A DNA stretch of 64,000 nucleotides from Candidatus Cloacimonadales bacterium (GTDB lineage Bacteria > Cloacimonadota > Cloacimonadia > Cloacimonadales > DAONDQ01). The notes beneath the pieces were generated by a model. That model was not told where the DNA came from. It ran no database searches and worked only from the letters and a program-made list of their open reading frames with translations. Made by a program: the position numbers and the translations under genes. Location: contig OY759316.1 in the NCBI GenBank assembly GCA_963662275.1, positions 608,001 through 672,000 on the forward strand, written 5' to 3'. Below, piece after piece: positions 1-64,000 of this stretch (positions within the stretch are counted from its first letter, which is position 1; every line of letters begins with the position of its first letter).

Positions 1-442
1 CCAAGTCATGTTGTGTTCCTTCAATATCTGCTTTAGGCAAATCAATTTTATTGATAACTGGCACTACTTCCAGATTGTTTGCCATTGCTAAGTATAAATT
101 ACTCATTGTTTGCGCTTCAATACCTTGAGAAGCATCCACTAATAGAAGAGCTCCTTCACAGGAAGCAAGACTGCGGGAGACTTCATAAGAAAAATCTACA
201 TGCCCTGGTGTGTCGATTAAGTTAAGAACATATTCTTCACCTTGGTATTTATATGTCATACGGATAGCATGAGATTTGATGGTAATACCTTTTTCACGTT
301 CGAGATCCATATCATCTAATACTTGTGCCATCCCACCCCGGCTGATGACTCCAGTCTCTTCTAAAAGGCGATCAGCTAAAGTTGATTTGCCATGATCTAT
401 ATGAGCGATGATACAGAAATTACGTATAAGTTCTTGCTTCAT
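1..442 (-). CDS. lepA: Translation elongation factor 4 (LepA), N-terminal part; runs off the left window edge
   Basis: Manual translation from ATG at 442 gives [28 protein letters not shown]...[21 protein letters not shown]...[40 protein letters not shown]. Confidence 0.95.
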
Positions 443-526
443 TGAGACTTCCTCCACAAGGAACTCATTACTGCTCACCGTGTTTGTGTCAATGAGAAAG
501 TGAAAGCATCATACTGACAGCATTTA

Positions 527-2387
527 GAGACTGTTCAAAATTAACCTCCATTTTACGCAGCCTTATTGGTAGTGACAGAGAAAAAGTGGTCTAAGTGCGA
601 CCAATCCACATTTTCTTGACATATGCGGGAGATATTTAAACTTGCTAAAAGTGATTCCTGACGCATGATTGGTTGACCTTTATCGACCAGTTCTTTGAAC
701 CAAAGCGAAAACACAAGGTTGCGGGTGGTTTCTTCAGATTTTAGTCCAAATCTACCGGATGTCACCTTCTTGATTTTGCGGTTCCAGCGTTCAGAGACAT
801 TGGAAGTCAAACCTTTGCTGAGGTGTCTCCAATCACTAATGATATTGCTTTTGATGTATTCGGCGGCGGTTGGGGGAGTAATAGCTGTCAGGCTTGCGAT
901 ACCCTTTTTCCTTCCGCCCGCCGTTTCTCTTCGGAAAGCTTTCATAATCCTCTTCTTAAAGAACTTGTCCCTGTCTTCAGGGAGATGACATTGACTGATT
1001 CTTTTGAAGAGATTTCGTATCTTATGGAACTTACAGAGTTGGTAATGGACTTTTGGAAACACTGTTTTTCTTGCAACTGCTAACGATTTACTGCCATCAC
1101 TGACAATCAGGGTTGGATCTTTCCTGTAGAGCTGTCTGAAGGTTCTGAAACATGCTTCGAATGATTCTTTCTTTGTGTCAGGATACAACTCACAAAACAG
1201 AGGGATGTGAGTCACAAAATCAACAATACTGATGACATAGTACGGAATACCTTTGATCTTCACATATTTCTCATCAATGCTGATCTTTCCGCTCCACTTA
1301 CCGATTGAGTTCAGAATCAGGCTCTGCAGGTCAGCGATTTCATGCCAGAGATTTGAGACTGTAGCTTTACAGGTGTTGAGCAGCAAAGCTATCGTCTCGA
1401 AGTTCATACCGCTTCCAACCAGGTAATGTACCAGCAGACACAGGTTCTTGCGTTCCAGACTATGGAACGGCTTTGCATCGGCGGTTCTATGGGATGTATT
1501 GCCTTTAGCAGTCTTCATTTGTTCCAGGAGTCTGTCACAGATAACAGGTGTATTCTGCTGACCGGCAAGCAGTTTCAGCAGATGTACAGCATCACCGCCT
1601 ACTGTCTTTTTCAGAAGAAGCTTCTGAGCTTGCTTAACTACAGACAGAGAATTGACCTGAGAAGCATATTTGCAGAAAGTGGTATAGGACATTTTAAAAT
1701 CATGATGGCTGATGAACTCCTGATACATGACATTTAAAGGTAAAAGCAGGTTATTGATAACAAAATTCTCGATCTGAGGAATACACTCCAGCAGGTCAAC
1801 TTTCCGGCTTAAATATGCCAGGATATCATGACCATGCTGCTCAAACTCTTGCCAGAAATTATGTACATTCCTGCGGTCTGCGTAGTTAAACAGATCAGCT
1901 ATTTGCTGAAGTGTAAGGAGGTTGTCTCCGCCTATTCCTACTAATAAGCGTAGAAACGCTATTAAGAACTTGTGGTTTGATGTTGTCTCAGGCAAAGTGA
2001 ATGAAAATGGTACGTTAATACTTACATGGTATTGGTTACTTTCATGACTAACACTTACCGCTTCTTGAATTGGAGTGTTTTTTTGTCATAATATCCTCCC
2101 TTTTGTTACCAGGTAACAAATGCCATTGAAGCTATAGCAAAAAACTTGTAAAGAACTATTTTATATGATTTTAACTACACATTTAGTCAGAAACGGCTTC
2201 GAAACATTACTTATAATCGCGTGTTTTTCAATTTTAGTCAAAAAGCTTAACTTGTGATTTGGTGTCCTTAGCAGAGCTTATCTGTCAATTCTGGAAGGTA
2301 TGTTAAATTATGACCGTTTCGACCACTTTTTTCAACTTGCTACTTTCTAACTTATTGAATATTATGAATAACTTCATGAACAGTCTC
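527..2387 (-). mobile_element. Insertion sequence with DDE transposase (IS256/IS6-like; family uncertain)
   Basis: Terminal inverted repeats GAGACTGTTCA (527-537) and TGAACAGTCTC (2377-2387). AGCATTT flanks both sides as a probable 7-8 bp target duplication. The element encloses the transposase ORF. Confidence 0.8.
553..1995 (-). CDS. DDE transposase with N-terminal HTH-like region
   Basis: Motifs ISIDEKYVKIKG, IVSDG, QLCKFH, SNVSERWNRKIK. The true start may be upstream at 2089 via a frameshift (see findings). Confidence 0.8.
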   Translation of the reverse strand: MPETTSNHKFLIAFLRLLVGIGGDNLLTLQQIADLFNYADRRNVHNFWQEFEQHGHDILAYLSRKVDLLECIPQIENFVINNLLLPLNVMYQEFISHHDFKMSYTTFCKYASQVNSLSVVKQAQKLLLKKTVGGDAVHLLKLLAGQQNTPVICDRLLEQMKTAKGNTSHRTADAKPFHSLERKNLCLLVHYLVGSGMNFETIALLLNTCKATVSNLWHEIADLQSLILNSIGKWSGKISIDEKYVKIKGIPYYVISIVDFVTHIPLFCELYPDTKKESFEACFRTFRQLYRKDPTLIVSDGSKSLAVARKTVFPKVHYQLCKFHKIRNLFKRISQCHLPEDRDKFFKKRIMKAFRRETAGGRKKGIASLTAITPPTAAEYIKSNIISDWRHLSKGLTSNVSERWNRKIKKVTSGRFGLKSEETTRNLVFSLWFKELVDKGQPIMRQESLLASLNISRICQENVDWSHLDHFFSVTTNKAA

Positions 2388-2526
2388 AGCATTTTGATCA
2401 ATTACAAGAGCAATAATAAATAAGTTGCATATACAGACAACTTCGAATTAGTGGTAAAAATAATGCAAGTTTAAGAGAAATCTATGTCTTCTCTTTATTA
2501 GCTCTTAACAGTAGAAGGAAAACCAT

Positions 2527-3747
2527 ATGAAAAAAACTTGGATAAGAATTATAATAATTGTCATCGTCATTCTGTTTGCCTGGAGAGTTTATTTGAAGAT
2601 AAACCAGATAAAATCAAAGGGTGACGCTGGTAGAGGTGGTAAGAATCGCAATGCAGCGGTGGTTGTCGAACTTGCGACTATTAATAAGGAAACCGTTAAG
2701 GATATAGGGAAATTCAGTGGTTCCTTGTCACCACGTTCGCGAATAATCATCTCCCCTAAAGTTTCTGGAAGATTAGAAAAATTAACTGTGGATATCGGCA
2801 GTATTGTGAAAAATGGACAAGTAGTTGCTCAACTTGATAGTGGAGTTTATGAACAGGATATTAATCAAGCAAAAGCTGCCTTAGCTATCACAAAAGCCCA
2901 AGTGAAGGAAGCGGAAAGTGCTTTAAAAGTATCCGATACGGAATTGGCAAGACAACGGACTCTTTTAGAAAAGGCGTATATATCTCAAGTAGAAATTGAT
3001 CAAGCTGAAAATCAGAATACTTCCTTAAAAGCAAAACGAGATGTAGCTCTTGCAACTGTTCAACAAAAAGAAGCAGCACTTAAGGCTGCCGAGATTCAAT
3101 TAGCATATACTAAAATTCATGTTTCTTGGGACGATGGTGGCAAAACACGTATTGTCGGTGAAAGATTTGTGGATACAGGAGAAATGCTGACTTCCAATTC
3201 TCAAATCATCTCTGTTTTGGATAATAGTTCAATGACAGCAGAAATCGATATTATCGAAAGTGATTATTCTAAAGTCAAAATTGGGCAGGAAGCTGTAATC
3301 ACCGCTGATGCGTATCCGGACAAACAATTTGTTGGGAAAATAGCCCGTATTTCTCCTCAATTAAAGGAAGATTCCAGGCAAGCTCGTGTTGAAATTGATA
3401 TTCCCAATTCTAATGGGCTCTTGAAACCGGGTATGTTTGCCCGGGTCTTCATTGAATTTAAAACTCATCCTAATGTTCCGATCGTTCCTATGGCTGCACT
3501 TACCCAAAGCAAAGGCGTTCAAGGTGTGTATCTTGTCGATAAGCCAACCATGACCGTTAAGTTCATACCTATTAAAACGGGGATACAGCAAGGGGATATG
3601 ATCGAAATCGTGGAACCTCTCATCCAGGGTGAAGTTGTCACATTAGGAAATAACTTATTGGAAGATGGAAAGAAGATACGTTTACCAAAAACAGATAGTT
3701 CAGACAAGAAAACAGGTGGGAAGAAAGGACAAGGTAAACGTCCATGA
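2527..3747 (+). CDS. RND efflux periplasmic adaptor (membrane fusion protein)
   Basis: N-terminal TM anchor, PKVSGRLEKL-V-G--VK-GQ lipoyl motif, coiled coil, LKPGMFARV. Confidence 0.92.
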   Translation: MKKTWIRIIIIVIVILFAWRVYLKINQIKSKGDAGRGGKNRNAAVVVELATINKETVKDIGKFSGSLSPRSRIIISPKVSGRLEKLTVDIGSIVKNGQVVAQLDSGVYEQDINQAKAALAITKAQVKEAESALKVSDTELARQRTLLEKAYISQVEIDQAENQNTSLKAKRDVALATVQQKEAALKAAEIQLAYTKIHVSWDDGGKTRIVGERFVDTGEMLTSNSQIISVLDNSSMTAEIDIIESDYSKVKIGQEAVITADAYPDKQFVGKIARISPQLKEDSRQARVEIDIPNSNGLLKPGMFARVFIEFKTHPNVPIVPMAALTQSKGVQGVYLVDKPTMTVKFIPIKTGIQQGDMIEIVEPLIQGEVVTLGNNLLEDGKKIRLPKTDSSDKKTGGKKGQGKRP

Positions 3748-6700
3748 GCATTTCCAAACAATCTGTTCATCGACCTATTTTTACGATCATGATCGTCCTG
3801 ATCGTGATTATTCTAGGTGGGCTTGCTTTATCGCGCTTGCCCATCGATCTCATGCCAGATGTTTCTTCCCCTACGATCAGTGTATCCACAAGCTATTCGA
3901 ATGCCAGTCCCCTGGAAATGGAACAACTTGTCACCCAACCCATTGAACAAGCAGTCGCTGCCGTACCTGGTGTTCAAGATATCAGTTCTGAGTCATCAGA
4001 AGGCAACAGCGATGTTAGCATTACATTCAATTGGGGAACCAATCTTGATACAGCAGCTAATGATCTTCGTGACAGATTAGACCGTGTCATATCCAGGCTT
4101 CCAGATGAGGCAAGCAGACCTTCCCTACGTAAATTTGACCTATCCGCTATGCCTGTTTTAACCCTTGGTGTAACCAGCAAGCTTGATCCCATCGCTGTCC
4201 GCAAGATCATCGATGATCAAGTCAAATATCGCCTGGAAAGAGTTCCCGGTGTTGCTGCGATGGATGTACGCGGTGGATTGGAAAGAGAAATACACGTCAA
4301 TATTGATCCTCAGAAGATAAAAGCTTTACGCATCCAGTTAAACCAGGTGATGAATCAGATCAGGGCAGAAAATGTCAACTTACCGGCTGGAAACATCATT
4401 GATGGTAGCTACCAAGTCACGATTAGAACTCCCGGGGAATATAAAAACCTGGATGAGCTTAGAAACACTGTCATCATGCAGCGTGGCGGTTCACCAGTCA
4501 AACTATCCGATATAGCCACGGTTGACGATTCTTACGTTAAAATATCAAGAATCATACGAATCAATGGACAACCCGGAATTAATATATCAGTGAATAAACA
4601 GTCCGGGACAAACACGGTCAATGTAGCGAAGGGTATCATCAAGGAACTGGATAACATTAATGAAGAAGTGCCGCAGATTAAGATCATTCCCATCATAGAT
4701 TCATCCATATATATCAAGCGTTCTATTGATAATGTTGCCAGTTCGGCTTTCATTGGCGGTTTTCTTGCAGTCCTCATCATCCTCGTTTTTCTCAGGAATC
4801 TGAAGAGCACTTTGATCATTTCAACAGCTATTCCGATTTCGATTATCGCCACATTCGGCTTATTATACTTTAACGGATTCACTCTCAATTTGATGACACT
4901 AGGCGGCCTTGCCTTGGGTGTCGGAATGCTCCTCGACAATGCCATCGTGGTATTGGAGAACATCTTCCGGCATACTGAAGGTGGAAAAGATCGTGTTGAA
5001 GCTGCTGTTTTCGGTGCTGAAGAAGTACTGCCTCCTATCATTGCCAGCACACTCACGACAGTTGTCGTATTTCTACCTTTGATTTTCGTACGTGGCATGA
5101 CAGGAATCATGTTCAAGCAATTGGCTTATGTTGTCGTCTTCTCCATGGCTTGTTCCTTAATTACAGCCATTACACTGGTTCCTATGCTTGCAGGTAAATT
5201 ACTGACAATCAAGGATGTAAAAGACAAATCAAAGTCATTTTTCGCTAAGATAGGAGATGCCATTGGCGCTTTTCTACATACTGTGGAAGTGCAATATACC
5301 AAGCTTCTTCATTTAGCTTTGAACCATAGACGGGCAACGACTCTCATTGCTTCAGGCTTATTGCTTTTCAGCATGATCCTAGTCCCGTTCATTGGTTCTG
5401 AATTGATGCCGGCAACGGATGAAGGTGAACTGCGTATCAACGTAGAAATGGAAGCAGGTACAAAGCTGGAGATCCTGAGTGAAAAGATGAACCAGGTGGA
5501 AAAGATCATTTCTGCTAAGATACCAGAGATCAAGAATATTGTTTCTACAGCCGGTGGTTCCGGTTGGGGTCCAAGCTCTTCCAACCAGGGTTCGTTCAGA
5601 ATTACCGTTGTTTCCAAAACAGAAAGAAAGAAATCAAGTGAAGATATTGCTACTGATATGCGTAAACTGCTGACCAATATACCCGGCGTTACCATCAGGG
5701 TTCGTACTGCTTCTAACAACATGATGTCGCGTTTCATGGGTGGAGGAGGACGTATTGAGATCCAGATCCGGGGACATGATTTTAATACCGCTGAAGGAGT
5801 AGCCCGAAAAGTCCTGAAAGCTGTAGAAAATGTGAATGGCATAACTGATGCAAATCTTAGCCGTACTGCCGGAAGCCCTGAAGAATTGGTAGTCATTGAC
5901 CGTGCCAAAGCGGAAGAACTCGGGCTGACAGTTCAGCAGATCGCCGAAATGTTGGAAACAGTGTTATCCGGTACCCAATCGGGAAATTACCGTGAAGCCG
6001 GAAAAGAATATGCTATCAGGGTTCAAGTCAAGGATACGGATAAGCTTCCTCTCAATGAAATATTGGATATGTCTCTTGTGAATTCGAGTGGTTTGCCTAT
6101 TGTTCTTCGTAATGTAACACGGGTTGAGAAGAGTACAGGTTCCACCATGATCGAACGCTTAAACCAGGAAAGAATGATCGATGTTTCTGCCAATTTGAGT
6201 GGCAGAAGCATGAGCGCTGTCATGAAGGATATCAAGACGGCTATCAAGGACGTTCCTGTTCCGGATGGTTTCAGTATAGGATTTGGCGGTGATTATGCCG
6301 AACAGCAGAAAGCATTTAAGGAATTGATGGTGGGATTCATTCTCTCATTGATTCTAGTTTATATGGTGATGGCTTGTCAGTATGAATCATTGAAAGACCC
6401 GTTTGTTGTCATGTTTTCCGTACCTCTGGCAGCGATTGGAGTTATTCTTATGCTCTTTTTAACAGGTACTACATTCAATATTCAATCCTATATAGGTTGT
6501 ATCATGTTGGGGGGAATCGTTGTGAATAATGCGATTCTTTTGGTAGACACCACTAATCTATTAAGACGACGTGATGGTATGCCAACTCGAGAAGCTATTG
6601 AAGAAGCCGGAAGAAGAAGACTGCGTCCTATTCTCATGACAGCATTAGCCACGGTATTAGGACTTATTCCTATGGCTATCGGTATGGGTGAGGGTGGAGA

Positions 6701-6824
6701 AGCGCAATCACCTCTTGCAAGAGCTGTTGTGGGCGGATTACTTAGCTCGACATTGATCACGCTTATATTTATTCCTGTTGTGTATTCTTTCTTTGAAGAA
6801 GGATTTAATAAAATTAAGAATTAA
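3744..6824 (+). CDS. RND efflux transporter permease (AcrB/AcrD/AcrF family)
   Basis: 1026 aa; GMLLDNAIVVLENI, GIVVNNAILLVD and RLRPILMT motifs; ATGA overlap with the adaptor gene. Confidence 0.95.
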   Translation: MSISKQSVHRPIFTIMIVLIVIILGGLALSRLPIDLMPDVSSPTISVSTSYSNASPLEMEQLVTQPIEQAVAAVPGVQDISSESSEGNSDVSITFNWGTNLDTAANDLRDRLDRVISRLPDEASRPSLRKFDLSAMPVLTLGVTSKLDPIAVRKIIDDQVKYRLERVPGVAAMDVRGGLEREIHVNIDPQKIKALRIQLNQVMNQIRAENVNLPAGNIIDGSYQVTIRTPGEYKNLDELRNTVIMQRGGSPVKLSDIATVDDSYVKISRIIRINGQPGINISVNKQSGTNTVNVAKGIIKELDNINEEVPQIKIIPIIDSSIYIKRSIDNVASSAFIGGFLAVLIILVFLRNLKSTLIISTAIPISIIATFGLLYFNGFTLNLMTLGGLALGVGMLLDNAIVVLENIFRHTEGGKDRVEAAVFGAEEVLPPIIASTLTTVVVFLPLIFVRGMTGIMFKQLAYVVVFSMACSLITAITLVPMLAGKLLTIKDVKDKSKSFFAKIGDAIGAFLHTVEVQYTKLLHLALNHRRATTLIASGLLLFSMILVPFIGSELMPATDEGELRINVEMEAGTKLEILSEKMNQVEKIISAKIPEIKNIVSTAGGSGWGPSSSNQGSFRITVVSKTERKKSSEDIATDMRKLLTNIPGVTIRVRTASNNMMSRFMGGGGRIEIQIRGHDFNTAEGVARKVLKAVENVNGITDANLSRTAGSPEELVVIDRAKAEELGLTVQQIAEMLETVLSGTQSGNYREAGKEYAIRVQVKDTDKLPLNEILDMSLVNSSGLPIVLRNVTRVEKSTGSTMIERLNQERMIDVSANLSGRSMSAVMKDIKTAIKDVPVPDGFSIGFGGDYAEQQKAFKELMVGFILSLILVYMVMACQYESLKDPFVVMFSVPLAAIGVILMLFLTGTTFNIQSYIGCIMLGGIVVNNAILLVDTTNLLRRRDGMPTREAIEEAGRRRLRPILMTALATVLGLIPMAIGMGEGGEAQSPLARAVVGGLLSSTLITLIFIPVVYSFFEEGFNKIKN

Positions 6825-6990
6825 AATAGCAAAGTAGGGGCGTGCGATAGTACGCCCGTCTTTTGCTCTTCCTGCCTTCACACCTTCTTTCCTTCTCCCC
6901 TTTCTCGCCTTCTTCAAATGTCTCTTGAAAGACAAATACAAGTGAAACTAAAAATCAACTAATCAGAAGGTAACCAAAATCTAAAATACT

Positions 6991-7263
6991 TTAGGAGCTG
7001 GTTAGGAACTGGTTAGGAGCTGACTAGGATCTGACTAGTACCTGCTTACTACCTCATATAGGTGCCAAGAGTGTACGGTAGTGGCATCCTTCAGGTTGCC
7101 TTTTCTCATATATACTACCTCATATAGTTGCCAAGAGTGTACCACAAGGATTCCACTAGTAATACAAAAAAGTTTGAAAAAAGATACGAATAAAGCCTCT
7201 TCCTAAGAAAATCTAAGAAAGTCTAGATGATCCCTAGATGATGCCTAGATGATCCCTAGATGA
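6991..7263. repeat. Intergenic cluster of degenerate 11-bp tandem repeats plus a 30-bp direct repeat
   Basis: TTAGGAGCTGG-like x5 (6991-7044); TACTACCTCATATAGKTGCCAAGAGTGTAC at 7047-7076 and 7113-7142; CTAGATGATCC-like x~4 (7223-7263). Confidence 0.8.
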
Positions 7264-7350
7264 AACATACCTCAAAAAGAAAGTGCGAAGTGCGAGGTTC
7301 GAAGTCAGAAGTTCCGGAGAAAAGTAGCGATTTGCGGTAATATCTTAGCT

Positions 7351-7692
7351 ATGTATAGCGGAACAAACTATACTGCACAATTAGTTAACTACGCATGGTA
7401 TAGTGCAAACGCTAGTGGAACTACCCATACTGTAGGTACTAAGACAGCAGATGAACTTGGCTTATTTGATATGAGTGGGAACGTTTGGGAATGGACTTGG
7501 AATATCAATACTTCATATCCATCCGGTGCTCAGACTAACCCGCATGGTGCGGTCAGCGGATCTTACCGTGTGTTTCGCAGTGGTAGTTGGCAACTAATTG
7601 CGGATTTCTGTACCGTTTCCAGTCGTAACTTCAACACTGCGACTACCAAAGCTGGTGATTTCGGTTTCCGCTGCGTCAGGATAGCCCCTTGA
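7351..7692 (+). pseudogene. C-terminal fragment of an FGE-sulfatase/SUMF1 (C-type lectin fold) protein
   Basis: ELGLFDMSGNVWEW and RVFRSGSW...FGFRCVR motifs. It lacks the N-terminal half seen in the paralog at 27469-28401 and has no clear RBS. Confidence 0.75.
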
Positions 7693-7916
7693 TAGGAAAG
7701 TTAAGGTTTTAGAGTTCCAATGAAAATCGGTTTTGAAGTCCGAATTTCCTATTACTCAGTATTCGTAAAAGACTCGAAGGAAATTTGAACTCCAAATCCT
7801 TAGCTTTCATGTGAAATTCAAAATCATAGATAGCTTACTATAGGAAGGTTAGAAAATTAAGGTAGAAAAACCTCCCTCGTTGATATACATAGATCAAATC
7901 AACAAAGGAGGTAACA

Positions 7917-9194
7917 ATGATTACCACATCAAAATCTAACCCAAAGAGGTTTTTTGTCAACTCAGAAATGATGCTTGTTGGCATTGATATCAGCAAGCAC
8001 AAACACAGTGTGTATTTTTGTGATTTTACAGGTGAACGGAAGCGTAAGCCATTTTTTATTACAAACAATCATGATGGTTTTCAGTATCTGCTAAAAGAAG
8101 CAGAACAGCAAAAGCGTTTGTGGAATCTGAACGAGATTGTATTTGGAATGGAACCAACAGGTTCATATGTAAAGCCACTCCAGTACTTCTTGGAAGAACG
8201 CTGCTATCAAATCCAAAGCATCAACCCATTACACACTAAAAGATGGAAGGATATTGAAGATAATCATCCATCCAAGAATGATTTGAAAGACAGTATTATC
8301 ATTACCTCTCTGTTAAGAATGGGCAAGAGCATCCATCATCGGAGACCTGAAGGTGTTTTCGCGGAGTTGAACAACTATGCAGCTTATTATCACCAGTTAA
8401 TCACAGATATTCGCAGGCAGAGGAACTATCTGGAAGCCTCTTATGCCTGTTACTTTCCTGAATTGAGTAACTTTTTCAAATTTAACAGTACGGGAGTAAT
8501 GTATATCATGGAGTGTTTTCCTCTTCCTCAGGATATCGTAAATGCAGGATATGAGAATTTTCTGAAGATTATGAAAACAAAAAGCAAAGGGTGCATAGCT
8601 ACAGAGAAGCTTCACAGTTTATATCAGGTATCTCTAACAAGTATTGGCATGAGTCAGGGAGCGGATAGTGCGAGAGTGGTCATAAATGCGATCTATGAGG
8701 ATATCAGCTATAAACAATACCATCTCAAACAAATCAAAACAGCAATCATGACATGTGTAGATAAAATCAGTTATGGATCGTTATTGGTGACAATACCTGG
8801 TTTGAGTAAAGTATCAGTGGGGTTAATTCTGGCGGAGACTGGAGATATCAATCAATATGGTCGATATCAGGATTTAGTCAAACTTGCCGGATTGAGTTTA
8901 AAACACAATCAATCAGGAGAATACCATGGGCAATATCATATCTCTAAGGTAGGAAGAGTAAGGTTGCGAAGGATCTTGTATATGCTTACTCTGGAAATGA
9001 TTATAAACAATCAATTAATCAATCAGATATATAATTATCAAGTAAAAAAGCGAGGTAATAACAAGGTCAAAACTATCGTTTCTTTGAGCAGTAAATTACT
9101 GGGAATCATGTACTCAATGGTTAAATATGAAAGGTCGTTTGATCCTGAACAGCGAAAGCTATATGCAGGTTATTTAACTGAAAATAATCAGTGA
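7917..9194 (+). CDS. IS110-family DEDD recombinase/transposase
   Basis: GIDISKHKH, GMEPTG, KNDLKDS (RuvC-like DEDD); TIPGL...ILAETGDI...LAGL...QSG...ISKVG C-terminal Tnp domain. Confidence 0.95.
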   Translation: MITTSKSNPKRFFVNSEMMLVGIDISKHKHSVYFCDFTGERKRKPFFITNNHDGFQYLLKEAEQQKRLWNLNEIVFGMEPTGSYVKPLQYFLEERCYQIQSINPLHTKRWKDIEDNHPSKNDLKDSIIITSLLRMGKSIHHRRPEGVFAELNNYAAYYHQLITDIRRQRNYLEASYACYFPELSNFFKFNSTGVMYIMECFPLPQDIVNAGYENFLKIMKTKSKGCIATEKLHSLYQVSLTSIGMSQGADSARVVINAIYEDISYKQYHLKQIKTAIMTCVDKISYGSLLVTIPGLSKVSVGLILAETGDINQYGRYQDLVKLAGLSLKHNQSGEYHGQYHISKVGRVRLRRILYMLTLEMIINNQLINQIYNYQVKKRGNNKVKTIVSLSSKLLGIMYSMVKYERSFDPEQRKLYAGYLTENNQ

Positions 9195-9237
9195 GCCAAG
9201 AAAAAAAAGTAGTCAAAAAATAATGGAGGTGTTTAGA

Positions 9238-9410
9238 TTGGTTCACTCGCCGGATGATGTAGTCATTAGGCACTAAGGCTTGTTTACAAGACCTTCTACC
9301 ATAGCTCATTATAGCACACCGGCGGGTATTATCTCAGATAGGATAAAGTAAGAATAGGATACCATCAGAAGGTAATCCAGTATATCAGCAAGATCGGGAT
9401 GTAGAACCAA
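9238..9410 (+). ncRNA. Predicted bridge/seek RNA of IS110 copy 1
   Basis: Closing stem TTGGTTC/GAACCAA encloses two stem-internal loop-hairpin domains whose loop strands match the insertion targets and the donor junction (see findings). Boundaries are approximate. Confidence 0.75.
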
Positions 9411-9469
9411 GAGAGCTTTGATAAGTAATATTCGATTTAATCATAGAATTCAGATCGAAAATCAGCGTC

Positions 9470-9524
9470 TCTGGAACCCTGCAATGACGCTTCGGTACCC
9501 TACGCGTCATTGCAGGGTTCCAGA
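9470..9524 (+). terminator. Perfect 21-bp hairpin in the IS110 right end (terminator or processing site)
   Basis: TCTGGAACCCTGCAATGACGC (9470-9490) / GCGTCATTGCAGGGTTCCAGA (9504-9524). No clear U-tract, so the function is inferred. Confidence 0.55.
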
Positions 9525-10000
9525 AAGCCAAGTACTATGAATATATTATAATATATAACTATCTAACTATATCAGCTTAATGTGTCGTCTTCCAGACTTT
9601 TTTTGCAAAAACTTTAGGTGGTATTTTTGTTAGATCGTAAATCCAGTAAGGACTTCCTGGGCTAACAGAGTTACGTCCTGCGGACTGGTATTCTACAGAT
9701 TACCGCCTGAAGTCAGCGGTACAAGACAACCGGCTGAACCCGGAGCCACAGGATAAGAACCGTTTCTCACTTTTCCTACACATTCTCTTATCCCTCTCTT
9801 GAAGAAGAAGTTATAGACTAGAGAAAGAATCAAACTCTCCGACACTAAAGTGCCACCTCTCTTTATCCAAAGAGAGGAATGGTTCCCCCTGTACGCTGTA
9901 CGCTGTACGCTGTACGCTTCTGCCATCCTTTTCCTTGACAATGGTTTCATCTAATAAAATTTAAAGACAGAATACGAGTAACAAATAAGGAGTTAGAGGC

Positions 10001-12076
10001 ATGGATCAGCATCGAATTGCTTCACATCCGATTCTTAACGTGCCGGAGCGGGAAGATATTCCTTTTTACTGGAATAAGATTCTGCTTACGGCAAAAAAAG
10101 ACGAGATGATTTCATCTGCACTCATTGCTAATGGCATTCACGTGTTTGGTCATCATCATAAGGATGGTTCTGCACAAGGTATATTCTGTGCCAATGGGCA
10201 ATGTGCAAAATGTTCTGTTATTGCGAATGGGGTCATTGTTAAATCCTGCATGACAGCAGTGCAAAAGAACATGGTCGTGGAAAGCGCAGACGGATTACCG
10301 GATCTGATTGATCTTGGTGAAGTTCCTTCCACACAAGAAATTGAAGAACTGGAAACTGATATTCTGATCATCGGTGGTGGACCTTCGGGTCTGGCTGCTG
10401 CAATTCAACTTGGTAATCATAACCTGCATGCTTTATTGATTGATGATAAAAATGAACTCGGTGGAAAGTTGGTTCTTCAAACTCATAAGTTCTTCGGTTC
10501 GCAGGAAGATTCCTATGCCGGTACTCGAGGTATCGATATTGGCAAGCTCCTGGCGGATAAAGTGAATCAATTATCTACAATACAAGTCTGGATGAATAGC
10601 ACTGCTCTTTTCGTGTTCAGTGATAAGAAAGTCGGTATTTTGAAAGATGGTGTCTATAAAATTGTGAAAGCGAAAGTCATCCTGAATGCAGCCGGAGCAA
10701 GGGAGAAGTTCTTGCGCTTTACTGGCAACACATTGGCTGGTATTTACGGAGCAGGTGCCTTTCAAACTTTGGTCAATCGTGATCTTGTAAAACCTACGGA
10801 AAGATTATTCATCATCGGTGGGGGAAACGTGGGTCTGATTGCCGGTTATCATGCTTTACAAGCTGGTATTCAAGTCGTTGGACTGGCAGAAGCAATGCCG
10901 CAATGCGGTGGCTACAAAGTTCATGCAGATAAACTGGTACGTTTTGGTGTGCCGATCTATACATCTCATACGATCTTATCAGCGAACGGAAAAGAGTCAG
11001 TGGAATCAGTCACGATTGCAGAGATCGATAATAAATTCAAACCGATACCCGGTACGGAAAAGACATTTACTTGCGACACAATCCTGATAGCTGTGGGTCT
11101 TGATCCTTTAAGTGAATTCACGATTGAAGCAAACGAAGCCGGTATTCCCATCTATTCAGCAGGAGACGCACTTGAAATAGCGGAAGCTTCCTCAGCCATG
11201 TTCAATGGTAAGATCATGGGTCTCAAGATAGCAAAAGATCTGGGTGCTGAGGTGGAAGATATTCCGGATGAATGGTATCAGAAGGCAGAAGTCCTGAAAT
11301 CACATCCCGGTGGAATCTTCCCTTATCCTGAAATGACAGTGGAAGAAGGTGTCATGCCCATCATTCATTGCCTGCAGGAAATTCCCTGTAATCCTTGTAC
11401 GACTGTCTGTCCCACCATTTCCATCAATATTGAAGACGGAACTCTGATGGGTCTTCCCAAATATACGGGAAGCTGCATCGGCTGTAATAAATGCCTGCTG
11501 ATTTGTCCCGGACTGGCAATTACGCTAGTCGATTATCGGAAGGATAAAGAATTTCCGACCGTGACCATTGCTTATGAAATCAGCAATATGCCTGTGAAGG
11601 TCGGTGATTTTGTTGATCTTGTTGAAATTGAAGGCAATGATCTTGGCAAGGCGGAAGTGACAGTAGTTCTTCAGAATCCGAATGTTAAAATGCAATTGAT
11701 CAAGATGAAAGTTCCAAAAAATATAGCTAAACGTGTTGCTTCTTTCAGGGTACAGAATGTGGAAGTGACAAAGCCTTTGGCACATGCGATCATTTCCAAT
11801 CATACACCTGATGATTCAATGATATGTCTTTGTGAGCGTGTGACAGTTGGTGAAGTACGTAAACTGATTCGGGAAGGGATAACGGATTTAAACCAGATTA
11901 AGGCTGTTACCAGAACCGGCATGGGACCTTGCGGAGCAAAGACATGTGATGTGATGATTCGATCTTTATTCCGTGAAGAAGGTATTCCCTTTGAGGATGT
12001 GGTTCCCAACACGAAACGTCCTGTTTTCATTGAAGTTCCACTCGAAAAGTTCGCAGACCCGAAGAAGAAGGCTTAA
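10001..12076 (+). CDS. Multidomain FAD/Fe-S oxidoreductase (sarcosine oxidase alpha / proline dehydrogenase alpha-like)
   Basis: N-terminal 2Fe-2S (CANGQCAKC), GGGPSG FAD site, 4Fe-4S motifs (CNPCTTVCP, CIGCNKCLLICP), C-terminal BFD-like (ICLCERV...GMGPCG). Confidence 0.85.
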   Translation: MDQHRIASHPILNVPEREDIPFYWNKILLTAKKDEMISSALIANGIHVFGHHHKDGSAQGIFCANGQCAKCSVIANGVIVKSCMTAVQKNMVVESADGLPDLIDLGEVPSTQEIEELETDILIIGGGPSGLAAAIQLGNHNLHALLIDDKNELGGKLVLQTHKFFGSQEDSYAGTRGIDIGKLLADKVNQLSTIQVWMNSTALFVFSDKKVGILKDGVYKIVKAKVILNAAGAREKFLRFTGNTLAGIYGAGAFQTLVNRDLVKPTERLFIIGGGNVGLIAGYHALQAGIQVVGLAEAMPQCGGYKVHADKLVRFGVPIYTSHTILSANGKESVESVTIAEIDNKFKPIPGTEKTFTCDTILIAVGLDPLSEFTIEANEAGIPIYSAGDALEIAEASSAMFNGKIMGLKIAKDLGAEVEDIPDEWYQKAEVLKSHPGGIFPYPEMTVEEGVMPIIHCLQEIPCNPCTTVCPTISINIEDGTLMGLPKYTGSCIGCNKCLLICPGLAITLVDYRKDKEFPTVTIAYEISNMPVKVGDFVDLVEIEGNDLGKAEVTVVLQNPNVKMQLIKMKVPKNIAKRVASFRVQNVEVTKPLAHAIISNHTPDDSMICLCERVTVGEVRKLIREGITDLNQIKAVTRTGMGPCGAKTCDVMIRSLFREEGIPFEDVVPNTKRPVFIEVPLEKFADPKKKA

Positions 12077-12077
12077 C

Positions 12078-13235
12078 ATGAATAACAATAAATATGATGT
12101 GATCATAATCGGTGCTGGTTCAATTGGTGTTCCAACAGCCATGAACCTTGCTGAGAAGAAATTGAAAATCCTGGTAATTGAAGAACTTGCAGGTCCGGGA
12201 CAAGCAAACAATAAAAAGGCAATCGGTGGTGTACGCGCCACACATTCAGATTTTGGAAAGATCAGGACTTGCCTGCGAAGCATCGAAATCTTCTCCACCT
12301 GGAAAGATATGTATGGTGATGACTTGGGCTGGATGTCCAATGGTTACAGCTATCCTGCCTATAACGAAGCAGATGAAAAAAAACTCAAGGATTTGATGAA
12401 GATTCAGCTATCTTTTGGTGTAAACATCAAATGGGTATCTGCTGAGGAATACAATGAACTGGTGCCGGGGATTGAGATGAAAGGCTTGAGAGGTTCCACC
12501 TATTCCCCCGAAGACGGAAGCTGTTCTCCGTTATTGGCTGAATCTGCCTTCTATTTTAGAAGTAAGAGACTCGGAGTTGAATTCAAATTTCACGAATCAG
12601 TGACAGGTATGAAACTCGAAGCAGGTAAAATCGTGGAAGTTCAAACCAATAAAGGTTCCTATTCCTGTGCCCATGTTATAAATGCTTCAGGTAATAACGC
12701 CAATGTGATAGGGAAGATGGCTGGATTCGATTTACCTGTAACCCCTGATTGCCATGAAGCAGGTATTACAGAACCTGTGAAACAGTTCTTTGGTCCAATG
12801 GTCATTGATATGCGCAAGGCTCCCGGTTCTGCAAACTTCTATTTCTATCAGAATCATGAAGGACAGGTCGTATTCTGTATCACTCCTGAACCTCAGATCT
12901 GGGGAGTGGATAATCGTTCCACCTCTGAATTCCTTCCTATGTGTTCTGCACGTATGCTGCAAGTATATCCGCGACTGAGAAAACTGAAAGTAAGAAGAAC
13001 TTGGCGTGGTCAATATCCCATGACACCTGATGGTTTCCCCATTATAGGCACAACCAATGAAGTCCCAAATTATACAAATGCCGTCGGCATGTGTGGACAG
13101 GGCTTCATGCTCGGACCGGGTGCAGCAGAATTATTATCGCGCATTGTGACACATGATATGACAAAAGACGATCTTCACGTCTTGCAGAGTTTCGATCTAT
13201 ATCGTGATTTCACCGGTATGGAGGTGTTTAAGTAG
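12078..13235 (+). CDS. FAD-dependent oxidoreductase, DAO/sarcosine oxidase beta-like
   Basis: YDVIIIGAGSIG, TPDGFPIIG, GMCGQGFMLGP. Start moved to ATG 12078, just after the upstream stop. Confidence 0.88.
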   Translation: MNNNKYDVIIIGAGSIGVPTAMNLAEKKLKILVIEELAGPGQANNKKAIGGVRATHSDFGKIRTCLRSIEIFSTWKDMYGDDLGWMSNGYSYPAYNEADEKKLKDLMKIQLSFGVNIKWVSAEEYNELVPGIEMKGLRGSTYSPEDGSCSPLLAESAFYFRSKRLGVEFKFHESVTGMKLEAGKIVEVQTNKGSYSCAHVINASGNNANVIGKMAGFDLPVTPDCHEAGITEPVKQFFGPMVIDMRKAPGSANFYFYQNHEGQVVFCITPEPQIWGVDNRSTSEFLPMCSARMLQVYPRLRKLKVRRTWRGQYPMTPDGFPIIGTTNEVPNYTNAVGMCGQGFMLGPGAAELLSRIVTHDMTKDDLHVLQSFDLYRDFTGMEVFK

Positions 13236-13360
13236 GGATAAACCCACGTGTTTATCCTCTGAAAGTAGAGAAGAACTCCGTTCATGCATGATTTTCCAGG
13301 CTGGATAACACCCAATTTGTGAGACGCCCAAGTTGGGCGTCTCTACAGTAAAAATGATTC

Positions 13361-13864
13361 TTACTCGAATTGTTCCAGCATCTTCAGGATAGGAAGAGTT
13401 GTCATATTCTCTACGATCGAAAGAATAGTTTGCGTGATTCCATTCACACTAGCGACACCAGGAGCAAAGTAGATTGGACGGAAATTGTAGTGATCTGCTC
13501 CATGGTAGGTAGCCAGGACACAATATTCAGCAGCAATTCCAGATAAAATGAGGGTATCAATGCCCAGTTCATTCAATTTCTTTTCCAGTGGTGTTCCAAT
13601 GAATGCGCTGGAATGAGTTTTGGTGATGCGGATATCAGAATTTTCTATTATCAGGTTTGGATGCATTTCATAACCATCTGTCCCTGGTATGACTCCCTCT
13701 TTTTCTGAGTTGTGATAGATCACGATTATCGGCAATTTCTTTTGCCGGAAGTTTTTTGCCATGGCATTTATCTCAGTAATTGCATCAAGCATTTCCTGCT
13801 GCATTGAAGGATTATTTCGATAATAAATTTCCTGGAGATCAATAATCAATAAAGCAGGTTTCAT
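13361..13864 (-). CDS. Isochorismatase-family cysteine hydrolase
   Basis: ALLIIDLQ, KTHSSAF, GIAAEYCV catalytic motifs. Confidence 0.9.
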   Translation of the reverse strand: MKPALLIIDLQEIYYRNNPSMQQEMLDAITEINAMAKNFRQKKLPIIVIYHNSEKEGVIPGTDGYEMHPNLIIENSDIRITKTHSSAFIGTPLEKKLNELGIDTLILSGIAAEYCVLATYHGADHYNFRPIYFAPGVASVNGITQTILSIVENMTTLPILKMLEQFE

Positions 13865-13895
13865 TTCATATTCCTTTGGTTATGATCTCCATGAT

Positions 13896-14843
13896 TTATG
13901 CCGGGATAATAGCATGGCAGAATTTATCATGATTATCTTCAATCCATTTTTCAGCAGACCAAGCTGCTGTAGCACCATCGCTTACAGCAGTGACAATCTG
14001 ACGGAGAACCTTTTTCCGGATATCACCTGCTGCATAGATACCAGGAATATTCGTATGCATGTATTCATCAGTGACCACAAACCCCTGTTCATCTAACTCA
14101 ACCCTGGATTCGAGCAATTGATTATTTGGTAGGATACCGACATATATGAAACATCCATGCACAGGTAATTCGGAGGTTTGTTCCGTAATTCTATTGTATA
14201 AAACTAAAGATTCGATCCGGTTCTCTCCTAATATTTCCAATGGAATGGTATTCCAAATGAATTCAATTTTTTCATTTATAAAAGCCCGTTCCTGGATGGT
14301 ATGAATAGCACGCAATTTATCTCGACGATGAATGATATACACTTTGCTGGCAAATTTCGTCAGGAACAAGGCTTCTTCTACTGCTGAATCACCACCACCG
14401 ATCACTGCAACGATCTTACCCCGGTATAAAGCTCCATCGCAGGTGGCACAATTGGAAACACCTCTCCCGATCAGTCTTTCTTCACCTGGGATTTTCAGGC
14501 GACGAGGATGTGCACCTGTGCAAAGGATGATGGCTTTTGCCTCATATATTCCTGACTCGGTCTCGATGATCTTGCATAAACCATCCATCGCAACAGCCAT
14601 TATTTCTTTTTCAATGATTTCCACACCGAACTTCTCTGCCTGTAATTGCATTTGCTCTATAAGTTTATAGCCTGATACGACATTCTCAAAACCTGGATAG
14701 TTTTCAACTTCAGTAGTCAGCATGATCTGACCACCAACGAGTCCCTTTTCGAAGATGGCAGTTTTCGATCCACCCCGTGCCGCATAAATACCAGCACTCA
14801 GACCTGCTGGTCCAGCGCCGATAATGATAATATCATATTTCAT
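13896..14843 (-). CDS. trxB: Thioredoxin-disulfide reductase
   Basis: GAGPAGL, VENYPG, CATCDG, GGGDSAVEEA, GIYAAGD. Confidence 0.95.
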   Translation of the reverse strand: MKYDIIIIGAGPAGLSAGIYAARGGSKTAIFEKGLVGGQIMLTTEVENYPGFENVVSGYKLIEQMQLQAEKFGVEIIEKEIMAVAMDGLCKIIETESGIYEAKAIILCTGAHPRRLKIPGEERLIGRGVSNCATCDGALYRGKIVAVIGGGDSAVEEALFLTKFASKVYIIHRRDKLRAIHTIQERAFINEKIEFIWNTIPLEILGENRIESLVLYNRITEQTSELPVHGCFIYVGILPNNQLLESRVELDEQGFVVTDEYMHTNIPGIYAAGDIRKKVLRQIVTAVSDGATAAWSAEKWIEDNHDKFCHAIIPA

Positions 14844-15007
14844 ATAGTCTCCGTGTTGTTTCTATATTCAATATATGCGATGATGTGTTGGTTGTCAACT
14901 TGTAAAGAAGTTACGAATTACAAATTGAAGAGAAGAGAAGAATAGAGTAAAGGGTGGAAGGACAAAAGAAGAGACGCCCCAATTGGGCGTCTCTACATCC
15001 AGGAAAT

Positions 15008-16462
15008 TTATCCCATATTGAGTGTGAAATATCTATAAGTACCGTTACGGTCTTTCACATAAAGCAGGATGATTTTGTTGTCTGTTTTCTCGATATCTTT
15101 TTTAGCCTCTGTCAGTGCTTTATTGAATTCAGAGATGCTGTTAATCTCAGTATCATTAATTTGCATAATAACATCGCCAATACTTAGACCAGCTTTAGAT
15201 GCAGGAGAATTGGGTTCGATACGGGAAATAATGACCCCTTTATCACCAGTTACTTTAAGTGACTTAGCCGTTTGACTATCAAGAGATTCTATTGTAAGTC
15301 CGGTTGCAACGGAAGATTTACCACTTTCATCAGTCTTGGAAGCTACATCATCATCAGGATAGGCTTCCAGTTGAACAGAAAGATTCTTTTCCTGTTTATT
15401 TCGGATTATTTTCACAGGAACTGTAGAACCAACTTTACATTCAGCAACAGCGATACGGAATTTTGCTACCGAAGATACTGCAGTTCCGTTGAATTCTTCA
15501 ATAACATCTCCATTCTTGAGACCAGCTTTACTGGCAGGAGTATTCTCTTCAACCTTAGCAACAAGGACTCCGGCAATATCCGGTAGATTAAAGCTAGATC
15601 TCAGTTCAGGTGTAATTTCCTGGGGAGAAATTCCCATGTAAGCTCGAACTACTTTACCTGTTTTGATCAAGTCATCTGATACTTTTTTAGCAAGATTGAT
15701 AGGGATGGCGAATCCGATACCGTTATTTCCACCGCTTGGACTAGTAATGGCAGCGTTAATACCAATGACTTGACCTTTGATATTAATGAGAGGTCCGCCA
15801 CTATTTCCAGGATTGATGGCTGCATCGGTTTGAATATAATCCTGGTATATCGGAGAATCATTGCCAAAATTCAAATTGGCTCGCCCAATTGCCGAAATAA
15901 CACCCACGGTGACTGTTCGTTCCAGACCTTCATCAAAAGGATTACCAATAGCAATAGCCCAATCACCAATTTCCATACTGGATGAATCACCTAAGGGAAG
16001 AACTACGATCTTATCTTCCTTTTTTACTTTTACCTTGAGAACACCAACATCAGTCATTCTATCAGCACCAACAATCTCACCGGAATAGTTTGCTTTATCA
16101 GCTAAAGTAACTGTTATTGTACCATCTTTACCGGGAGCGATAACATGATTATTGGTTAAAATATAGATTTCCTGTTTCTCCTGATCATATCTAAAGATGA
16201 AACCAGAACCTCTATATACTGCCTGTTGTTGTTGTTGAGGCATTTCAGGGAAGAAGTACTTAAAGAAGTCATTGGGGTTTGAATTGTTTAAACCAGTTGT
16301 GATTTTTGCTTCAACTTTGATTTGGACAACACCATCGCGAACATTTTTAACGATACTAACAAATGGGCTTTGTCCATTATCGGTAACCGGTAGTGCCAAA
16401 ACTATAGCAGGGACCGCTAAAATTATGAAGCAGATGAGAGATATGAGTTTTACTCTTTTCAC
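15008..16462 (-). CDS. htrA: DegP/HtrA (Do) serine protease with two PDZ domains
   Basis: LTNNHV, IQTDAAINPGNSGGPL, two PDZ domains. Start reassigned to GTG 16462 behind GGAGG. Confidence 0.92.
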   Translation of the reverse strand: MKRVKLISLICFIILAVPAIVLALPVTDNGQSPFVSIVKNVRDGVVQIKVEAKITTGLNNSNPNDFFKYFFPEMPQQQQQAVYRGSGFIFRYDQEKQEIYILTNNHVIAPGKDGTITVTLADKANYSGEIVGADRMTDVGVLKVKVKKEDKIVVLPLGDSSSMEIGDWAIAIGNPFDEGLERTVTVGVISAIGRANLNFGNDSPIYQDYIQTDAAINPGNSGGPLINIKGQVIGINAAITSPSGGNNGIGFAIPINLAKKVSDDLIKTGKVVRAYMGISPQEITPELRSSFNLPDIAGVLVAKVEENTPASKAGLKNGDVIEEFNGTAVSSVAKFRIAVAECKVGSTVPVKIIRNKQEKNLSVQLEAYPDDDVASKTDESGKSSVATGLTIESLDSQTAKSLKVTGDKGVIISRIEPNSPASKAGLSIGDVIMQINDTEINSISEFNKALTEAKKDIEKTDNKIILLYVKDRNGTYRYFTLNMG

Positions 16463-16609
16463 TATTCCTCCAAAAATGAGTACGTCCATAATTTGAAAAG
16501 ATTTGCATTCTTCACAATGCCATATCAATTACTGCTTTGCCTAACCTCCTATCAGATTTTGGTTCAAAAAATACGGATAGATTCTTGTTGTCAAAGAAAA
16601 AATATTGAT

Positions 16610-17206
16610 TTATCGACTGAATGCATGAACATGATAACTGCCGATATTATCCACCCAATAAGTATTTTCAGGATCTATAGGGATAGAAATAATAACACGG
16701 GCAAACTGGACGGAAGGATGAAAAAATCCTGTAGAAAGGAGAATTTCCTGCCAGTAAGTAATCGTTTTTAACTTATTCATATAACTATCTTTTCTATTTC
16801 CGATTTTATCAAAAGTCCGAAAATACAAAGTCACAGGAGTTGCTGATGGTACCTTCGATCTAACATAACAACGATTAACATAAGCTGATCGATTATCAAC
16901 AGGGAAAGCTTCAGAGACAATGAGAATCTGCTGAGTTGGACCATCAATCTTGATGGACTTGTCTCCATTTTGAACAGAAAGGGAATCCCAGGAGATGATA
17001 TTTTGGAAATCTGCGTTGGAGAGAAATGTCCAATCTTTTGGAAGCTTTTTATCCGGTAAAAGAGGCATCTCGAAATCAGGATTGGAAATCAGGTTAGGTT
17101 TTCCAATGATATCTCGGTCATAGAATAACAGACTAGGTCCAAAGAAACAGCTAGTAAGACATATTAGTGCTGCTACAGTAAGACATGCTTTAAGAACAAA
17201 TTTCAT
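16610..17206 (-). CDS. Hypothetical lipoprotein (carbohydrate-binding-like beta domain)
   Basis: Lipobox-like LTSC after a hydrophobic stretch; NLISNPDFE motif. Confidence 0.6.
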   Translation of the reverse strand: MKFVLKACLTVAALICLTSCFFGPSLLFYDRDIIGKPNLISNPDFEMPLLPDKKLPKDWTFLSNADFQNIISWDSLSVQNGDKSIKIDGPTQQILIVSEAFPVDNRSAYVNRCYVRSKVPSATPVTLYFRTFDKIGNRKDSYMNKLKTITYWQEILLSTGFFHPSVQFARVIISIPIDPENTYWVDNIGSYHVHAFSR

Positions 17207-17221
17207 ATGTTTTCCCCTTCC

Positions 17222-18442
17222 TTACTTCATAAAGCCACGTTCTAACAGATATTTCATCACGATTCCCACTGCAAGAGAATTGATCAATAGGTTCGAACCA
17301 CCATAACTGATAAATGGCAAAGGAATACCAGTTGTGGGTACGATACCGATATTCATTCCAATATTAATAAAAATCTGGAATGAAAGGTAAGCTGTTATCC
17401 CCGCTGATGCAATTTTCCTTTCTCTTACATTCAGTTTTCCCAATGCAAGTGTAAGATGCCATAAGAACAAAAAAAATACAACTAATAAAATAGAGCTACC
17501 AACAAATCCGAATTCTTCACCAATAACGGAGAAAATAAAATCCGTATGATGCTCGGGCAGGAAGTTCATATTTTTCTGCGTCCCCAGAAGAAATCCTTTC
17601 CCAAGTATACCACCTGAACCAATCGCTATTTTCGCTTGAATGATCTGATAACCAGCTCCTAATGGATCAAGGGTCGGATCAAGAAAAGTTAGTATCCGAT
17701 TCTGCTGATACGTTTTCAATCCCTGCCAGATAAATGGTGTAATCAGCGAAATAAAGACATTGATGACAACCGCAACGGCAATTCCAACCCAAGATAAGCG
17801 GTATTGTACTAAAAGATAAATAAATAGCAAGATAAAAATTATAAATATTAATAAATAAAAGGAAGTGATGATGCTCAATATTGGACTTATCATTAAAAGA
17901 ATGTAAATAAAGGGAATATCAGCCGCCGCATATATGGCAAGTAAGCTGAACCAGAAAACGATCGTTGTTCCAAAATCTGGTTCAATAAGGATGAGCGATA
18001 CTGGCAAGAGTGTGAGGACGAAACCCTTCAGCATAATGGAAAGTTCACTGAGGTAAGGTTTTGATAAAGCCTTTGCCACAACTAGGATTGTGAATAGTTT
18101 AGCCATTTCAGATGGCTGGAAATGAAGGAAACCGAATTGGAACCATCTATGAGAACCATTGATTGCAGGTAAGAATAAAACAACGACTAATGTCAGCAAA
18201 CTAAAAATATAACCGGGAATGATGAGCAAATCGATAATGGCAAAAGGAATTCTAAATAACAAGTAAAGTGTCACAAGAACAAAGACAACAAAAATTGCCT
18301 GTTTCCACCAGAAGTTCTTGATATTGTAACTATCGCCAATCTTCGTTGTCGAAGCACTATATATAGCAAATACTCCTAAAAGAAGTAGGATTACAAGAAG
18401 AATGAACAAAGTCCAGTCGAAGTTCTTACTCTGTAAAAACAT
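17222..18442 (-). CDS. rodA: Rod shape-determining SEDS protein RodA
   Basis: QPSEMAK, GYQIIQAKIAIGSGG, LPEHHTDFIF, PFISYGGS; follows mrdA. Confidence 0.95.
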   Translation of the reverse strand: MFLQSKNFDWTLFILLVILLLLGVFAIYSASTTKIGDSYNIKNFWWKQAIFVVFVLVTLYLLFRIPFAIIDLLIIPGYIFSLLTLVVVLFLPAINGSHRWFQFGFLHFQPSEMAKLFTILVVAKALSKPYLSELSIMLKGFVLTLLPVSLILIEPDFGTTIVFWFSLLAIYAAADIPFIYILLMISPILSIITSFYLLIFIIFILLFIYLLVQYRLSWVGIAVAVVINVFISLITPFIWQGLKTYQQNRILTFLDPTLDPLGAGYQIIQAKIAIGSGGILGKGFLLGTQKNMNFLPEHHTDFIFSVIGEEFGFVGSSILLVVFFLFLWHLTLALGKLNVRERKIASAGITAYLSFQIFINIGMNIGIVPTTGIPLPFISYGGSNLLINSLAVGIVMKYLLERGFMK

Positions 18443-20235
18443 TAAGATTTCCCCGCAACTACTTTTTCCGTACCATTTTTCATTTGATCATGATAATAGT
18501 GCATGATCCGACCAGCAATCGGGGCTGCTGAAGAACCACCGTGTCCAGCATTTTCCATAAACACACACACAGCTATTTGTGGAGTATCGGTACAATAATA
18601 ACCAACAAACCAGGCATGTGTAGATCTGCCAGCAATATTTTCAGCAGAGCCTGTTTTTCCATAAACCGAGGCTCCATCAAACCTGGCTGCACCTCCAGTA
18701 CCTCCTGGAGCATTAACAACCTTAAACAATCCTTCATGAATAATTCTTAGTGTACTTGAAGAAATTGGGAGTTGAGTCTCTAGATCCTGGTTCAAGTCCT
18801 TAAACAGAATAGTTTTTGTGCCAATAGCACGATCCAGTAAATGAGGTCTGATCCATTTACCATTATTAGCAAGTGCTGAATAATAGGCACACATCTGTAA
18901 GGGAGAAACTTGAATTTCTCCCTGGCCTATTGAAAGATTGACTTTTGGTCCGATAATTCCTGTAGATTTTCCGTAGTGTTTTTTGTACCAGAGAGTATTT
19001 GGGAACAAGCCTTCTCTTTCGTTCGGTAAATCCACACCTGTTCTCTGTGCCAGGTGATTTCCAAAAACAAAAGCCTGGAAATCATCTAATTTATATTTTA
19101 AGGAAAGGTCATAAAAAAATACATCACATGAGACACGGAGTGCTTCCTCGACGGGAAGTGAGCCATGTCCTGTTCGACTCCAACAGCGAAAGAATCGATT
19201 ACCAACCTGGAGTCCTCCTGTGCATGGACGATCTAAGGAATACTGACTGATAATACCTTTTTGTAAGCCATAGCTTGCTGGTATGGGTTTAAAAACAGAA
19301 CCCGGGGGGTAGACTCCATGAATTACCCTATCGAGCATTGGTTTATTGGGATCAAGATTAACTTTATCCCAATCTTCTTTTTTTAGTTTTGTCATCATGA
19401 TATTCTGATCAAAGTCCGGTTTGCTGGCATATGCAAGGATACCGCCTGTTTTTACATCCATTACAACAATAGCTCCATTGACTCCATTTGGAAAAGCAGA
19501 ACTAGCGAATTGCTGTAAATCAGAATCAATAGTCAGAATTAAACTCAATCCATTTTCAGGAGTTTGAGTCAGGTTATGTTTAAACAGATTTAGACTTTTC
19601 CCGGAAGCATCTACCTGGATAATCTCATTTCCATCTTTTCCATGTAAAAGGACTTCATAATATTTTTCTAAACCTGTTTTTCCTAAACTGCTATTGATGG
19701 AATAACCTTCTTCTTTCACTTTATCATACTCAACAGCATTGATACGACCGACATAACCGGTAAAATGGTTGGGAATCAGATACTGGCGTGTTGTTTCTAC
19801 CTTAAAATTCAAACAGGGATAATAGTTTAAATCTTCTGAAACTCGCATCATTGTATCATAATCGGTGTTTTCGGCTATCAGGATATCCTGGTATGAACGA
19901 AATCTGCTGCTTAAGATCAAGGAATCGACTTCCATATGATTAATTCCATAATTGACTTGCAAAAATTGCTTCAATCTCTTGGTGTTGTTGATTTTGGCAG
20001 GAGTTAGATAGAGGTTGAGAGATGGAATATTGATGACCATTGGTTTATAATTTCGATCATAGATTTCACCACGAGTTGCAGGTATTCTATTTAATCTGAC
20101 AAAGTTACGTTCTGCGATTTGGTGATAATAATTCCCCTTGATAATCTGCAATTCAAAAAGGGCAGATAATAGGAAAAGGAAAAGTGCTACAAGAATAATG
20201 CGGAATGTATTGGATGGAGTGAAATTAGTCTTCAT
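18442..20235 (-). CDS. mrdA: Penicillin-binding protein 2
   Basis: RGEIYDR, YPPGSVFK (SxxK), SCDVFFY, GKTGSAE. Confidence 0.93.
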   Translation of the reverse strand: MKTNFTPSNTFRIILVALFLFLLSALFELQIIKGNYYHQIAERNFVRLNRIPATRGEIYDRNYKPMVINIPSLNLYLTPAKINNTKRLKQFLQVNYGINHMEVDSLILSSRFRSYQDILIAENTDYDTMMRVSEDLNYYPCLNFKVETTRQYLIPNHFTGYVGRINAVEYDKVKEEGYSINSSLGKTGLEKYYEVLLHGKDGNEIIQVDASGKSLNLFKHNLTQTPENGLSLILTIDSDLQQFASSAFPNGVNGAIVVMDVKTGGILAYASKPDFDQNIMMTKLKKEDWDKVNLDPNKPMLDRVIHGVYPPGSVFKPIPASYGLQKGIISQYSLDRPCTGGLQVGNRFFRCWSRTGHGSLPVEEALRVSCDVFFYDLSLKYKLDDFQAFVFGNHLAQRTGVDLPNEREGLFPNTLWYKKHYGKSTGIIGPKVNLSIGQGEIQVSPLQMCAYYSALANNGKWIRPHLLDRAIGTKTILFKDLNQDLETQLPISSSTLRIIHEGLFKVVNAPGGTGGAARFDGASVYGKTGSAENIAGRSTHAWFVGYYCTDTPQIAVCVFMENAGHGGSSAAPIAGRIMHYYHDQMKNGTEKVVAGKS

Positions 20236-20734
20236 TGAAATTCAATTTCATTCGATAGAATAGGGATAGGGCATATGTAAAAATGACTGATAAAGCAGTG
20301 TTATAAACAATATTGAAAAGAACTAAAGGTATCAGTTTGATGGAATAACCCATCATGACAAGTTGAACTACAAAAAAAATGATAAAATATATGAGATTTA
20401 CAATGCTGATGATGATAATATGGGAGAGGAACTTTTCCTTATCTAGACTCTGGTGAAAACTATTAACGATTAATGAGAGGACTATGTAGCACAGAGTATT
20501 AATTCCCAGGAGATTCGGAGTTGTTAAATCCTGCATGATTCCAAGAAAAAAAATGATTGTTAAGGCAGGGATGATACTCATATTAAGATTAAGAAATACA
20601 ACGAAGGCAAGCATAAAATTGGGCACAATGCCAAATATGGAAATACCCGGGGCAATAATGACCTGCATATATAAAAGGATGATTCCCATTCCAACTAAAC
20701 GAATAAGATTCCACATTGGAAATTCCCGATTCAA
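20225..20734 (-). CDS. mreD: Rod shape-determining protein MreD
   Basis: Small polytopic membrane protein with GIVPNF...GIMQD...LGIN motif upstream of mrdA. The start may be ATG 20716. Confidence 0.8.
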   Translation of the reverse strand: MNREFPMWNLIRLVGMGIILLYMQVIIAPGISIFGIVPNFMLAFVVFLNLNMSIIPALTIIFFLGIMQDLTTPNLLGINTLCYIVLSLIVNSFHQSLDKEKFLSHIIIISIVNLIYFIIFFVVQLVMMGYSIKLIPLVLFNIVYNTALSVIFTYALSLFYRMKLNFNED

Positions 20735-21426
20735 GCAGTACCTGCTAAATGTTTACGGATAATGCAGATAGGGGTAAGTTCATCTCCTTGGCCTTGTGGA
20801 TTATCTTTCATCACTTTTTGCATGAATGCTTTATCAATTCCTTTGCTGCCACCTATCATCCAACATCCGCCAATGTCATTGATATCCATAATCGCAGTTT
20901 CATATCCTAAGGCGTCATAAATTGCCTGAGATTCCTTTTCCGGATGCAAAGGACCTTTAATTACACATTGATCATAAGGAGGAACAGGTGAAGTATGTGC
21001 TGCATCAATCAAGGCAGCCTGCATACCCGCGATAAGATAAAAGTCGCCTTTCCTGCCTATCAACTTACCTAAGGCACCTACAAGAGCAGCAAAAAGAATA
21101 CGCCAAGCTCCACACTCATCAATAGCGCATTGCATACTTTCAGGAGCTCTTAACCCGATGCCATAGGGTACTTTTGCTACAAAACGCCATAATATCCTGG
21201 CAAGGAGTCCTATTTTCAATTGCGAGACTGGAACAGCCCTGCCTTGTGTAATGGCAAGCGGACTTTCGCTAATGGAAATGATGTCTCCTTGTTGGAGAAC
21301 ATTTCCGGCTGATTCTAGGATAATATCTGTAAGTGAATCACCGGGCATGAGAATTCTGGTTTTTATCGGAATTCTTTCGTATTGGATGCTATCAATCTCA
21401 ATGATTGGTTGAAAGTTCTTTTTCAT
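20731..21426 (-). CDS. CofE-like (F420-0:gamma-glutamyl ligase family) protein
   Basis: PIKTRI...GD, GDIISISES-LAI-QGR, IMDIND-GG, DNPQGQGDELTPICI resemble CofE-family motifs. Confidence 0.7.
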   Translation of the reverse strand: MKKNFQPIIEIDSIQYERIPIKTRILMPGDSLTDIILESAGNVLQQGDIISISESPLAITQGRAVPVSQLKIGLLARILWRFVAKVPYGIGLRAPESMQCAIDECGAWRILFAALVGALGKLIGRKGDFYLIAGMQAALIDAAHTSPVPPYDQCVIKGPLHPEKESQAIYDALGYETAIMDINDIGGCWMIGGSKGIDKAFMQKVMKDNPQGQGDELTPICIIRKHLAGTA

Positions 21427-22189
21427 AACTCATCTCCCTATTACCTTTCAGGACGAATACCGTTTCGGCGTTTTCAATCAAGGCAAAAGGCTGAATTTCT
21501 GCCTTTAAAAAAAGATTATCCTGGGATTCTTTCAGCTTTATGATCTTCCCGATCGGATATCCTTTTGGAAATATCTGCGAAATATTGGATGTTACAAGAG
21601 TATCACCGATATTGATCTGTGAACCTAATTTTATCATACCCATATAAACTCGACCATAATAATCTGTTTCCAGAACTCCCTGCACATTAGATGTCTTATC
21701 CATGATTGCTAATTTGAACAGGCTATGTGATAATGGTAAAATGACTGCATAATTGCGAGTAACGGTAATCACTTTACCAACTACTCCCTCGGCTGAAATT
21801 ACCGGATCATTCTGATTTATCTTATCATGAAATCCTTTATTAATAATCAGATTACGTTCCCAGAAATTACCGCTATACCCAATGACTTCTGCAACAATAA
21901 AACTCTTCCCAGCCAGGTTACGAGGTATATTCATACTGTTTTGTATCGTGTACAAACGGTTCTCCAGATTGAGTATATAAAGCGTTTGCTGAGCTACCTT
22001 TTCACTTAATTTGAGGTTGTTTTCACTTAATGTCTTCGTATTTTGAATACTAGTCACACTTTTCATGAAAGGTGGAAATATATAGTTACCCAGCCATTGT
22101 GCTTTTTGTATTCGTGTTTGTGTTGTACCCAGTAATAAGAATAATGCCAGGATTAAATACAAAAGCGCAACGATACGTTCCTTGGTCAC
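21398..22189 (-). CDS. mreC: Rod shape-determining protein MreC
   Basis: N-terminal TM and coiled coil, LIINKG, GVVGKV, GDTLVTS...FPKGYPIG. Confidence 0.92.
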   Translation of the reverse strand: MTKERIVALLYLILALFLLLGTTQTRIQKAQWLGNYIFPPFMKSVTSIQNTKTLSENNLKLSEKVAQQTLYILNLENRLYTIQNSMNIPRNLAGKSFIVAEVIGYSGNFWERNLIINKGFHDKINQNDPVISAEGVVGKVITVTRNYAVILPLSHSLFKLAIMDKTSNVQGVLETDYYGRVYMGMIKLGSQINIGDTLVTSNISQIFPKGYPIGKIIKLKESQDNLFLKAEIQPFALIENAETVFVLKGNREMSYEKELSTNH

Positions 22190-22194
22190 GATAC

Positions 22195-23232
22195 TCAGTC
22201 TTCAATTTTTTTTATCAGAACTTCTCGATAGCTTTCAATGTCGTCAAGGATTCTACCGGCACCCTTGACAACAGCAGTCAAGGGGTCTGGTACGACATGA
22301 ACAGGTAAGTCGACAGTATTTCGAATTCGTTCATCCAGCCCTTTAAGTAGAGCACCACCACCAGTCAGGAAGATACCCCTTTCGGCAATATCAGCAGCTA
22401 ATTCGGGTGCCGTTCTTTCAAAGAGACGCTTGATCGCATCAATCATAGCAGTCACCGTCTCAGCCAGAGCTTCACGAATTTCTTCAGAACCCATTTTAAT
22501 TGTAACAGGATAACCAGTGATGATATCGCGTCCCCTGACTTCCATGTTAAGTTCCTGCTTTAAAGGATAGGCTGAACCGATCTTTAATTTGATCTTTTCT
22601 GCTGTTTGAATACCAACAAAGATATTGTTTTTCTTTCGCAGGTAATTCACAATATCCAAATCAAGCTTATCACCACCGATACGTATGGAATTATGAACGA
22701 CGATATGAGAAAGGGAAATAACAGCTATTTCACTAGTACCACCACCGATATCCATGATTAAGTTACCGTAAGGTTTGTCGATTGGGAGATCAGCACCTAT
22801 TGCAGCAGCAATTGGTTCCGAAACCAGAAACACTTCCCTGGCTCCAGCATGAAGAGCGCTGTCACGTACCGCTCGTTTTTCCACTTCCGTGATACCGGAG
22901 GGAACACAGACAATTACACGCGGACGAACTAAGAGTCTTTTTTTCTGAGCACGAAGAATCAGGTTTCTCAGCATGAGCTCAGTCACTTGGAAATCAGCTA
23001 TTACACCATCTTTTAATGGTTTAATTACACGTACTTCATCAGGATTTTTTCCGAGCATTTCTTTTGCTGGCATCCCAATGGCAATCATTTTTTTATTATC
23101 TGCTGACATAGCAACAACGGAAGGTTCATCAATCACAACACCGGAATTCTTTTTATATACGAGAGTGTTGGCAGTACCGAGATCAATAGCAATATCATTT
23201 GCCAAAACACCAAAGATTTTTAGAAAATTCAT
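22195..23232 (-). CDS. mreB: Actin-like MreB
   Basis: IAIDLGTANT, DGVIADF, VPSGITEVEKRAV, DIGGGTSE, TGGGALL. Confidence 0.97.
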   Translation of the reverse strand: MNFLKIFGVLANDIAIDLGTANTLVYKKNSGVVIDEPSVVAMSADNKKMIAIGMPAKEMLGKNPDEVRVIKPLKDGVIADFQVTELMLRNLILRAQKKRLLVRPRVIVCVPSGITEVEKRAVRDSALHAGAREVFLVSEPIAAAIGADLPIDKPYGNLIMDIGGGTSEIAVISLSHIVVHNSIRIGGDKLDLDIVNYLRKKNNIFVGIQTAEKIKLKIGSAYPLKQELNMEVRGRDIITGYPVTIKMGSEEIREALAETVTAMIDAIKRLFERTAPELAADIAERGIFLTGGGALLKGLDERIRNTVDLPVHVVPDPLTAVVKGAGRILDDIESYREVLIKKIED

Positions 23233-23389
23233 AGGGTCTCCATATGCTTAATCATTTTTCCACAAAGAGTTACAACGCAACTTAACGTTCCTGCTCTTTT
23301 ACGTAGATAATGCATTGTGTCAAGCAGAAATGTAATGTCTCAAGAATCCTAAAAGATTTGAGCAGTCATTTTACAATATGAATATTGTA

Positions 23390-23863
23390 TTATTCTTCAA
23401 CCAGACCATTCAATTCTGAAGGATCATACCAGCTAATCAATCCTTGGATACGTTCAATCTCAGTCTGAAGTATGATTTTGTGATCGTATTCTTCCTTCGC
23501 GAATTTCTCAAATAAAGTACGAATTTCCATATCGTTACAACTCAGAGCCAGATACATGAACCCATCATGAGCTAAATCTTCTCTGCTCAGTGCAAATTCC
23601 AGGATACTTTTCGGATCACTGATCAAGTCAGCAGGAATGTCACCAGGTACTTCATCCCTGATGATATTGAGAGCTTGACCGGGGAACTCTATCTTGTAGG
23701 CAATTATGAGCTTTTCCTCATGAATCTCTTCCAATGGGATAAGACTATGGAATGCCTTTTTTGCATTTTCCTCTTTAAAACTCTTCGCTAAGGCTTTATA
23801 TAATTCCTGTGATCTGATCTCATTCTGAATTGCTAAAATATAAGCTTCTTTACGAGAATTCAT
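23390..23863 (-). CDS. Rubrerythrin/ferritin-like protein
   Basis: Paired E...ExxH motifs (EEIH, EYDH). Confidence 0.75.
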   Translation of the reverse strand: MNSRKEAYILAIQNEIRSQELYKALAKSFKEENAKKAFHSLIPLEEIHEEKLIIAYKIEFPGQALNIIRDEVPGDIPADLISDPKSILEFALSREDLAHDGFMYLALSCNDMEIRTLFEKFAKEEYDHKIILQTEIERIQGLISWYDPSELNGLVEE

Positions 23864-23937
23864 AACATCAACCTCCTGTATTTGTTTTCTTTTGAAATTT
23901 CACTTTTAAGTATTCTGTGTCAATTAAAAAATATGAA

Positions 23938-25197
23938 TCAGTTCCTTATCGTTTCCATGGGATTTAATTTTGCAATCTTCCGAGAAGGATAGAATACACT
24001 GAACAGTGATATCAGGATACTAATAAGAGGTACTAGAATAAAATCCATTAATTTGATTTCGACTGGTAGATCTAAAAGCGGAAATGTACCCATGGGAATT
24101 TTGATCATGTGATAATGAGCTTGCAATTCTAGTAAGGATAAGGCAATGAATACACCGATGATAATACCAATTAAAGTTAGAAACATGCCCTGGAAAAGGA
24201 AGATATTACGGATGTTTAGATTATTCGTCCCCAATGCCTTAAGAATACCAATCTCTTTGCGTTTTAAGACCGTCAATTTGAGTAGATTCCCTGTCATGTT
24301 GAAGGATGTGATCAACAGCATTAAACTCAGGACTGAAATCATTACCATCTTTTCCATTTTCATGGCATTGAAGAGATTTGGGTCAAAATGGCTCCAATCT
24401 TCAACAACGTATTTCGGATATTTCTGCTGTAATTGCTGAGTGATGGTTTGAAGATGTCGTGAATCATATGTTCTGATTTCAATGTAGCTGACAGCGTGAG
24501 TATTTTGACTGAAAAACTGGCTATTCGCAAGGGAAATGTAACTGAAAAGACGATCATATTCCGGCATCCCTGAAACAAAAGTCCCAATGACGATTAAATT
24601 CTTATTTATCGGTAGCATTCCCAAGGGAGTAGGCGTTGTATGAACCGGTGAAACAACCTGGATAGTATCACCAACACTTGCCTGCAATTGTATCGCGAGA
24701 TCCATACCCAATATGATTCCATCTTCAGCGAAGAGTTTTTGGTCAGCATATCCGTTGACGATTCCTCTTAAAACTTGTTCTTTCCTTTTTTGTATATCAT
24801 CAGGAATAGGATCAAAGATATGAGTTACTTTTTTATGTCTCGGGAGATCTATTCCATAATTGACACTCCCGAGCATATTCTTTCCTTTTATAAGCATCAC
24901 TTCATTTTCAACAACAGGTGCAGCAGCGGTAATTAGAGGATCTTTTTCCAATTCAGTTAACAAAGGAACATAGTTTTCCAGTGGCTGATAGTTTTGTTGA
25001 TACAGTTTTACTTCTGCTTTGGTTCCGATAATCCGATCCATGATATCTCTGTCGAATCCATTCATGACAGAGGATACTACCAGCAGGGAGAAAATACTGA
25101 GAATGATTCCACCCAAGCTTAGCAGATTTGAACCTTGAATGAGGAATCTGTTTCTTCCTCGTAAATATCGAAACGCCAAGCGCAAGCTAAAATTCAT
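23938..25197 (-). CDS. LolC/E-family ABC transporter permease
   Basis: SSVMNGF, EIGILKALG, FtsX-type topology, YPSRKIAKLNP end. Confidence 0.88.
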   Translation of the reverse strand: MNFSLRLAFRYLRGRNRFLIQGSNLLSLGGIILSIFSLLVVSSVMNGFDRDIMDRIIGTKAEVKLYQQNYQPLENYVPLLTELEKDPLITAAAPVVENEVMLIKGKNMLGSVNYGIDLPRHKKVTHIFDPIPDDIQKRKEQVLRGIVNGYADQKLFAEDGIILGMDLAIQLQASVGDTIQVVSPVHTTPTPLGMLPINKNLIVIGTFVSGMPEYDRLFSYISLANSQFFSQNTHAVSYIEIRTYDSRHLQTITQQLQQKYPKYVVEDWSHFDPNLFNAMKMEKMVMISVLSLMLLITSFNMTGNLLKLTVLKRKEIGILKALGTNNLNIRNIFLFQGMFLTLIGIIIGVFIALSLLELQAHYHMIKIPMGTFPLLDLPVEIKLMDFILVPLISILISLFSVFYPSRKIAKLNPMETIRN

Positions 25198-26693
25198 TAT
25201 GTTCTTTTCATCTGGGGAAAAAATATCACTTCTTTAATAGAAGTATTATCTGTTAACAGCATGACTAACCGATCAATACCGATACCCATTCCTCCCATCG
25301 GAGGCATGCCATATTCGAGCGCTTCCAGGAAGTCTTCATCAACCAGGGTGGCTTCCAGATCACCTAACGCACGTAATGCTGCTTGTTTTTCCATACGTTC
25401 ACGCTGATCAAGAGGATCATTCAATTCTGTGAAAGCATTGGCAAACTCATTACCATTGATAAATAACTCAAACCGTTCAACCAGTTGTGGCTGTCCCGGT
25501 TTTGATTTAGCAAGAGGGGAGACCTCTTTAGGATAATCATAAACAAGTGTCGGCTGTATCAACTTTTCTTGAACGCAGATATCGAATATCTCAGCAATGA
25601 GACGTCCAGCCCCTGCATTCTTGGGAATCTCGATTTTCTTTGATTTACAAAATGCAGCAATTTTCACTTCATCGAAATCAGAAGCATCAAATCCTGTTGT
25701 TTCTTTGATCAAATCAAGCATTGTAGCACGTTTCCAGGGCTTGGAAACGGAAATGACCTGTCCCTGGAAAGGAACTTGATCCGTACCGTTTATAGCCATA
25801 GCACATTCATATACCATATTTTCTGTGATATCCATCATACCATTCAAATCAGTGTATGCCTGGTAAAGCTCGAGCAAAGTGAATTCTGGATTATGGGAAC
25901 GATCCATACCTTCATTACGGAAATTCTTACCGATTTCATACACTCTTTCGAATCCACCGACAATCAGTCTTTTTAAATACAATTCTGTGGCGATACGAAG
26001 GTATAAGTCCATATCCAATGTATTATGATGTGTAATGAACGGACGTGCATTAGCGCCACCATAAAGCGGTTGTAAAGTGGGTGTTTCCACTTCCAGGAAT
26101 CCCTGCCTATCAAGGAAACTACGGATCGTAGTAACTATCTTGGCTCGTTTTTCAAACACATGCTTATTATCAGGATTCAACAGCAGATCTAAATATCTCT
26201 TTCTGAAGCGGAGTTCTATATCTGTAAATTCATCATAACGAACAGTCTTACCTTCTTCAATTCTTTCTTTCACTGCTGGGAGCGGACGGATGTTTTTGCT
26301 TAGCATTGTAATATGTGAAGCTTTTACAGAAAATTCACCAGTCTGTGTTACTAAACAGGTACCATCGACTTGGATAAAGTCACCCGGATCACAGAGTTTG
26401 AATAATTCATAATTTACTTCGCCGAGTTCATCCTGTTTCACAAATATTTGTATTTTTCCACTGACATCCAGCAGATTTCCAAATCCTATTTTCCCCTGGC
26501 GCCGCATGGCAACTAACCGTCCGGCAATGGATACTGGCTGGTTACTTTCTAAGAATGTATCACGATTCTCGTGTAATTCTCCAATTTTATGTGTTCGAGT
26601 CGATGTAGTCGGATATGGTTCAATTCCCATTTCCCGTATCTTCGCCATCTTTTCCAGTCTAAGTTTAATAAATTGATTGTTGGCATCAAACAT
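25197..26693 (-). CDS. lysS: Lysine--tRNA ligase (class II)
   Basis: RYLDL, YLRIATELYLKRL, FRNEG, HNPEF, YGMPP-GG-GIGIDRL. Confidence 0.97.
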   Translation of the reverse strand: MFDANNQFIKLRLEKMAKIREMGIEPYPTTSTRTHKIGELHENRDTFLESNQPVSIAGRLVAMRRQGKIGFGNLLDVSGKIQIFVKQDELGEVNYELFKLCDPGDFIQVDGTCLVTQTGEFSVKASHITMLSKNIRPLPAVKERIEEGKTVRYDEFTDIELRFRKRYLDLLLNPDNKHVFEKRAKIVTTIRSFLDRQGFLEVETPTLQPLYGGANARPFITHHNTLDMDLYLRIATELYLKRLIVGGFERVYEIGKNFRNEGMDRSHNPEFTLLELYQAYTDLNGMMDITENMVYECAMAINGTDQVPFQGQVISVSKPWKRATMLDLIKETTGFDASDFDEVKIAAFCKSKKIEIPKNAGAGRLIAEIFDICVQEKLIQPTLVYDYPKEVSPLAKSKPGQPQLVERFELFINGNEFANAFTELNDPLDQRERMEKQAALRALGDLEATLVDEDFLEALEYGMPPMGGMGIGIDRLVMLLTDNTSIKEVIFFPQMKRT

Positions 26694-26761
26694 GTGAACT
26701 CCTAATAAAATATATACATAAGTCTAAATATGAAGAATAGGTTACGTGTCAAGCAGAAGGT

Positions 26762-26910
26762 TGTAGCTCCGCCTTTAGACGGTTGTAGCTTGTAGTTTGT
26801 AGGAGCGCTGATTCCTCATCGGCGGATAGGGCGAATTCCTTTCGCCCTAAAACTAGTCGTAAATCAGGTGATTTGTAGTGGTTCGCGTCAGCAGACCTGT
26901 CTGCCCTACA
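26762..26910. repeat. Cluster of assorted GTAG-type REP-like palindromes
   Basis: GTAGCTCCGCCTTTAGACGGTTGT (related to the 46253 family), TAGGGCGAA-TTCC-TTTCGCCCTA and others. Confidence 0.55.
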
Positions 26911-27009
26911 AAAATATCGCAGAAAAAAAACTTGACTAACTAACTTCACATATTTCAAGTTCAGTTGTAAGTAGAACAATAATAATAATCCAAATCATTA
27001 GGAGGAACT

Positions 27010-27459
27010 ATGAGAATTATCTTTTTCGTCTGCCTCTGTCTAGCTCCATTTCTGTTGTATTGTGAAGTCATGTATGTTCATCTCTCCAATGGAACAACTG
27101 CTGAATTCCAAGTTGAAGATATTCAGCAGATCAATTTTAATAATGTCTCCAACAATGATTGGGTAGCGTTCCTACCTAAAGTATCAATTAAATTTTTAAC
27201 GAATTATCCCAATCCCTTTAATCCCTCAACCATAATTAAGTTTGAGCTTTCTGAACCGTGTCAGACGGAAGTTTCGATCTTCAATATCAGAGGACAACTA
27301 GTAAAGGTTCTGGCTAAAGAATATATGACAAAAGGTGTTCAGGAATTGACCTGGAATGGGTTGAATGAAACAGGAAAAGCATGCGCCTCTGGACCTTATA
27401 TTTATAAGGTGAAATGCGATGACCAAATCAAAGTCAACAAAATGCTGATGTTAAAATAG
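27010..27459 (+). CDS. Small secreted protein with FlgD-Ig / T9SS-CTD-like domain
   Basis: Signal peptide; NYPNPFNPST-I-F-L...IFNIRGQLV...WNG...SGPY...KMLMLK. Confidence 0.85.
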   Translation: MRIIFFVCLCLAPFLLYCEVMYVHLSNGTTAEFQVEDIQQINFNNVSNNDWVAFLPKVSIKFLTNYPNPFNPSTIIKFELSEPCQTEVSIFNIRGQLVKVLAKEYMTKGVQELTWNGLNETGKACASGPYIYKVKCDDQIKVNKMLMLK

Positions 27460-27468
27460 GAGCATACG

Positions 27469-28401
27469 ATGTACAAAATATTACTTATTAGCAGCCTAAT
27501 ACTTTTTACTTCATTTCTTTTTGCACAGGCCCAGATGAACGTGCACACCACAACCGGGACCAGTACCTTTGATCTAAATGAAATCACGGGTATATCTTTC
27601 AGTCAGGGGACAACTCCTACCCAGATGATACTTGTCCCTGGCGGTACTTTTACAATGGGTGATACACATGGTGGCGGAGACGCAGACGAATTGCCTACGC
27701 ATAGCGTGACGTTATCATCGTTCATGATTGGCAAATATGAAGTGACTCAGGAAGAATGGTTGACCTTGATGGGTAGCAATCCTGCCAGTGGCTTTGGTTT
27801 AGGTCCTAACTATCCTGTGTACAACATATCCTGGTATGCTATCCTGAAGTACTGCAATCTGCGAAGTATTAATGAAGGTCTTACTCCGGTCTATACTATC
27901 AATAGCTCTACCAATCCTGTTTATTGGGGAGCAGTTCCGATAGCCGTCGATGCTATTTGGGATGCAGCAATTTGTAATTGGACAGCCAATGGCTACAGAT
28001 TACCAACTGAAGCCGAGTGGGAATTTGCCGCGCGGGGTGGAACATCCACTCCGGATTATTTATATAGCGGTGGCGAAGACGCAAATACCCTTTTATGGTA
28101 TCTGGATAATTGGGGAACAGCAAATAATTCAAGTCATACAGTTGGCGGACTTGCTCCCAATGCTCTTGGAATATATGACATGAGCGGCAATGTATGGGAA
28201 ATGTGTTGGGACTCGTATGGTGCTTATAGCTCAAGCCCGGAGACGAATCCTCATGGTGCTGCTAGCGGTACCGGTCATTTGAGACGTGGCGGTGGATGGG
28301 ATGGACTTGCACTCTACTGCAGGATTTCAAATAGGGGTTGGGGTGATCAATACTACACCTACTTCGAAGATGGATTCCGGCTCTGCAGGTCAGTCCAGTA
28401 G
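27469..28401 (+). CDS. Secreted FGE-sulfatase/SUMF1 (C-type lectin fold) protein
   Basis: GGTFTMG, GKYEVTQ, YRLPTEAEWEFAARGG, LGIYDMSGNVWE, GFRLCR. Confidence 0.92.
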   Translation: MYKILLISSLILFTSFLFAQAQMNVHTTTGTSTFDLNEITGISFSQGTTPTQMILVPGGTFTMGDTHGGGDADELPTHSVTLSSFMIGKYEVTQEEWLTLMGSNPASGFGLGPNYPVYNISWYAILKYCNLRSINEGLTPVYTINSSTNPVYWGAVPIAVDAIWDAAICNWTANGYRLPTEAEWEFAARGGTSTPDYLYSGGEDANTLLWYLDNWGTANNSSHTVGGLAPNALGIYDMSGNVWEMCWDSYGAYSSSPETNPHGAASGTGHLRRGGGWDGLALYCRISNRGWGDQYYTYFEDGFRLCRSVQ

Positions 28402-28429
28402 TTTTTAGTTTTATTACCTTTTATTTTCC

Positions 28430-28457
28430 AATCTGCCGAATTTCGATTCGGCAGATT
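28430..28457. repeat. 12-bp perfect hairpin downstream of the FGE gene
   Basis: AATCTGCCGAAT-TTCG-ATTCGGCAGATT. Confidence 0.7.
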
Positions 28458-28585
28458 GACCTTGCTGGATGCCAAATTCCGATTTGCAAATCTGACAGAC
28501 TTTGAGGAGATGGGGCATCCTGTGGAAAATCGGAACTCTCCACCCCCTGTCATTGTCGATAGTGAAAACCTGCTTTCAGTTAGGT

Positions 28586-28728
28586 TCAAAGCAGAATTAT
28601 ATTTTCCAGCTTATATTTATTATGAAATCTCTTCAAATCAGTGTTAGTCCATCTTGCAAATGCTTTCCAAATATTCTTCTGAAACTCACGGATGTCCTTT
28701 CCGACAGGTATGGAGATAATGCTGCATT
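28586..28728 (-). pseudogene. 3' remnant of a diverged mcrC allele
   Basis: Translates *CSIISIPVGKDIREFQKNIWKAFARW...; 24 of 26 codons encode the same residue as the intact mcrC C-terminus. Confidence 0.85.
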
Positions 28729-28791
28729 ATTTTTTAATCCTTGAAGGGATAAACATTATAGTTATTGCAATTACGCGTAACGCCTGACTTT

Positions 28792-29002
28792 CGGAACGCC
28801 TCACCCCGTGAGGTGGCAAAACGCACCCCGTGCGTTTCCAGTATTCAGTTTATCTCACAAGCAATTTATTCGCTTTCAATATATAATGTCAAATAGTTTT
28901 TCAGCTCATAAAGTCTTCATTTCTTTTATCATAAGCAGTTGTATACCCCAGTCTCGCAGCGCACGGGGTGCGCTGTGCCACCTCACGGGGTGAGGCGTTC
29001 CG
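28792..29002. repeat. REPIN/MITE-like long hairpin element, copy 1
   Basis: ~46-bp GC-rich inverted arms (CGGAACGCCTCACCCCGTGAGG...CCTCACGGGGTGAGGCGTTCCG) around an AT-rich core; three nt differences from copy 2. Confidence 0.9.
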
Positions 29003-30251
29003 GAACAATCCATCCTGCAAACGCATCCCATATATTCTTCTGAAACTCCCGGATATCCTTTCCAACAGGTATGGAAATTATGCTGCATTCTTTGTCAGAG
29101 GGATGATTCTCTCCAGGTTTATAATAATTACCTTTTCTTGGTGGATGTTCCCCCGGATATACCAAAGCCACTTTATCTGCCTGGCAATATTCATGATAAG
29201 CATACATCTGCCTCAAATCATCAGGAGATGGATTCCCTGTACCCAGGTTCTTCCATTTCGTATCCCAAACGAGTTTTTTGTTATCATTTTCAATGATGAT
29301 ATCTGGCTGAATACGAGACTTGTAACCATTCTCAGGTTTCCAGAAGTCCACTGGAATCTGTGCCTTGATATGATATCCTGCATAATTCTTCCTGATACTT
29401 TGTCTCAAACTGACATAAACAAATTGTTCCCACAGGGCATTCATATCGAACATCAACGCCAGGACATGATTTCTACCCGTGGAAATATCGGGGTGATATT
29501 GGAGCAAAATCAATCTTGCAATCTCTATAGCTTTTCTGTAGGGTTCAGTTTTTCGATTGTATGTGATGCTATCGAAGATAACTTCTGATACATTTATGTC
29601 GGGCATTTCAGGGAAATTCAATAACAAAGCCCCAATTCTGCTTTGAAGAATAGTACTTGTATTGATGTGTTTCAGCAAACGGATTGTCTTGTAGAGTATG
29701 AAATGCAATTTATGCTCAGCATCGAATGTCGAGTAGCTGATGTAGAACCGTTCCCGGTGAACGATGTTTTTCTGGATATGTTTACCGAATTTGATACAGC
29801 CTTTTAATGCAGTTGCATTGCCTTCAATTTTATGATACTTTTTAACCAGCCCTTTATGCAATAAGGATTCAACTTCTGCCAAGAATAACTCAAAGTACAG
29901 ATCGAGTATGGAATTTGATTTTAGCTGTAACGCACTGCTGCTGGGTGCTTTTACTTCGAATAAGCCAACCGTTTTCAACATCCCAATCAGCATGTTCCGC
30001 CAAGTTTCTTTCTCTTCCGCTTTTGTGCTTTTGTCTGATTTGGGTAATACTTCAATGACCGTATTTCCCACTTGTATCACACCCACGTATTCACAAAAAC
30101 GAATGCCGTTATGTATTAATGTGAAATACGGGACACCCTTCTCACCATAAACAGTTTGAAATGCCCTTAATTGCTCAAGAGAAAGATGTTGATTATCTGT
30201 TCCTAAATGAATACACTCATGTTCAAAAACAGCATAGGGAGACTTCAACAT
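28983..30251 (-). CDS. mcrC: McrC-family restriction nuclease subunit
   Basis: YVGVIQ...IEVLPK, FDMNALWEQFV, IQPDI, WDTKWK, DLRQMYAY; directly downstream of mcrB. Confidence 0.92.
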   Translation of the reverse strand: MLKSPYAVFEHECIHLGTDNQHLSLEQLRAFQTVYGEKGVPYFTLIHNGIRFCEYVGVIQVGNTVIEVLPKSDKSTKAEEKETWRNMLIGMLKTVGLFEVKAPSSSALQLKSNSILDLYFELFLAEVESLLHKGLVKKYHKIEGNATALKGCIKFGKHIQKNIVHRERFYISYSTFDAEHKLHFILYKTIRLLKHINTSTILQSRIGALLLNFPEMPDINVSEVIFDSITYNRKTEPYRKAIEIARLILLQYHPDISTGRNHVLALMFDMNALWEQFVYVSLRQSIRKNYAGYHIKAQIPVDFWKPENGYKSRIQPDIIIENDNKKLVWDTKWKNLGTGNPSPDDLRQMYAYHEYCQADKVALVYPGEHPPRKGNYYKPGENHPSDKECSIISIPVGKDIREFQKNIWDAFAGWIVPERLTP

Positions 30252-30254
30252 CTA

Positions 30255-32105
30255 TCATTTACTCTTAAGAAGTGTCTGGATTGCACCTATGAAATCATCA
30301 TCACTCATCTGTGCAACATCTTGAAGCCGATAGATATGACGACTGTTCAAATCATCCACTCGATAATCATTAAAGTCTTCTAAGATATACTCTTCCGTAC
30401 TATCTTGTTTTCCACCATTCAAGAAAAACCCTTCCCGTAAAACCAGCCCTATCTTCCCATAATCTCCATAGAAATACTCCTGGAGTAGAGGTATGATCTT
30501 ATTATGAAATACATTCTTCAAACCTGACACGTCTTTAATAGACATCAAATAGCTATGCCCGATCATGTGATCTTTATCCACCAGCTTTTCAATGCGTTTA
30601 TTAATCTTCTGAAGCAAGTAATTCAGAGATACACCTGCAATTTCCTTATCCAGTTGAGGTAAATCATACAAAGGCTTCATTTCTTCAAAACAGAACCTTC
30701 TTCGCAAAGCAGTATCCAGAGCTTCAATGCTTCGGTCTGCTGTGTTCATTGTCCCGATGATATAAAGATTTGTCGGTACGCTGAACTTATCATGGCTATA
30801 AGGTAATGTTACTTCTAATGCTTCAGGTTTCCCTTGTCGTTTATCTTCTTCAATCAAGGTAATCAATTCCCCGAATATCTGGGATATATTGCCTCGATTG
30901 ATTTCATCGATGATGAGAACGAAATTAGTATTAGGTTCTGTGGATTCATTTAAATGATGCTTAAGCTTCAAATACTCTATTACACTATACAAGTAACTCT
31001 CCTGGAAAAACTTATGATTACCACTCAGTTGGCTGATCAGTTTTTCTTTTGTTAGAGAACCAGTTAGTTTTGAATCAAGATAGATATTGAGATTATCATG
31101 TCCATTAAGTGATATCTCAAAACTTCTACCTGTTTTTGTTTGTAACTGAATGGTTTCTTTTGCTTGCACAGAGATTTCTCTTATCAAACTCTGATATGCT
31201 TCTTCAAAGTTATTTTGTTTTGGAATATTAGCATTATCACAAATCCTTCTAAAGATTCCTGGTACGACATCATATTTTACATATCCATCATCTTCTGCTG
31301 GTGGTAATGGCTTCAAACCTTCAATAAAATCCTCATAACACATACTTTGATGGAAAGTAGTAAATACAATACGCCCTTTATTGGCATTCTCATCAAAGAG
31401 GGTTTTGATATCCTTACGGGGTTTGTTGCGTATATCTATATTCAGGATTTCGAGAGCTTTATTCACAGTGTTGTATGTCTTTCCAGTACCGGGAGGTCCA
31501 TAGAGTATTTGATTCAATGGAATATCAATTCTTGATTCAAGCATAGTTACCTCCACTTTTTGTACATTTGTCTCTACTTTATTTGGTTCTAATATTACCT
31601 TAAACACATTTTCAAAGTCAGACCACATTTCAATTAGTGCGTTTTTAAGATAAGCTTTTTCTCTATCTGGATCATTTATCAAATCATCCCATGTGACACT
31701 TTTACTTGGAGATAAAAATGCATCCCAATGCATAAAACGCTCATCAACCCTTTGATATTTATTACTGAAATTATCTGCAATATATTCTCGAATATCATTT
31801 TGTATCTCAAGCAACTTATCATTAAGTATTGATTTTTTATTTTGCCTAATTTTGCCATAATGTATATAATACCTGACTTCAACATCTCTATGTTTACCTA
31901 CATGAATTCTCAGAGTTGCATGTGCATTATTAAAATTTGTTTGAAATGATCTCAAATACTTTGAATAACATACAAACCATTTATCTGGACTGGATTGATA
32001 TAATGGTGATACATCCTTCCCTTCGTTTTGCAATTCAATAGCAATCTCTTGCATTAACGTTAGCACTTGATCGATTTTCGTTTTTTCTACAGTATCATCC
32101 ATCAT
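30255..32105 (-). CDS. mcrB: McrB-family AAA+ GTPase with unrecognised N-terminal domain
   Basis: NQILYGPPGTGKT, TFHQS--YEDFIEG, IIDEINRGN, GTMNTADRS (McrB signature), ALRRRF. Confidence 0.93.
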   Translation of the reverse strand: MMDDTVEKTKIDQVLTLMQEIAIELQNEGKDVSPLYQSSPDKWFVCYSKYLRSFQTNFNNAHATLRIHVGKHRDVEVRYYIHYGKIRQNKKSILNDKLLEIQNDIREYIADNFSNKYQRVDERFMHWDAFLSPSKSVTWDDLINDPDREKAYLKNALIEMWSDFENVFKVILEPNKVETNVQKVEVTMLESRIDIPLNQILYGPPGTGKTYNTVNKALEILNIDIRNKPRKDIKTLFDENANKGRIVFTTFHQSMCYEDFIEGLKPLPPAEDDGYVKYDVVPGIFRRICDNANIPKQNNFEEAYQSLIREISVQAKETIQLQTKTGRSFEISLNGHDNLNIYLDSKLTGSLTKEKLISQLSGNHKFFQESYLYSVIEYLKLKHHLNESTEPNTNFVLIIDEINRGNISQIFGELITLIEEDKRQGKPEALEVTLPYSHDKFSVPTNLYIIGTMNTADRSIEALDTALRRRFCFEEMKPLYDLPQLDKEIAGVSLNYLLQKINKRIEKLVDKDHMIGHSYLMSIKDVSGLKNVFHNKIIPLLQEYFYGDYGKIGLVLREGFFLNGGKQDSTEEYILEDFNDYRVDDLNSRHIYRLQDVAQMSDDDFIGAIQTLLKSK

Positions 32106-32171
32106 AATCTAATTCCTAATATTATAAATAATTAACATTCATCATTTATTAATCAACCAAAACTTCCACAC

Positions 32172-32382
32172 CGGAACGCCTGACCCCGTCAGGTGGCAAA
32201 ACGCACCCCGTGCGTTTCCAGTATTCAGTTTATCTCACAAGCAATTTATTCGCTTTCAATATATAATGTCAAATAGTTTTTCAGCTCATAAAGTCTTCAT
32301 TTCTTTTATCATAAGCAGTTGTATACCCCAGTCTCGTAGCGCACGGGGTGCGCTGTGCCACCTCACGGGGTGAGGCGTTCCG
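32172..32382. repeat. REPIN/MITE-like long hairpin element, copy 2
   Basis: Direct repeat of 28792-29002 with a compensatory change CCTCAC/GTGAGG to CCTGAC/GTCAGG. Confidence 0.9.
32243..32272 (-). promoter_or_regulatory. Sigma70-like promoter inside hairpin element copy 2, facing mcrB (equivalents at 28863-28892 and 33127-33156)
   Basis: Minus strand TTGACA-18nt-TAAATT, conserved in all three copies. Confidence 0.6.
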
Positions 32383-33004
32383 AATTTCTCAGCCAAGACC
32401 ATCTCCACATTTCCGGTGTTTCAACCAATCCTGCTTTGACGGGATTCATCATGATGTAATTTATTATATTCATCATCTCCTGCTCATTCCGTACGCAATA
32501 ATCAAAATACTCCCTTTGCCAAAACCTTCCACTTTTCTCCAAATGAATATTGATCTCTTTCGCTGTTCTCATTTTCAGCAAATGCATGATGTCAGAAAGT
32601 GTGTGTTGCATGTGATTCTCATCCTGTAGCGGTTGAAACAGAACATGTACATGATTTGGCATAATAGTATAGCAGATCAATTGAATGTAATCATTATTCA
32701 TGATTTTCAACTGGTTGTTAATAATTTCAGCAATTGGATTTTCTGATAGATTAGTTGTAGTGGTTATGCTCTTTGCCAGGAGTTCATCATAAAATCCAAA
32801 CACTTTCTTTTGAATTACGTTCTTGAAATTAGAACCTTGCGTTATTGTCCTATCCAATTCAATTTGATATGAATTTAATTGATCTATGAAAGATTTAGGA
32901 AGTGAGTTTGCGATACGAAATGTAACAAATAAATATCCATCTTCCGGTTGCATATGTGGAAGTCGTCGCCAATAGAACGAATGATCAATTTCCTTTTCCA
33001 ACAT
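32363..33004 (-). CDS. REP-associated tyrosine transposase (RAYT; Y1 HUH, IS200 TnpA-like)
   Basis: RRLPH...YLFVTFR, YTIMPNHVHVL (HUH), FWQREYFD, YI--NPVKAGLV...W-WS; flanked by hairpin elements. Confidence 0.92.
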   Translation of the reverse strand: MLEKEIDHSFYWRRLPHMQPEDGYLFVTFRIANSLPKSFIDQLNSYQIELDRTITQGSNFKNVIQKKVFGFYDELLAKSITTTTNLSENPIAEIINNQLKIMNNDYIQLICYTIMPNHVHVLFQPLQDENHMQHTLSDIMHLLKMRTAKEINIHLEKSGRFWQREYFDYCVRNEQEMMNIINYIMMNPVKAGLVETPEMWRWSWLRNSERLTP

Positions 33005-33055
33005 AAATCCCCCCTTTGTAACCCGGAACGTCTGACATTCGGAACGCTTGACTTT

Positions 33056-33267
33056 CGGAGCGCCTCACCCCGTGAGGTGGCATAACGCACCCCGTGCGTT
33101 TCCAATCTTCAGTTTATATCACATGCAATTTATTCGCTTTCAATATGTAATGTCAAATAGTTTTTCCTTAAATAACAGTCATTCCTTCTTATCTTACAAA
33201 CATTGGCACTCAACAGTCTCTCAGCGCACGGGGTGCGCTGTGCCACCTCACGGGGTGAGGCGTTCCG
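33056..33267. repeat. REPIN/MITE-like long hairpin element, copy 3 (diverged core)
   Basis: Same arms as copies 1 and 2; the core has diverged except around the promoter; preceded by CGGAACGYYTGACWTT stutters at 33024-33055. Confidence 0.88.
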
Positions 33268-33590
33268 AATCCCTCAGCTACTTATGTTGGGGGAATTGTG
33301 GTTTCTTCTTTCTTATTATCCATAATAATATTTTTGGTTTTGATGAGTATTATGTCAATGCTTAATTTGAGATGTATCGTTGTAACATTGAGTGGCACTC
33401 TGTTGTATGAGTGGATTGGTAATCCCCGAAATCAAGCAGAATTCGACAATGCCATTATCGAAAACAACAAATTATCAATTTATGTTACAGCAATTTGATT
33501 GTATCATATTATCTCCTGAATTTTGTAACTTTAGGAGTCTGCTCAGAGTCATTGTGATGCAATCCCAACTACTTTGCCAAAAGACTATAC

Positions 33591-33711
33591 CCATTTCAAT
33601 CCTGTTTCATACCAGTTTCATTCCTGTTTCATACCAGTTTCATTCCTGTTTCAGCAAACTGGTATGAGATTGGTATGGGATTGGTACGAACTTGGATTTA
33701 ACTTGGTATAA
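33591..33711. repeat. Degenerate 11-bp tandem repeats in inverted arrangement
   Basis: CCWGTTTCATW x~6 followed by reverse-oriented AAACTGGTATG/GATTGGTATG-type units. Confidence 0.65.
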
Positions 33712-34026
33712 TTCATGTGGAATGATAGTGGATATGTAGTTAGACTCTGTAGAAAAAAGTCTGAGAAGAACTAACTCCCTATTGCAGAAGGTGCCAGGGA
33801 TAAGAGAACAACTAACTCTGCACTTCGGCTGCGCTCAGTGCAAGCCTAACCCCTACCTTAATAAATGAGAGGGGAACCAGAGTAGAACTCACCCTGCGAT
33901 TTGTCCTTTTTGGACGTTTTCAATAAAAATATTGACATATTAGCTTTTATCGATAAATTTCCTATTATCATAAATGCTGAGTTGCTGAACAACCCTGGTT
34001 GAGGGTTACTATGAAAGAAAATCCCA

Positions 34027-34707
34027 ATGAACCTTGGAGCAGGTATGAAAAACATCTATGTATTTATTATTATCATCTTTTTGTGTTCTATGTTATTCTC
34101 TATCGACAAGACTCATGTTTCATCGCCAAACACTTTTATCGATCAATTCCCTGATTCAGAGATATCATCCATACAAGGCGGATTAGCAGATTTTATCAGC
34201 AAAATTCCGCAGGATAGACTTTCTGATTATGGTTTCGCAAATGATGCAGAACTTGGTGTTACCAGGCTTGGGATGCCTTTCCGGTTGTATTTTATTAAAC
34301 CTGAATCCATCCTGGATTATCGGAAAAGTACGACAATCAATCAGATATTAGTAAAGACTTCCCAATGGTATTTTCCTGTTCTGGTTAATCAGGAAATACA
34401 AGCCATGCTGGTTGTTGAAGAGTCCTCCGATGGACATTTAACTCCAGTTTCCTTTGGATATGTTCCTCTTGCAAATTACCTGGATCAGGCATTCACTTCA
34501 AAGGATTGGAAAGCTTCGAATGATATAAAACTGGTTGTTGTCTACCAGGCTAAGGAGTTTTTCCTGGCAAAGCCGATAACAGAACCACAAAAACTCTATC
34601 CTTTGCAGTATGAGCAAAAAAAAGGATTGTCTCTCAACAACGATTTGGGCTACAATTTGGATAGAATTCGCCTGCAAGTTGATGCTAACATGAAGGGAGG
34701 ATTCTGA
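34027..34707 (+). CDS. Secreted hypothetical protein
   Basis: Signal peptide after the probable start MKNIYVF; 2 nt from the downstream peptidase; TTGACA-16-TAAATT upstream at 33932-33959. Confidence 0.7.
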   Translation: MNLGAGMKNIYVFIIIIFLCSMLFSIDKTHVSSPNTFIDQFPDSEISSIQGGLADFISKIPQDRLSDYGFANDAELGVTRLGMPFRLYFIKPESILDYRKSTTINQILVKTSQWYFPVLVNQEIQAMLVVEESSDGHLTPVSFGYVPLANYLDQAFTSKDWKASNDIKLVVVYQAKEFFLAKPITEPQKLYPLQYEQKKGLSLNNDLGYNLDRIRLQVDANMKGGF

Positions 34708-34709
34708 TC

Positions 34710-35762
34710 ATGAAAACAATACTTTTCAAAAAACTCAGATTTTTGTTTTTCTTTCTCACATGCAGCGCAGTCAGTTTACATAGTCTCGTTCTCAGTGTTG
34801 AACAGGTATATCAGAACCAGACTCAGTGGTGTTGGGCAGGAACATCAAAAGCAGTGCTTGATTATTATGGATTCAACTATACGCAGGAACAAATCGCACT
34901 GTATGGAACCAATGGCACAAATGATTGGAATTGGCTGTATGGGGAATCCAGCGGTCCCACACGCAGGGGAATCAATCTCATTCTGATGCATTTCGGCTCA
35001 CTTGCCACGACAAGTTATACCAGAGCCTTGACATTGAGTGAATCTACAGCAAAAATCAATGAAGTAAAGCCGTTTTTCATACGTTGGGGATGGAGTTCCG
35101 GAGGGGGACATTTCGTGGTAGGTCATGGCTTTTCCGGAAGTACATTATACCTGATGGATCCCTGGTATGGTCCAACAATCAATACATATAGTTGGGTGGT
35201 GAGCGGTAGTTCCCATACCTGGACACATAGCCTGACTCTTGTGAATCCACCCGCTGTTGCATTACCTAAGAATCCCGCTCCAGCAAATTCTGCTAATAGT
35301 ATATCAACAAATGCAGCTATCAGTTGGACAAATATAGATGCTGCCGAGACAGTTCAAGTGTATTTCGGTACTGAAAATCCACCCACGCACAGTGTTTATT
35401 CCGGCAGTGTCATATCCAGCCTGACCAATACCCAGATTGGCGGGCTATTATCTGCTTATTCAAATTACTACTGGAAAGTGAACGCCACCAGGGGTTCATA
35501 TTCATATGACGGAACAGTTTGGTCGTTTCAGACCCTTTTACCTTCTCTTCCCGATGTTACAGAAATCAATGTGAATCGGACTGGAGATTTGGTAAGTATG
35601 ACTTGGAATCCTGTAACAGGTGCTAATTTCTATCGGATTTATGTAGCAGATGAACCAGATCCCGCAAGCTGGGGAAGTCCTATCGCAACGGTGAATACTA
35701 ACCGGTATAGCGAAACCAGTGCGGTAAAGAAATTCTATCTGGTAGTTGCTTCGAGTGAATGA
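34710..35762 (+). CDS. Secreted papain-fold cysteine peptidase (C39-like) with C-terminal beta-sandwich domains
   Basis: Q--TQWCWAG, GGHFVVGHG, LMDPW catalytic pattern; signal peptide. Confidence 0.8.
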   Translation: MKTILFKKLRFLFFFLTCSAVSLHSLVLSVEQVYQNQTQWCWAGTSKAVLDYYGFNYTQEQIALYGTNGTNDWNWLYGESSGPTRRGINLILMHFGSLATTSYTRALTLSESTAKINEVKPFFIRWGWSSGGGHFVVGHGFSGSTLYLMDPWYGPTINTYSWVVSGSSHTWTHSLTLVNPPAVALPKNPAPANSANSISTNAAISWTNIDAAETVQVYFGTENPPTHSVYSGSVISSLTNTQIGGLLSAYSNYYWKVNATRGSYSYDGTVWSFQTLLPSLPDVTEINVNRTGDLVSMTWNPVTGANFYRIYVADEPDPASWGSPIATVNTNRYSETSAVKKFYLVVASSE

Positions 35763-35868
35763 CAGCGTACAGCGTACAGCGTACAGGGTACAGGGAACAG
35801 GGAGGCTAGAGGTTTCTTTTTTGGCATCTTTTATACAAAATGCTCAATTGCAAATTATAGGGGAGAAT

Positions 35869-36306
35869 ATGGAACAGGATGTATTTATCAGGATTATGAA
35901 ATCAAAATATGAAATGAAAATCTTTGTAGCAGGTGAATTAATCAATACTTTCCAGGTAGGAATCGGAGAGAATATCGGTGATAAGGAAATTGCCGGTGAT
36001 AAACGCACACCGGAAGGTCTTTTCAAAGTTGTCAGTATCGAAGATTCATCGAGTTGGACACATGATTTCGCAGATGGGAAAGGAACGATCAAAAATGCCT
36101 ATGGACCATGGTTCATTCGTTTGAGTACATCGGCATTGGAGACTATTTCAGGCAAGACTTGGATAGGGATTGGGATTCATGGAACACATGATCCGAATAG
36201 CATTGGCACTCTTTGCACAGAGGGATGCATTCGCTTGAATAACGCTGATTTATTGAAACTGGTACAGGTCGTTGGTGTAGGTTCGAAAGTGGAGATATAT
36301 TATTAA
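35869..36306 (+). CDS. L,D-transpeptidase (YkuD family)
   Basis: GD-RTPEG-F, YGPWFIRL, IGIHGT, TEGCIRL-N. Start moved to ATG 35869 behind GGGAGA. Confidence 0.9.
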   Translation: MEQDVFIRIMKSKYEMKIFVAGELINTFQVGIGENIGDKEIAGDKRTPEGLFKVVSIEDSSSWTHDFADGKGTIKNAYGPWFIRLSTSALETISGKTWIGIGIHGTHDPNSIGTLCTEGCIRLNNADLLKLVQVVGVGSKVEIYY

Positions 36307-36342
36307 AGAAGAGGAGGATAGTGTGCTGCTCTGTGTATAGAT

Positions 36343-37598
36343 AGATATTCAGTAGGATCGGAATCCTACTCCACGTTTTAGTCAGAAATTCAGTAGGATT
36401 GGAATCCTACTCCACGTTTTAGTCAGATATCCAGTAGGATTGGAATCCTACTCCACGTTTGGACAGATATTCAGTAGGATTGGAATCCTACTCCACGTTT
36501 TAGTCAGATATCCAGTAGGATTGGAATCCTACTCCACGTTTGGACAGATATTCAGTAGGATTGGAATCCTACTCCACGTTTTAGTCAGATATCCAGTAGG
36601 ATTGGAATCCTACTCCACGTTTGGACAGATATTCAGTAGGATTGGAATCCTACTCCACGTTTGGACAGATATTCAGTAGGATCGGAATCCTACTCCACGT
36701 TTTAGTCAGATATCCAGTAGGATCGGAATCCTACTCCACCCTTTGTTTTAGTCAGATATCCAGTAGGATTGGAATCCTACTCCACGTTTTAGTCAGATAT
36801 TCAGTAGGATTGGAATCCTACTCCACGTTTAGTCAAATATTCAGTAGGATCGGAATCCTACTCCACGTTTGGACAGATATTCAGTAGGATTGGAATCCTA
36901 CTCCACGTTTTAGTCAGATATCCAGTAGGATTGGAATCCTACTCCACGTTTGGACAGATATTCAGTAGGATTGGAATCCTACTCCATGTTTTAGTCAGAT
37001 ATCCAGTAGGATTGGAATCCTACTCCACGTTTAGATAGATATTCAGTAGGATCGGAATCCTACTCCACGTTTTAGTCAGATATCCAGTAGGATTGGAATC
37101 CTACTCCACGTTTGGACAGATATTCAGTAGGATTGGAATCCTACTCCACGTTTTAGTCAGATATCCAGTAGGATCGGAATCCTACTCCACCCTTTGTTTT
37201 AGTCAGATATCCAGTAGGATCGGAATCCTACTCCACGTTTGGACAGATATTCAGTAGGATTGGAATCCTACTCCATGTTTTAGTCAGATATCCAGTAGGA
37301 TTGGAATCCTACTCCACGTTTAGATAGATATTCAGTAGGATCGGAATCCTACTCCACGTTTTAGTCAGATATCCAGTAGGATCGGAATCCTACTCCACGT
37401 TTTAGTCAGATATCCAGTAGGATTGGAATCCTACTCCACGTTTGGACAGATATTCAGTAGGATTGGAATCCTACTCCACGTTTTAGTCAGATATTCAGTA
37501 GGATTGGAATCTTACTCCACGTTTTAGTCAGATATCCAGTAGGATTGGAATCCTACTTTTTAGTCAGATATCCAGTAGGATCGGAATCCTACTCCACG
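36343..37598. repeat. Tandem array of 31 palindromic 40/41-bp units
   Basis: Core CAGTAGGAT(T/C)GGAATCCTACTCCACG (8-bp stem, 4-nt loop) with linkers TTTTAGTCAGATATC or TTTGGACAGATATT; no unique spacers. Confidence 0.95.
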
Positions 37599-37605
37599 TG
37601 CTAGG

Positions 37606-39351
37606 TTATTTTGCTTTCTTCTCGATTTTAGCCCACGTATCTTTTAAGGTAACGATTCGATTATAAATTGCTTTTCCAGGCGTTGAATCCTTATCTTTGA
37701 TAAAATAACCTTGTCTCATGAATTGAAATCTTTCCCCTATCTCGGCAGTACCAATACATGGTTCAGCAAGAGCTGTATCGATCGTCACAAGAGAATCAGG
37801 ATTGAGATAGTCTTTGTGTGTTTTACCTGGTGGTGTTTCCATGGGATTGGGTATTGTAAACAACTGATCATATTGCCTTAATTGCACAGGAACGGCATCA
37901 TATGCAGAAACCCAATGCAATGTTCCTCTCACTTTTCTTTCATCAGGGGTATAACCACCACGCGATTCGGGATCATATGTACAATGTAGTTCAGTGATTA
38001 TTCCGGTATCTGCATCTTTGATCACTTTCACACAAGTGATGTAATATGTATGTTTCAGGCGCACTTCTGCACCTGGAGCAAGACGAAACCATTTATGAGG
38101 TGCATCTTCCTTGAAATCATCCCTTTCAATATATATGTTCTTAGAGAATTTGATCTTTCTTTTACCTGCATTTAAATCTTCAGCATTATTATCTGCTTCA
38201 AATTCTTCCACCAAATCCTCAGGATAATTATCAATCACAACTTTCAGCGGATCAATGACTACCATTGCTCTGTTGGCATGAAGATTGAGATCTTCACGTA
38301 CACAGAATTGCAGTAATTCGTAATCGACAATACTGCTGGCTTTCGCTACCCCGATACGTTCACAAAGATCACGTATGGATTCAGGTGTAAAACCACGGCG
38401 ACGTAATCCAGCAATAGTCGGCATACGTGGATCATCCCAGCCATTCACAATTCCGCTTTCCACAAGCTCACGCAGGATACGCTTGCTCATGACAGTATAA
38501 GTCAGGTTTAATCGTGCAAATTCAATTTGTCGCGGATGGCATGGTACAAGCAATTGATCCAGGAACCAATCATAAAGAGGTCTGTGATCTTCAAACTCTA
38601 AAGTACAAATAGAATGTGTAATTCCTTCGATAGCATCAGAAATACAATGTGTATAATCATACATTGGATAGATCAGCCAGTCATTTCCGGTTCGATGATG
38701 ATGTGCTCTTTTAATGCGATAGATCACAGGATCACGCATATTCACATTGGGAGAAGACATATCTATCTTTGCACGTAGCGATTTTGTACCTTCCTCAAAT
38801 TCTCCGGCTCTCATTCTCCTGAACAAATCTAAGTTCTCTTCGATGGAACGCTCTCGACAGGGGCTATTTGTACCTGGAACAGTCAGAGTGCCACGATATG
38901 TACGCATTTCTTCCTGGTTCAGATCACATACGAATGCTTTTCCATCTTTGATTAGCATTTCAGCATATGCATATAGTTGTTCATAGTAATCAGAAGCATA
39001 AAAGAGTTTGTCTTTCCAGTCAAACCCTAGCCAGCGAACATCATCCATAATAGAATCAACATATTCCACATCTTCAGCACTGGGATTAGTATCATCAAAA
39101 CGTAAATGACAAATACCCAGATAATCCCTGGCTAATCCAAAGTTCAGACAAATCGATTTGGCATGACCAATATGCAGATAACCATTAGGTTCTGGAGGAA
39201 AACGAGTCACAATACTTTTGTGTTTTCCTGACTTCAAATCTTCATCGATAATGAAACGAATAAAATTGGAAACAGGATCTTTTTCTTTCCCATCCAATTC
39301 CGCATTGGTGATTTCATTCTTTATTAGTTCAGTCATTTTTATATCCTTCAA
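37606..39351 (-). CDS. glnS: Glutamine--tRNA ligase
   Basis: [48 protein letters not shown]. Confidence 0.96.
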
Positions 39352-39380
39352 AGGAAATTTTGATTAATGCTGCGAGGGCA

Positions 39381-39992
39381 TTAAAAATTAGCAAATGCCT
39401 CTCTTTTCTTGACTCTAATTCTTTTCGGGGGTTTTGCAACAAAAGAACCGAGTATCACTCCCATAACTAATGACCACAAAGCAGCTAAACCAATCTGGTA
39501 GATTTGTGGTAATATAAAAGTAATTGTATGAGCTGGGATCCAGAACCAGATTAAAGTTAACATCGCAGAATCTAAATTGCTCCAGTTCTTGTTAAAAAGG
39601 AACATATTATCCAGGATACGATGTAAAATAACCAGGAATAAACCAAATTGAAGGTTCATACATACTGATTTGGCAAAGGCATTTAAAAAGATAGATTCTT
39701 TAAAAGCCAAAGGTAATAAGGAATTTGGCTGATGATAAACAAGTGCATCAACAAAACCTTCTGTTCCTACAAAAGCGTATTTGATACATACCGCTAAAAT
39801 AGACCAGGAGATCATTTTCCAAATTGTAGCATTGGAACTAAAAGGATAATAGATCTTCTTTTTTGCAACCCAACGAGCGATGATTTCACCAAATGTTCCT
39901 AATACAGCGAATTGCAGCATTGCTGACCCAATCGGATAAGTAGTCACTAATTGAATATACCAGTTCATTAAATCTCCTAAATAAGTCTTCAA
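39381..39992 (-). CDS. Hypothetical membrane protein (Mpv17/PMP22-like)
   Basis: Several TM helices; FWIPAHTITF motif. Confidence 0.6.
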   Translation of the reverse strand: MKTYLGDLMNWYIQLVTTYPIGSAMLQFAVLGTFGEIIARWVAKKKIYYPFSSNATIWKMISWSILAVCIKYAFVGTEGFVDALVYHQPNSLLPLAFKESIFLNAFAKSVCMNLQFGLFLVILHRILDNMFLFNKNWSNLDSAMLTLIWFWIPAHTITFILPQIYQIGLAALWSLVMGVILGSFVAKPPKRIRVKKREAFANF

Positions 39993-40156
39993 ATTCTAAT
40001 TGATAAATTGACTTAGTTTAGTAAAGAATTATTTTAAAGACATGGAGATAAGTTGAATATTGATTTACTGGGCATAGTGAATCATCAAAAAAAAATTGAA
40101 TAAACTTCCATTGCGTTTTTTTTCCACACATAACTGAGTATACTTTCAAAAAGGAG

Positions 40157-42484
40157 TTGATTATGGAAGATCAGGTAAATAGAATTCCGCGGACATTGGC
40201 GGTCATGCAGCAGAACCATGTTGTGATGTTCCCCTACCTGCTAATTCCCATGGTAGTAACGGACGAAGTAACAAAAAAAGTTGTGGATTATGCATTATCC
40301 AATGATAAATCTCTTGCTGTCTTCCTGGAAAAGACCGGGTCTGATGAAAATAAGCCTGAATTAGAAGAAATTGGTACATCAGCAACCATCCTAAGGATGT
40401 TACGAAACCAGGATGGTTCTATCAGTTTATTATTACAAGGGACGTCACGCATTCGATACGAAAGAATCGTTCAACAGGAACCATTCACTATGGTAGAAGT
40501 GGAATTGATACCGGAATCTGTGGAAGAAACACCGGAAATCTTTGCTCTACGTAAGATCGCTGTTGAATTATTGGAACAAATCGTACCTGATAATAATGCA
40601 CTTAGTCGAGAATTAATAGATGGCTTACAAAATATTAAACAATCCGGAAGAATTGCGGATATCATAACCGGGAATACTGATTTGAAATTATCAGATAAAC
40701 AGACAATCTTAGCAACTACAGATATAGAATCACGATTTGAAAAACTGAATCGCTTCCTGGCAGATCAAGTAAAGCAGGTTAGACTGGAAAACAGTATTCG
40801 GAATAATATCCAGTTAGAAATGACCGAAGATCAGCGTAAATACTATCTCCGTGAACAATTGGAAGCCATTCGTCGGGAATTGGGAGAAAAAGATGAAGTC
40901 AGCCGGGAAATTGATTCTTGGAAACAGAAAATTGAAGATAACCACTTACCTGATTATGTTTTGCAGGTGGCACAAGAAGAATTGAGCCGTCTTGCCTCTA
41001 TGCAGCCAGCTTCCAGTGAATATAGCGTGATTCGCAACTATCTGGAGTGGATTGTTGGATTACCCTGGGAGATTTATAGCAAAGATAGATTAGATTTGAA
41101 AAGAATTGAGCATATTTTATCGCATGATCATTATGGCTTGGAAAAACCGAAAGAACGTTTCCTGGAATATATTGCAGTGAAAAAGCTAAAAGGTGAACTG
41201 AAAGGTCCAATTCTCTGCTTCGTTGGACCTCCCGGAGTTGGGAAAACTTCTATCGGGAAATCGATTGCTCGAGCATTAGATCGGAAATTTGTAAGACTAT
41301 CACTTGGTGGTATTCATGATGAAGCTGAAATTAGAGGACATCGGCGAACATATATTGGTGCTCTTCCCGGTAAGATCATTAACGAAATCAAGCGCTGCGG
41401 AACTGCTAATCCGGTTTTCATGCTGGATGAAATTGATAAACTTGGACATGATTTTCGTGGTGATCCAGCCTCAGCATTGTTGGAAGTACTGGATCCGGAA
41501 CAGAATAATTCCTTTATCGATCATTATATAAATCTTCCGTTCAATTTATCTGAAGTGATGTTTATCACGACAGCTAATTCCTTGGATACAATTCCAGCAG
41601 CATTGCGAGATCGTATGGAGATTATTGAGTTCTCCAGCTATATTGAAGAAGAAAAAATTGAAATTGCCAAGCATTATTTAATACCGAAGGAAATTGAAAA
41701 TAATGGATTGGCAGCATATCATGTTACGATGCAGAAATCTGCACTGCAGGAAATCATTCGCTTTTATGTAAGAGAAGCTGGTGTCAGAAATCTGCAGCGT
41801 GTAATCGGAACAGTGTTTCGTAAAATTGCTAAAGAAGTGGCAACGGGTAATGAATTTCCCAAAAAAATAACGAGTCATGAAATAAAAAACTACTTGGGTG
41901 TTAGAATATATTCTCAAGAGATTGCCAGCCATAAACCGGAAATTGGTGTCACAACAGGTTTGGCTTGGACTGCTTATGGGGGTGAAATCCTTTTTTGTGA
42001 AGCCATCTGGATGCCTGGAAATGGTCAAATCACTATGACAGGTTTATTGGGCGAAGTAATGCAGGAATCTGCACGTATTGCCTTAAGTTATCTGAAGTCA
42101 AATTATAAGAAATATAAGATTAAACCTGAGTCTTTTGGAGAACACAACATCCATATTCATCTCCCTGCTGGAGCAGTTCCGAAGGATGGACCTTCCGCAG
42201 GAGTTACACTGACAACTTCCCTCGCTTCACTTTTCATGCAAAAGAAAGTAAATCCGAACATTGCTATGACTGGTGAAATCACCCTCCTGGGAAAAGTATT
42301 GCCTATTGGTGGGCTCCGTGAAAAAATACTGGCTGCGAAGCGTGCCGGTATCAATACTGTAATTATTCCCGAAGCGAATCGTAATTCACTCACTGAAGTA
42401 CCGGAAAATGTACTGTCTGATATGGAATTCTTTTACGTCAGGGATATCTCCGAGATTATCTCCATGGTATTACTAAAAGATTGA
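40157..42484 (+). CDS. lon: ATP-dependent protease La
   Basis: DHYGL, GPPGVGKTS, GHRRTYIGA, PKDGPSAG, IGGLREK. Confidence 0.97.
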   Translation: MIMEDQVNRIPRTLAVMQQNHVVMFPYLLIPMVVTDEVTKKVVDYALSNDKSLAVFLEKTGSDENKPELEEIGTSATILRMLRNQDGSISLLLQGTSRIRYERIVQQEPFTMVEVELIPESVEETPEIFALRKIAVELLEQIVPDNNALSRELIDGLQNIKQSGRIADIITGNTDLKLSDKQTILATTDIESRFEKLNRFLADQVKQVRLENSIRNNIQLEMTEDQRKYYLREQLEAIRRELGEKDEVSREIDSWKQKIEDNHLPDYVLQVAQEELSRLASMQPASSEYSVIRNYLEWIVGLPWEIYSKDRLDLKRIEHILSHDHYGLEKPKERFLEYIAVKKLKGELKGPILCFVGPPGVGKTSIGKSIARALDRKFVRLSLGGIHDEAEIRGHRRTYIGALPGKIINEIKRCGTANPVFMLDEIDKLGHDFRGDPASALLEVLDPEQNNSFIDHYINLPFNLSEVMFITTANSLDTIPAALRDRMEIIEFSSYIEEEKIEIAKHYLIPKEIENNGLAAYHVTMQKSALQEIIRFYVREAGVRNLQRVIGTVFRKIAKEVATGNEFPKKITSHEIKNYLGVRIYSQEIASHKPEIGVTTGLAWTAYGGEILFCEAIWMPGNGQITMTGLLGEVMQESARIALSYLKSNYKKYKIKPESFGEHNIHIHLPAGAVPKDGPSAGVTLTTSLASLFMQKKVNPNIAMTGEITLLGKVLPIGGLREKILAAKRAGINTVIIPEANRNSLTEVPENVLSDMEFFYVRDISEIISMVLLKD

Positions 42485-42552
42485 CGTTTCGAATGGGATT
42501 CATTGAGTTGAATCTTATTTCTCAATAAATAAATTGTTCCCATGGGTGGTGT

Positions 42553-43983
42553 ATGGATCATTATCAATCAATTAATATCCTGATTAATGTAGCTGAATCC
42601 TATATGCCTAAAGCTGAATATGTATTCAAGACCTATTGTCATATATTAAAGCTGAATCCCAAATTTCATTATGGAACAACTTTTGAGAAAGTACATATCT
42701 ATTACGGAATTGACAATGGAAATACCTACCCCCTGAGAATTCATTACAACCCTGAAGTGGCTAAATTTTACCAGAAAAAAGAGATCTATGCTTCTGAAAA
42801 AGTCAATTTCGTAAATTACAAAGGTGAATTTATCCCATTTATTTTCTCTCTCCCTGGTCAAATCTTTGCTTTCAATGATAGTCATGGTTTGATTCGTAAG
42901 GATATCATTGCTTCCGGTTTTTATTTTCTTTCCTGCTGGAGAGAACACGTCATCGGAAACCAGGCAAGTGACCGTTTTGACTTTAATAGGAGCGTTCAGA
43001 AGTACTGGGATTTCACCGAAACACCCGTAGTGGATGTCTACTGTGAATTGCTTCAAAAAATGCTGGAGCTTTTCCTGGTTGAATTCATGCGCATCACCAC
43101 CTGGCATGATGATAAACGCTTTGCCGTATCCATCTCTCATGATGTTGATTACTGGGATTTCTGGACTAAGGAACATAGAAGCTTTGTCTTACGCTATAAT
43201 CTCAAACGAATCTTCAAACAACCGTTAAATGCCATTTATAAGGCTTTTTCACATACTATTGATAAACAACTTACCAGTGATCCATACAAGAGAATGAAAC
43301 ATCTTGTGAAAAAAGAAGAACAAAGAGGAGTTATTCCTACCTATTTTCTCCTGACGAAATCAGATTTCAAAGATACAAGAATGAATTATTTTGGAAATCC
43401 TGATTACCGTAAAGATATCAATAATTTGTTGGGAAAATGTGATATTGCCTTACATGGAAGCCCGGAATCAGCTTTTCATGAGAATATTCTTCAAAAGGAA
43501 TGGGATTCCATCAAAAGCGGTGGATACGATGCCATCGGTTACAGAGCACACACTCTTTCCTTTCATTATCAACAAACTTTCACTATCTTAGAAAAACTTG
43601 GAATTTGCTATGATGCTACTTTAGGATACTGGGAACATATCGGTTTTCGTGCCGGGGTAAGCTTTCCCTTCTACCCATTTAATATAGCAGAAAACAGACC
43701 CTTTAGAGTTCTTGAGATACCACTCATTGTTATGGATACAACCTTGCTATCTACAAAGGCAATGAATTTAACTACGATCCAGGCATTTCGCCGGATTAAA
43801 AGGTTAATTCATCGGGCTAATCTATTTAAATCACATATATCGATCCTCTGGCATAACACAACCTTCGATCCAGTTGACTTTCCAGGCTGGGGTCCATTGT
43901 ATTGGAAAATTATCAGGGAAGTAAAACACCAGGGTGGCTGGATATGTTCACTCAGACAAGTTTATGAATATTGGATAAAATAA
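42553..43983 (+). CDS. Polysaccharide deacetylase-family protein
   Basis: SHDVD, IALHGS, YDATLG...GFRAG--FPF, EIPLIVMD, ILWH. Confidence 0.8.
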   Translation: MDHYQSINILINVAESYMPKAEYVFKTYCHILKLNPKFHYGTTFEKVHIYYGIDNGNTYPLRIHYNPEVAKFYQKKEIYASEKVNFVNYKGEFIPFIFSLPGQIFAFNDSHGLIRKDIIASGFYFLSCWREHVIGNQASDRFDFNRSVQKYWDFTETPVVDVYCELLQKMLELFLVEFMRITTWHDDKRFAVSISHDVDYWDFWTKEHRSFVLRYNLKRIFKQPLNAIYKAFSHTIDKQLTSDPYKRMKHLVKKEEQRGVIPTYFLLTKSDFKDTRMNYFGNPDYRKDINNLLGKCDIALHGSPESAFHENILQKEWDSIKSGGYDAIGYRAHTLSFHYQQTFTILEKLGICYDATLGYWEHIGFRAGVSFPFYPFNIAENRPFRVLEIPLIVMDTTLLSTKAMNLTTIQAFRRIKRLIHRANLFKSHISILWHNTTFDPVDFPGWGPLYWKIIREVKHQGGWICSLRQVYEYWIK

Positions 43984-43989
43984 TCACTT

Positions 43990-46251
43990 TTGGAGGAAAG
44001 AATGCTATTGAGTGACAATGCACTCAAAGTGCTTGAAAAACGGTATTATCGAAAAGATGAGGAAGGAAAGTTATTAGAAGACTGGACTGCTATGATTACC
44101 AGGATTGCTCTGAATATCTCTGCCCAGGAACCTGATAAAGCAGACAGGTATTTCAAACTCCTTGATTCCGGTTATTTTCTTCCTAATTCCCCTACTTTAA
44201 TGAATGCTGGTAATGATCTTCAGCAGCTTTCTGCTTGTTTTGTGCTTCCTATTGAAGATAGTATGGACAGTATCTTTGAAACCATCAAGAATGCTGCCCT
44301 TATCCATAAAAGTGGTGGTGGAACAGGTTTCAGCTTTAGCAGGCTACGTGAATCAGATGCCCGTGTTAGATCAACCAACGGTGTGTCAAGTGGTCCTATT
44401 TCATTTCTCAACGTTTTTAATGCTGCAACTCATGCTGTGAAACAAGGAGGTACACGACGGGGAGCTAATATGGCTATCCTCGATGTGAATCACCCCCAGA
44501 TCATGGAATTCATCACATGCAAGGAAAATACAAACGAACTGACGAACTTTAACCTCAGTGTTGGAGTTACTGATCGATTTATGCTGGCAGTTCACCAGGA
44601 TGAAGATTTCGAACTGATATCTCCTAATACGGGAAATGTCATTAAAGTTGTGAAAGCTGCTGATATATTCTCACTAATGGTTGAAATGGCGCATAAGAAT
44701 GGTGAACCGGGTATTATCTTCCTGGATCGGATCAATGAATTCAACCCAACACCCAAACTTGGCAGGATGGAATCAACCAACCCCTGCGGGGAACAGCCAT
44801 TACTACCGAATGAGGCATGTAATCTTGGTTCTATTAACTTAGCAAATCTTTACACAGATAATCAATTTCAGTGGCAAACCTTGAAAAACGTTGTTGAAGA
44901 TAGTGTTGAATTCCTGGATGATGTGATTTCCAGATCGAAATTTCCTCTTCCTCAAATTGAAGCTATGGTGAAAGGGAATCGAAAGATAGGTTTGGGTATT
45001 ATGGGATGGGCAGATCTGCTTTTCATGATGAACATACCATATCAGAGCGATGAAGCAGTTCTCCTGGCTGAAAAAGTGATGGAATTTATTGATTTCCATG
45101 CCAAGCACAAATCAATGGAATTAGCCATTAAATATGGAAGGTTTCCAAACTTTGAAGGCAGCATATATAGCGAAGGAACTCTTCAGCGCACACCATATGA
45201 ACTCGATTGGCAAGCCCTGGTCAAAGACATCCGGAAAAACGGTTTACGTAATGCCACGGTTACCACAATTGCTCCAACAGGTACCATCAGTATGATTCTC
45301 GATGCATCCAGCGGTATTGAACCCCAGTTTTCTCTTGTTTATGTAAAGCAGGTGATGGATGGAGAAAAGCTGTTATACATCAATCAATACTTCGAAAAGG
45401 CAATGAAAGATGCAGGTCTCTTCAGTCTTGAACTGATGGAAAAAGTATCTGAATGTGGAAGCCTTCATGATATCCCTGAAATACCTGAAGAAATTAAAAA
45501 TGTATTTGTCACTGCCCATGATATTTCCCCTGAATGGCATATCATGATGCAGGCAGCCTTCCAGAAATTTACTGATAATGCTGTTTCAAAAACAATTAAT
45601 TTCAGTCGTGATGCAACAAAAGAAGATATTCATATGGCATTTGAATTAGCCTATGAATCCCATTGCAAGGGTGTCACTGTGTATCGAGATGGAAGTCGGG
45701 AAAACCAGGTGCTGAATATTGGCTCTTCCATAAAGGATGAAAAACATCCCGATTCAAAGATCGGACCACGTCATAGACCCGATGTAACTTTTGGTATTAC
45801 CCAGCGGGTGGAAACCGGTTGCGGACATTCCTATGTGACGATAAATCGCGATGATGAAGGTGCTTGCGAAGTATTCATTCAAATGGGAAAAGTTGGTGGT
45901 TGCGCTTCTGCACAATTGGAAGCTATTGCCCGTTTATGTTCATTGGCACTGAGATCACGCATTCAAATTGATTCTATCATTCGACAATTGAAGGGAATAC
46001 GTTGTCCTTCTCCCATGTGGAGCAAGGGAAATATGATCACTTCCTGTGCTGATGCCGTTGCTCAAGCATTAGAAACTTTTAGTCATTCGAATCAGACTGG
46101 AGATTTATATATCAAGAATATCACGACCGGAACTTACCAGGAATACAGTCAGAAAGGAAACATGAGCGGTACATGTCCTGAATGCGGTAGTGCGGTTGAA
46201 CATAGTGAAGGGTGTATGAAATGCTTGAGTTGTGGCTGGTCAAAATGCTAG
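43990..46251 (+). CDS. nrdJ: Vitamin B12-dependent (class II) ribonucleotide reductase
   Basis: FLPNSPTLMNAG, QLSACFVL, TNPCGEQPL, TIAPTGT, KGVTVYRDG, TSCAD, C-terminal Zn ribbon. Confidence 0.93.
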   Translation: MEERMLLSDNALKVLEKRYYRKDEEGKLLEDWTAMITRIALNISAQEPDKADRYFKLLDSGYFLPNSPTLMNAGNDLQQLSACFVLPIEDSMDSIFETIKNAALIHKSGGGTGFSFSRLRESDARVRSTNGVSSGPISFLNVFNAATHAVKQGGTRRGANMAILDVNHPQIMEFITCKENTNELTNFNLSVGVTDRFMLAVHQDEDFELISPNTGNVIKVVKAADIFSLMVEMAHKNGEPGIIFLDRINEFNPTPKLGRMESTNPCGEQPLLPNEACNLGSINLANLYTDNQFQWQTLKNVVEDSVEFLDDVISRSKFPLPQIEAMVKGNRKIGLGIMGWADLLFMMNIPYQSDEAVLLAEKVMEFIDFHAKHKSMELAIKYGRFPNFEGSIYSEGTLQRTPYELDWQALVKDIRKNGLRNATVTTIAPTGTISMILDASSGIEPQFSLVYVKQVMDGEKLLYINQYFEKAMKDAGLFSLELMEKVSECGSLHDIPEIPEEIKNVFVTAHDISPEWHIMMQAAFQKFTDNAVSKTINFSRDATKEDIHMAFELAYESHCKGVTVYRDGSRENQVLNIGSSIKDEKHPDSKIGPRHRPDVTFGITQRVETGCGHSYVTINRDDEGACEVFIQMGKVGGCASAQLEAIARLCSLALRSRIQIDSIIRQLKGIRCPSPMWSKGNMITSCADAVAQALETFSHSNQTGDLYIKNITTGTYQEYSQKGNMSGTCPECGSAVEHSEGCMKCLSCGWSKC

Positions 46252-46252
46252 C

Positions 46253-46425
46253 GTAGCTCCGGGTTTAGCCGGTTGTACTATTGTCGCGCCGTCTTCAGTC
46301 GGTCGTTCTTGTAGCTCCGGGTTCAACCGGTTGTACTATTGTCGCGCCGTCTTCAGTCGGTCGTTCTTGTAGCTCCGGGTTTAGCCGGTTGTACTATCGT
46401 TGCGCCGTCTTTAGCCGGTTATTCT
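46253..46425. repeat. Three 58-bp tandem units of paired GTAG/GTCG REP-like palindromes
   Basis: GTAGCTCCGGGTT(TAG/CAA)CCGGTTGTACTAT... at 46253, 46311 and 46369; a reverse-complement relative lies near 9727-9750. Confidence 0.85.
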
Positions 46426-46454
46426 GAATCAATACATGTCAAATAGGAGGAAAT

Positions 46455-48608
46455 ATGCAGCCTGGCAGTTTGGGTAATTTCTTTCATAAAAAATACAAAA
46501 GCTGGTACATTAATCTATTAATAGCACTTGTATTAAGCTTGATTATTCTCTTTTTTCAAAAAACCTCTTTCTTCCAGGATTTTGAATCCAAGACCCTCGA
46601 CTATCGTTTTCGTCTTTTTCCAATAGCAAATCGAACTGACCCGAATGTTGTGATGATAGCCATCGATGACAACAGCCTGCGTGATATGCGTCAGAACCGT
46701 GTTGTCTGGCCTTGGGCACGAGATATGTACGCTGCTGTTGTGAACTATCTTGGCAGCCAGGGAGCAAAAGCTATCATTTTTGATATGCAATTCTATGAAC
46801 CGGATTATGACAGGGCGGATGTAAGTTCTGAAGTTCTAGACCAGGAATTTGCTCAGTCCATCCTTGAGAACCAGCGCGTTGTCCTGGGTATGCAACTGGT
46901 TCCTGATGCCACTTCTATTCCTTCCGAATTATCCAGGTTTGCTTCTCTGAAACCATCTGTGCTTCTTCCTTCCACAACACGTTACAAGGGAGTATTAGCA
47001 CCGTTGCCTCAGTTTATGAATAGTGCTGCGAAAGTTGGTATCATCAATATCGAACCTGATAAAGATGGAGTTATCAGACGTGTGCCGTTTTTGTATCAAT
47101 TCGGAAATAAATACTATCCTCAAATCAGTTATAGCACTTGGTTATTGAACAACCAGGCTGAAAATACCCAATTACATAATTTACCCTTTGATAAAGTAGG
47201 AAACTACCTGATAAACTGGTACGGTCCCGCCGGAGTTAATGGTGTTTTCAAATACTTGCGCTTCACTTCAGTACTTCAATCCGCATCTGCTAACGCTGTT
47301 GGTTTACCTCCTCAAATACCGAACGGTTATTTTAAGGATAAATATGTGATCATTGGTGCTACTGCTGGTGGATTAATGGATTTGAAGATCAGTCCTTATA
47401 CACAGATCATGCCGGGAATGGAAATCTGGGGAACGATACTGAGTAATTTATTGAATCATGACTTCATTCATATTATCCCTTCATGGTTTAATTTTGTCCT
47501 TTTATTGCTAGTTTCCTTCCTTGTGATGATATCATTTTGTCATATCGGCAATAAATGGAATCAGCTAGTTTTGCTGTTGCTGCTGATGTTCATTGTGGCA
47601 TCCAATTTTATCTTGTGGTCAAATGGGAGATATTTACTGAACCTGGTAAGTCCTCTACTGGCTTTTTTTATGGCTTATTTCTATATTCTTGCTATCAGTT
47701 ATCTGATGGAAGGACGGAATAAAAGGGAGATTCGTAAGATCTTTTCCCGTTATCTGCATCCTGACGTTGTGGAGAAACTTGTTGAAAATCCAGATCTTGT
47801 GCAGATGGGAGGTGAAGAAATCGACGCTACCATCCTGTTTTCCGATATCTATAATTTCACTACTCTATCCGAAAAGACAACACCCCAAGAGTTGGTACGT
47901 ACATTGAATGAATATTTCAGTCATTTCACTAACTCGATTTTAGATTTTCATGGTTTATTGGATAAATATACGGGAGATGGTTTGATGGCTCTCTGGGGTG
48001 TACCGATTCCCAGGAAAGATCATGCTTTACTGGCATGCCAGGCAGCTCTTGCCCATAGAGTATACAGCTTGGAACTATTAAGAACAAAACCTGAACTGAC
48101 TGCTGCTGAAAACCTGCATCTATTTACGCGAGTAGGTGTTAATTCAGGTAAGATCGTTGCCGGAAATATCGGTTCTGAACGACGTATGGATTACACTGCC
48201 ATCGGTGATGCCGTGAATCTCTCCGCCCGTTTGGAAGGTGTGAATAAGATTTTTCACACGAATATCATTATCAGCGAATCGACTTATCAGCAGGTTTCTG
48301 ATCTCTTTATTTGCCGTGAATTGGATTACCTCCGTGTGAAAGGAAAGAAGGAACCTACAAGGATATTCGAACTCCTGGACGAGAAAGCCAATTCAGCAAA
48401 AATTGATTATTCCTGGATCGCAGAATACGAAAAAGCCTTGGAGCTTTACCGTAAAGGTGATTGGAAGGAAGCTATTCTCATATTCCAAGCTTTAAATGAA
48501 GGCGACTTGAAAGACCAACCCTCTCTCACGATGCGTGAACGATGCGAATATCTGATCAAGAATCCACCTGCCACCTGGGATGGAATTCTAACACTTGAGG
48601 TCAAATAA
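46455..48608 (+). CDS. CHASE2-domain class III adenylate/guanylate cyclase
   Basis: IAIDD-SL...WPW-R (CHASE2), three TMs, LFSDI--FT, DKYTGDG-MA, DYTAIGDAVNLSARLEG. Confidence 0.93.
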   Translation: MQPGSLGNFFHKKYKSWYINLLIALVLSLIILFFQKTSFFQDFESKTLDYRFRLFPIANRTDPNVVMIAIDDNSLRDMRQNRVVWPWARDMYAAVVNYLGSQGAKAIIFDMQFYEPDYDRADVSSEVLDQEFAQSILENQRVVLGMQLVPDATSIPSELSRFASLKPSVLLPSTTRYKGVLAPLPQFMNSAAKVGIINIEPDKDGVIRRVPFLYQFGNKYYPQISYSTWLLNNQAENTQLHNLPFDKVGNYLINWYGPAGVNGVFKYLRFTSVLQSASANAVGLPPQIPNGYFKDKYVIIGATAGGLMDLKISPYTQIMPGMEIWGTILSNLLNHDFIHIIPSWFNFVLLLLVSFLVMISFCHIGNKWNQLVLLLLLMFIVASNFILWSNGRYLLNLVSPLLAFFMAYFYILAISYLMEGRNKREIRKIFSRYLHPDVVEKLVENPDLVQMGGEEIDATILFSDIYNFTTLSEKTTPQELVRTLNEYFSHFTNSILDFHGLLDKYTGDGLMALWGVPIPRKDHALLACQAALAHRVYSLELLRTKPELTAAENLHLFTRVGVNSGKIVAGNIGSERRMDYTAIGDAVNLSARLEGVNKIFHTNIIISESTYQQVSDLFICRELDYLRVKGKKEPTRIFELLDEKANSAKIDYSWIAEYEKALELYRKGDWKEAILIFQALNEGDLKDQPSLTMRERCEYLIKNPPATWDGILTLEVK

Positions 48609-48922
48609 GCAAAAACTAATAACTAAAAACTAAAAGTTGAAGATAGTGAAGAGGGGAAAACTAAAAGTTGAACTTATTGCATTCTCCCTCTGTACCTGTA
48701 TCTTTAAGTTACTAGTTATTCACTTTTAGCTGGATTGCTGTTCTGTCACTTTTAGTTTTTAGTTATTAGTTATATTTTGTTTTCTGCCGGAACGCTGTTT
48801 TCAAACGGCTATGCTCTGCCTCTTAGTCGAAGCCACATCTGACAGATATATTACCCAGGTTGGAATTAATAAATAATGAAATCGCACTTGTATAAAATTC
48901 AATGCCCCAGGAATAAAATAAT

Positions 48923-48956
48923 TTGACATCAAGTAAACACAATTGTATATTGTGTT
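48923..48956 (+). promoter_or_regulatory. Near-consensus sigma70 promoter with overlapping palindromic operator
   Basis: TTGACA-17-TATATT; AACACAAT-N5-ATTGTGTT spans the -10; followed by an RBS and only an 8-codon ORF (48990-49016). Confidence 0.65.
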
Positions 48957-49016
48957 CAGCTCATCTACCAAGTTGTAGAAGGAGTAACGATGCCGTTTAG
49001 AGATAAACGGTATTAG

Positions 49017-49130
49017 CTATTGTTGACTGTTTTGAAATTCCTTCACTCTATCTTTCGGACACCAGACAGCTCCCAAAACCATAGACTTCTGCCTATCATG
49101 CTCCAGGTGACAACTCTCATCACAATAGAT
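49017..49130 (-). pseudogene. 5' stub of a DUF3800-like gene, start deleted
   Basis: Translates IYCDESCHLEHDRQKSMVLGAVWCPKD...*; paralogous to 58127-58225. Family recognised by motif only. Confidence 0.65.
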
Positions 49131-49240
49131 GCTCCATTTTGTTATAATTAGATTGCATTCTAATATTAAATCCTGCAAGGATGAAATCCGATAGCCTTAG
49201 GCGTAAGCCTCAGGTAACCGATTACCACACATCCATTTGA

Positions 49241-51133
49241 GGAGATGTCCCGAAACTAAATGATAGAAAAATAGCAACTATTAAATATTAATCATATTAC
49301 TTGACATATTGTTATAGGGTGTATTGTTGCCTTTAAAAACTAAGCATAGAGAGAATTATGAATTTCAGAGAGCACAATCCGAATCAGGGGACACTCTATG
49401 GACTTAATATTGAAGAGAGAATACCTCCCCAGCACATGGTTCGTTATGTTAACGATGTCGTTGAGCAACTGGACTTATCTGAGCTATACACAAGATACTC
49501 TGATGAAGGTACACCTGCTTATCATCCCAAGATGATGTTGAAGATCATTGTGTATGCCTATATCAATGGTATTTATACCTGTCGGAAGATAGCTAAGGCT
49601 GTTCGGGAGAACATCAATTTTATCTGGCTGGCAGGAGAACAGGAACCTGATTTCAGAACGATCAACACCTTTGCCTGGACTAAGTGTTCTGATATTCTTA
49701 TTGATGTATTTTATCAGGTAGTACTGAAAGCATCATCATTAGGATATCTTGATCTCGACACCTGTTTTGTTGACGGGACGACGATTCACGCAAATGCCGG
49801 CAAGAATTCCTACATCTGGAAAAGCAATGCGCTTCGTTATCAGGAACTGGTCAAGACACGAGTTGAGGGATTGTTTAAAAAGATCGAGGAATATAATCAG
49901 GAAGAGCAACAGCAATATGGAACCGCTGATCTTCTTGAGCTTGGTGAGCAATTGCATGCGGTTGAATCAGAGAAAACTGCTACAGTCGCATCTGAACAGA
50001 TCAGAGATAGACTGGTCTCAGCAGAAAACAAGCTGAAAGAAGCAATGTCCCGACTACAGAAAAATCATCCGTCAGATACTCGGGCTATCAAGAAAATCAA
50101 ATCTCTTTTGCGCGAAATCTCCAAATCAAAGAGCAATGATATAACTAAGCTGGAGAAATATGAGCAACAGCTTGAGATAATTGGAGAAGGACGCAGCAGC
50201 ACATCCAAGACTGATAATGATGCCACATTTATGCGATTGAAAAATGGACAGCTGGCACCGGGTTATGTTGCCAGTATCGGAACTTCAGAGCAATTTGTCA
50301 CAGGCATTCACTTATTCAATATCCCTAAAGAAACCGTTGAATTTCCCAATCTCATGGAGCAAATGCATGATGAATTGGGACAATATCCTACCGACGTTGT
50401 TGGAGATGCTGCCTATGGCACTGCGCTGAATTTGAATTATGCTGCTGAAAAAGAGATAACAAGCTATCTCAAGACCCAGGATTATAAGAGAGATTATCGG
50501 GACTCTCTTCTGACAGGCTTTAGCTATGATGAGGAGCATGATGAGTGGGTCTGTCAATTTAATCGGAGACTGGTCAAAATCAAGGAAGAAGAGACAGAGA
50601 AGAACGGTCCGAAACGAATCGTGAAAACCTATATATGTAATGACTGCAGAGAATGTCCTCACAATAAAAAGTGTATTCCCTACAAGGATAAAACACATAA
50701 ATCACTGACCTACGATCCTCATATAGCTCCACTAAAACGTCAGACAGTCAATAATCTGCTTTCTGAAAAAGGCGACAAGCTGAGAAAGCAAAGAGGCATC
50801 GAACCGGAGGCTGTATTTGCTTTCATGAAGTGGAACAGGAAGTTTGAGAGATTTACTGTCCGTTCATTGAGAAAATGCAAGGAACAGTTATCCCTCCTCT
50901 TTTTAGGACATAATATAGGGAAAATGTTTCTGCACTTACAAAATACTGAAGGAAAAGCCTGATGAAGACTCTTCCTACCAGAATTCAAACATGAATTAGG
51001 TAAATATTACTCCGTTTTTCCTTGTCTTTGCATCGCTTTTCGGAAACTATTGAGTAATTTAGTTTGCCTGTAAAAACAATCACATATTTTACAACAGAAG
51101 AAAATAAAATCATGCTAGTTTCGGGACATCTCC
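49241..51133 (+). mobile_element. IS1182-family element, copy A
   Basis: Perfect 18-bp IR GGAGATGTCCCGAAACTA; 1893 bp, same length as copy B. Confidence 0.92.
49358..50962 (+). CDS. IS1182-family transposase
   Basis: G-PAYHPKMMLK, PDFRTI, FVDGTTIHANA, SKTDNDATFMR, GDAAYG, Cys-rich insertion, R-IEPEAVF. Confidence 0.93.
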   Translation: MNFREHNPNQGTLYGLNIEERIPPQHMVRYVNDVVEQLDLSELYTRYSDEGTPAYHPKMMLKIIVYAYINGIYTCRKIAKAVRENINFIWLAGEQEPDFRTINTFAWTKCSDILIDVFYQVVLKASSLGYLDLDTCFVDGTTIHANAGKNSYIWKSNALRYQELVKTRVEGLFKKIEEYNQEEQQQYGTADLLELGEQLHAVESEKTATVASEQIRDRLVSAENKLKEAMSRLQKNHPSDTRAIKKIKSLLREISKSKSNDITKLEKYEQQLEIIGEGRSSTSKTDNDATFMRLKNGQLAPGYVASIGTSEQFVTGIHLFNIPKETVEFPNLMEQMHDELGQYPTDVVGDAAYGTALNLNYAAEKEITSYLKTQDYKRDYRDSLLTGFSYDEEHDEWVCQFNRRLVKIKEEETEKNGPKRIVKTYICNDCRECPHNKKCIPYKDKTHKSLTYDPHIAPLKRQTVNNLLSEKGDKLRKQRGIEPEAVFAFMKWNRKFERFTVRSLRKCKEQLSLLFLGHNIGKMFLHLQNTEGKA

Positions 51134-51157
51134 GACATAAATAGACTTAACTAGTTG

Positions 51158-51370
51158 TTATTTGTTATCTTTCTGATCAATTTTCGCTTTCATTAATGCT
51201 GGCAGATTGATTGTCGGTAATGTATATTTGCCGTATAGTCCAAATGAGCTCACATTCCACAAATATCCCCTTACTGAATTTATTGTGATTTGGACTGCTG
51301 AATTGATAAGACCGTTCCTTTTTTCTTCCGGGTTTTCTTCAATGATGTTCAAATCAAATCTGGAAGCTGC
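51158..51370 (-). pseudogene. 3' remnant of a diverged SecB-like chaperone gene
   Basis: SRFDLNIIEENP...SVRGYLWNVSSFGLYGKYTLPTINLPALMKAKIDQKDNK closely matches the C-terminus of 56742-57188; preceded by in-frame stops. Confidence 0.85.
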
Positions 51371-51401
51371 TTATTACAATGAGTGTTTTTAATACATACA
51401 C

Positions 51402-51430
51402 TAATGGACGGCTGTTGCTGCCGTCCATTA
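51402..51430. terminator. 11-bp hairpin downstream of the small ORF
   Basis: TAATGGACGGC / GCCGTCCATTA. Confidence 0.55.
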
Positions 51431-51462
51431 TGAAAGTTACTTTCTTTCTGTTCAGTTATATA

Positions 51463-51642
51463 TTAACCCTTATTTTGTAAGATAATTGGCTTTCCTTTTG
51501 TGACAAAAAGAATCCTGTCCAAAAGCCTTTGTTTCTCCAGTTGCCTTTGCTCAATGATTTGATCAGTCATTTTGATGATCATATCTTTTATCTGTTCATC
51601 AGTTAAAGATCTCTCATCACTTTGTCTGATTATCGTTTTCAT
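51463..51642 (-). CDS. 59-aa hypothetical protein
   Basis: GGAGGA RBS; MKTIIRQSDERSLTDEQIKDMIIKM...; below the ORF-track cutoff. Confidence 0.55.
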   Translation of the reverse strand: MKTIIRQSDERSLTDEQIKDMIIKMTDQIIEQRQLEKQRLLDRILFVTKGKPIILQNKG

Positions 51643-51656
51643 AATTCCTCCACATT

Positions 51657-52618
51657 CTACAAAATCGTAGGTGCTAAGACTTCGTCACAAGAAATATATC
51701 TAAATCCTTTTTTGTCAACAACTGCTAATTTAACTTGCCCGCCGACTGTTGGGATATCTTCCGTATATTTCTGAAAATCCATTTCTACTCGAAGCAGCAA
51801 GCAAGACAAATCAACTGCTTGTTGTAAACTTAATTCTCCGAGTTTTAAGATTTTTAAATCCTGTTGAATATCAGATACAGCTAGAATTTCTTCACTGATT
51901 TTGAGTAATTTCTCCTGCGATAATTCATAATCAGTAATATCCAACGTTTTGGTTATTATTGGAATAAGTTGTGGTATTAAATTCAACAATTTGAAATAAA
52001 AACCATAGAGAATACCTTCAGTGATCCCATATTGCCCATCATATACTACTGTCTGGAAATCAAGTCGTTGAATAAAACTGATTAGTTTATCATCCTCAAC
52101 TTGCATACCTGGCTGAGTATCATAAATCATGATTTGATACACTTCCGTTTTTTGAGATAATGGAGAGAAATTACTGATAATAAAAGTTGTGTAACCAACT
52201 GCATTGTTATTTGCGATGATTCTTTGATTTTCACTAATAGAAAATCTTTTAAATCAATGATTATCGTTTGTAAATCCATATTGCCGAATTGTGGATTTTG
52301 CCCGTTGATGTCTTTCTTTTCCTGTATCAATTCGGAGATTCTAATGTTGTTTATTCTTGCCGTGCCAGATGTGGTTATTGCAGTAAATTCATCATATTTA
52401 AAAAGCTTCTCTTCAAAATCTCGTGTGTGATGTGGTTTTTACTTAAAGAGATCCATAATTTCCTGTGGATCTAATGAAATTGGATTGGTTCCATTCTCTT
52501 TGTTTTACAATAAAGTGAAAAGGTCATTTTCTTCTATCACTCGAGTGAGTGATGTAACTCAAGAATCTGCTATAACTGCGAAACCATCTCTTGCTTTTAC
52601 TGTAGCTATAAATGTCAT
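51657..52618 (-). pseudogene. Disrupted Ntn-hydrolase / proteasome-beta-like gene
   Basis: GGAGG RBS; MTFIATVKARDGFAVIADS N-terminus and PTVGGQVKLAVV-K-GF C-terminus; three in-frame stops and a frameshift. Confidence 0.7.
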
Positions 52619-52778
52619 TTAATTCCTCCTTCACCGTCCCAAAATTAACTACTTATATAATACTAATCTTAAGAAAAATGTAAAGAGATTTTTACTCACT
52701 ATCTTTTCATGTAGCTCGACAAGCCCCCAAAGGTTACAAACCTTCGGGGAAAACATTATACGATCATATGGTACAATC

Positions 52779-52868
52779 GTTGGAACGCTGTTTTCAAACG
52801 GCTATGCTCTGCACTTCGGAATAGCCTAATAAATTAAGCGTTCCACCATTTGAAAATAGCGTTCCAAC
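52779..52868. repeat. Small inverted-repeat element with GGAACGC termini
   Basis: GTTGGAACGCTGTTTTCAAACGG...CCATTTGAAAATAGCGTTCCAAC; its left 31 bp recur exactly at 48789-48819. Confidence 0.75.
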
Positions 52869-52872
52869 AACA

Positions 52873-53038
52873 AATTCCCGTAGGGATGATAGATATTAAC
52901 ACTGGATTTCAATCCGGTGATATGACTGAAAATCTTCTAATTCCCATAGGGAAGAAAGATATTAACACTGGATTTCAATCCGGTGATATGAGACCCGGCA
53001 CTTTTCCTCTGAATCTCGCAGAGATGAAATCCCATAGC
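52873..53038. repeat. Tandem two-hairpin REP-like units; the third unit is interrupted by IS110
   Basis: TTCCC-RTA-GGGAW...CACTGGATTTCAATCCGGTG at 52873 and 52939; relatives at 49169-49240 and 58268-58356. Confidence 0.75.
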
Positions 53039-53120
53039 TTACTATAGGAAGGTTAGAAAATTAAGGTAGAAAAACCTCCCTCGTTGATATACATAGATCA
53101 AATCAACAAAGGAGGTAACA

Positions 53121-54398
53121 ATGATTACCACATCAAAATCTAACCCAAAGAGGTTTTTTGTCAACTCAGAAATGATGCTTGTTGGCATTGATATCAGCAA
53201 GCACAAACACAGTGTGTATTTTTGTGATTTTACAGGTGAACGGAAGCGTAAGCCATTTTTTATTACAAACAATCATGATGGTTTTCAGTATCTGCTAAAA
53301 GAAGCAGAACAGCAAAAGCGTTTGTGGAATCTGAACGAGATTGTATTTGGAATGGAACCAACAGGTTCATATGTAAAGCCACTCCAGTACTTCTTGGAAG
53401 AACGCTGCTATCAAATCCAAAGCATCAACCCATTACACACTAAAAGATGGAAGGATATTGAAGATAATCATCCATCCAAGAATGATTTGAAAGACAGTAT
53501 TATCATTACCTCTCTGTTAAGAATGGGCAAGAGCATCCATCATCGGAGACCTGAAGGTGTTTTCGCGGAGTTGAACAACTATGCAGCTTATTATCACCAG
53601 TTAATCACAGATATTCGCAGGCAGAGGAACTATCTGGAAGCCTCTTATGCCTGTTACTTTCCTGAATTGAGTAACTTTTTCAAATTTAACAGTACGGGAG
53701 TAATGTATATCATGGAGTGTTTTCCTCTTCCTCAGGATATCGTAAATGCAGGATATGAGAATTTTCTGAAGATTATGAAAACAAAAAGCAAAGGGTGCAT
53801 AGCTACAGAGAAGCTTCACAGTTTATATCAGGTATCTCTAACAAGTATTGGCATGAGTCAGGGAGCGGATAGTGCGAGAGTGGTCATAAATGCGATCTAT
53901 GAGGATATCAGCTATAAACAATACCATCTCAAACAAATCAAAACAGCAATCATGACATGTGTAGATAAAATCAGTTATGGATCGTTATTGGTGACAATAC
54001 CTGGTTTGAGTAAAGTATCAGTGGGGTTAATTCTGGCGGAGACTGGAGATATCAATCAATATGGTCGATATCAGGATTTAGTCAAACTTGCCGGATTGAG
54101 TTTAAAACACAATCAATCAGGAGAATACCATGGGCAATATCATATCTCTAAGGTAGGAAGAGTAAGGTTGCGAAGGATCTTGTATATGCTTACTCTGGAA
54201 ATGATTATAAACAATCAATTAATCAATCAGATATATAATTATCAAGTAAAAAAGCGAGGTAATAACAAGGTCAAAACTATCGTTTCTTTGAGCAGTAAAT
54301 TACTGGGAATCATGTACTCAATGGTTAAATATGAAAGGTCGTTTGATCCTGAACAGCGAAAGCTATATGCAGGTTATTTAACTGAAAATAATCAGTGA
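53121..54398 (+). CDS. IS110-family DEDD recombinase/transposase
   Basis: Protein identical to 7917-9194. Confidence 0.95.
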   Translation: MITTSKSNPKRFFVNSEMMLVGIDISKHKHSVYFCDFTGERKRKPFFITNNHDGFQYLLKEAEQQKRLWNLNEIVFGMEPTGSYVKPLQYFLEERCYQIQSINPLHTKRWKDIEDNHPSKNDLKDSIIITSLLRMGKSIHHRRPEGVFAELNNYAAYYHQLITDIRRQRNYLEASYACYFPELSNFFKFNSTGVMYIMECFPLPQDIVNAGYENFLKIMKTKSKGCIATEKLHSLYQVSLTSIGMSQGADSARVVINAIYEDISYKQYHLKQIKTAIMTCVDKISYGSLLVTIPGLSKVSVGLILAETGDINQYGRYQDLVKLAGLSLKHNQSGEYHGQYHISKVGRVRLRRILYMLTLEMIINNQLINQIYNYQVKKRGNNKVKTIVSLSSKLLGIMYSMVKYERSFDPEQRKLYAGYLTENNQ

Positions 54399-54441
54399 GC
54401 CAAGAAAAAAAAGTAGTCAAAAAATAATGGAGGTGTTTAGA

Positions 54442-54614
54442 TTGGTTCACTCGCCGGATGATGTAGTCATTAGGCACTAAGGCTTGTTTACAAGACCTTC
54501 TACCATAGCTCATTATAGCACACCGGCGGGTATTATCTCAGATAGGATAAAGTAAGAATAGGATACCATCAGAAGGTAATCCAGTATATCAGCAAGATCG
54601 GGATGTAGAACCAA
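54442..54614 (+). ncRNA. Predicted bridge/seek RNA of IS110 copy 2
   Basis: Same sequence as 9238-9410. Confidence 0.75.
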
Positions 54615-54825
54615 GAGAGCTTTGATAAGTAATATTCGATTTAATCATAGAATTCAGATCGAAAATCAGCGTCTCTGGAACCCTGCAATGACGCTTCGGT
54701 ACCCTACGCGTCATTGCAGGGTTCCAGAAAGCCAAGTACTATGAATATATTATAATATATAACTATCTAACTATATCAGCCTAACGTGTGAACGTCAGGT
54801 AACATATCCCCCAAACACCATTAGA

Positions 54826-56718
54826 GGAGATGTCCCGAAACTAGCATGATTTTATTTTCTTCTGTTGTAAAATATGTGATTGTTTTTACAGGCAAACTAA
54901 ATTACTCAATAGTTTCCGAAAAGCGATGCAAAGACAAGGAAAAACGGAGTAATATTTACCTAATTCATGTTTGAATTCTGGTAGGAAGAGTCTTCATCAG
55001 GCTTTTCCTTCAGTATTTTGTAAGTGCAGAAACATTTTCCCTATATTATGTCCTAAAAAGAGGAGGGATAACTGTTCCTTGCATTTTCTCAATGAACGGA
55101 CAGTAAATCTCTCAAACTTCCTGTTCCACTTCATGAAAGCAAATACAGCCTCCGGTTCGATGCCTCTTTGCTTTCTCAGCTTGTCGCCTTTTTCAGAAAG
55201 CAGATTATTGACTGTCTGACGTTTTAGTGGAGCTATATGAGGATCGTAGGTCAGTGATTTATGAGTTTTATCCTTGTAGGGAATACACTTTTTATTGTGA
55301 GGACATTCTCTGCAGTCATTACATATATAGGTTTTCACGATTCGTTTCGGACCGTTCTTCTCTGTCTCTTCTTCCTTGATTTTGACCAGTCTCCGATTAA
55401 ATTGACAGACCCACTCATCATGCTCCTCATCATAGCTGAAGCCTGTCAGAAGAGAGTCCCGATAATCTCTCTTATAATCCTGGGTCTTGAGATAGCTTGT
55501 TATCTCTTTTTCAGCAGCATAATTCAAATTCAGCGCAGTGCCATAGGCAGCATCTCCAACAACGTCGGTAGGATATTGTCCCAATTCATCATGCATTTGC
55601 TCCATGAGATTGGGAAATTCAACGGTTTCTTTAGGGATATTGAATAAGTGAATGCCTGTGACAAATTGCTCTGAAGTTCCGATACTGGCAACATAACCCG
55701 GTGCCAGCTGTCCATTTTTCAATCGCATAAATGTGGCATCATTATCAGTCTTGGATGTGCTGCTGCGTCCTTCTCCAATTATCTCAAGCTGTTGCTCATA
55801 TTTCTCCAGCTTAGTTATATCATTGCTCTTTGATTTGGAGATTTCGCGCAAAAGAGATTTGATTTTCTTGATAGCCCGAGTATCTGACGGATGATTTTTC
55901 TGTAGTCGGGACATTGCTTCTTTCAGCTTGTTTTCTGCTGAGACCAGTCTATCTCTGATCTGTTCAGATGCGACTGTAGCAGTTTTCTCTGATTCAACCG
56001 CATGCAATTGCTCACCAAGCTCAAGAAGATCAGCGGTTCCATATTGCTGTTGCTCTTCCTGATTATATTCCTCGATCTTTTTAAACAATCCCTCAACTCG
56101 TGTCTTGACCAGTTCCTGATAACGAAGCGCATTGCTTTTCCAGATGTAGGAATTCTTGCCGGCATTTGCGTGAATCGTCGTCCCGTCAACAAAACAGGTG
56201 TCGAGATCAAGATATCCTAATGATGATGCTTTCAGTACTACCTGATAAAATACATCAATAAGAATATCAGAACACTTAGTCCAGGCAAAGGTGTTGATCG
56301 TTCTGAAATCAGGTTCCTGTTCTCCTGCCAGCCAGATAAAATTGATGTTCTCCCGAACAGCCTTAGCTATCTTCCGACAGGTATAAATACCATTGATATA
56401 GGCATACACAATGATCTTCAACATCATCTTGGGATGATAAGCAGGTGTACCTTCATCAGAGTATCTTGTGTATAGCTCAGATAAGTCCAGTTGCTCAACG
56501 ACATCGTTAACATAACGAACCATGTGCTGGGGAGGTATTCTCTCTTCAATATTAAGTCCATAGAGTGTCCCCTGATTCGGATTGTGCTCTCTGAAATTCA
56601 TAATTCTCTCTATGCTTAGTTTTTAAAGGCAACAATACACCCTATAACAATATGTCAAGTAATATGATTAATATTTAATAGTTGCTATTTTTCTATCATT
56701 TAGTTTCGGGACATCTCC
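54826..56718 (-). mobile_element. IS1182-family element, copy B (opposite orientation to copy A)
   Basis: Same 18-bp IRs; at least two synonymous differences from copy A. Confidence 0.92.
54997..56601 (-). CDS. IS1182-family transposase
   Basis: Protein identical to 49358-50962. Confidence 0.93.
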   Translation of the reverse strand: MNFREHNPNQGTLYGLNIEERIPPQHMVRYVNDVVEQLDLSELYTRYSDEGTPAYHPKMMLKIIVYAYINGIYTCRKIAKAVRENINFIWLAGEQEPDFRTINTFAWTKCSDILIDVFYQVVLKASSLGYLDLDTCFVDGTTIHANAGKNSYIWKSNALRYQELVKTRVEGLFKKIEEYNQEEQQQYGTADLLELGEQLHAVESEKTATVASEQIRDRLVSAENKLKEAMSRLQKNHPSDTRAIKKIKSLLREISKSKSNDITKLEKYEQQLEIIGEGRSSTSKTDNDATFMRLKNGQLAPGYVASIGTSEQFVTGIHLFNIPKETVEFPNLMEQMHDELGQYPTDVVGDAAYGTALNLNYAAEKEITSYLKTQDYKRDYRDSLLTGFSYDEEHDEWVCQFNRRLVKIKEEETEKNGPKRIVKTYICNDCRECPHNKKCIPYKDKTHKSLTYDPHIAPLKRQTVNNLLSEKGDKLRKQRGIEPEAVFAFMKWNRKFERFTVRSLRKCKEQLSLLFLGHNIGKMFLHLQNTEGKA

Positions 56719-56741
56719 GACATAAATAGCTTAATTTGTTC

Positions 56742-57188
56742 TTATTTGTTATCTTTCTGATCAATCTTCGCTTTCATTAAGGCTGGTAAATTAATTGTTG
56801 GTAATGTATATCTGCCATAAATTCCAAATGAGCTCACATTCCACAAGTAGCCCCGTACTGAATTCAATGTGATTTGAACTGCTGAATTGATTAGACCACT
56901 TTTTTGTTCAGGATTCTCATCAATAATATTCAAATCAAAACGTGAAACAGCCTTTATAGCAACGGAATATCCTGGAAGTTTTTCTTTTATGCAATTCACT
57001 TTTATTCCTATCACAATTCTGAATTCATTCGATTCCTTATTTTGGAACAGGTCAAAATCAATATCCAATGGAAGGTCTTTCAAAGCTTGAGATGATTTGA
57101 GAGCTTTCTCAACAGGAAAGATGGATTCAAGGTTACACGTAAGAACGACAAAGTCCTTTAACTCTAATTCAGATCGTAGAATATCCAT
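56742..57188 (-). CDS. SecB-like chaperone (TAC third component)
   Basis: Beta-strand-rich N-terminus, then NSAVQITLNSVRGYLWNVSS...YTLPTINL, a SecB-type C-terminal pattern; follows the antitoxin. Confidence 0.75.
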   Translation of the reverse strand: MDILRSELELKDFVVLTCNLESIFPVEKALKSSQALKDLPLDIDFDLFQNKESNEFRIVIGIKVNCIKEKLPGYSVAIKAVSRFDLNIIDENPEQKSGLINSAVQITLNSVRGYLWNVSSFGIYGRYTLPTINLPALMKAKIDQKDNK

Positions 57189-57191
57189 GAA

Positions 57192-57662
57192 TTACCCCTG
57201 CCCATTAAAGATGACAGTACGTTTTGACAATTTTTTGAATTTATATTGGTCACTCGGTTCTACTACTTCTGCAACTTTATCCATTTGTTTCCATAGATTA
57301 TCATTAACGGGCTTCATGTCACAGAATGTAGAATACAAAGGAGGATTGATCTTGATAAATACATTTAGATTCAGTTTCTTTTTCAGAGTAGCTAAAGTTT
57401 CCAAGTTAATGATCTTGTTGCAACTGAATAGCTGGCTAATATAGGATTTTGAAACTCCTAATTTTTCTGCAAGGTCGTTCCTGTTCATGTTGTTTTCTTT
57501 GAGATAGAAATCAATCTGTTCCATAATAATAGAATTCATGATCATTGTTTCAACTTCGATTTGTTCTTCCAAGTTAGAAGTATCAATCAGATTTGCCAGC
57601 TTATTTTGCAGTTCTATATTTTTACCATGTGATTTCATAATCGTACTCCGCAATTGAACCAA
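57192..57662 (-). CDS. HTH-XRE (HigA-like) antitoxin with C-terminal extension
   Basis: MNRNDLAEKLGVSKSYISQL HTH followed by a ~50-aa tail. The likely start is MKSHGK at 57638. Confidence 0.8.
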   Translation of the reverse strand: MVQLRSTIMKSHGKNIELQNKLANLIDTSNLEEQIEVETMIMNSIIMEQIDFYLKENNMNRNDLAEKLGVSKSYISQLFSCNKIINLETLATLKKKLNLNVFIKINPPLYSTFCDMKPVNDNLWKQMDKVAEVVEPSDQYKFKKLSKRTVIFNGQG

Positions 57663-58047
57663 GTATGTTTTTCAGTTTCTTATCCACGTCTTCCGATTTT
57701 TTATGATAACCGAAAGCCATTATCACTTTCTTTTGTGTTTGTGCCGGATTGAAGAATTCTCTGCAATAAATTCTGAAATTCTGACCTTTACCGGTTTTGA
57801 ACTTCATAGCATAAATTCCCTTTGTTTTTCCTGATATACTCTCATCACCATAAAAATCATCATTATATGATTTAACACCCTTCAAAACCCAGTATAGTAT
57901 CATTTGAAACCTTGTCATATATTGAGTGATTATTGACAAAATCTCCTCAGAATTCTCTATATCCATATATACTCTTACCCGGGTATCTGCAATCTGATGC
58001 TCTCTGCGATAAGAATCTAAGTTAACTTCTGTGTAACTACGTTCCAT
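57622..58047 (-). CDS. RelE/HigB-like toxin
   Basis: KGIYAMKFK...NFRIYC...VIMAFGYHKKS; overlaps the antitoxin; imperfect palindrome AGTTAACC-CATA-GGTAAACT at 58049-58068. Confidence 0.7.
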   Translation of the reverse strand: MERSYTEVNLDSYRREHQIADTRVRVYMDIENSEEILSIITQYMTRFQMILYWVLKGVKSYNDDFYGDESISGKTKGIYAMKFKTGKGQNFRIYCREFFNPAQTQKKVIMAFGYHKKSEDVDKKLKNILGSIAEYDYEITW

Positions 58048-58126
58048 AAGTTAACCCATAGGTAAACTCGTCAAGCAATAATTTAACTGACATTCTTCCC
58101 TCCTGCAAATTAAAATATATATTCAT

Positions 58127-58225
58127 TCATTTCATATACGGACACCAGGCAGCTCCCAAAACCATAGACTTCTGCCTATCATGCTCTAAATGACATGACT
58201 CATCACAATAGATGTTGTAGATCAT
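58127..58225 (-). pseudogene. 5' stub of a DUF3800-like gene
   Basis: GGAG RBS then MIYNIYCDESCHLEHDRQKSMVLGAAWCPYMK*. Confidence 0.65.
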
Positions 58226-58369
58226 AGATGCTCCATTTTCAAATAATTAGAATGCATTCTAATATTAAATCCTGTAAGGATGGCAGAAGATAACCCATAG
58301 CGTGAGCTATGGGTGGCGAAATCCCAAGACCCTTAGAACCCCGCCAGGGGTGACAGAAACCAATCATCA

Positions 58370-59311
58370 TCAAGGATAAATACCTAATCTAACACATTCT
58401 TCAGGACTTGGAACCATACACATATCAATCTGTGAAATCTTGTTATTCATGATCTTGATAAGCATGGTTGCTGATAAATAAATTTTTGTGCCTTGTGCAA
58501 TGACCAAACAATAATCATTTTCTCCACCATGACGAGCCAATTCAGCAAAAACATGAGTTGTACTTTTTCTAATCGCTTCAAATTTATGAGATAGATAATC
58601 TACAAATGTTACTTTACTATGCATTTCATCAAAAACCCATTGCGATGTATATCTTATGTCCTCAGCTAAATACGGTTGAAGTACTGAAATATCCAAGTTA
58701 TTGAATGACTTTGCAACAATGATACATGCGTCTATTAGGCTTAAACTCGAGTTATTGCTGGCTGTTCTTTTTAATTTACAATCACCTGTCGTACCCATAT
58801 AGAATTTCTTCCCTGTTTCTCTTTCCCGATAAACTGCAACTGAATCATCAGTCCCAATGAATTCGAACTTCTTTACGAACTTATCATTTTCACAAAAAGT
58901 ATAATTATGACTTAGTGAATTCTCAAAGACCCATCCATCTGGTGTAAAAACACGTTTTTCTTTGGTATTTTTCATAATACATGCCGATATTCTTTTATCT
59001 GGATCACCTTCCCAATTAATATGTCCAAATTCTGCCCAATCACAACTAATTGTAAAACCGCGCTGCTGATCGACTACTGCCATATCAATCGTTTTCCCAT
59101 CCCTTTGAAAGACTAATCCTTTGCTTTCCAAGAAATGAACATATTTTTCAATAAACTCAGGTGACATAAATCCAACTCTTGCTATTTCTGAATCGCAACA
59201 GAGTGTTTGATTAGGAACATCTGTTTTAAACTGTTCCCATCCTCCAGGATATTGAATCTGAATCACTTCAAGTTTGATTATTAAAGATATTCCCTCAATT
59301 AAGACAGCCAT
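58370..59311 (-). CDS. Hypothetical two-domain protein (C-terminal NTF2/SnoaL-like)
   Basis: 313-aa ORF with RBS; AKSFNNLD---L--YLAEDI-Y pattern. Confidence 0.6.
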   Translation of the reverse strand: MAVLIEGISLIIKLEVIQIQYPGGWEQFKTDVPNQTLCCDSEIARVGFMSPEFIEKYVHFLESKGLVFQRDGKTIDMAVVDQQRGFTISCDWAEFGHINWEGDPDKRISACIMKNTKEKRVFTPDGWVFENSLSHNYTFCENDKFVKKFEFIGTDDSVAVYRERETGKKFYMGTTGDCKLKRTASNNSSLSLIDACIIVAKSFNNLDISVLQPYLAEDIRYTSQWVFDEMHSKVTFVDYLSHKFEAIRKSTTHVFAELARHGGENDYCLVIAQGTKIYLSATMLIKIMNNKISQIDMCMVPSPEECVRLGIYP

Positions 59312-59367
59312 AATTCTCCCCTATATTATTAATCACTTCTTAAAATGAATAATGTCACTGATTCTAA

Positions 59368-62300
59368 TCATCTGTATAAATCTTCTTTTTTTATCCACCA
59401 AGCTTTTTTAGTCCTGGCATATTTGTAGCCAGGCTTTTGGACAGTGCTCCAATGTAATGTTGCTGAATCCCATTCCCTAATTTCATCTGTACTTAATTCC
59501 TGCGGGAATAACTCTAATTGTGAATTTTGTTCTATCAATTTCTTTAGTGGTTTCTTCTTTTCAGGTTCAGGTTCTATTTTTGGTTTATTGGGTTGGTCTG
59601 GTTTTGGAAGAATTGTATCTATTTCCCCATCCTTTTTCTCAGAAGCAGAAGTCGATGGCATAGCTATAGCTTCGTATTGTTCAAGCATTTCCCATAGTGG
59701 TTTTAATGCCTCAATTCGATTTGAATAATATTCTGCACCTCTGACTCTGAAGAAATTCCACCCACACCTTTCCAGAACCTTCTGTCGCATCAAGTCATCC
59801 ATAAATCGTTCAGCATCATGAAATTTGTCGCCATCACACTCTATCGCTATCTTAGTACCATCCTTTAAAAGCACAACTAAATCAATTCTATATCTTCCCT
59901 TGGCTACTTCATATTGAGGTATAACATTATAACCACTATCAACAATATCATTATATACGTCTACTTCAAACCAGCTTTCATAAGGTTGGGGTTGGTTTCC
60001 ATGTTGGCGTGGTACGTTTTTTGTTTCCATAATTTGCTTAGGACGATAATTAAGGAAATGATCAAGTAGCTTATATCGTAAATCATTTGCATTACTCAAA
60101 TCTTCTAACATGACAGAATGAAATAACCAAACTTGGTCTTTTGCTCGACTCATAGCAACATTAAATCTTCTCTCATCATTAGCACCAGTCAATGCAGATC
60201 TCTGATGATTGTGAGCAGTCACCAAACTCAAAAACATGATATCTCGTTCATCTCCCTGAAAACTTGCTGAATTACCACAAATGATCTTTCTTGCGTTAAA
60301 TTCATTTTCCCCTAATTTGCTAATTAATAATCTTTCGATAATCGAAGCTTGTGCGCTCCCCTGTAAAGCTATTACTCCAAATGTTTTTTCGTTATACTCT
60401 GGTTTACTTATTAGTTCTAACATTTTGTTAGCAATACTTTCAGCTTCAACTTTATTTACAATATTCTGACCCTCTCCTTCTTTGTTCCCTGTTTGACAGA
60501 ACTCTGTCATCAGAGGTGGAAGCCTGTTTTCCGAATATTGTCTGAGTGGATAGAGCCCTTTTTTCTCTGGTGAATAAAAGTGCTTATTTGAAAACTCGAT
60601 TATCTCAGGCATACATCTGAAATGTTCCCTCAATACAGTCATACCGTTACATACTACTTTAGCAAAATCGAACAGACTATACTCGATTCCAAATAATTGG
60701 CTTCGAGGAATATCATGTAAATGTTTTACAATGAATGGATCCATTTGATTTTGATTGATACCAACATACTCAGGATTTGTTTGTTTATCGTCACCAACAA
60801 TGATGATATTTTTTGAAATATAAAGCAGGAAAATAGCATCGGCTCCTAATTGACTTGCTTCATCAATTATCACAAAATCATACATTCCCTGCATAGGTGT
60901 TATCGCTTCTGTTACTTTATATAAGGGCATGATCCAACATGGAATTGAATCTTTGCAGTCTTCCATTTCTTTTTGAGCTTGTTTTCTAAATTTTATAGCC
61001 CTTGGACCTCTTCCTGTCTTCCCTATTTTCGCAACAGCTAAAACCCATGCTGATAAATGCTTTCTCAGTTGAGGATTGCTATTCAAACTTTCGAGCACAT
61101 GAAGCCATGCTTTATTTGAGGACAGTTGTGTAATCAATCTTTCTTCCTTAAGATCGAATTCGTTAATTTCATTCGTGAGTTTTTCTTCTATATCGTCTTT
61201 CATAAGCTCTGAAATCATGCTATATGCATGCTTAAAACAGATTGCGCTGTTTAATGATCCTAAATTCTTTGATTCAAAAGTGCCTGACAATATATCTTGA
61301 ACTAATCTCGGGAATGATTGTTTTAATAAATCTTGTAGCTTAATAAAATTATGGTAAGCAATACTCTCATGATTTAGAGTATCAATTTGAGAAAGATGAT
61401 CTGCATAATTTTCACAAACAATATCAGTAAGGTCTTTAATTAAATCCTTTGCTAATGGATGATTTCTTTCATTGGACAAGTACTTGATTGCGAGTTCATA
61501 ATTTCTCTTATATTCCTTTTCAAAAGAAAGCAATCTGCTATGATCAACATAATTGATTGTTTCGTTGATCTTAGCAGTATTCAAATTACCAAAATCCAGA
61601 GCTATGAATGGTTCAATGCGTGATTTCAAATCGTAGGCTGTTTTGAATAGATTCAATAGATTTGATAATTCCTGATTTAATTGAATATATGATTGAATTG
61701 TTTTTGAATATGATTTATCGCTTTTATCGAAGGGATTTGACCAAAGAATATTCAGTTCTGCAATATCCTGCTTAATTCTCAAATCTTCAAGAACAGTTTT
61801 GAATTCTGAAACTGTGTCACATTGACTTCCGTTCACTATTACAGCTTCAATAAAATATAATCTTTCTTTGATATCCTTAGAGAGTAAGTGTTTCTTTAAT
61901 TTGTATATCATCCCAGACAACTTGTTGCCTAAGTTTTGAAAATTAAGCAATGCGAGAGCATCAGCTTTTAACTGGGTTATATCTTTATGATTAGGATAAG
62001 TAATTATGTAATCTCTTTCGAATTCAAGCAATCTCTGTATAGGATGTTCATTGATCAAACTATTTGTTTTCGAGACCCTTTCGCTCCAGTGACCAAGATT
62101 TTTTGGGTAATCATTGATAATTTCAGATTTTAATATGAAAGCAATCCTTTCAATATTGATAAAGACTTCTTTAAGGTCTGATAGGTGATTGAGTAACTGT
62201 TCGTAATCATTGCTTTCAATTATTACATCTCTTGCTTTCCCTTGATATTTTTCTTTTAACGCATTCTGTATTTCACAATATTCCATAAGATTTCTTGCAG

Positions 62301-63999
62301 AAGGCAGCTTTTCTTTCAAGGGGATTCTCAATTCAAATGCTCTACAATCCAAGTTACTGTAATACTTGTGAAGAGAAAACAACTCTTCAATATTCGGTAT
62401 GTAACTGATGTATTTGATATCAGTAATGTCATCGTGGAACCAAGAAAAAATGGATTTATCGTTTTCTAATCTTTCTGCAATATCAATTAACTTTCCCTGG
62501 TAATTACTATTGATAATCTGATTCCGAGTCGATTGTTCTTTAACACTCAGCCATTTATTAGTTGTTTCCGCTTTCTTTTCATTATTATCAGTTAATTTAG
62601 AAGAAAGCTGAGCAATTAGTTTTTTACTTTCTCCAATATTTGCATCAGCAATTTTAGCGTTAATTTCATTCACGCTTGCTTCAAGTTCTTTTACTGATGA
62701 AGAATCTCCGCTTAACAGATTGACTGTCAGACTCTGAAACTCTGGAGGTAACTTATCTTTCAGTACTTCTAAGGCTCTTTTCGTATAAGCAGTCACAAGG
62801 ACTTTTTTCCCATTTGCCAACAAATGACAGATGAGATTAGCTATCGTGTGTGACTTTCCCGTCCCGGGAGGACCTTGAACAAGAACTTTATTGTTCATTC
62901 TTGTTTTTTTAACGATTTCAATTTGCTCATTATTGTATTTTTTAGGGAAATATATAGTATTATCACTCTCTATAAAATGCGTGTTTTCTATACGATCTGG
63001 ATTATCAGGATCATCTTTCGCCTGGTCATCAGTGATAATGTCATTTAGAGAAGGTATATCTATGTTATCAGGAGACGAACTAATTTGAGAAATGATATTA
63101 GCATACATAGCAGTAAAACTTCTTGTATCTCGTTTCCTCATAAGCAGTGCAGGAGCGAAATATACAGTTGGTTCAACTGGTATTACCTTGGGTTTGGCTT
63201 GTTCATTCTTAAATTGACAATCAGCTCTTAATCTTTCGGAAAAAAACTGAATTGTATTGGTAAATTGATTATCAAAGATATCATCAGTTAGTTTTTCATC
63301 ATCAATATGTTGTTTTGTAACATTCTCAGCATCAACGATCGTATTACTGTCGAATTGTGTTGGTAAATCAATAATTGCATCTGTTTCTATCTGGAGTTTA
63401 CCATCAGGACTTGAAGTGACGCAAATATATGTTTCGTTATTTGAAAAATCGAAAGTAACTTCTGCCTTTAAAGTAAATAAATGCCTGCATATTCTTGGCG
63501 TATCATTATTCTCATGAAATGCCAAAAGACCGATACCAAATACTAATTCGAATTCTTCACCGAATTGTTGTACTTTATTGAAAATACTAAAAAACCTTTT
63601 GTAAATTTCACTTTGAAGATCAAACTCACTTTGAAGTTTATTGTATTGGGCACAAACTTCTTTATATGCCCTTCTATCTAACGATAATTGATTGTTAAGA
63701 TATTTCTGAAATTCTGCTACCACTTCCGGTTTTTCCGTTATATTAATCAAAATCCCATCATCTTCAATATTCTGTTTTAAAAATGGTATTTTACTCTCGT
63801 CAATAAGACTTGCAGAATCAATCCATTGAGTAAGGGTTGAACTCAATTTTGGATATGATGGTCGTTGAGGCTCATTTCTGGGTTTGTTTATCTTCAATAA
63901 ATAGTCAGAATCAGAATCATAGTTTGGAAAAGTAAAACAATCAAAAATTTCGACAATGGGAATGTCTGATAACCAAATAATCTCTGGATATTGGGTCTG
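59368..63999 (-). CDS. Large SF1 (UPF1/DNA2-like) helicase with C-terminal Vsr/DUF559-like nuclease; 5' end beyond the window
   Basis: VQGPPGTGKSHTI, IIDEASQ, VGDDKQ, LREHFRC, FQGDERD, RFNVAMSRA, then YESWFE...YRIDLVV...IAIECDGD-FH. The frame stays open to the window end. Confidence 0.88.
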   Translation of the reverse strand, partial: QTQYPEIIWLSDIPIVEIFDCFTFPNYDSDSDYLLKINKPRNEPQRPSYPKLSSTLTQWIDSASLIDESKIPFLKQNIEDDGILINITEKPEVVAEFQKYLNNQLSLDRRAYKEVCAQYNKLQSEFDLQSEIYKRFFSIFNKVQQFGEEFELVFGIGLLAFHENNDTPRICRHLFTLKAEVTFDFSNNETYICVTSSPDGKLQIETDAIIDLPTQFDSNTIVDAENVTKQHIDDEKLTDDIFDNQFTNTIQFFSERLRADCQFKNEQAKPKVIPVEPTVYFAPALLMRKRDTRSFTAMYANIISQISSSPDNIDIPSLNDIITDDQAKDDPDNPDRIENTHFIESDNTIYFPKKYNNEQIEIVKKTRMNNKVLVQGPPGTGKSHTIANLICHLLANGKKVLVTAYTKRALEVLKDKLPPEFQSLTVNLLSGDSSSVKELEASVNEINAKIADANIGESKKLIAQLSSKLTDNNEKKAETTNKWLSVKEQSTRNQIINSNYQGKLIDIAERLENDKSIFSWFHDDITDIKYISYIPNIEELFSLHKYYSNLDCRAFELRIPLKEKLPSARNLMEYCEIQNALKEKYQGKARDVIIESNDYEQLLNHLSDLKEVFINIERIAFILKSEIINDYPKNLGHWSERVSKTNSLINEHPIQRLLEFERDYIITYPNHKDITQLKADALALLNFQNLGNKLSGMIYKLKKHLLSKDIKERLYFIEAVIVNGSQCDTVSEFKTVLEDLRIKQDIAELNILWSNPFDKSDKSYSKTIQSYIQLNQELSNLLNLFKTAYDLKSRIEPFIALDFGNLNTAKINETINYVDHSRLLSFEKEYKRNYELAIKYLSNERNHPLAKDLIKDLTDIVCENYADHLSQIDTLNHESIAYHNFIKLQDLLKQSFPRLVQDILSGTFESKNLGSLNSAICFKHAYSMISELMKDDIEEKLTNEINEFDLKEERLITQLSSNKAWLHVLESLNSNPQLRKHLSAWVLAVAKIGKTGRGPRAIKFRKQAQKEMEDCKDSIPCWIMPLYKVTEAITPMQGMYDFVIIDEASQLGADAIFLLYISKNIIIVGDDKQTNPEYVGINQNQMDPFIVKHLHDIPRSQLFGIEYSLFDFAKVVCNGMTVLREHFRCMPEIIEFSNKHFYSPEKKGLYPLRQYSENRLPPLMTEFCQTGNKEGEGQNIVNKVEAESIANKMLELISKPEYNEKTFGVIALQGSAQASIIERLLISKLGENEFNARKIICGNSASFQGDERDIMFLSLVTAHNHQRSALTGANDERRFNVAMSRAKDQVWLFHSVMLEDLSNANDLRYKLLDHFLNYRPKQIMETKNVPRQHGNQPQPYESWFEVDVYNDIVDSGYNVIPQYEVAKGRYRIDLVVLLKDGTKIAIECDGDKFHDAERFMDDLMRQKVLERCGWNFFRVRGAEYYSNRIEALKPLWEMLEQYEAIAMPSTSASEKKDGEIDTILPKPDQPNKPKIEPEPEKKKPLKKLIEQNSQLELFPQELSTDEIREWDSATLHWSTVQKPGYKYARTKKAWWIKKEDLYR

Positions 64000-64000
64000 T

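Follow-up and report, generated by a model that had tools for sequence, protein, structure and literature searches.

The question raised by this locus is whether the non-coding DNA that follows the recombinase gene of an insertion sequence in a Candidatus Cloacimonadales genome specifies an RNA which directs the element to its targets and, if it does, how that RNA reads both the target and the element itself. The stretch of DNA that was analysed, hereafter the window, is 64,000 nucleotides long (GCA_963662275.1 OY759316.1:608001-672000), and a preliminary description had read an IS110 bridge RNA with four guides into its positions 9238 to 9410. It is our conclusion that positions 9238-9409 of the + strand are, in all likelihood, the guide RNA gene of an intact 1742-bp IS110-family insertion sequence, the RNA itself being a prediction. 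Element and guide RNA together add a clear new case to an RNA-guided recombination system that is already known; they are not a new kind of system. The element is intact and has recently been active and expanded; its expression, the binding of the RNA by the recombinase and the formation of circles are assumed by analogy with better known members of the family.

The 1742 bp are made up of an interior (7835-9573) and one AGC core. Copy 1 has its left AGC at 7832..7834, preceded by the target flank ...CATAGAT, and its right AGC at 9574..9576, followed by the target flank TTAATG..., the two junctions reading ...CATAGAT-AGC-TTACTATAGG and ...CTATATC-AGC-TTAATG on the + strand. The left end is short (82 nt, 7835..7916, + strand) and begins with TTACTATAGG, which is the right donor half; the right end of this copy measures 379 nt. 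A second copy, identical letter for letter, lies on the same strand at 53036..54780 in the target CCAT-AGC-CTAACG, with its recombinase gene at 53121-54398 and its RNA at 54442-54613. A whole-genome search revealed six copies, two of them inside the window, all 100% identical over the full length of the element. AGC stands on both flanks in 6/6 copies and, since the empty paralogous sites carry a single AGC, insertion takes place at a three-base identity with the element's own joined ends and without duplication. Among the contigs of public DNA runs the repeat unit forms one piece, 7830-9576, at approximately five times the depth of its flanks (230.5 vs 43.9 and 48.5 in run X1; 93.2 vs 13.7 and 15.3 in run X3). 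The contigs of four runs over 7400-10000, which drop rare forms, contained no joint corresponding to the circle junction or to the empty site of this locus.

The targets rebuilt from the six copies are AGAT-AGC-TTAATG, CCAT-AGC-CTAACG, AAAT-AGC-CTAATA, ATAT-AGC-CTAATA, TCAT-AGC-CTGTAG and ACAC-AGC-CTAAAG. Compared with CCATAGCCTAATG, the target predicted from the guides, they agree at 10, 12, 10, 10, 9 and 10 of 13 positions, respectively. The first two belong to the copies in the window, for which the preliminary description had correctly given the targets, the element ends (TATATC...TTACT) and the level of agreement (12/13 and 10/13); its expectation that further copies would lie at related sites also held, all six being nnAT-AGC-CTAAnn-like with 9-12 matches of 13. 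The preferred target is about ATAGCCTAA and lies mostly in repeated intergenic or tandem-repeat sequence. Three of the sites belong to families of repeats in which other members are still empty. GATCAT-AGC-CTGTAGTGG is present in five tandem copies that adjoin one occupied copy, seven sites resemble AATAGCCTAATAAAT, and more than 20 CACAC-AGC-CTAAAGGAG units occur within a 110-bp tandem array. The best-matching sites are unsaturated: many sites equal to the occupied ones are still empty, and one occupied site matches at only 9/13.

Copy 1 lies on the margin of an intergenic repeat of ~100 nt (7720-7825), to which BLAST finds ~57-64 matches of 82-86% identity in the genome, and to the right of the copy is a short repeat (9830-9920, 35-88 matches) which ends in a GTACGCT tandem run. 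Approximately 200 nt upstream of copy 2 there is an unoccupied site, GGAAT-AGC-CTAATAAATTAAG (52818-52838), which differs by one base from each of the occupied sites of loci L003 and L004 over the 13 guide-read positions. Outside the window, on the minus strand of G000:C1 at ~3178560-3178590, one CACACAGC-CTAAAGGAG repeat unit contains the left target half followed by TTACTATAGGA, which equals the left end of the element over its first 11 bases; the repeat then continues. Either a footprint or a coincidence could account for this.

The recombinase (transposase) gene is intact and occupies 7917..9194 on the + strand. Its 425-aa product matches PF01548 (E 4e-26, residues 21-180), PF02371 (E 9.4e-16, residues 288-369) and NF033542, described as 'IS110 family RNA-guided transposase', against which it scores 177.2 bits for a cut-off of 140. 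The only solved structures to be matched were those of ISCro4 (9t56) and IS621 (8wt6), with E ~1e-11. The motifs GIDIS (D24), MEPTG (E79), KNDLKD (D122, D125) and QSG (S333) line up with both of these proteins, and D24, E79, D122, D125 and S333-G334 are unchanged in four relatives. The catalytic residues of IS621 we take to be D-E-D-D and the serine of its SG motif. Relative to the alignment with ISCro4 and IS621 there are ~70 extra residues, at query positions 180-271, in what Siddiquee et al. (PMC11187229) describe as the variable region that explains length differences in the family. The preliminary description had regarded a long, 425-aa recombinase as distinctive. This view had to be given up, since the length lies inside the ranges published for the family as a whole (300-456 aa; a recent review, PMC13604230) and for the IS110-proper subgroup (395-455 aa; PMC11187229). 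Ahead of the gene, in the left end, two 15-nt arms (7870-7884 with 7898-7912, 87% complementary) form a hairpin in which the GGAGG ribosome-binding site is paired with an upstream ACCTCC; this hairpin could limit translation of the recombinase from read-through transcripts.

The predicted bridge/seek RNA (9238..9409, + strand, ~172 nt; fold -48.4 kcal/mol, z -3.50) consists of two stem-loop domains inside a common outer stem, each apical hairpin being flanked by two internal-loop guides. The outer stem (9239-9244 with 9404-9409), which closes the RNA, is formed from unrelated sequence in the relative discussed below. The target-binding domain (9245..9327, 83 nt) has a closing stem of nine pairs, one of them U-G (9245-9253/9319-9327), a large internal loop and an apical hairpin (9275-9295). 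On the 5' side of this loop is the right target guide CAUUAGGC (9264..9271; DNA CATTAGGC), complementary to the top strand GC-CTAATG, and on its 3' side the left target guide CCAUAGC (9299..9305), which is identical to the top strand CCAT-AGC and would pair with the bottom strand. The donor-binding domain (9330..9401) is closed by 9330-9335/9396-9401 and 9337-9339/9393-9395, and it too has an internal loop and an apical hairpin (9357-9378). Here the right donor guide, AGUAAG (9347..9352), is complementary to C-TTACT, that is, to the last core base and the element's first five bases, and the left donor guide, UAUAUCAGC (9381..9389; DNA TATATCAGC), is identical to the element's last six bases plus the core. 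Together, AGUAAG and UAUAUCAGC would read the joined ends of the element, TATATC-AGC-TTACT, in the same way as the first domain reads the target. The distance from the guide reading the top strand to the apical hairpin that follows it is 3-4 nt in both domains, and that from the hairpin to the guide reading the bottom strand is 2-3 nt. The stem, the hairpin and the guide strings named in the preliminary description were all found where it had put them, and the order which it gave, with the right guide before the left guide in both loops, was borne out (9264-9271 lies 5' of 9299-9305, and the second loop is arranged likewise).

When this element is folded by itself, the closing stem is extended by AUGAUG/CAUUAU; the relative lacks this extension, and it was dropped. 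A scan for promoters and terminators gave six promoter-like sites, compared with 7.4 expected, and no terminators, and inspection by eye revealed no junction promoter. A search of 7000-10500 against Rfam release 15, with E up to 10, gave no gathering-score match. The best Rfam match, mir-616 (31.3 bits vs 100), corresponds to the long hairpin described further on and is spurious.

How far can the guides be recognized from the element alone? The right end, minus its last 20 nt, was scanned in both orientations against the profile of the six targets, using windows that include at least two core bases. With 7- and 8-nt windows this unbiased scan returned as best matches CCATAGC at 9299 and (C)ATTAGGC at 9264/9265; with 9-nt windows the best sense match lies elsewhere, at 9338. 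The right target guide is the best antisense match of the right end to the six targets (40/48) and the left target guide is the best sense 7-mer (33/42). These scores are not above chance. Dinucleotide shuffles did as well in 1362 of 3000 trials (7 nt) and 1119 of 3000 (8 nt), and random genome windows equalled the summed score of the target guides in 753/3000 (7 nt) and 454/3000 (8 nt). The earlier statement that the guides are readable from the sequence stands as regards their placement; the target-guide matches of the element alone proved no better than chance. As to the donor guides, the exact 9-nt match of the left one is reached by 35 of 2000 shuffles (P ~0.02), the 6-nt AGTAAG match of the right one is not significant by itself, and a donor test requiring at least two core bases gave no antisense donor match beyond 4 nt. 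Because short guides are easily found in a 360-nt A+T-rich stretch, the argument from the element's own sequence needed an independent test.

Such a test is offered by a Candidatus Cloacimonadaceae genome (G040), one of 61 related genomes, which contains seven copies of an element with a 52%-identical recombinase (loci L014, L018, L020, L022, L024, L026 and L027). These are inserted at nnGT-AGC-ATAG(G/C)(A/T)T, the target being GT-A(G/A)C-ATAGGA. The right ends of the two elements have a mean column identity of 78%, and their stems, hairpins and loop-flanking blocks are alike; the four guide segments differ. In the relative the right target guide changes from CATTAGGC to TCCTATGT (RNA UCCUAUGU) and the left target guide from CCATAGC to ATGTAGC (RNA AUGUAGC), each fitting its own target. 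The right donor guide changes from AGTAAG to GGCAAG, against a left end C-TTGCT, with one compensatory change, and the left donor guide from TATATCAGC to CATATCAGC. With positions and offsets fixed beforehand from the element in the window, the segments of the relative were scored against its own seven sites. The right target guide scored 41/56, rank 1 of 370 positions, and the left target guide 35/42, rank 1 of 371 (the left flank of L014, which has an aberrant left junction, was dropped). On the non-core bases only, the scores are 32/42 and 17/24, which random k-mers reach with P 0.0006 and 0.014, respectively. Swapped pairs of guide and target are at background (13/36, 10/24, 14/42 and 8/24), compared with 28/36, 15/24, 32/42 and 17/24 for the cognate pairs. 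The target guides are significant because the homologous positions in the relative are top-scoring against its own, different insertion sites. This settles the target-binding reading and amounts to a natural reprogramming of the target loop between the element and its relative.

The preliminary description had proposed a covariation analysis of homologous right ends. Folded to a consensus, the two RNAs share 40 pairs; two of these are changed on both sides, five on one side, and none is broken. Structural covariation is thin because only two RNAs can be aligned, and the z-scores of the folds are modest (-3.50 here, -1.58 in the relative). With the six insertion sites, the covariation with the relative supports an IS110 bispecific bridge RNA whose four guides lie as they had been placed.

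At the core, the right target guide of the relative reads AC/AAC and its left target guide AGC. The target lies in a repeat family, CATAG-N9-CTGTTG, with 29 sites (0 in controls), five of which are occupied right junctions; the other 24 follow GTAAC (12), GTAGC (8), TTAGC (1) or something else (3). In two insertions (L018 and L020) the left junction reads AGC and the right one AAC. Strand exchange inside a core with a mismatch would leave such junctions, which suggests that a mismatch at the middle core base is tolerated. The CATAG-N9-CTGTTG repeats are often found as inverted pairs, 77-118 nt apart (L052-L080 in the same genome).

In the public runs X1, X3, X4 and X5, contigs that fall on 9091-9263 agree with the conserved blocks and beyond them have the guide sequence of the relative, TCCTATGTTTAGAGGCTTGAAAGAAAGACC; an element with a guide of the G040 type is therefore present in these samples as well.

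For the donor loop the evidence appears consistent but is thinner than for the target loop. The right end, CTATATC, is common to both elements, and for this reason the left donor guide cannot covary; the left ends differ by one base (TTACT vs TTGCT; U vs C in the RNA). In the two-RNA consensus fold the donor domain has one compensatory pair, A-U to U-A. An alternative bears on precisely this part of the RNA, namely that the first domain alone is the guide, a target-selecting seekRNA, the second domain being a scaffold and the ends being recognised by the protein or by the flanking target halves. End recognition without RNA-donor pairing has been proposed by Siddiquee et al. for IS1111-type elements (PMC11187229), for which short seekRNAs of 82-96 nt suffice (PMC11187229, PMC13604230), and the first domain here has 83 nt. 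It is in keeping with such a proposal that a single compensatory change backs the right donor guide, that the left donor guide is kept from covarying by the likeness of the right ends, that the 6-nt donor match is not significant and that the 9-nt match is attained by 35 of the 2000 shuffles. Yet the second domain has exactly the geometry of the first (an antisense guide 4 nt ahead of a conserved hairpin and a sense guide 2 nt behind it), each of its two guides ends in core bases, the sole difference between the left ends (A vs G) is matched by U vs C in the RNA, and few shuffles contain an exact 9-nt match to the right end and core (P ~0.02). We consider a guide confined to the first domain improbable and prefer an RNA that reads target and donor alike.

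That the guide-like strings are chance occurrences in an A+T-rich non-coding end, the protein alone picking the target and the region being only a 3' untranslated or terminator sequence, would accord with the ease with which shuffles of the right end reach the target-guide scores (1362/3000 and 1119/3000). It is hardly credible in view of the relative, in which the homologous positions hold different strings that are top-ranked against a different target. The joint random expectation on the non-core bases is ~9e-6, swapped pairs are at background, the scaffold is kept around the rewritten guides, and RNA guidance is an established property of the family (PMC11208160, PMC11187229).

It is equally hard to credit that the functional RNA is a minus-strand transcript, antisense to the recombinase gene: the guides read both DNA strands, so that the matches alone leave the transcribed strand unfixed, and the scan identified no promoter on either strand, but the + strand folds better in both elements (-48.4 kcal/mol, z -3.50, vs -43.9, z -1.90, here; -44.2 kcal/mol, z -1.58, vs -37.2, z -0.94, in the relative), of the 28 pairs in the stems listed for this element three are U-G if the + strand is transcribed but mismatches if the - strand is, the left guide would read the top strand, opposite to the polarity of IS621 (PMC11208160), and the seekRNAs of IS1111 map to the recombinase strand (PMC11187229).

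For the bispecific + strand RNA, a mechanism may be proposed by analogy with IS621 and the IS1111-type elements. The 425-aa DEDD/serine recombinase would bind the predicted RNA and the element would be excised as a circle; the RNA would then bridge the circle junction and the genomic target, and strand exchange would occur at the common AGC core, without duplication.

Between the RNA and the right end lies a conserved long hairpin (9470..9524, + strand; 54674-54728 in copy 2) with a stem of ~21 bp and a loop of 13 nt, UUCGGUACCCUAC, which includes the palindrome GGUACC. In the relative (L018, ~3030-3085) the loop and the top of the stem (GACGCTYCGGTACCCTMCGCGTC) are fixed, and the remaining ~16-bp stem is fully rewritten and still pairs. 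In this genome the hairpin motif was found only in the six copies of the element, even with four mismatches allowed, and the terminator scan showed no U-tract at 9470-9524. A broader reading, tentative and in our opinion rather unlikely, is that the element and its close relative represent a rare, Cloacimonadota-restricted lineage which mixes both groups of the family and possesses a third, undescribed module, the long hairpin, required for the reaction or its control. If true, the lineage would combine a recombinase of the IS110-proper size class, without long subterminal repeats, with two simple IS621-like internal loops and an IS1111-like RNA position and guide order. The hairpin module, whether as RNA or as DNA, might for example serve in RNA processing or stability, in loop-loop pairing or in recombinase binding.

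The lineage is rare in the data searched. Relatives at E 1e-35 or better occur in 5/232 genomes of the phylum, and among 5.8 billion clusters only two proteins, both metagenomic, exceed 35% identity (56% and 49%). When the contigs of a species-level genome collection were scanned for two conserved RNA blocks, only G040 had the RNA: of the 11 stretches obtained seven are the G040 copies, and the other four were, on inspection, unrelated G+C-rich sequence. The RNA-block scan of metagenome contigs gave five stretches, all unrelated, and no confirmed related locus was obtained from genome contigs with a protein query or from metagenome contigs with a four-protein alignment as the query.

IS110/IS1111 RNA-guided recombinases are under development as programmable DNA-insertion tools, and natural pairs with the same scaffold and rewritten guides reveal which positions are free to program. 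The present pair of elements offers 13 natural insertion sites, an intact recombinase and a natural instance in which a change of the middle core base is tolerated, and the system is a reasonable candidate for bench characterisation. To the biology of the family it adds little beyond activity in Cloacimonadota and the targeting of repeated sequences there.

For this family, both the bridge RNAs described by Durrant et al. (2024, PMC11208160) and the seekRNAs described by Siddiquee et al. (2024, PMC11187229) are established. According to both papers, elements of the IS110 group have the RNA upstream of the recombinase gene and those of the IS1111 group have it downstream (PMC11208160, PMC11187229), and the order of the two target matches is reported to be opposite between the groups, the top-strand match being 5' in IS1111-type RNAs (PMC11187229). 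Siddiquee et al. had already noted subgroups of the IS110 family with a downstream non-coding region (PMC11187229) and, since these as well as lengths of 300-456 aa are in the published accounts, neither the position of the RNA nor the length of the protein is new. The published seekRNAs have short (82-96 nt) and long (148-172 nt) forms (PMC13604230, table 1), to which the 83 nt of the first domain and the 172 nt of the whole RNA are close.

Among named proteins the recombinase comes closest, with 24-32% identity, to transposases called 'IS110 family' on Bacillota plasmids, and to ISBth13 (24%). Like the transposases from plasmids of Anoxybacillus, Geobacillus and Bacillus (~30%) and that of ISBth13, it belongs to the ~400-430 aa class, the alignments extending over 92-95% of the query. 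In the two closest Bacillota relatives examined the gap downstream of the gene is 460-480 nt, compared with 170-250 nt upstream; ISBth13 has its long gap upstream instead (436 nt vs 122 nt). The RNA sequences of the Bacillota-plasmid elements are not alignable with the RNA of this element. On a plasmid of Bacillus sp. CMF21, loci L081, L083 and L084 are diverged copies (72-95% identical) of a 30%-identical relative, which start with GCAGCATTCC and carry GGGCAGCAT in sense orientation downstream of the gene; this hints that the polarity or order of the donor guides may differ in that group from those of the present element.

With the IS1111-type elements (ISEc11, ISKpn4, ISPa11) the present element has in common an RNA downstream of the recombinase gene and on the same strand (PMC11187229, PMC11208160). 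It also resembles them in that the guide reading the top strand is 5' of the one reading the bottom strand, here in both loops, in the overlap of the two matches at the crossover, in the absence of target duplication and in insertion into repeated sequences (PMC11187229). It differs from IS1111 in the size of its recombinase, 425 aa vs 330-350 aa, a comparison by published length, and in having no subterminal inverted repeat of 11-13 bp (7-17 bp in Durrant et al., PMC11208160). By eye, the ends of the element share only TATAG (5 bp) and then, after a 5-nt gap on the left, TTAGA; one 14-nt repeat involves the right end (7881-7894 with 9561-9574, 86%), its left arm lying 47 nt inside the element. 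The donor guides, moreover, lie in a simple internal loop, in contrast to the multi-loop of many IS1111 orthologues (Durrant et al., PMC11208160).

Like IS621 and ISCro4 (PDB 8wt6 and 9t56), the element has two protein domains and catalytic residues that can be aligned, and two internal loops, the target loop first and the donor loop second. As in IS621, the left guides read the bottom strand and the right guides the top strand, the core included (PMC11208160). In IS621, however, the RNA is encoded ahead of the gene, in the left end, and its left guide comes before the right one, and here both arrangements are reversed; an IS621-like layout is absent, the 82-nt left end holding the hairpin with the ribosome-binding site and the right end the guides. 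The protein similarity to IS621 and ISCro4 is remote (E ~1e-11), with the ~70 extra residues between 180 and 271, and donor and target have three bases in common (AGC), compared with the CT dinucleotide core of IS621. With the G040 element, finally, the element shares 52% protein identity, the RNA scaffold, the hairpin loop, the right end CTATATC and the core AGC. It differs from that element in its guides (UCCUAUGU/AUGUAGC in G040), in its target (GT-A(G/A)C-ATAGGA within CATAG-N9-CTGTTG repeats in G040) and in its left end, which is TTGCT in the relative.

Follow-up and report, generated by a model that had tools for sequence, protein, structure and literature searches.

In the genome of a Cloacimonadota bacterium, a RAYT (TnpA-REP) gene is flanked by REP doublets, and the history that we think probable, with confidence a little above even, is that the RAYT copied one line of these doublets into the last codons of restriction genes together with pieces of the gene ends, after which an mcrBC module entered by a crossover that duplicated one doublet. 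The locus bears on the question of why bacteria retain RAYTs, as it provides a concrete case of a REPIN line tied to restriction genes, with an mcrBC module lying between two near-identical doublets whose flanks are split. The system is a REPIN-RAYT variant that likely takes pieces of gene ends with it and creates sites for recombination, and nothing tested shows an integron-like machine. A sequence-only reading of the same DNA had proposed such a machine, with RAYT sites that delimit, express and exchange gene cassettes; what survives of that proposal is the link between REP and RAYT, the tie to the ends of restriction-modification (R-M) genes and the split flanks, and what speaks against it is the scatter of the repeat copies, the promoter, and a gene found elsewhere without its site.

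Organization of the locus

The window is a stretch of 64,000 nucleotides, and the locus of interest occupies positions 28586..33267, where the order on the minus strand is h3, RAYT, h2, mcrB, mcrC, h1 and an mcrC fragment (h1 to h3 being the three hairpins); this order had been read from the sequence alone, and the coordinates hold for all of its parts. The gene mcrB (30255..32105, minus strand; 616 amino acids, GC 0.34) encodes an AAA+ GTPase (PF07728, NF008457) whose N-terminal part has no Pfam match, while mcrC (28983..30251, minus strand; 422 amino acids) matches PF10117 with an E-value of 1.9e-58 and has best relatives that are 61% identical, the named ones being Bacteroidota. The RAYT gene (32363..33004, minus strand; 213 amino acids) scores 89.8 bits in a profile search with NF047646 (cut-off 80), the only PDB match of its product is 4ER8 (E 8.4e-5), and the motifs H118-V119-H120 (HUH) and Y183-x3-NP are intact in the translation.

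The genome holds 14 RAYT genes. An IS200/IS605 insertion sequence was considered and rejected: there are no near-identical copies of a transposase unit, the closest RAYT paralog in the genome is 50% identical, and the IS200/IS605 comparison with NF033573 stays below the cut-off. Repeats are found in the flanks of 11 of 11 RAYT paralogs, and the same arm flanks the RAYT on both sides here and in the ortholog of a relative from the same genus (G001). As far as sequence can assign them, the repeats belong to this RAYT, an assignment that we regard as supported.

The hairpins are REP doublets

What had been read as three hairpins is a small mobile repeat, a REP doublet, in three copies that flank the transposase gene. 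In each copy a 43-nt REP with two stems occurs twice in inverted orientation (REPIN); in h1 (28792..29002, minus strand) arm B lies at 28792-28834 and arm A at 28960-29002, separated by an AT-rich spacer of 125 nt. As the earlier reading had it, h1 and h2 (32172..32382, minus strand) are 211-bp repeats with three differences (208/211 identical), at positions 11, 19 and 166, and their identity reaches precisely to the outer limit of each arm and no further. The third doublet, h3 (33056..33267, minus strand), is an older copy, 86% identical to h1 overall and 78% in the spacer. The folding of h1 is far better than that of its shuffles (z = -10.05, 0/200 as good). Two of the three differences had been taken for a compensatory pair; positions 11 and 19 do pair in a local stem and the small stem is kept, but the change is a pre-existing REP variant, found in 9 of the 40 arms, and in h2 it leaves the long 211-nt stem with two mismatches. 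Since the variant keeps the small stem and yet mismatches the long one, conservation resides in the small stems and not in the long hairpin. Both small stems covary among 22 aligned arms, with 96.9% of cells paired (0/500 shuffles as high) and 19 cells changed on both sides (0/500 shuffles) against 20-50% of cells paired in slid controls, the arms being kin and the shuffle result hence no probability.

The arm family comprises 40 copies in this genome, namely seven inverted doublets and 26 singles. Six of the seven doublets have related spacers (z 3.0-29) and the seventh is unrelated (z -0.1 to 2.7). The conserved foot of the arm is GGAA, the canonical 5' GT(A/G)G tetranucleotide of REPs being absent; passages of PMC6006769 describe REPs of atypical form for RAYT subclass 2.6. 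A search of Rfam gives no family at gathering score, and DNA searches with the arm give no match in 39 genomes outside the genus and none among viral contigs. Sampling of the arm elsewhere covered 15 genome loci and 19 metagenome loci, of which 16 are near-exact repeats of loci already counted and add little. It is likely that the RAYT copies the doublet.

Split flanks and the probable arrival of mcrBC

Across the whole genome, the A flank is found at h2 and h3 only and the B flank at h1 and h3 only, so that h3 alone has both. The B-side flank of h1 (28779..28791, plus strand) is a partial arm repeat common to h1 and h3, the flank-plus-arm pattern occurring at two genome places, and that of h3 (33024..33055, plus strand) consists of two tandem partial arm copies. 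The A-side flank of h3 (33268..33278, minus strand) is 11 nt long, and nine of its positions match the 3' end of the RAYT gene (32383-32393); the A-flank pattern, aligned with both RAYT ends, likewise occurs at two genome places (h2 and h3), and the match suggests that this flank is likely a captured gene end. Because h3 has both flanks and h2 and h1 have one each, the arrangement looks like a single doublet split by mcrBC, and on this pattern the arrival of mcrBC likely split one doublet and so duplicated it. Judged by sequence, action of the RAYT would account equally well for a duplication whose two limits fall precisely on the arm ends.

The split flanks and the exact ends thus also favor an alternative that we consider unlikely, in which the RAYT itself would excise single-stranded circles of gene plus doublet and re-join them at another doublet, the doublets being attC-like and the spacer promoter expressing the next gene. 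Circles made by TnpA-REP are a published model, presented in passages of PMC3333891, which is a further point for such exchange; against it, the doublets here enclose no more than two genes or operons, one being the RAYT itself. The same flanks weigh against a different account, that mcrBC was resident, that doublets were inserted independently on either side with gene conversion equalising h1 and h2, and that the R-M link dates from a time when the RAYT resided in a defence island, for this demands a separate and exact loss of the A flank by h1 and of the B flank by h2. We hold such incidental decoration to be doubtful, even though the divergence of the mcrC fragment (13%) and of the h3 spacer (22%) could date from one old episode and REPs arise preferentially near their rayt gene, according to sections of PMC2817692.

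The mcrC fragment (28648..28732, minus strand) is a copy of the mcrC 3' end whose homology halts 6 nt short of the point at which h1 starts in the intact gene. Over 26 codons it shows seven synonymous and three non-synonymous changes relative to mcrC, with a GAA-to-TAA change immediately upstream; the synonymous bias (7/11) has P = 0.012 if both copies were neutral and 0.08 if one stayed functional, and makes an older mcrC allele a somewhat better fit than the capture of a gene end. It had been called the stub of an old mcrC, and the 85-nt match, 87% identical, bears out the relationship, but no natural mcrC tail follows: the sequence there matches another dispersed repeat, outside the REP family, that bounds the fragment (28546..28645; 75% over 100 bp to 3179776-3179874 of the same genome) and whose left part has about 20 further matches in the genome. 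We also rejected an extension of the fragment to h1, which 88% of shuffles scored equally well. A query with mcrC finds no match in G001, where the locus is rearranged and not syntenic.

Gene ends inside the arms

RAYT and McrC both end in ERLTP*, as the sequence-only reading noticed, with the TGA inside the arm. Arm A of h1 supplies the last five residues and the stop codon of mcrC, and the RAYT stop codon lies within arm A of h2; the TGA stands 20 nt inside the arm, adding ERLTP. That hairpins supply stop codons is true of these two genes but is a general trait of REPs, here and in print, which counts against the cassette reading: the stop codons of ruvB and other ordinary genes in this genome are supplied by other REP families, and GTAG REPs furnish the stop codon of the upstream gene (Di Nocera 2013, PMC3733652). 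Within this arm family, six genes of the genome end inside an arm, and all are R-M genes or RAYT. The six spacer-related doublets occupy four genomic places, at 4/4 of which an R-M gene ends in arm A, while gene-trailing arms that do not overlap the gene stand behind ordinary genes in 11 of 13 cases. The tie of this repeat line to R-M gene ends in this genome is supported; the preference of the doublets for R-M genes over other dispensable genes is only partly accounted for.

That all six genes are R-M genes or RAYT is also a point for exchange of cassettes by the RAYT, and incidental decoration of a resident mcrBC would on its own leave unexplained why three loci far apart have doublets at R-M ends. 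For incidental decoration it can be said that, within 6 kb, an arm is found at 4 of 22 family-picked R-M positions, with about 2 expected (33 sites x 12 kb / 4.38 Mb).

Under the reading that we prefer, in which the RAYT copied doublets into gene ends before mcrBC entered, the enzyme, like TnpA-REP of E. coli, would cut single-stranded DNA on the 5' side of arm A and not always equally far from it; passages of Ton-Hoang 2012 (PMC3333891) describe how that E. coli enzyme cleaves single-stranded DNA some way off and takes up DNA from the flanks. The upstream DNA carried by a copy would then amount to 11 nt at h3, where it is the RAYT end, to 13 nt or more in the two type IIG genes that share it, and perhaps to 85 nt in the case of the mcrC fragment, and a doublet landing just before a stop codon would survive when the ERLTP* frame ends the protein in a variable tail. 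With two doublets around a module, homologous recombination across the 211 bp could delete, duplicate or re-insert it, the doublets acting as passive exchange sites that would need no dedicated cassette integrase.

Type IIG genes and other RAYT loci

The doublet-tagged type IIG gene at 1961362 of this genome has four copies in three other genomes, with 85-89% identity along 3.2 kb; the match ends 8 bp before the arm, and the arm is absent from 4/4 copies. We thus see the gene in other genomes without its doublet rather than movement of gene plus site, which counts against cassette exchange. Its last 13 nt before the arm are those of a paralog at 486856, whose body matches at just 98/155 nt nearby; this identity was read directly, the count over the last 20 columns of the MAFFT alignment (12/19) being depressed by gap placement.

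IIG orthologs whose end carries an arm occupy different loci in this genome and in G001, which has another gene at the corresponding site, and the RAYT ortholog of G001, its position not being fixed within the genus, sits in a different, repeat-studded defence island with an IIG gene and GmrSD as cargo. The shifted orthologs and the other cargo speak for exchange, and the lack of any close inverted doublet among 20 G001 arms examined speaks against it; RAYT and IIG gene together in one island also suit a past stay of the RAYT in such an island. Three tandem arm units in G001 repeat the last codons and stop of the RAYT, and tandem repetition of captured rayt 3' ends in BIMEs is described in sections of Nunvar 2010 (PMC2817692).

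A general link between RAYT and R-M genes was rejected, since it appears at only 1/19 loci in this RAYT clade: in a search with 40 R-M query proteins that reached up to 7 kb, 18 of the 19 related loci (5.7-14.6 kb each, some ended by contig edges) gave no match. Nor is there a RAYT within about 1.5 kb at any of 14 other mcrC loci or 29 other IIG loci, and both results count against exchange driven by the RAYT. On the other side stands a second RAYT of another type in this genome, arranged as doublet, gene, doublet, IIG, REPs, RAYT, doublet; for this type 3 of 29 loci (+/-1.5 kb) match the R-M query set and two more look R-M-like by eye.

Two unrelated RAYT families with R-M genes fenced by their own doublets, together with an insertion here that would have duplicated its site exactly, can be cited for a wider idea that we judge improbable: RAYTs may use REP doublets as single-strand recombination sites, capturing the upstream gene and slotting it into another doublet, so that REPtrons would be integrase-free loading docks for restriction systems. 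If this were true, the long-sought host benefit of RAYTs would be anti-phage gene turnover, and exchange of genes by the RAYT itself would mean that an HUH enzyme can serve gene capture. On the conservative reading, REPINs rewrite protein C-termini and make deletion and exchange sites around defence genes.

Promoter, excised forms and the integron question

The spacers had been said to carry a promoter. A candidate promoter-like motif is present in the h1 spacer (28863..28892, minus strand; TTGACA, 18 nt, TAAATT, with 10/12 consensus matches), in h2 (32243-32272) and in h3 (33127-33156), but it is a consensus match only, the count for the region being at chance (18 sites, 18.4 expected in shuffles); TTGAC[AT] is enriched upstream of genes in this genome. 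As a cassette feature the motif does not hold, being confined to the three local copies and missing from three other homologous doublets, which again disfavors exchange by the RAYT. In public run X2 the contig exactly over mcrBC (28973-32199) has a depth of 27.5 against 33.3-34.3 for seven neighbours, but contig depth does not equal a share of cells and the dip is given no weight as evidence; X3, which derives from that sample too, shows no dip (43.8 against 43.2-44.5), nor does X1 (16.7 against 15-16), and the contigs of runs X1-X3 list no joint across h1/h2 and show no excised or empty form, runs X4 and X5 being left aside as too fragmented.

Scatter of copies over ordinary intergenic sites, which the sequence-only reading had named as a sign that would tell against it, is found in part, most copies lying there; 26 of the 40 arms are single, and arms are thus not confined to cassette ends. 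Co-oriented repeats after genes with internal stop codons resemble the layout of attC sites, and this is what favors a true integron remnant, the doublets being attC sites of an array without integrase. The arms, in contrast, form a 40-copy genome-wide family that flanks RAYT in two genomes, no Rfam family reaches gathering score, and none of 15 tyrosine recombinase matches (PF00589) lies within 170 kb, the nearest being at 462 kb and 828 kb and the locus at 637-641 kb; we regard such a remnant as highly improbable.

Comparison with known systems

The locus shares with integrons a folded repeat after each gene, a stop codon in the site and unrelated genes in one direction, and differs from them in having no integrase nearby, repeats spread genome-wide, a promoter-like motif inside the repeat and no evident array growth. 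Like the REPtron/BIME of E. coli and the REPIN-RAYT of Pseudomonas, it encodes an HUH Y1 enzyme and has that enzyme's palindromic repeat on either side of the gene; the repeat forms inverted doublets, occurs as singles behind genes throughout the genome at their 3' ends, and is amplified in tandem next to the enzyme's gene. It departs from these systems in that the arm has two stems, whose tips read CAC-CCC-GTG, and GGAA in place of GTAG at its foot; the copies number only 40, the doublets measure 211-269 bp, the doublet line is located at the ends of R-M genes, and the position of the RAYT ortholog is not constant within the genus.

RAYTs are not usually described with defence cargo, as the earlier reading remarked, but capture of gene ends and of genes by RAYT/BIME systems has already been proposed (PMC2817692, PMC3333891); passages of the latter report a BIME-flanked gene precisely lost or replaced (by hicAB) and propose flanking-gene capture. 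Among the titles compared, in a search that most subscription papers lay outside, none concerns REP doublets fencing R-M genes. A RAYT-type gene linked to a variable gene class is known from prochlorosins, where parts of a preprint associate TnpA-REP with prochlorosin genes and propose a diversifying mechanism (bioRxiv 10.1101/2020.03.09.984088). In GTAG REPs (PMC3733652) the repeat likewise gives the upstream gene its stop codon, whereas in this arm family the stop is limited to R-M genes and RAYT. Finally, rayt-adjacent BIMEs (PMC2817692) carry a gene 3' end in the repeat unit, as do the 11-nt flank of h3 and the three tandem units of G001, and the difference here is that the same signature is borne by genes that are not rayt, namely mcrC and type IIG.

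The repeat element and its RAYT

Every part that the sequence-only reading had described in the window was recovered in place: on the minus strand, hairpin h3 (33056–33267), the RAYT gene, h2 (32172–32382), mcrB-mcrC, h1 (28792–29002) and an mcrC fragment (28648–28732). Over 211 positions h1 and h2 show 3 differences, and the identity breaks off precisely where each of the two arms has its outer end; h3 is 86% identical. Each hairpin is an inverted doublet of a 43-nt two-stem REP, here called the arm, with a spacer between arms A and B. The complete host genome (4.38 Mb) holds 40 arms at up to 4 mismatches, arranged as 7 inverted doublets, six of them with related spacers, and 26 singles. The arm is also found in G001, the one genome used for comparison within the genus, where none of 20 arms examined lies in a close doublet, and it has no match in 39 other genomes searched. 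Both of its small stems covary in an alignment of 22 arms. The compensatory pair said to preserve a sub-stem between h1 and h2 is present (C-G to G-C), but it is a variant carried by 9 of the 40 arms and it weakens the long stem of h2. As for the promoter proposed for the hairpins, TTGACA-18-TAAATT occurs in all three local spacers and is directed towards the gene that comes next. In the region as a whole the motif is no commoner than chance would give, and the three other homologous doublets lack it. Since TTGAC[AT] is enriched upstream of host genes (653 sense versus 283 antisense), the spacer motif is, on sequence grounds, a plausible candidate promoter.

The locus RAYT scores above the NCBIfam cut-off for REP-associated tyrosine transposases, keeps the catalytic motifs and matches E. 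coli TnpA-REP (4ER8). Because the host genome holds 11 RAYTs of this type, each with repeats in its flanks, and 3 of a second type, the arm and the locus RAYT are one REP-RAYT pair among many. Elsewhere in the window, the interval between a YkuD gene and glnS holds a long array (36296–37645) in which 40/41-bp units alternate and which is likely a further REP family of the host. Two identical 1893-bp elements, inverted and 3.7 kb apart (49241–51133 and 54826–56718), contain a 534-aa ORF that is present about 20 times in the genome and are likely insertion sequences.

Stop codons supplied by the repeats

Read in one frame, the arm ends any gene in ERLTP*. This ending, first noted for RAYT and McrC, is shared, with its stop in the arm, by five ORFs: mcrC, RAYT, two type IIG restriction-modification (R-M) genes and an IIG gene that is broken. 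One more IIG gene passes through the arm in another frame; relative to a paralog, the IIG gene at L032:8857–11964 (host positions 486856–489963) has one apparent extra base just before the arm that leads into the other frame. The arm-encoded residues replace a variable tail: relatives of McrC end a few residues past the last conserved Trp, and close IIG relatives stop 3–5 codons later. Repeat-supplied stops are a general trait of the host genome, in which ruvB, radA-like, MerR and ABC ATPase genes (L107, L108, L109 and L110) and two further RAYTs take theirs from other repeat families. PMC3733652 likewise describes stop codons as often provided by REP termini.

Origin of the mcrBC interval

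The closest relatives of McrC are 61% identical and, where named, belong to Bacteroidota, so mcrBC was likely acquired. The N-terminal ~190 residues of McrB (30255–32105) have no Pfam match and may form an undescribed DNA-binding domain. On its A side h3 is flanked by 11 nt matching the 3' end of RAYT itself and on its B side by partial arm repeats; in the whole genome, h2 is the only other site with the A flank and h1 the only other site with the B flank. The simplest reading is that one ancestral doublet with both flanks stood behind RAYT until mcrBC came to split it, the 211 bp being duplicated in the process. One crossover with a circle, whether brought about by RecA or by RAYT, would leave just such a split doublet and duplication. 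Insertion on two separate occasions and later gene conversion would account for the pattern too, at the cost of more steps than the split of one doublet. The likeness to a cassette array holds partly in layout and probably in one past insertion, but the locus fails the tests for an integron.

The mcrC fragment (85 nt) stops 6 nt short of the position at which the intact gene runs into h1, and another repeat borders it. Either capture of a gene end or survival of part of an older allele may explain it; 7 of its 11 changes are synonymous, which leans towards the older allele without deciding. In sequencing run X2 a contig spanning exactly mcrBC (28973–32199) has a depth of 27.5 against about 34 in its neighbours, a dip not seen in runs X3 or X1.

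Association with restriction-modification genes

The six related doublets are spread over four genomic places, each with an R-M gene that ends in arm A; a rough estimate, assuming three independent events of 3% each, puts the chance of this at ~3e-5. Starting from the R-M genes, the link is weak: a doublet accompanies 3 of 11 N6-methyltransferase matches, and an arm lies within 6 kb of 4 of 22 R-M positions picked by family (~2 expected). Around 14 further mcrC loci and 29 further IIG loci, no RAYT was found to a distance of about 1.5 kb. Eighteen arms trail a co-oriented gene of at least 140 aa by at most 100 bp; 5 overlap the gene, and the remaining 13 follow ordinary genes (11) or ResIII-domain genes (2), the latter being paralogs with a single arm each, 28 and 95 bp past the stop (L093 and L103; host positions 929084 and 4013991).

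R-M neighbours occur at 2 of the 14 host RAYT loci and an R-M gene at 1 of 19 other loci of the locus-RAYT clade. The G001 ortholog of the locus RAYT (65%) sits in a different island, a defence island (L027:8273–15338, on G001 C8) with the order arm, IIG, arm, GmrSD, ORF, arm, RAYT and three tandem arms; its IIG gene is split and ends in an arm, and in the tandem arms, three units each about 117 bp long, the last codons of RAYT recur. At L112:2820–7800 (host positions 4352820–4357800) a RAYT of the second type (174 aa, unrelated to the locus RAYT, with GTAG-type repeats) has an IIG gene fenced in the same way: doublet, 242-aa gene, doublet, IIG gene, repeat cluster, RAYT, doublet, with the stops of IIG and RAYT inside repeats. 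The family has a further doublet upstream of an IIG-like gene at host position 2069090. Across the phylum, R-M matches occur at 3 of 29 second-type loci. Second-type RAYTs stand within or beside type I R-M operons of other Cloacimonadota at L138 and L161 and, judged by eye, at L134 and L153; hsdM and hsdR of L161 are 91% and 81% identical to those of a host system.

Probable movement of genes and doublets

Three genomes from another family (G197, G116 and G101) carry between them four copies of the IIG gene at host position 1961362, 85–89% identical to it over 3.2 kb. The identity includes the DNA upstream (L034:7185–10458, host 1961–1964 kb), and the gene is, judged by it, a recent transfer across Cloacimonadota families. 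The match stops 8 bp before the arm, and the four copies show neither arm nor RAYT in 14 kb. The 13 nt that lead up to the arm are shared with the distant paralog at 486856 and differ from close relatives, so one IIG paralog likely received the doublet, together with a short piece of gene end, from the other. In G001 the 486856 gene has an ortholog (80% identical); each of these two genes ends in the arm, with different junctions and at different loci, which favours joint movement within the genus. Behind another IIG doublet (L033:14058–15366, host positions 1840057–1841365) lie three small genes that also occur in G001 and by eye look like a toxin-antitoxin-chaperone set; the middle gene has an HTH_3 domain.

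Comparison with known REP-RAYT systems

RAYT subclasses and REP recognition are treated in PMC6006769, PMC5581495 and PMC8266576; in the portions available, the word restriction is absent from the first and occurs in the second only within a reference. An association of RAYTs with lanthipeptide genes is described in bioRxiv 10.1101/2020.03.09.984088, where causality is left unresolved. PMC3333891 reports that TnpA-REP cuts at a distance from the REP, proposes circles and the capture of flanking genes, and describes loss or replacement of the gene between BIMEs. Cassette exchange catalysed by RAYT itself seems unlikely here; with moderate confidence we favour, as the most likely mechanism, doublets made by RAYT with captured gene ends and then ordinary recombination. 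PMC2817692 describes the capture of rayt 3' ends by BIMEs and the appearance of new REPs near rayt. The locus is a real feature and represents a variant of an already known system.
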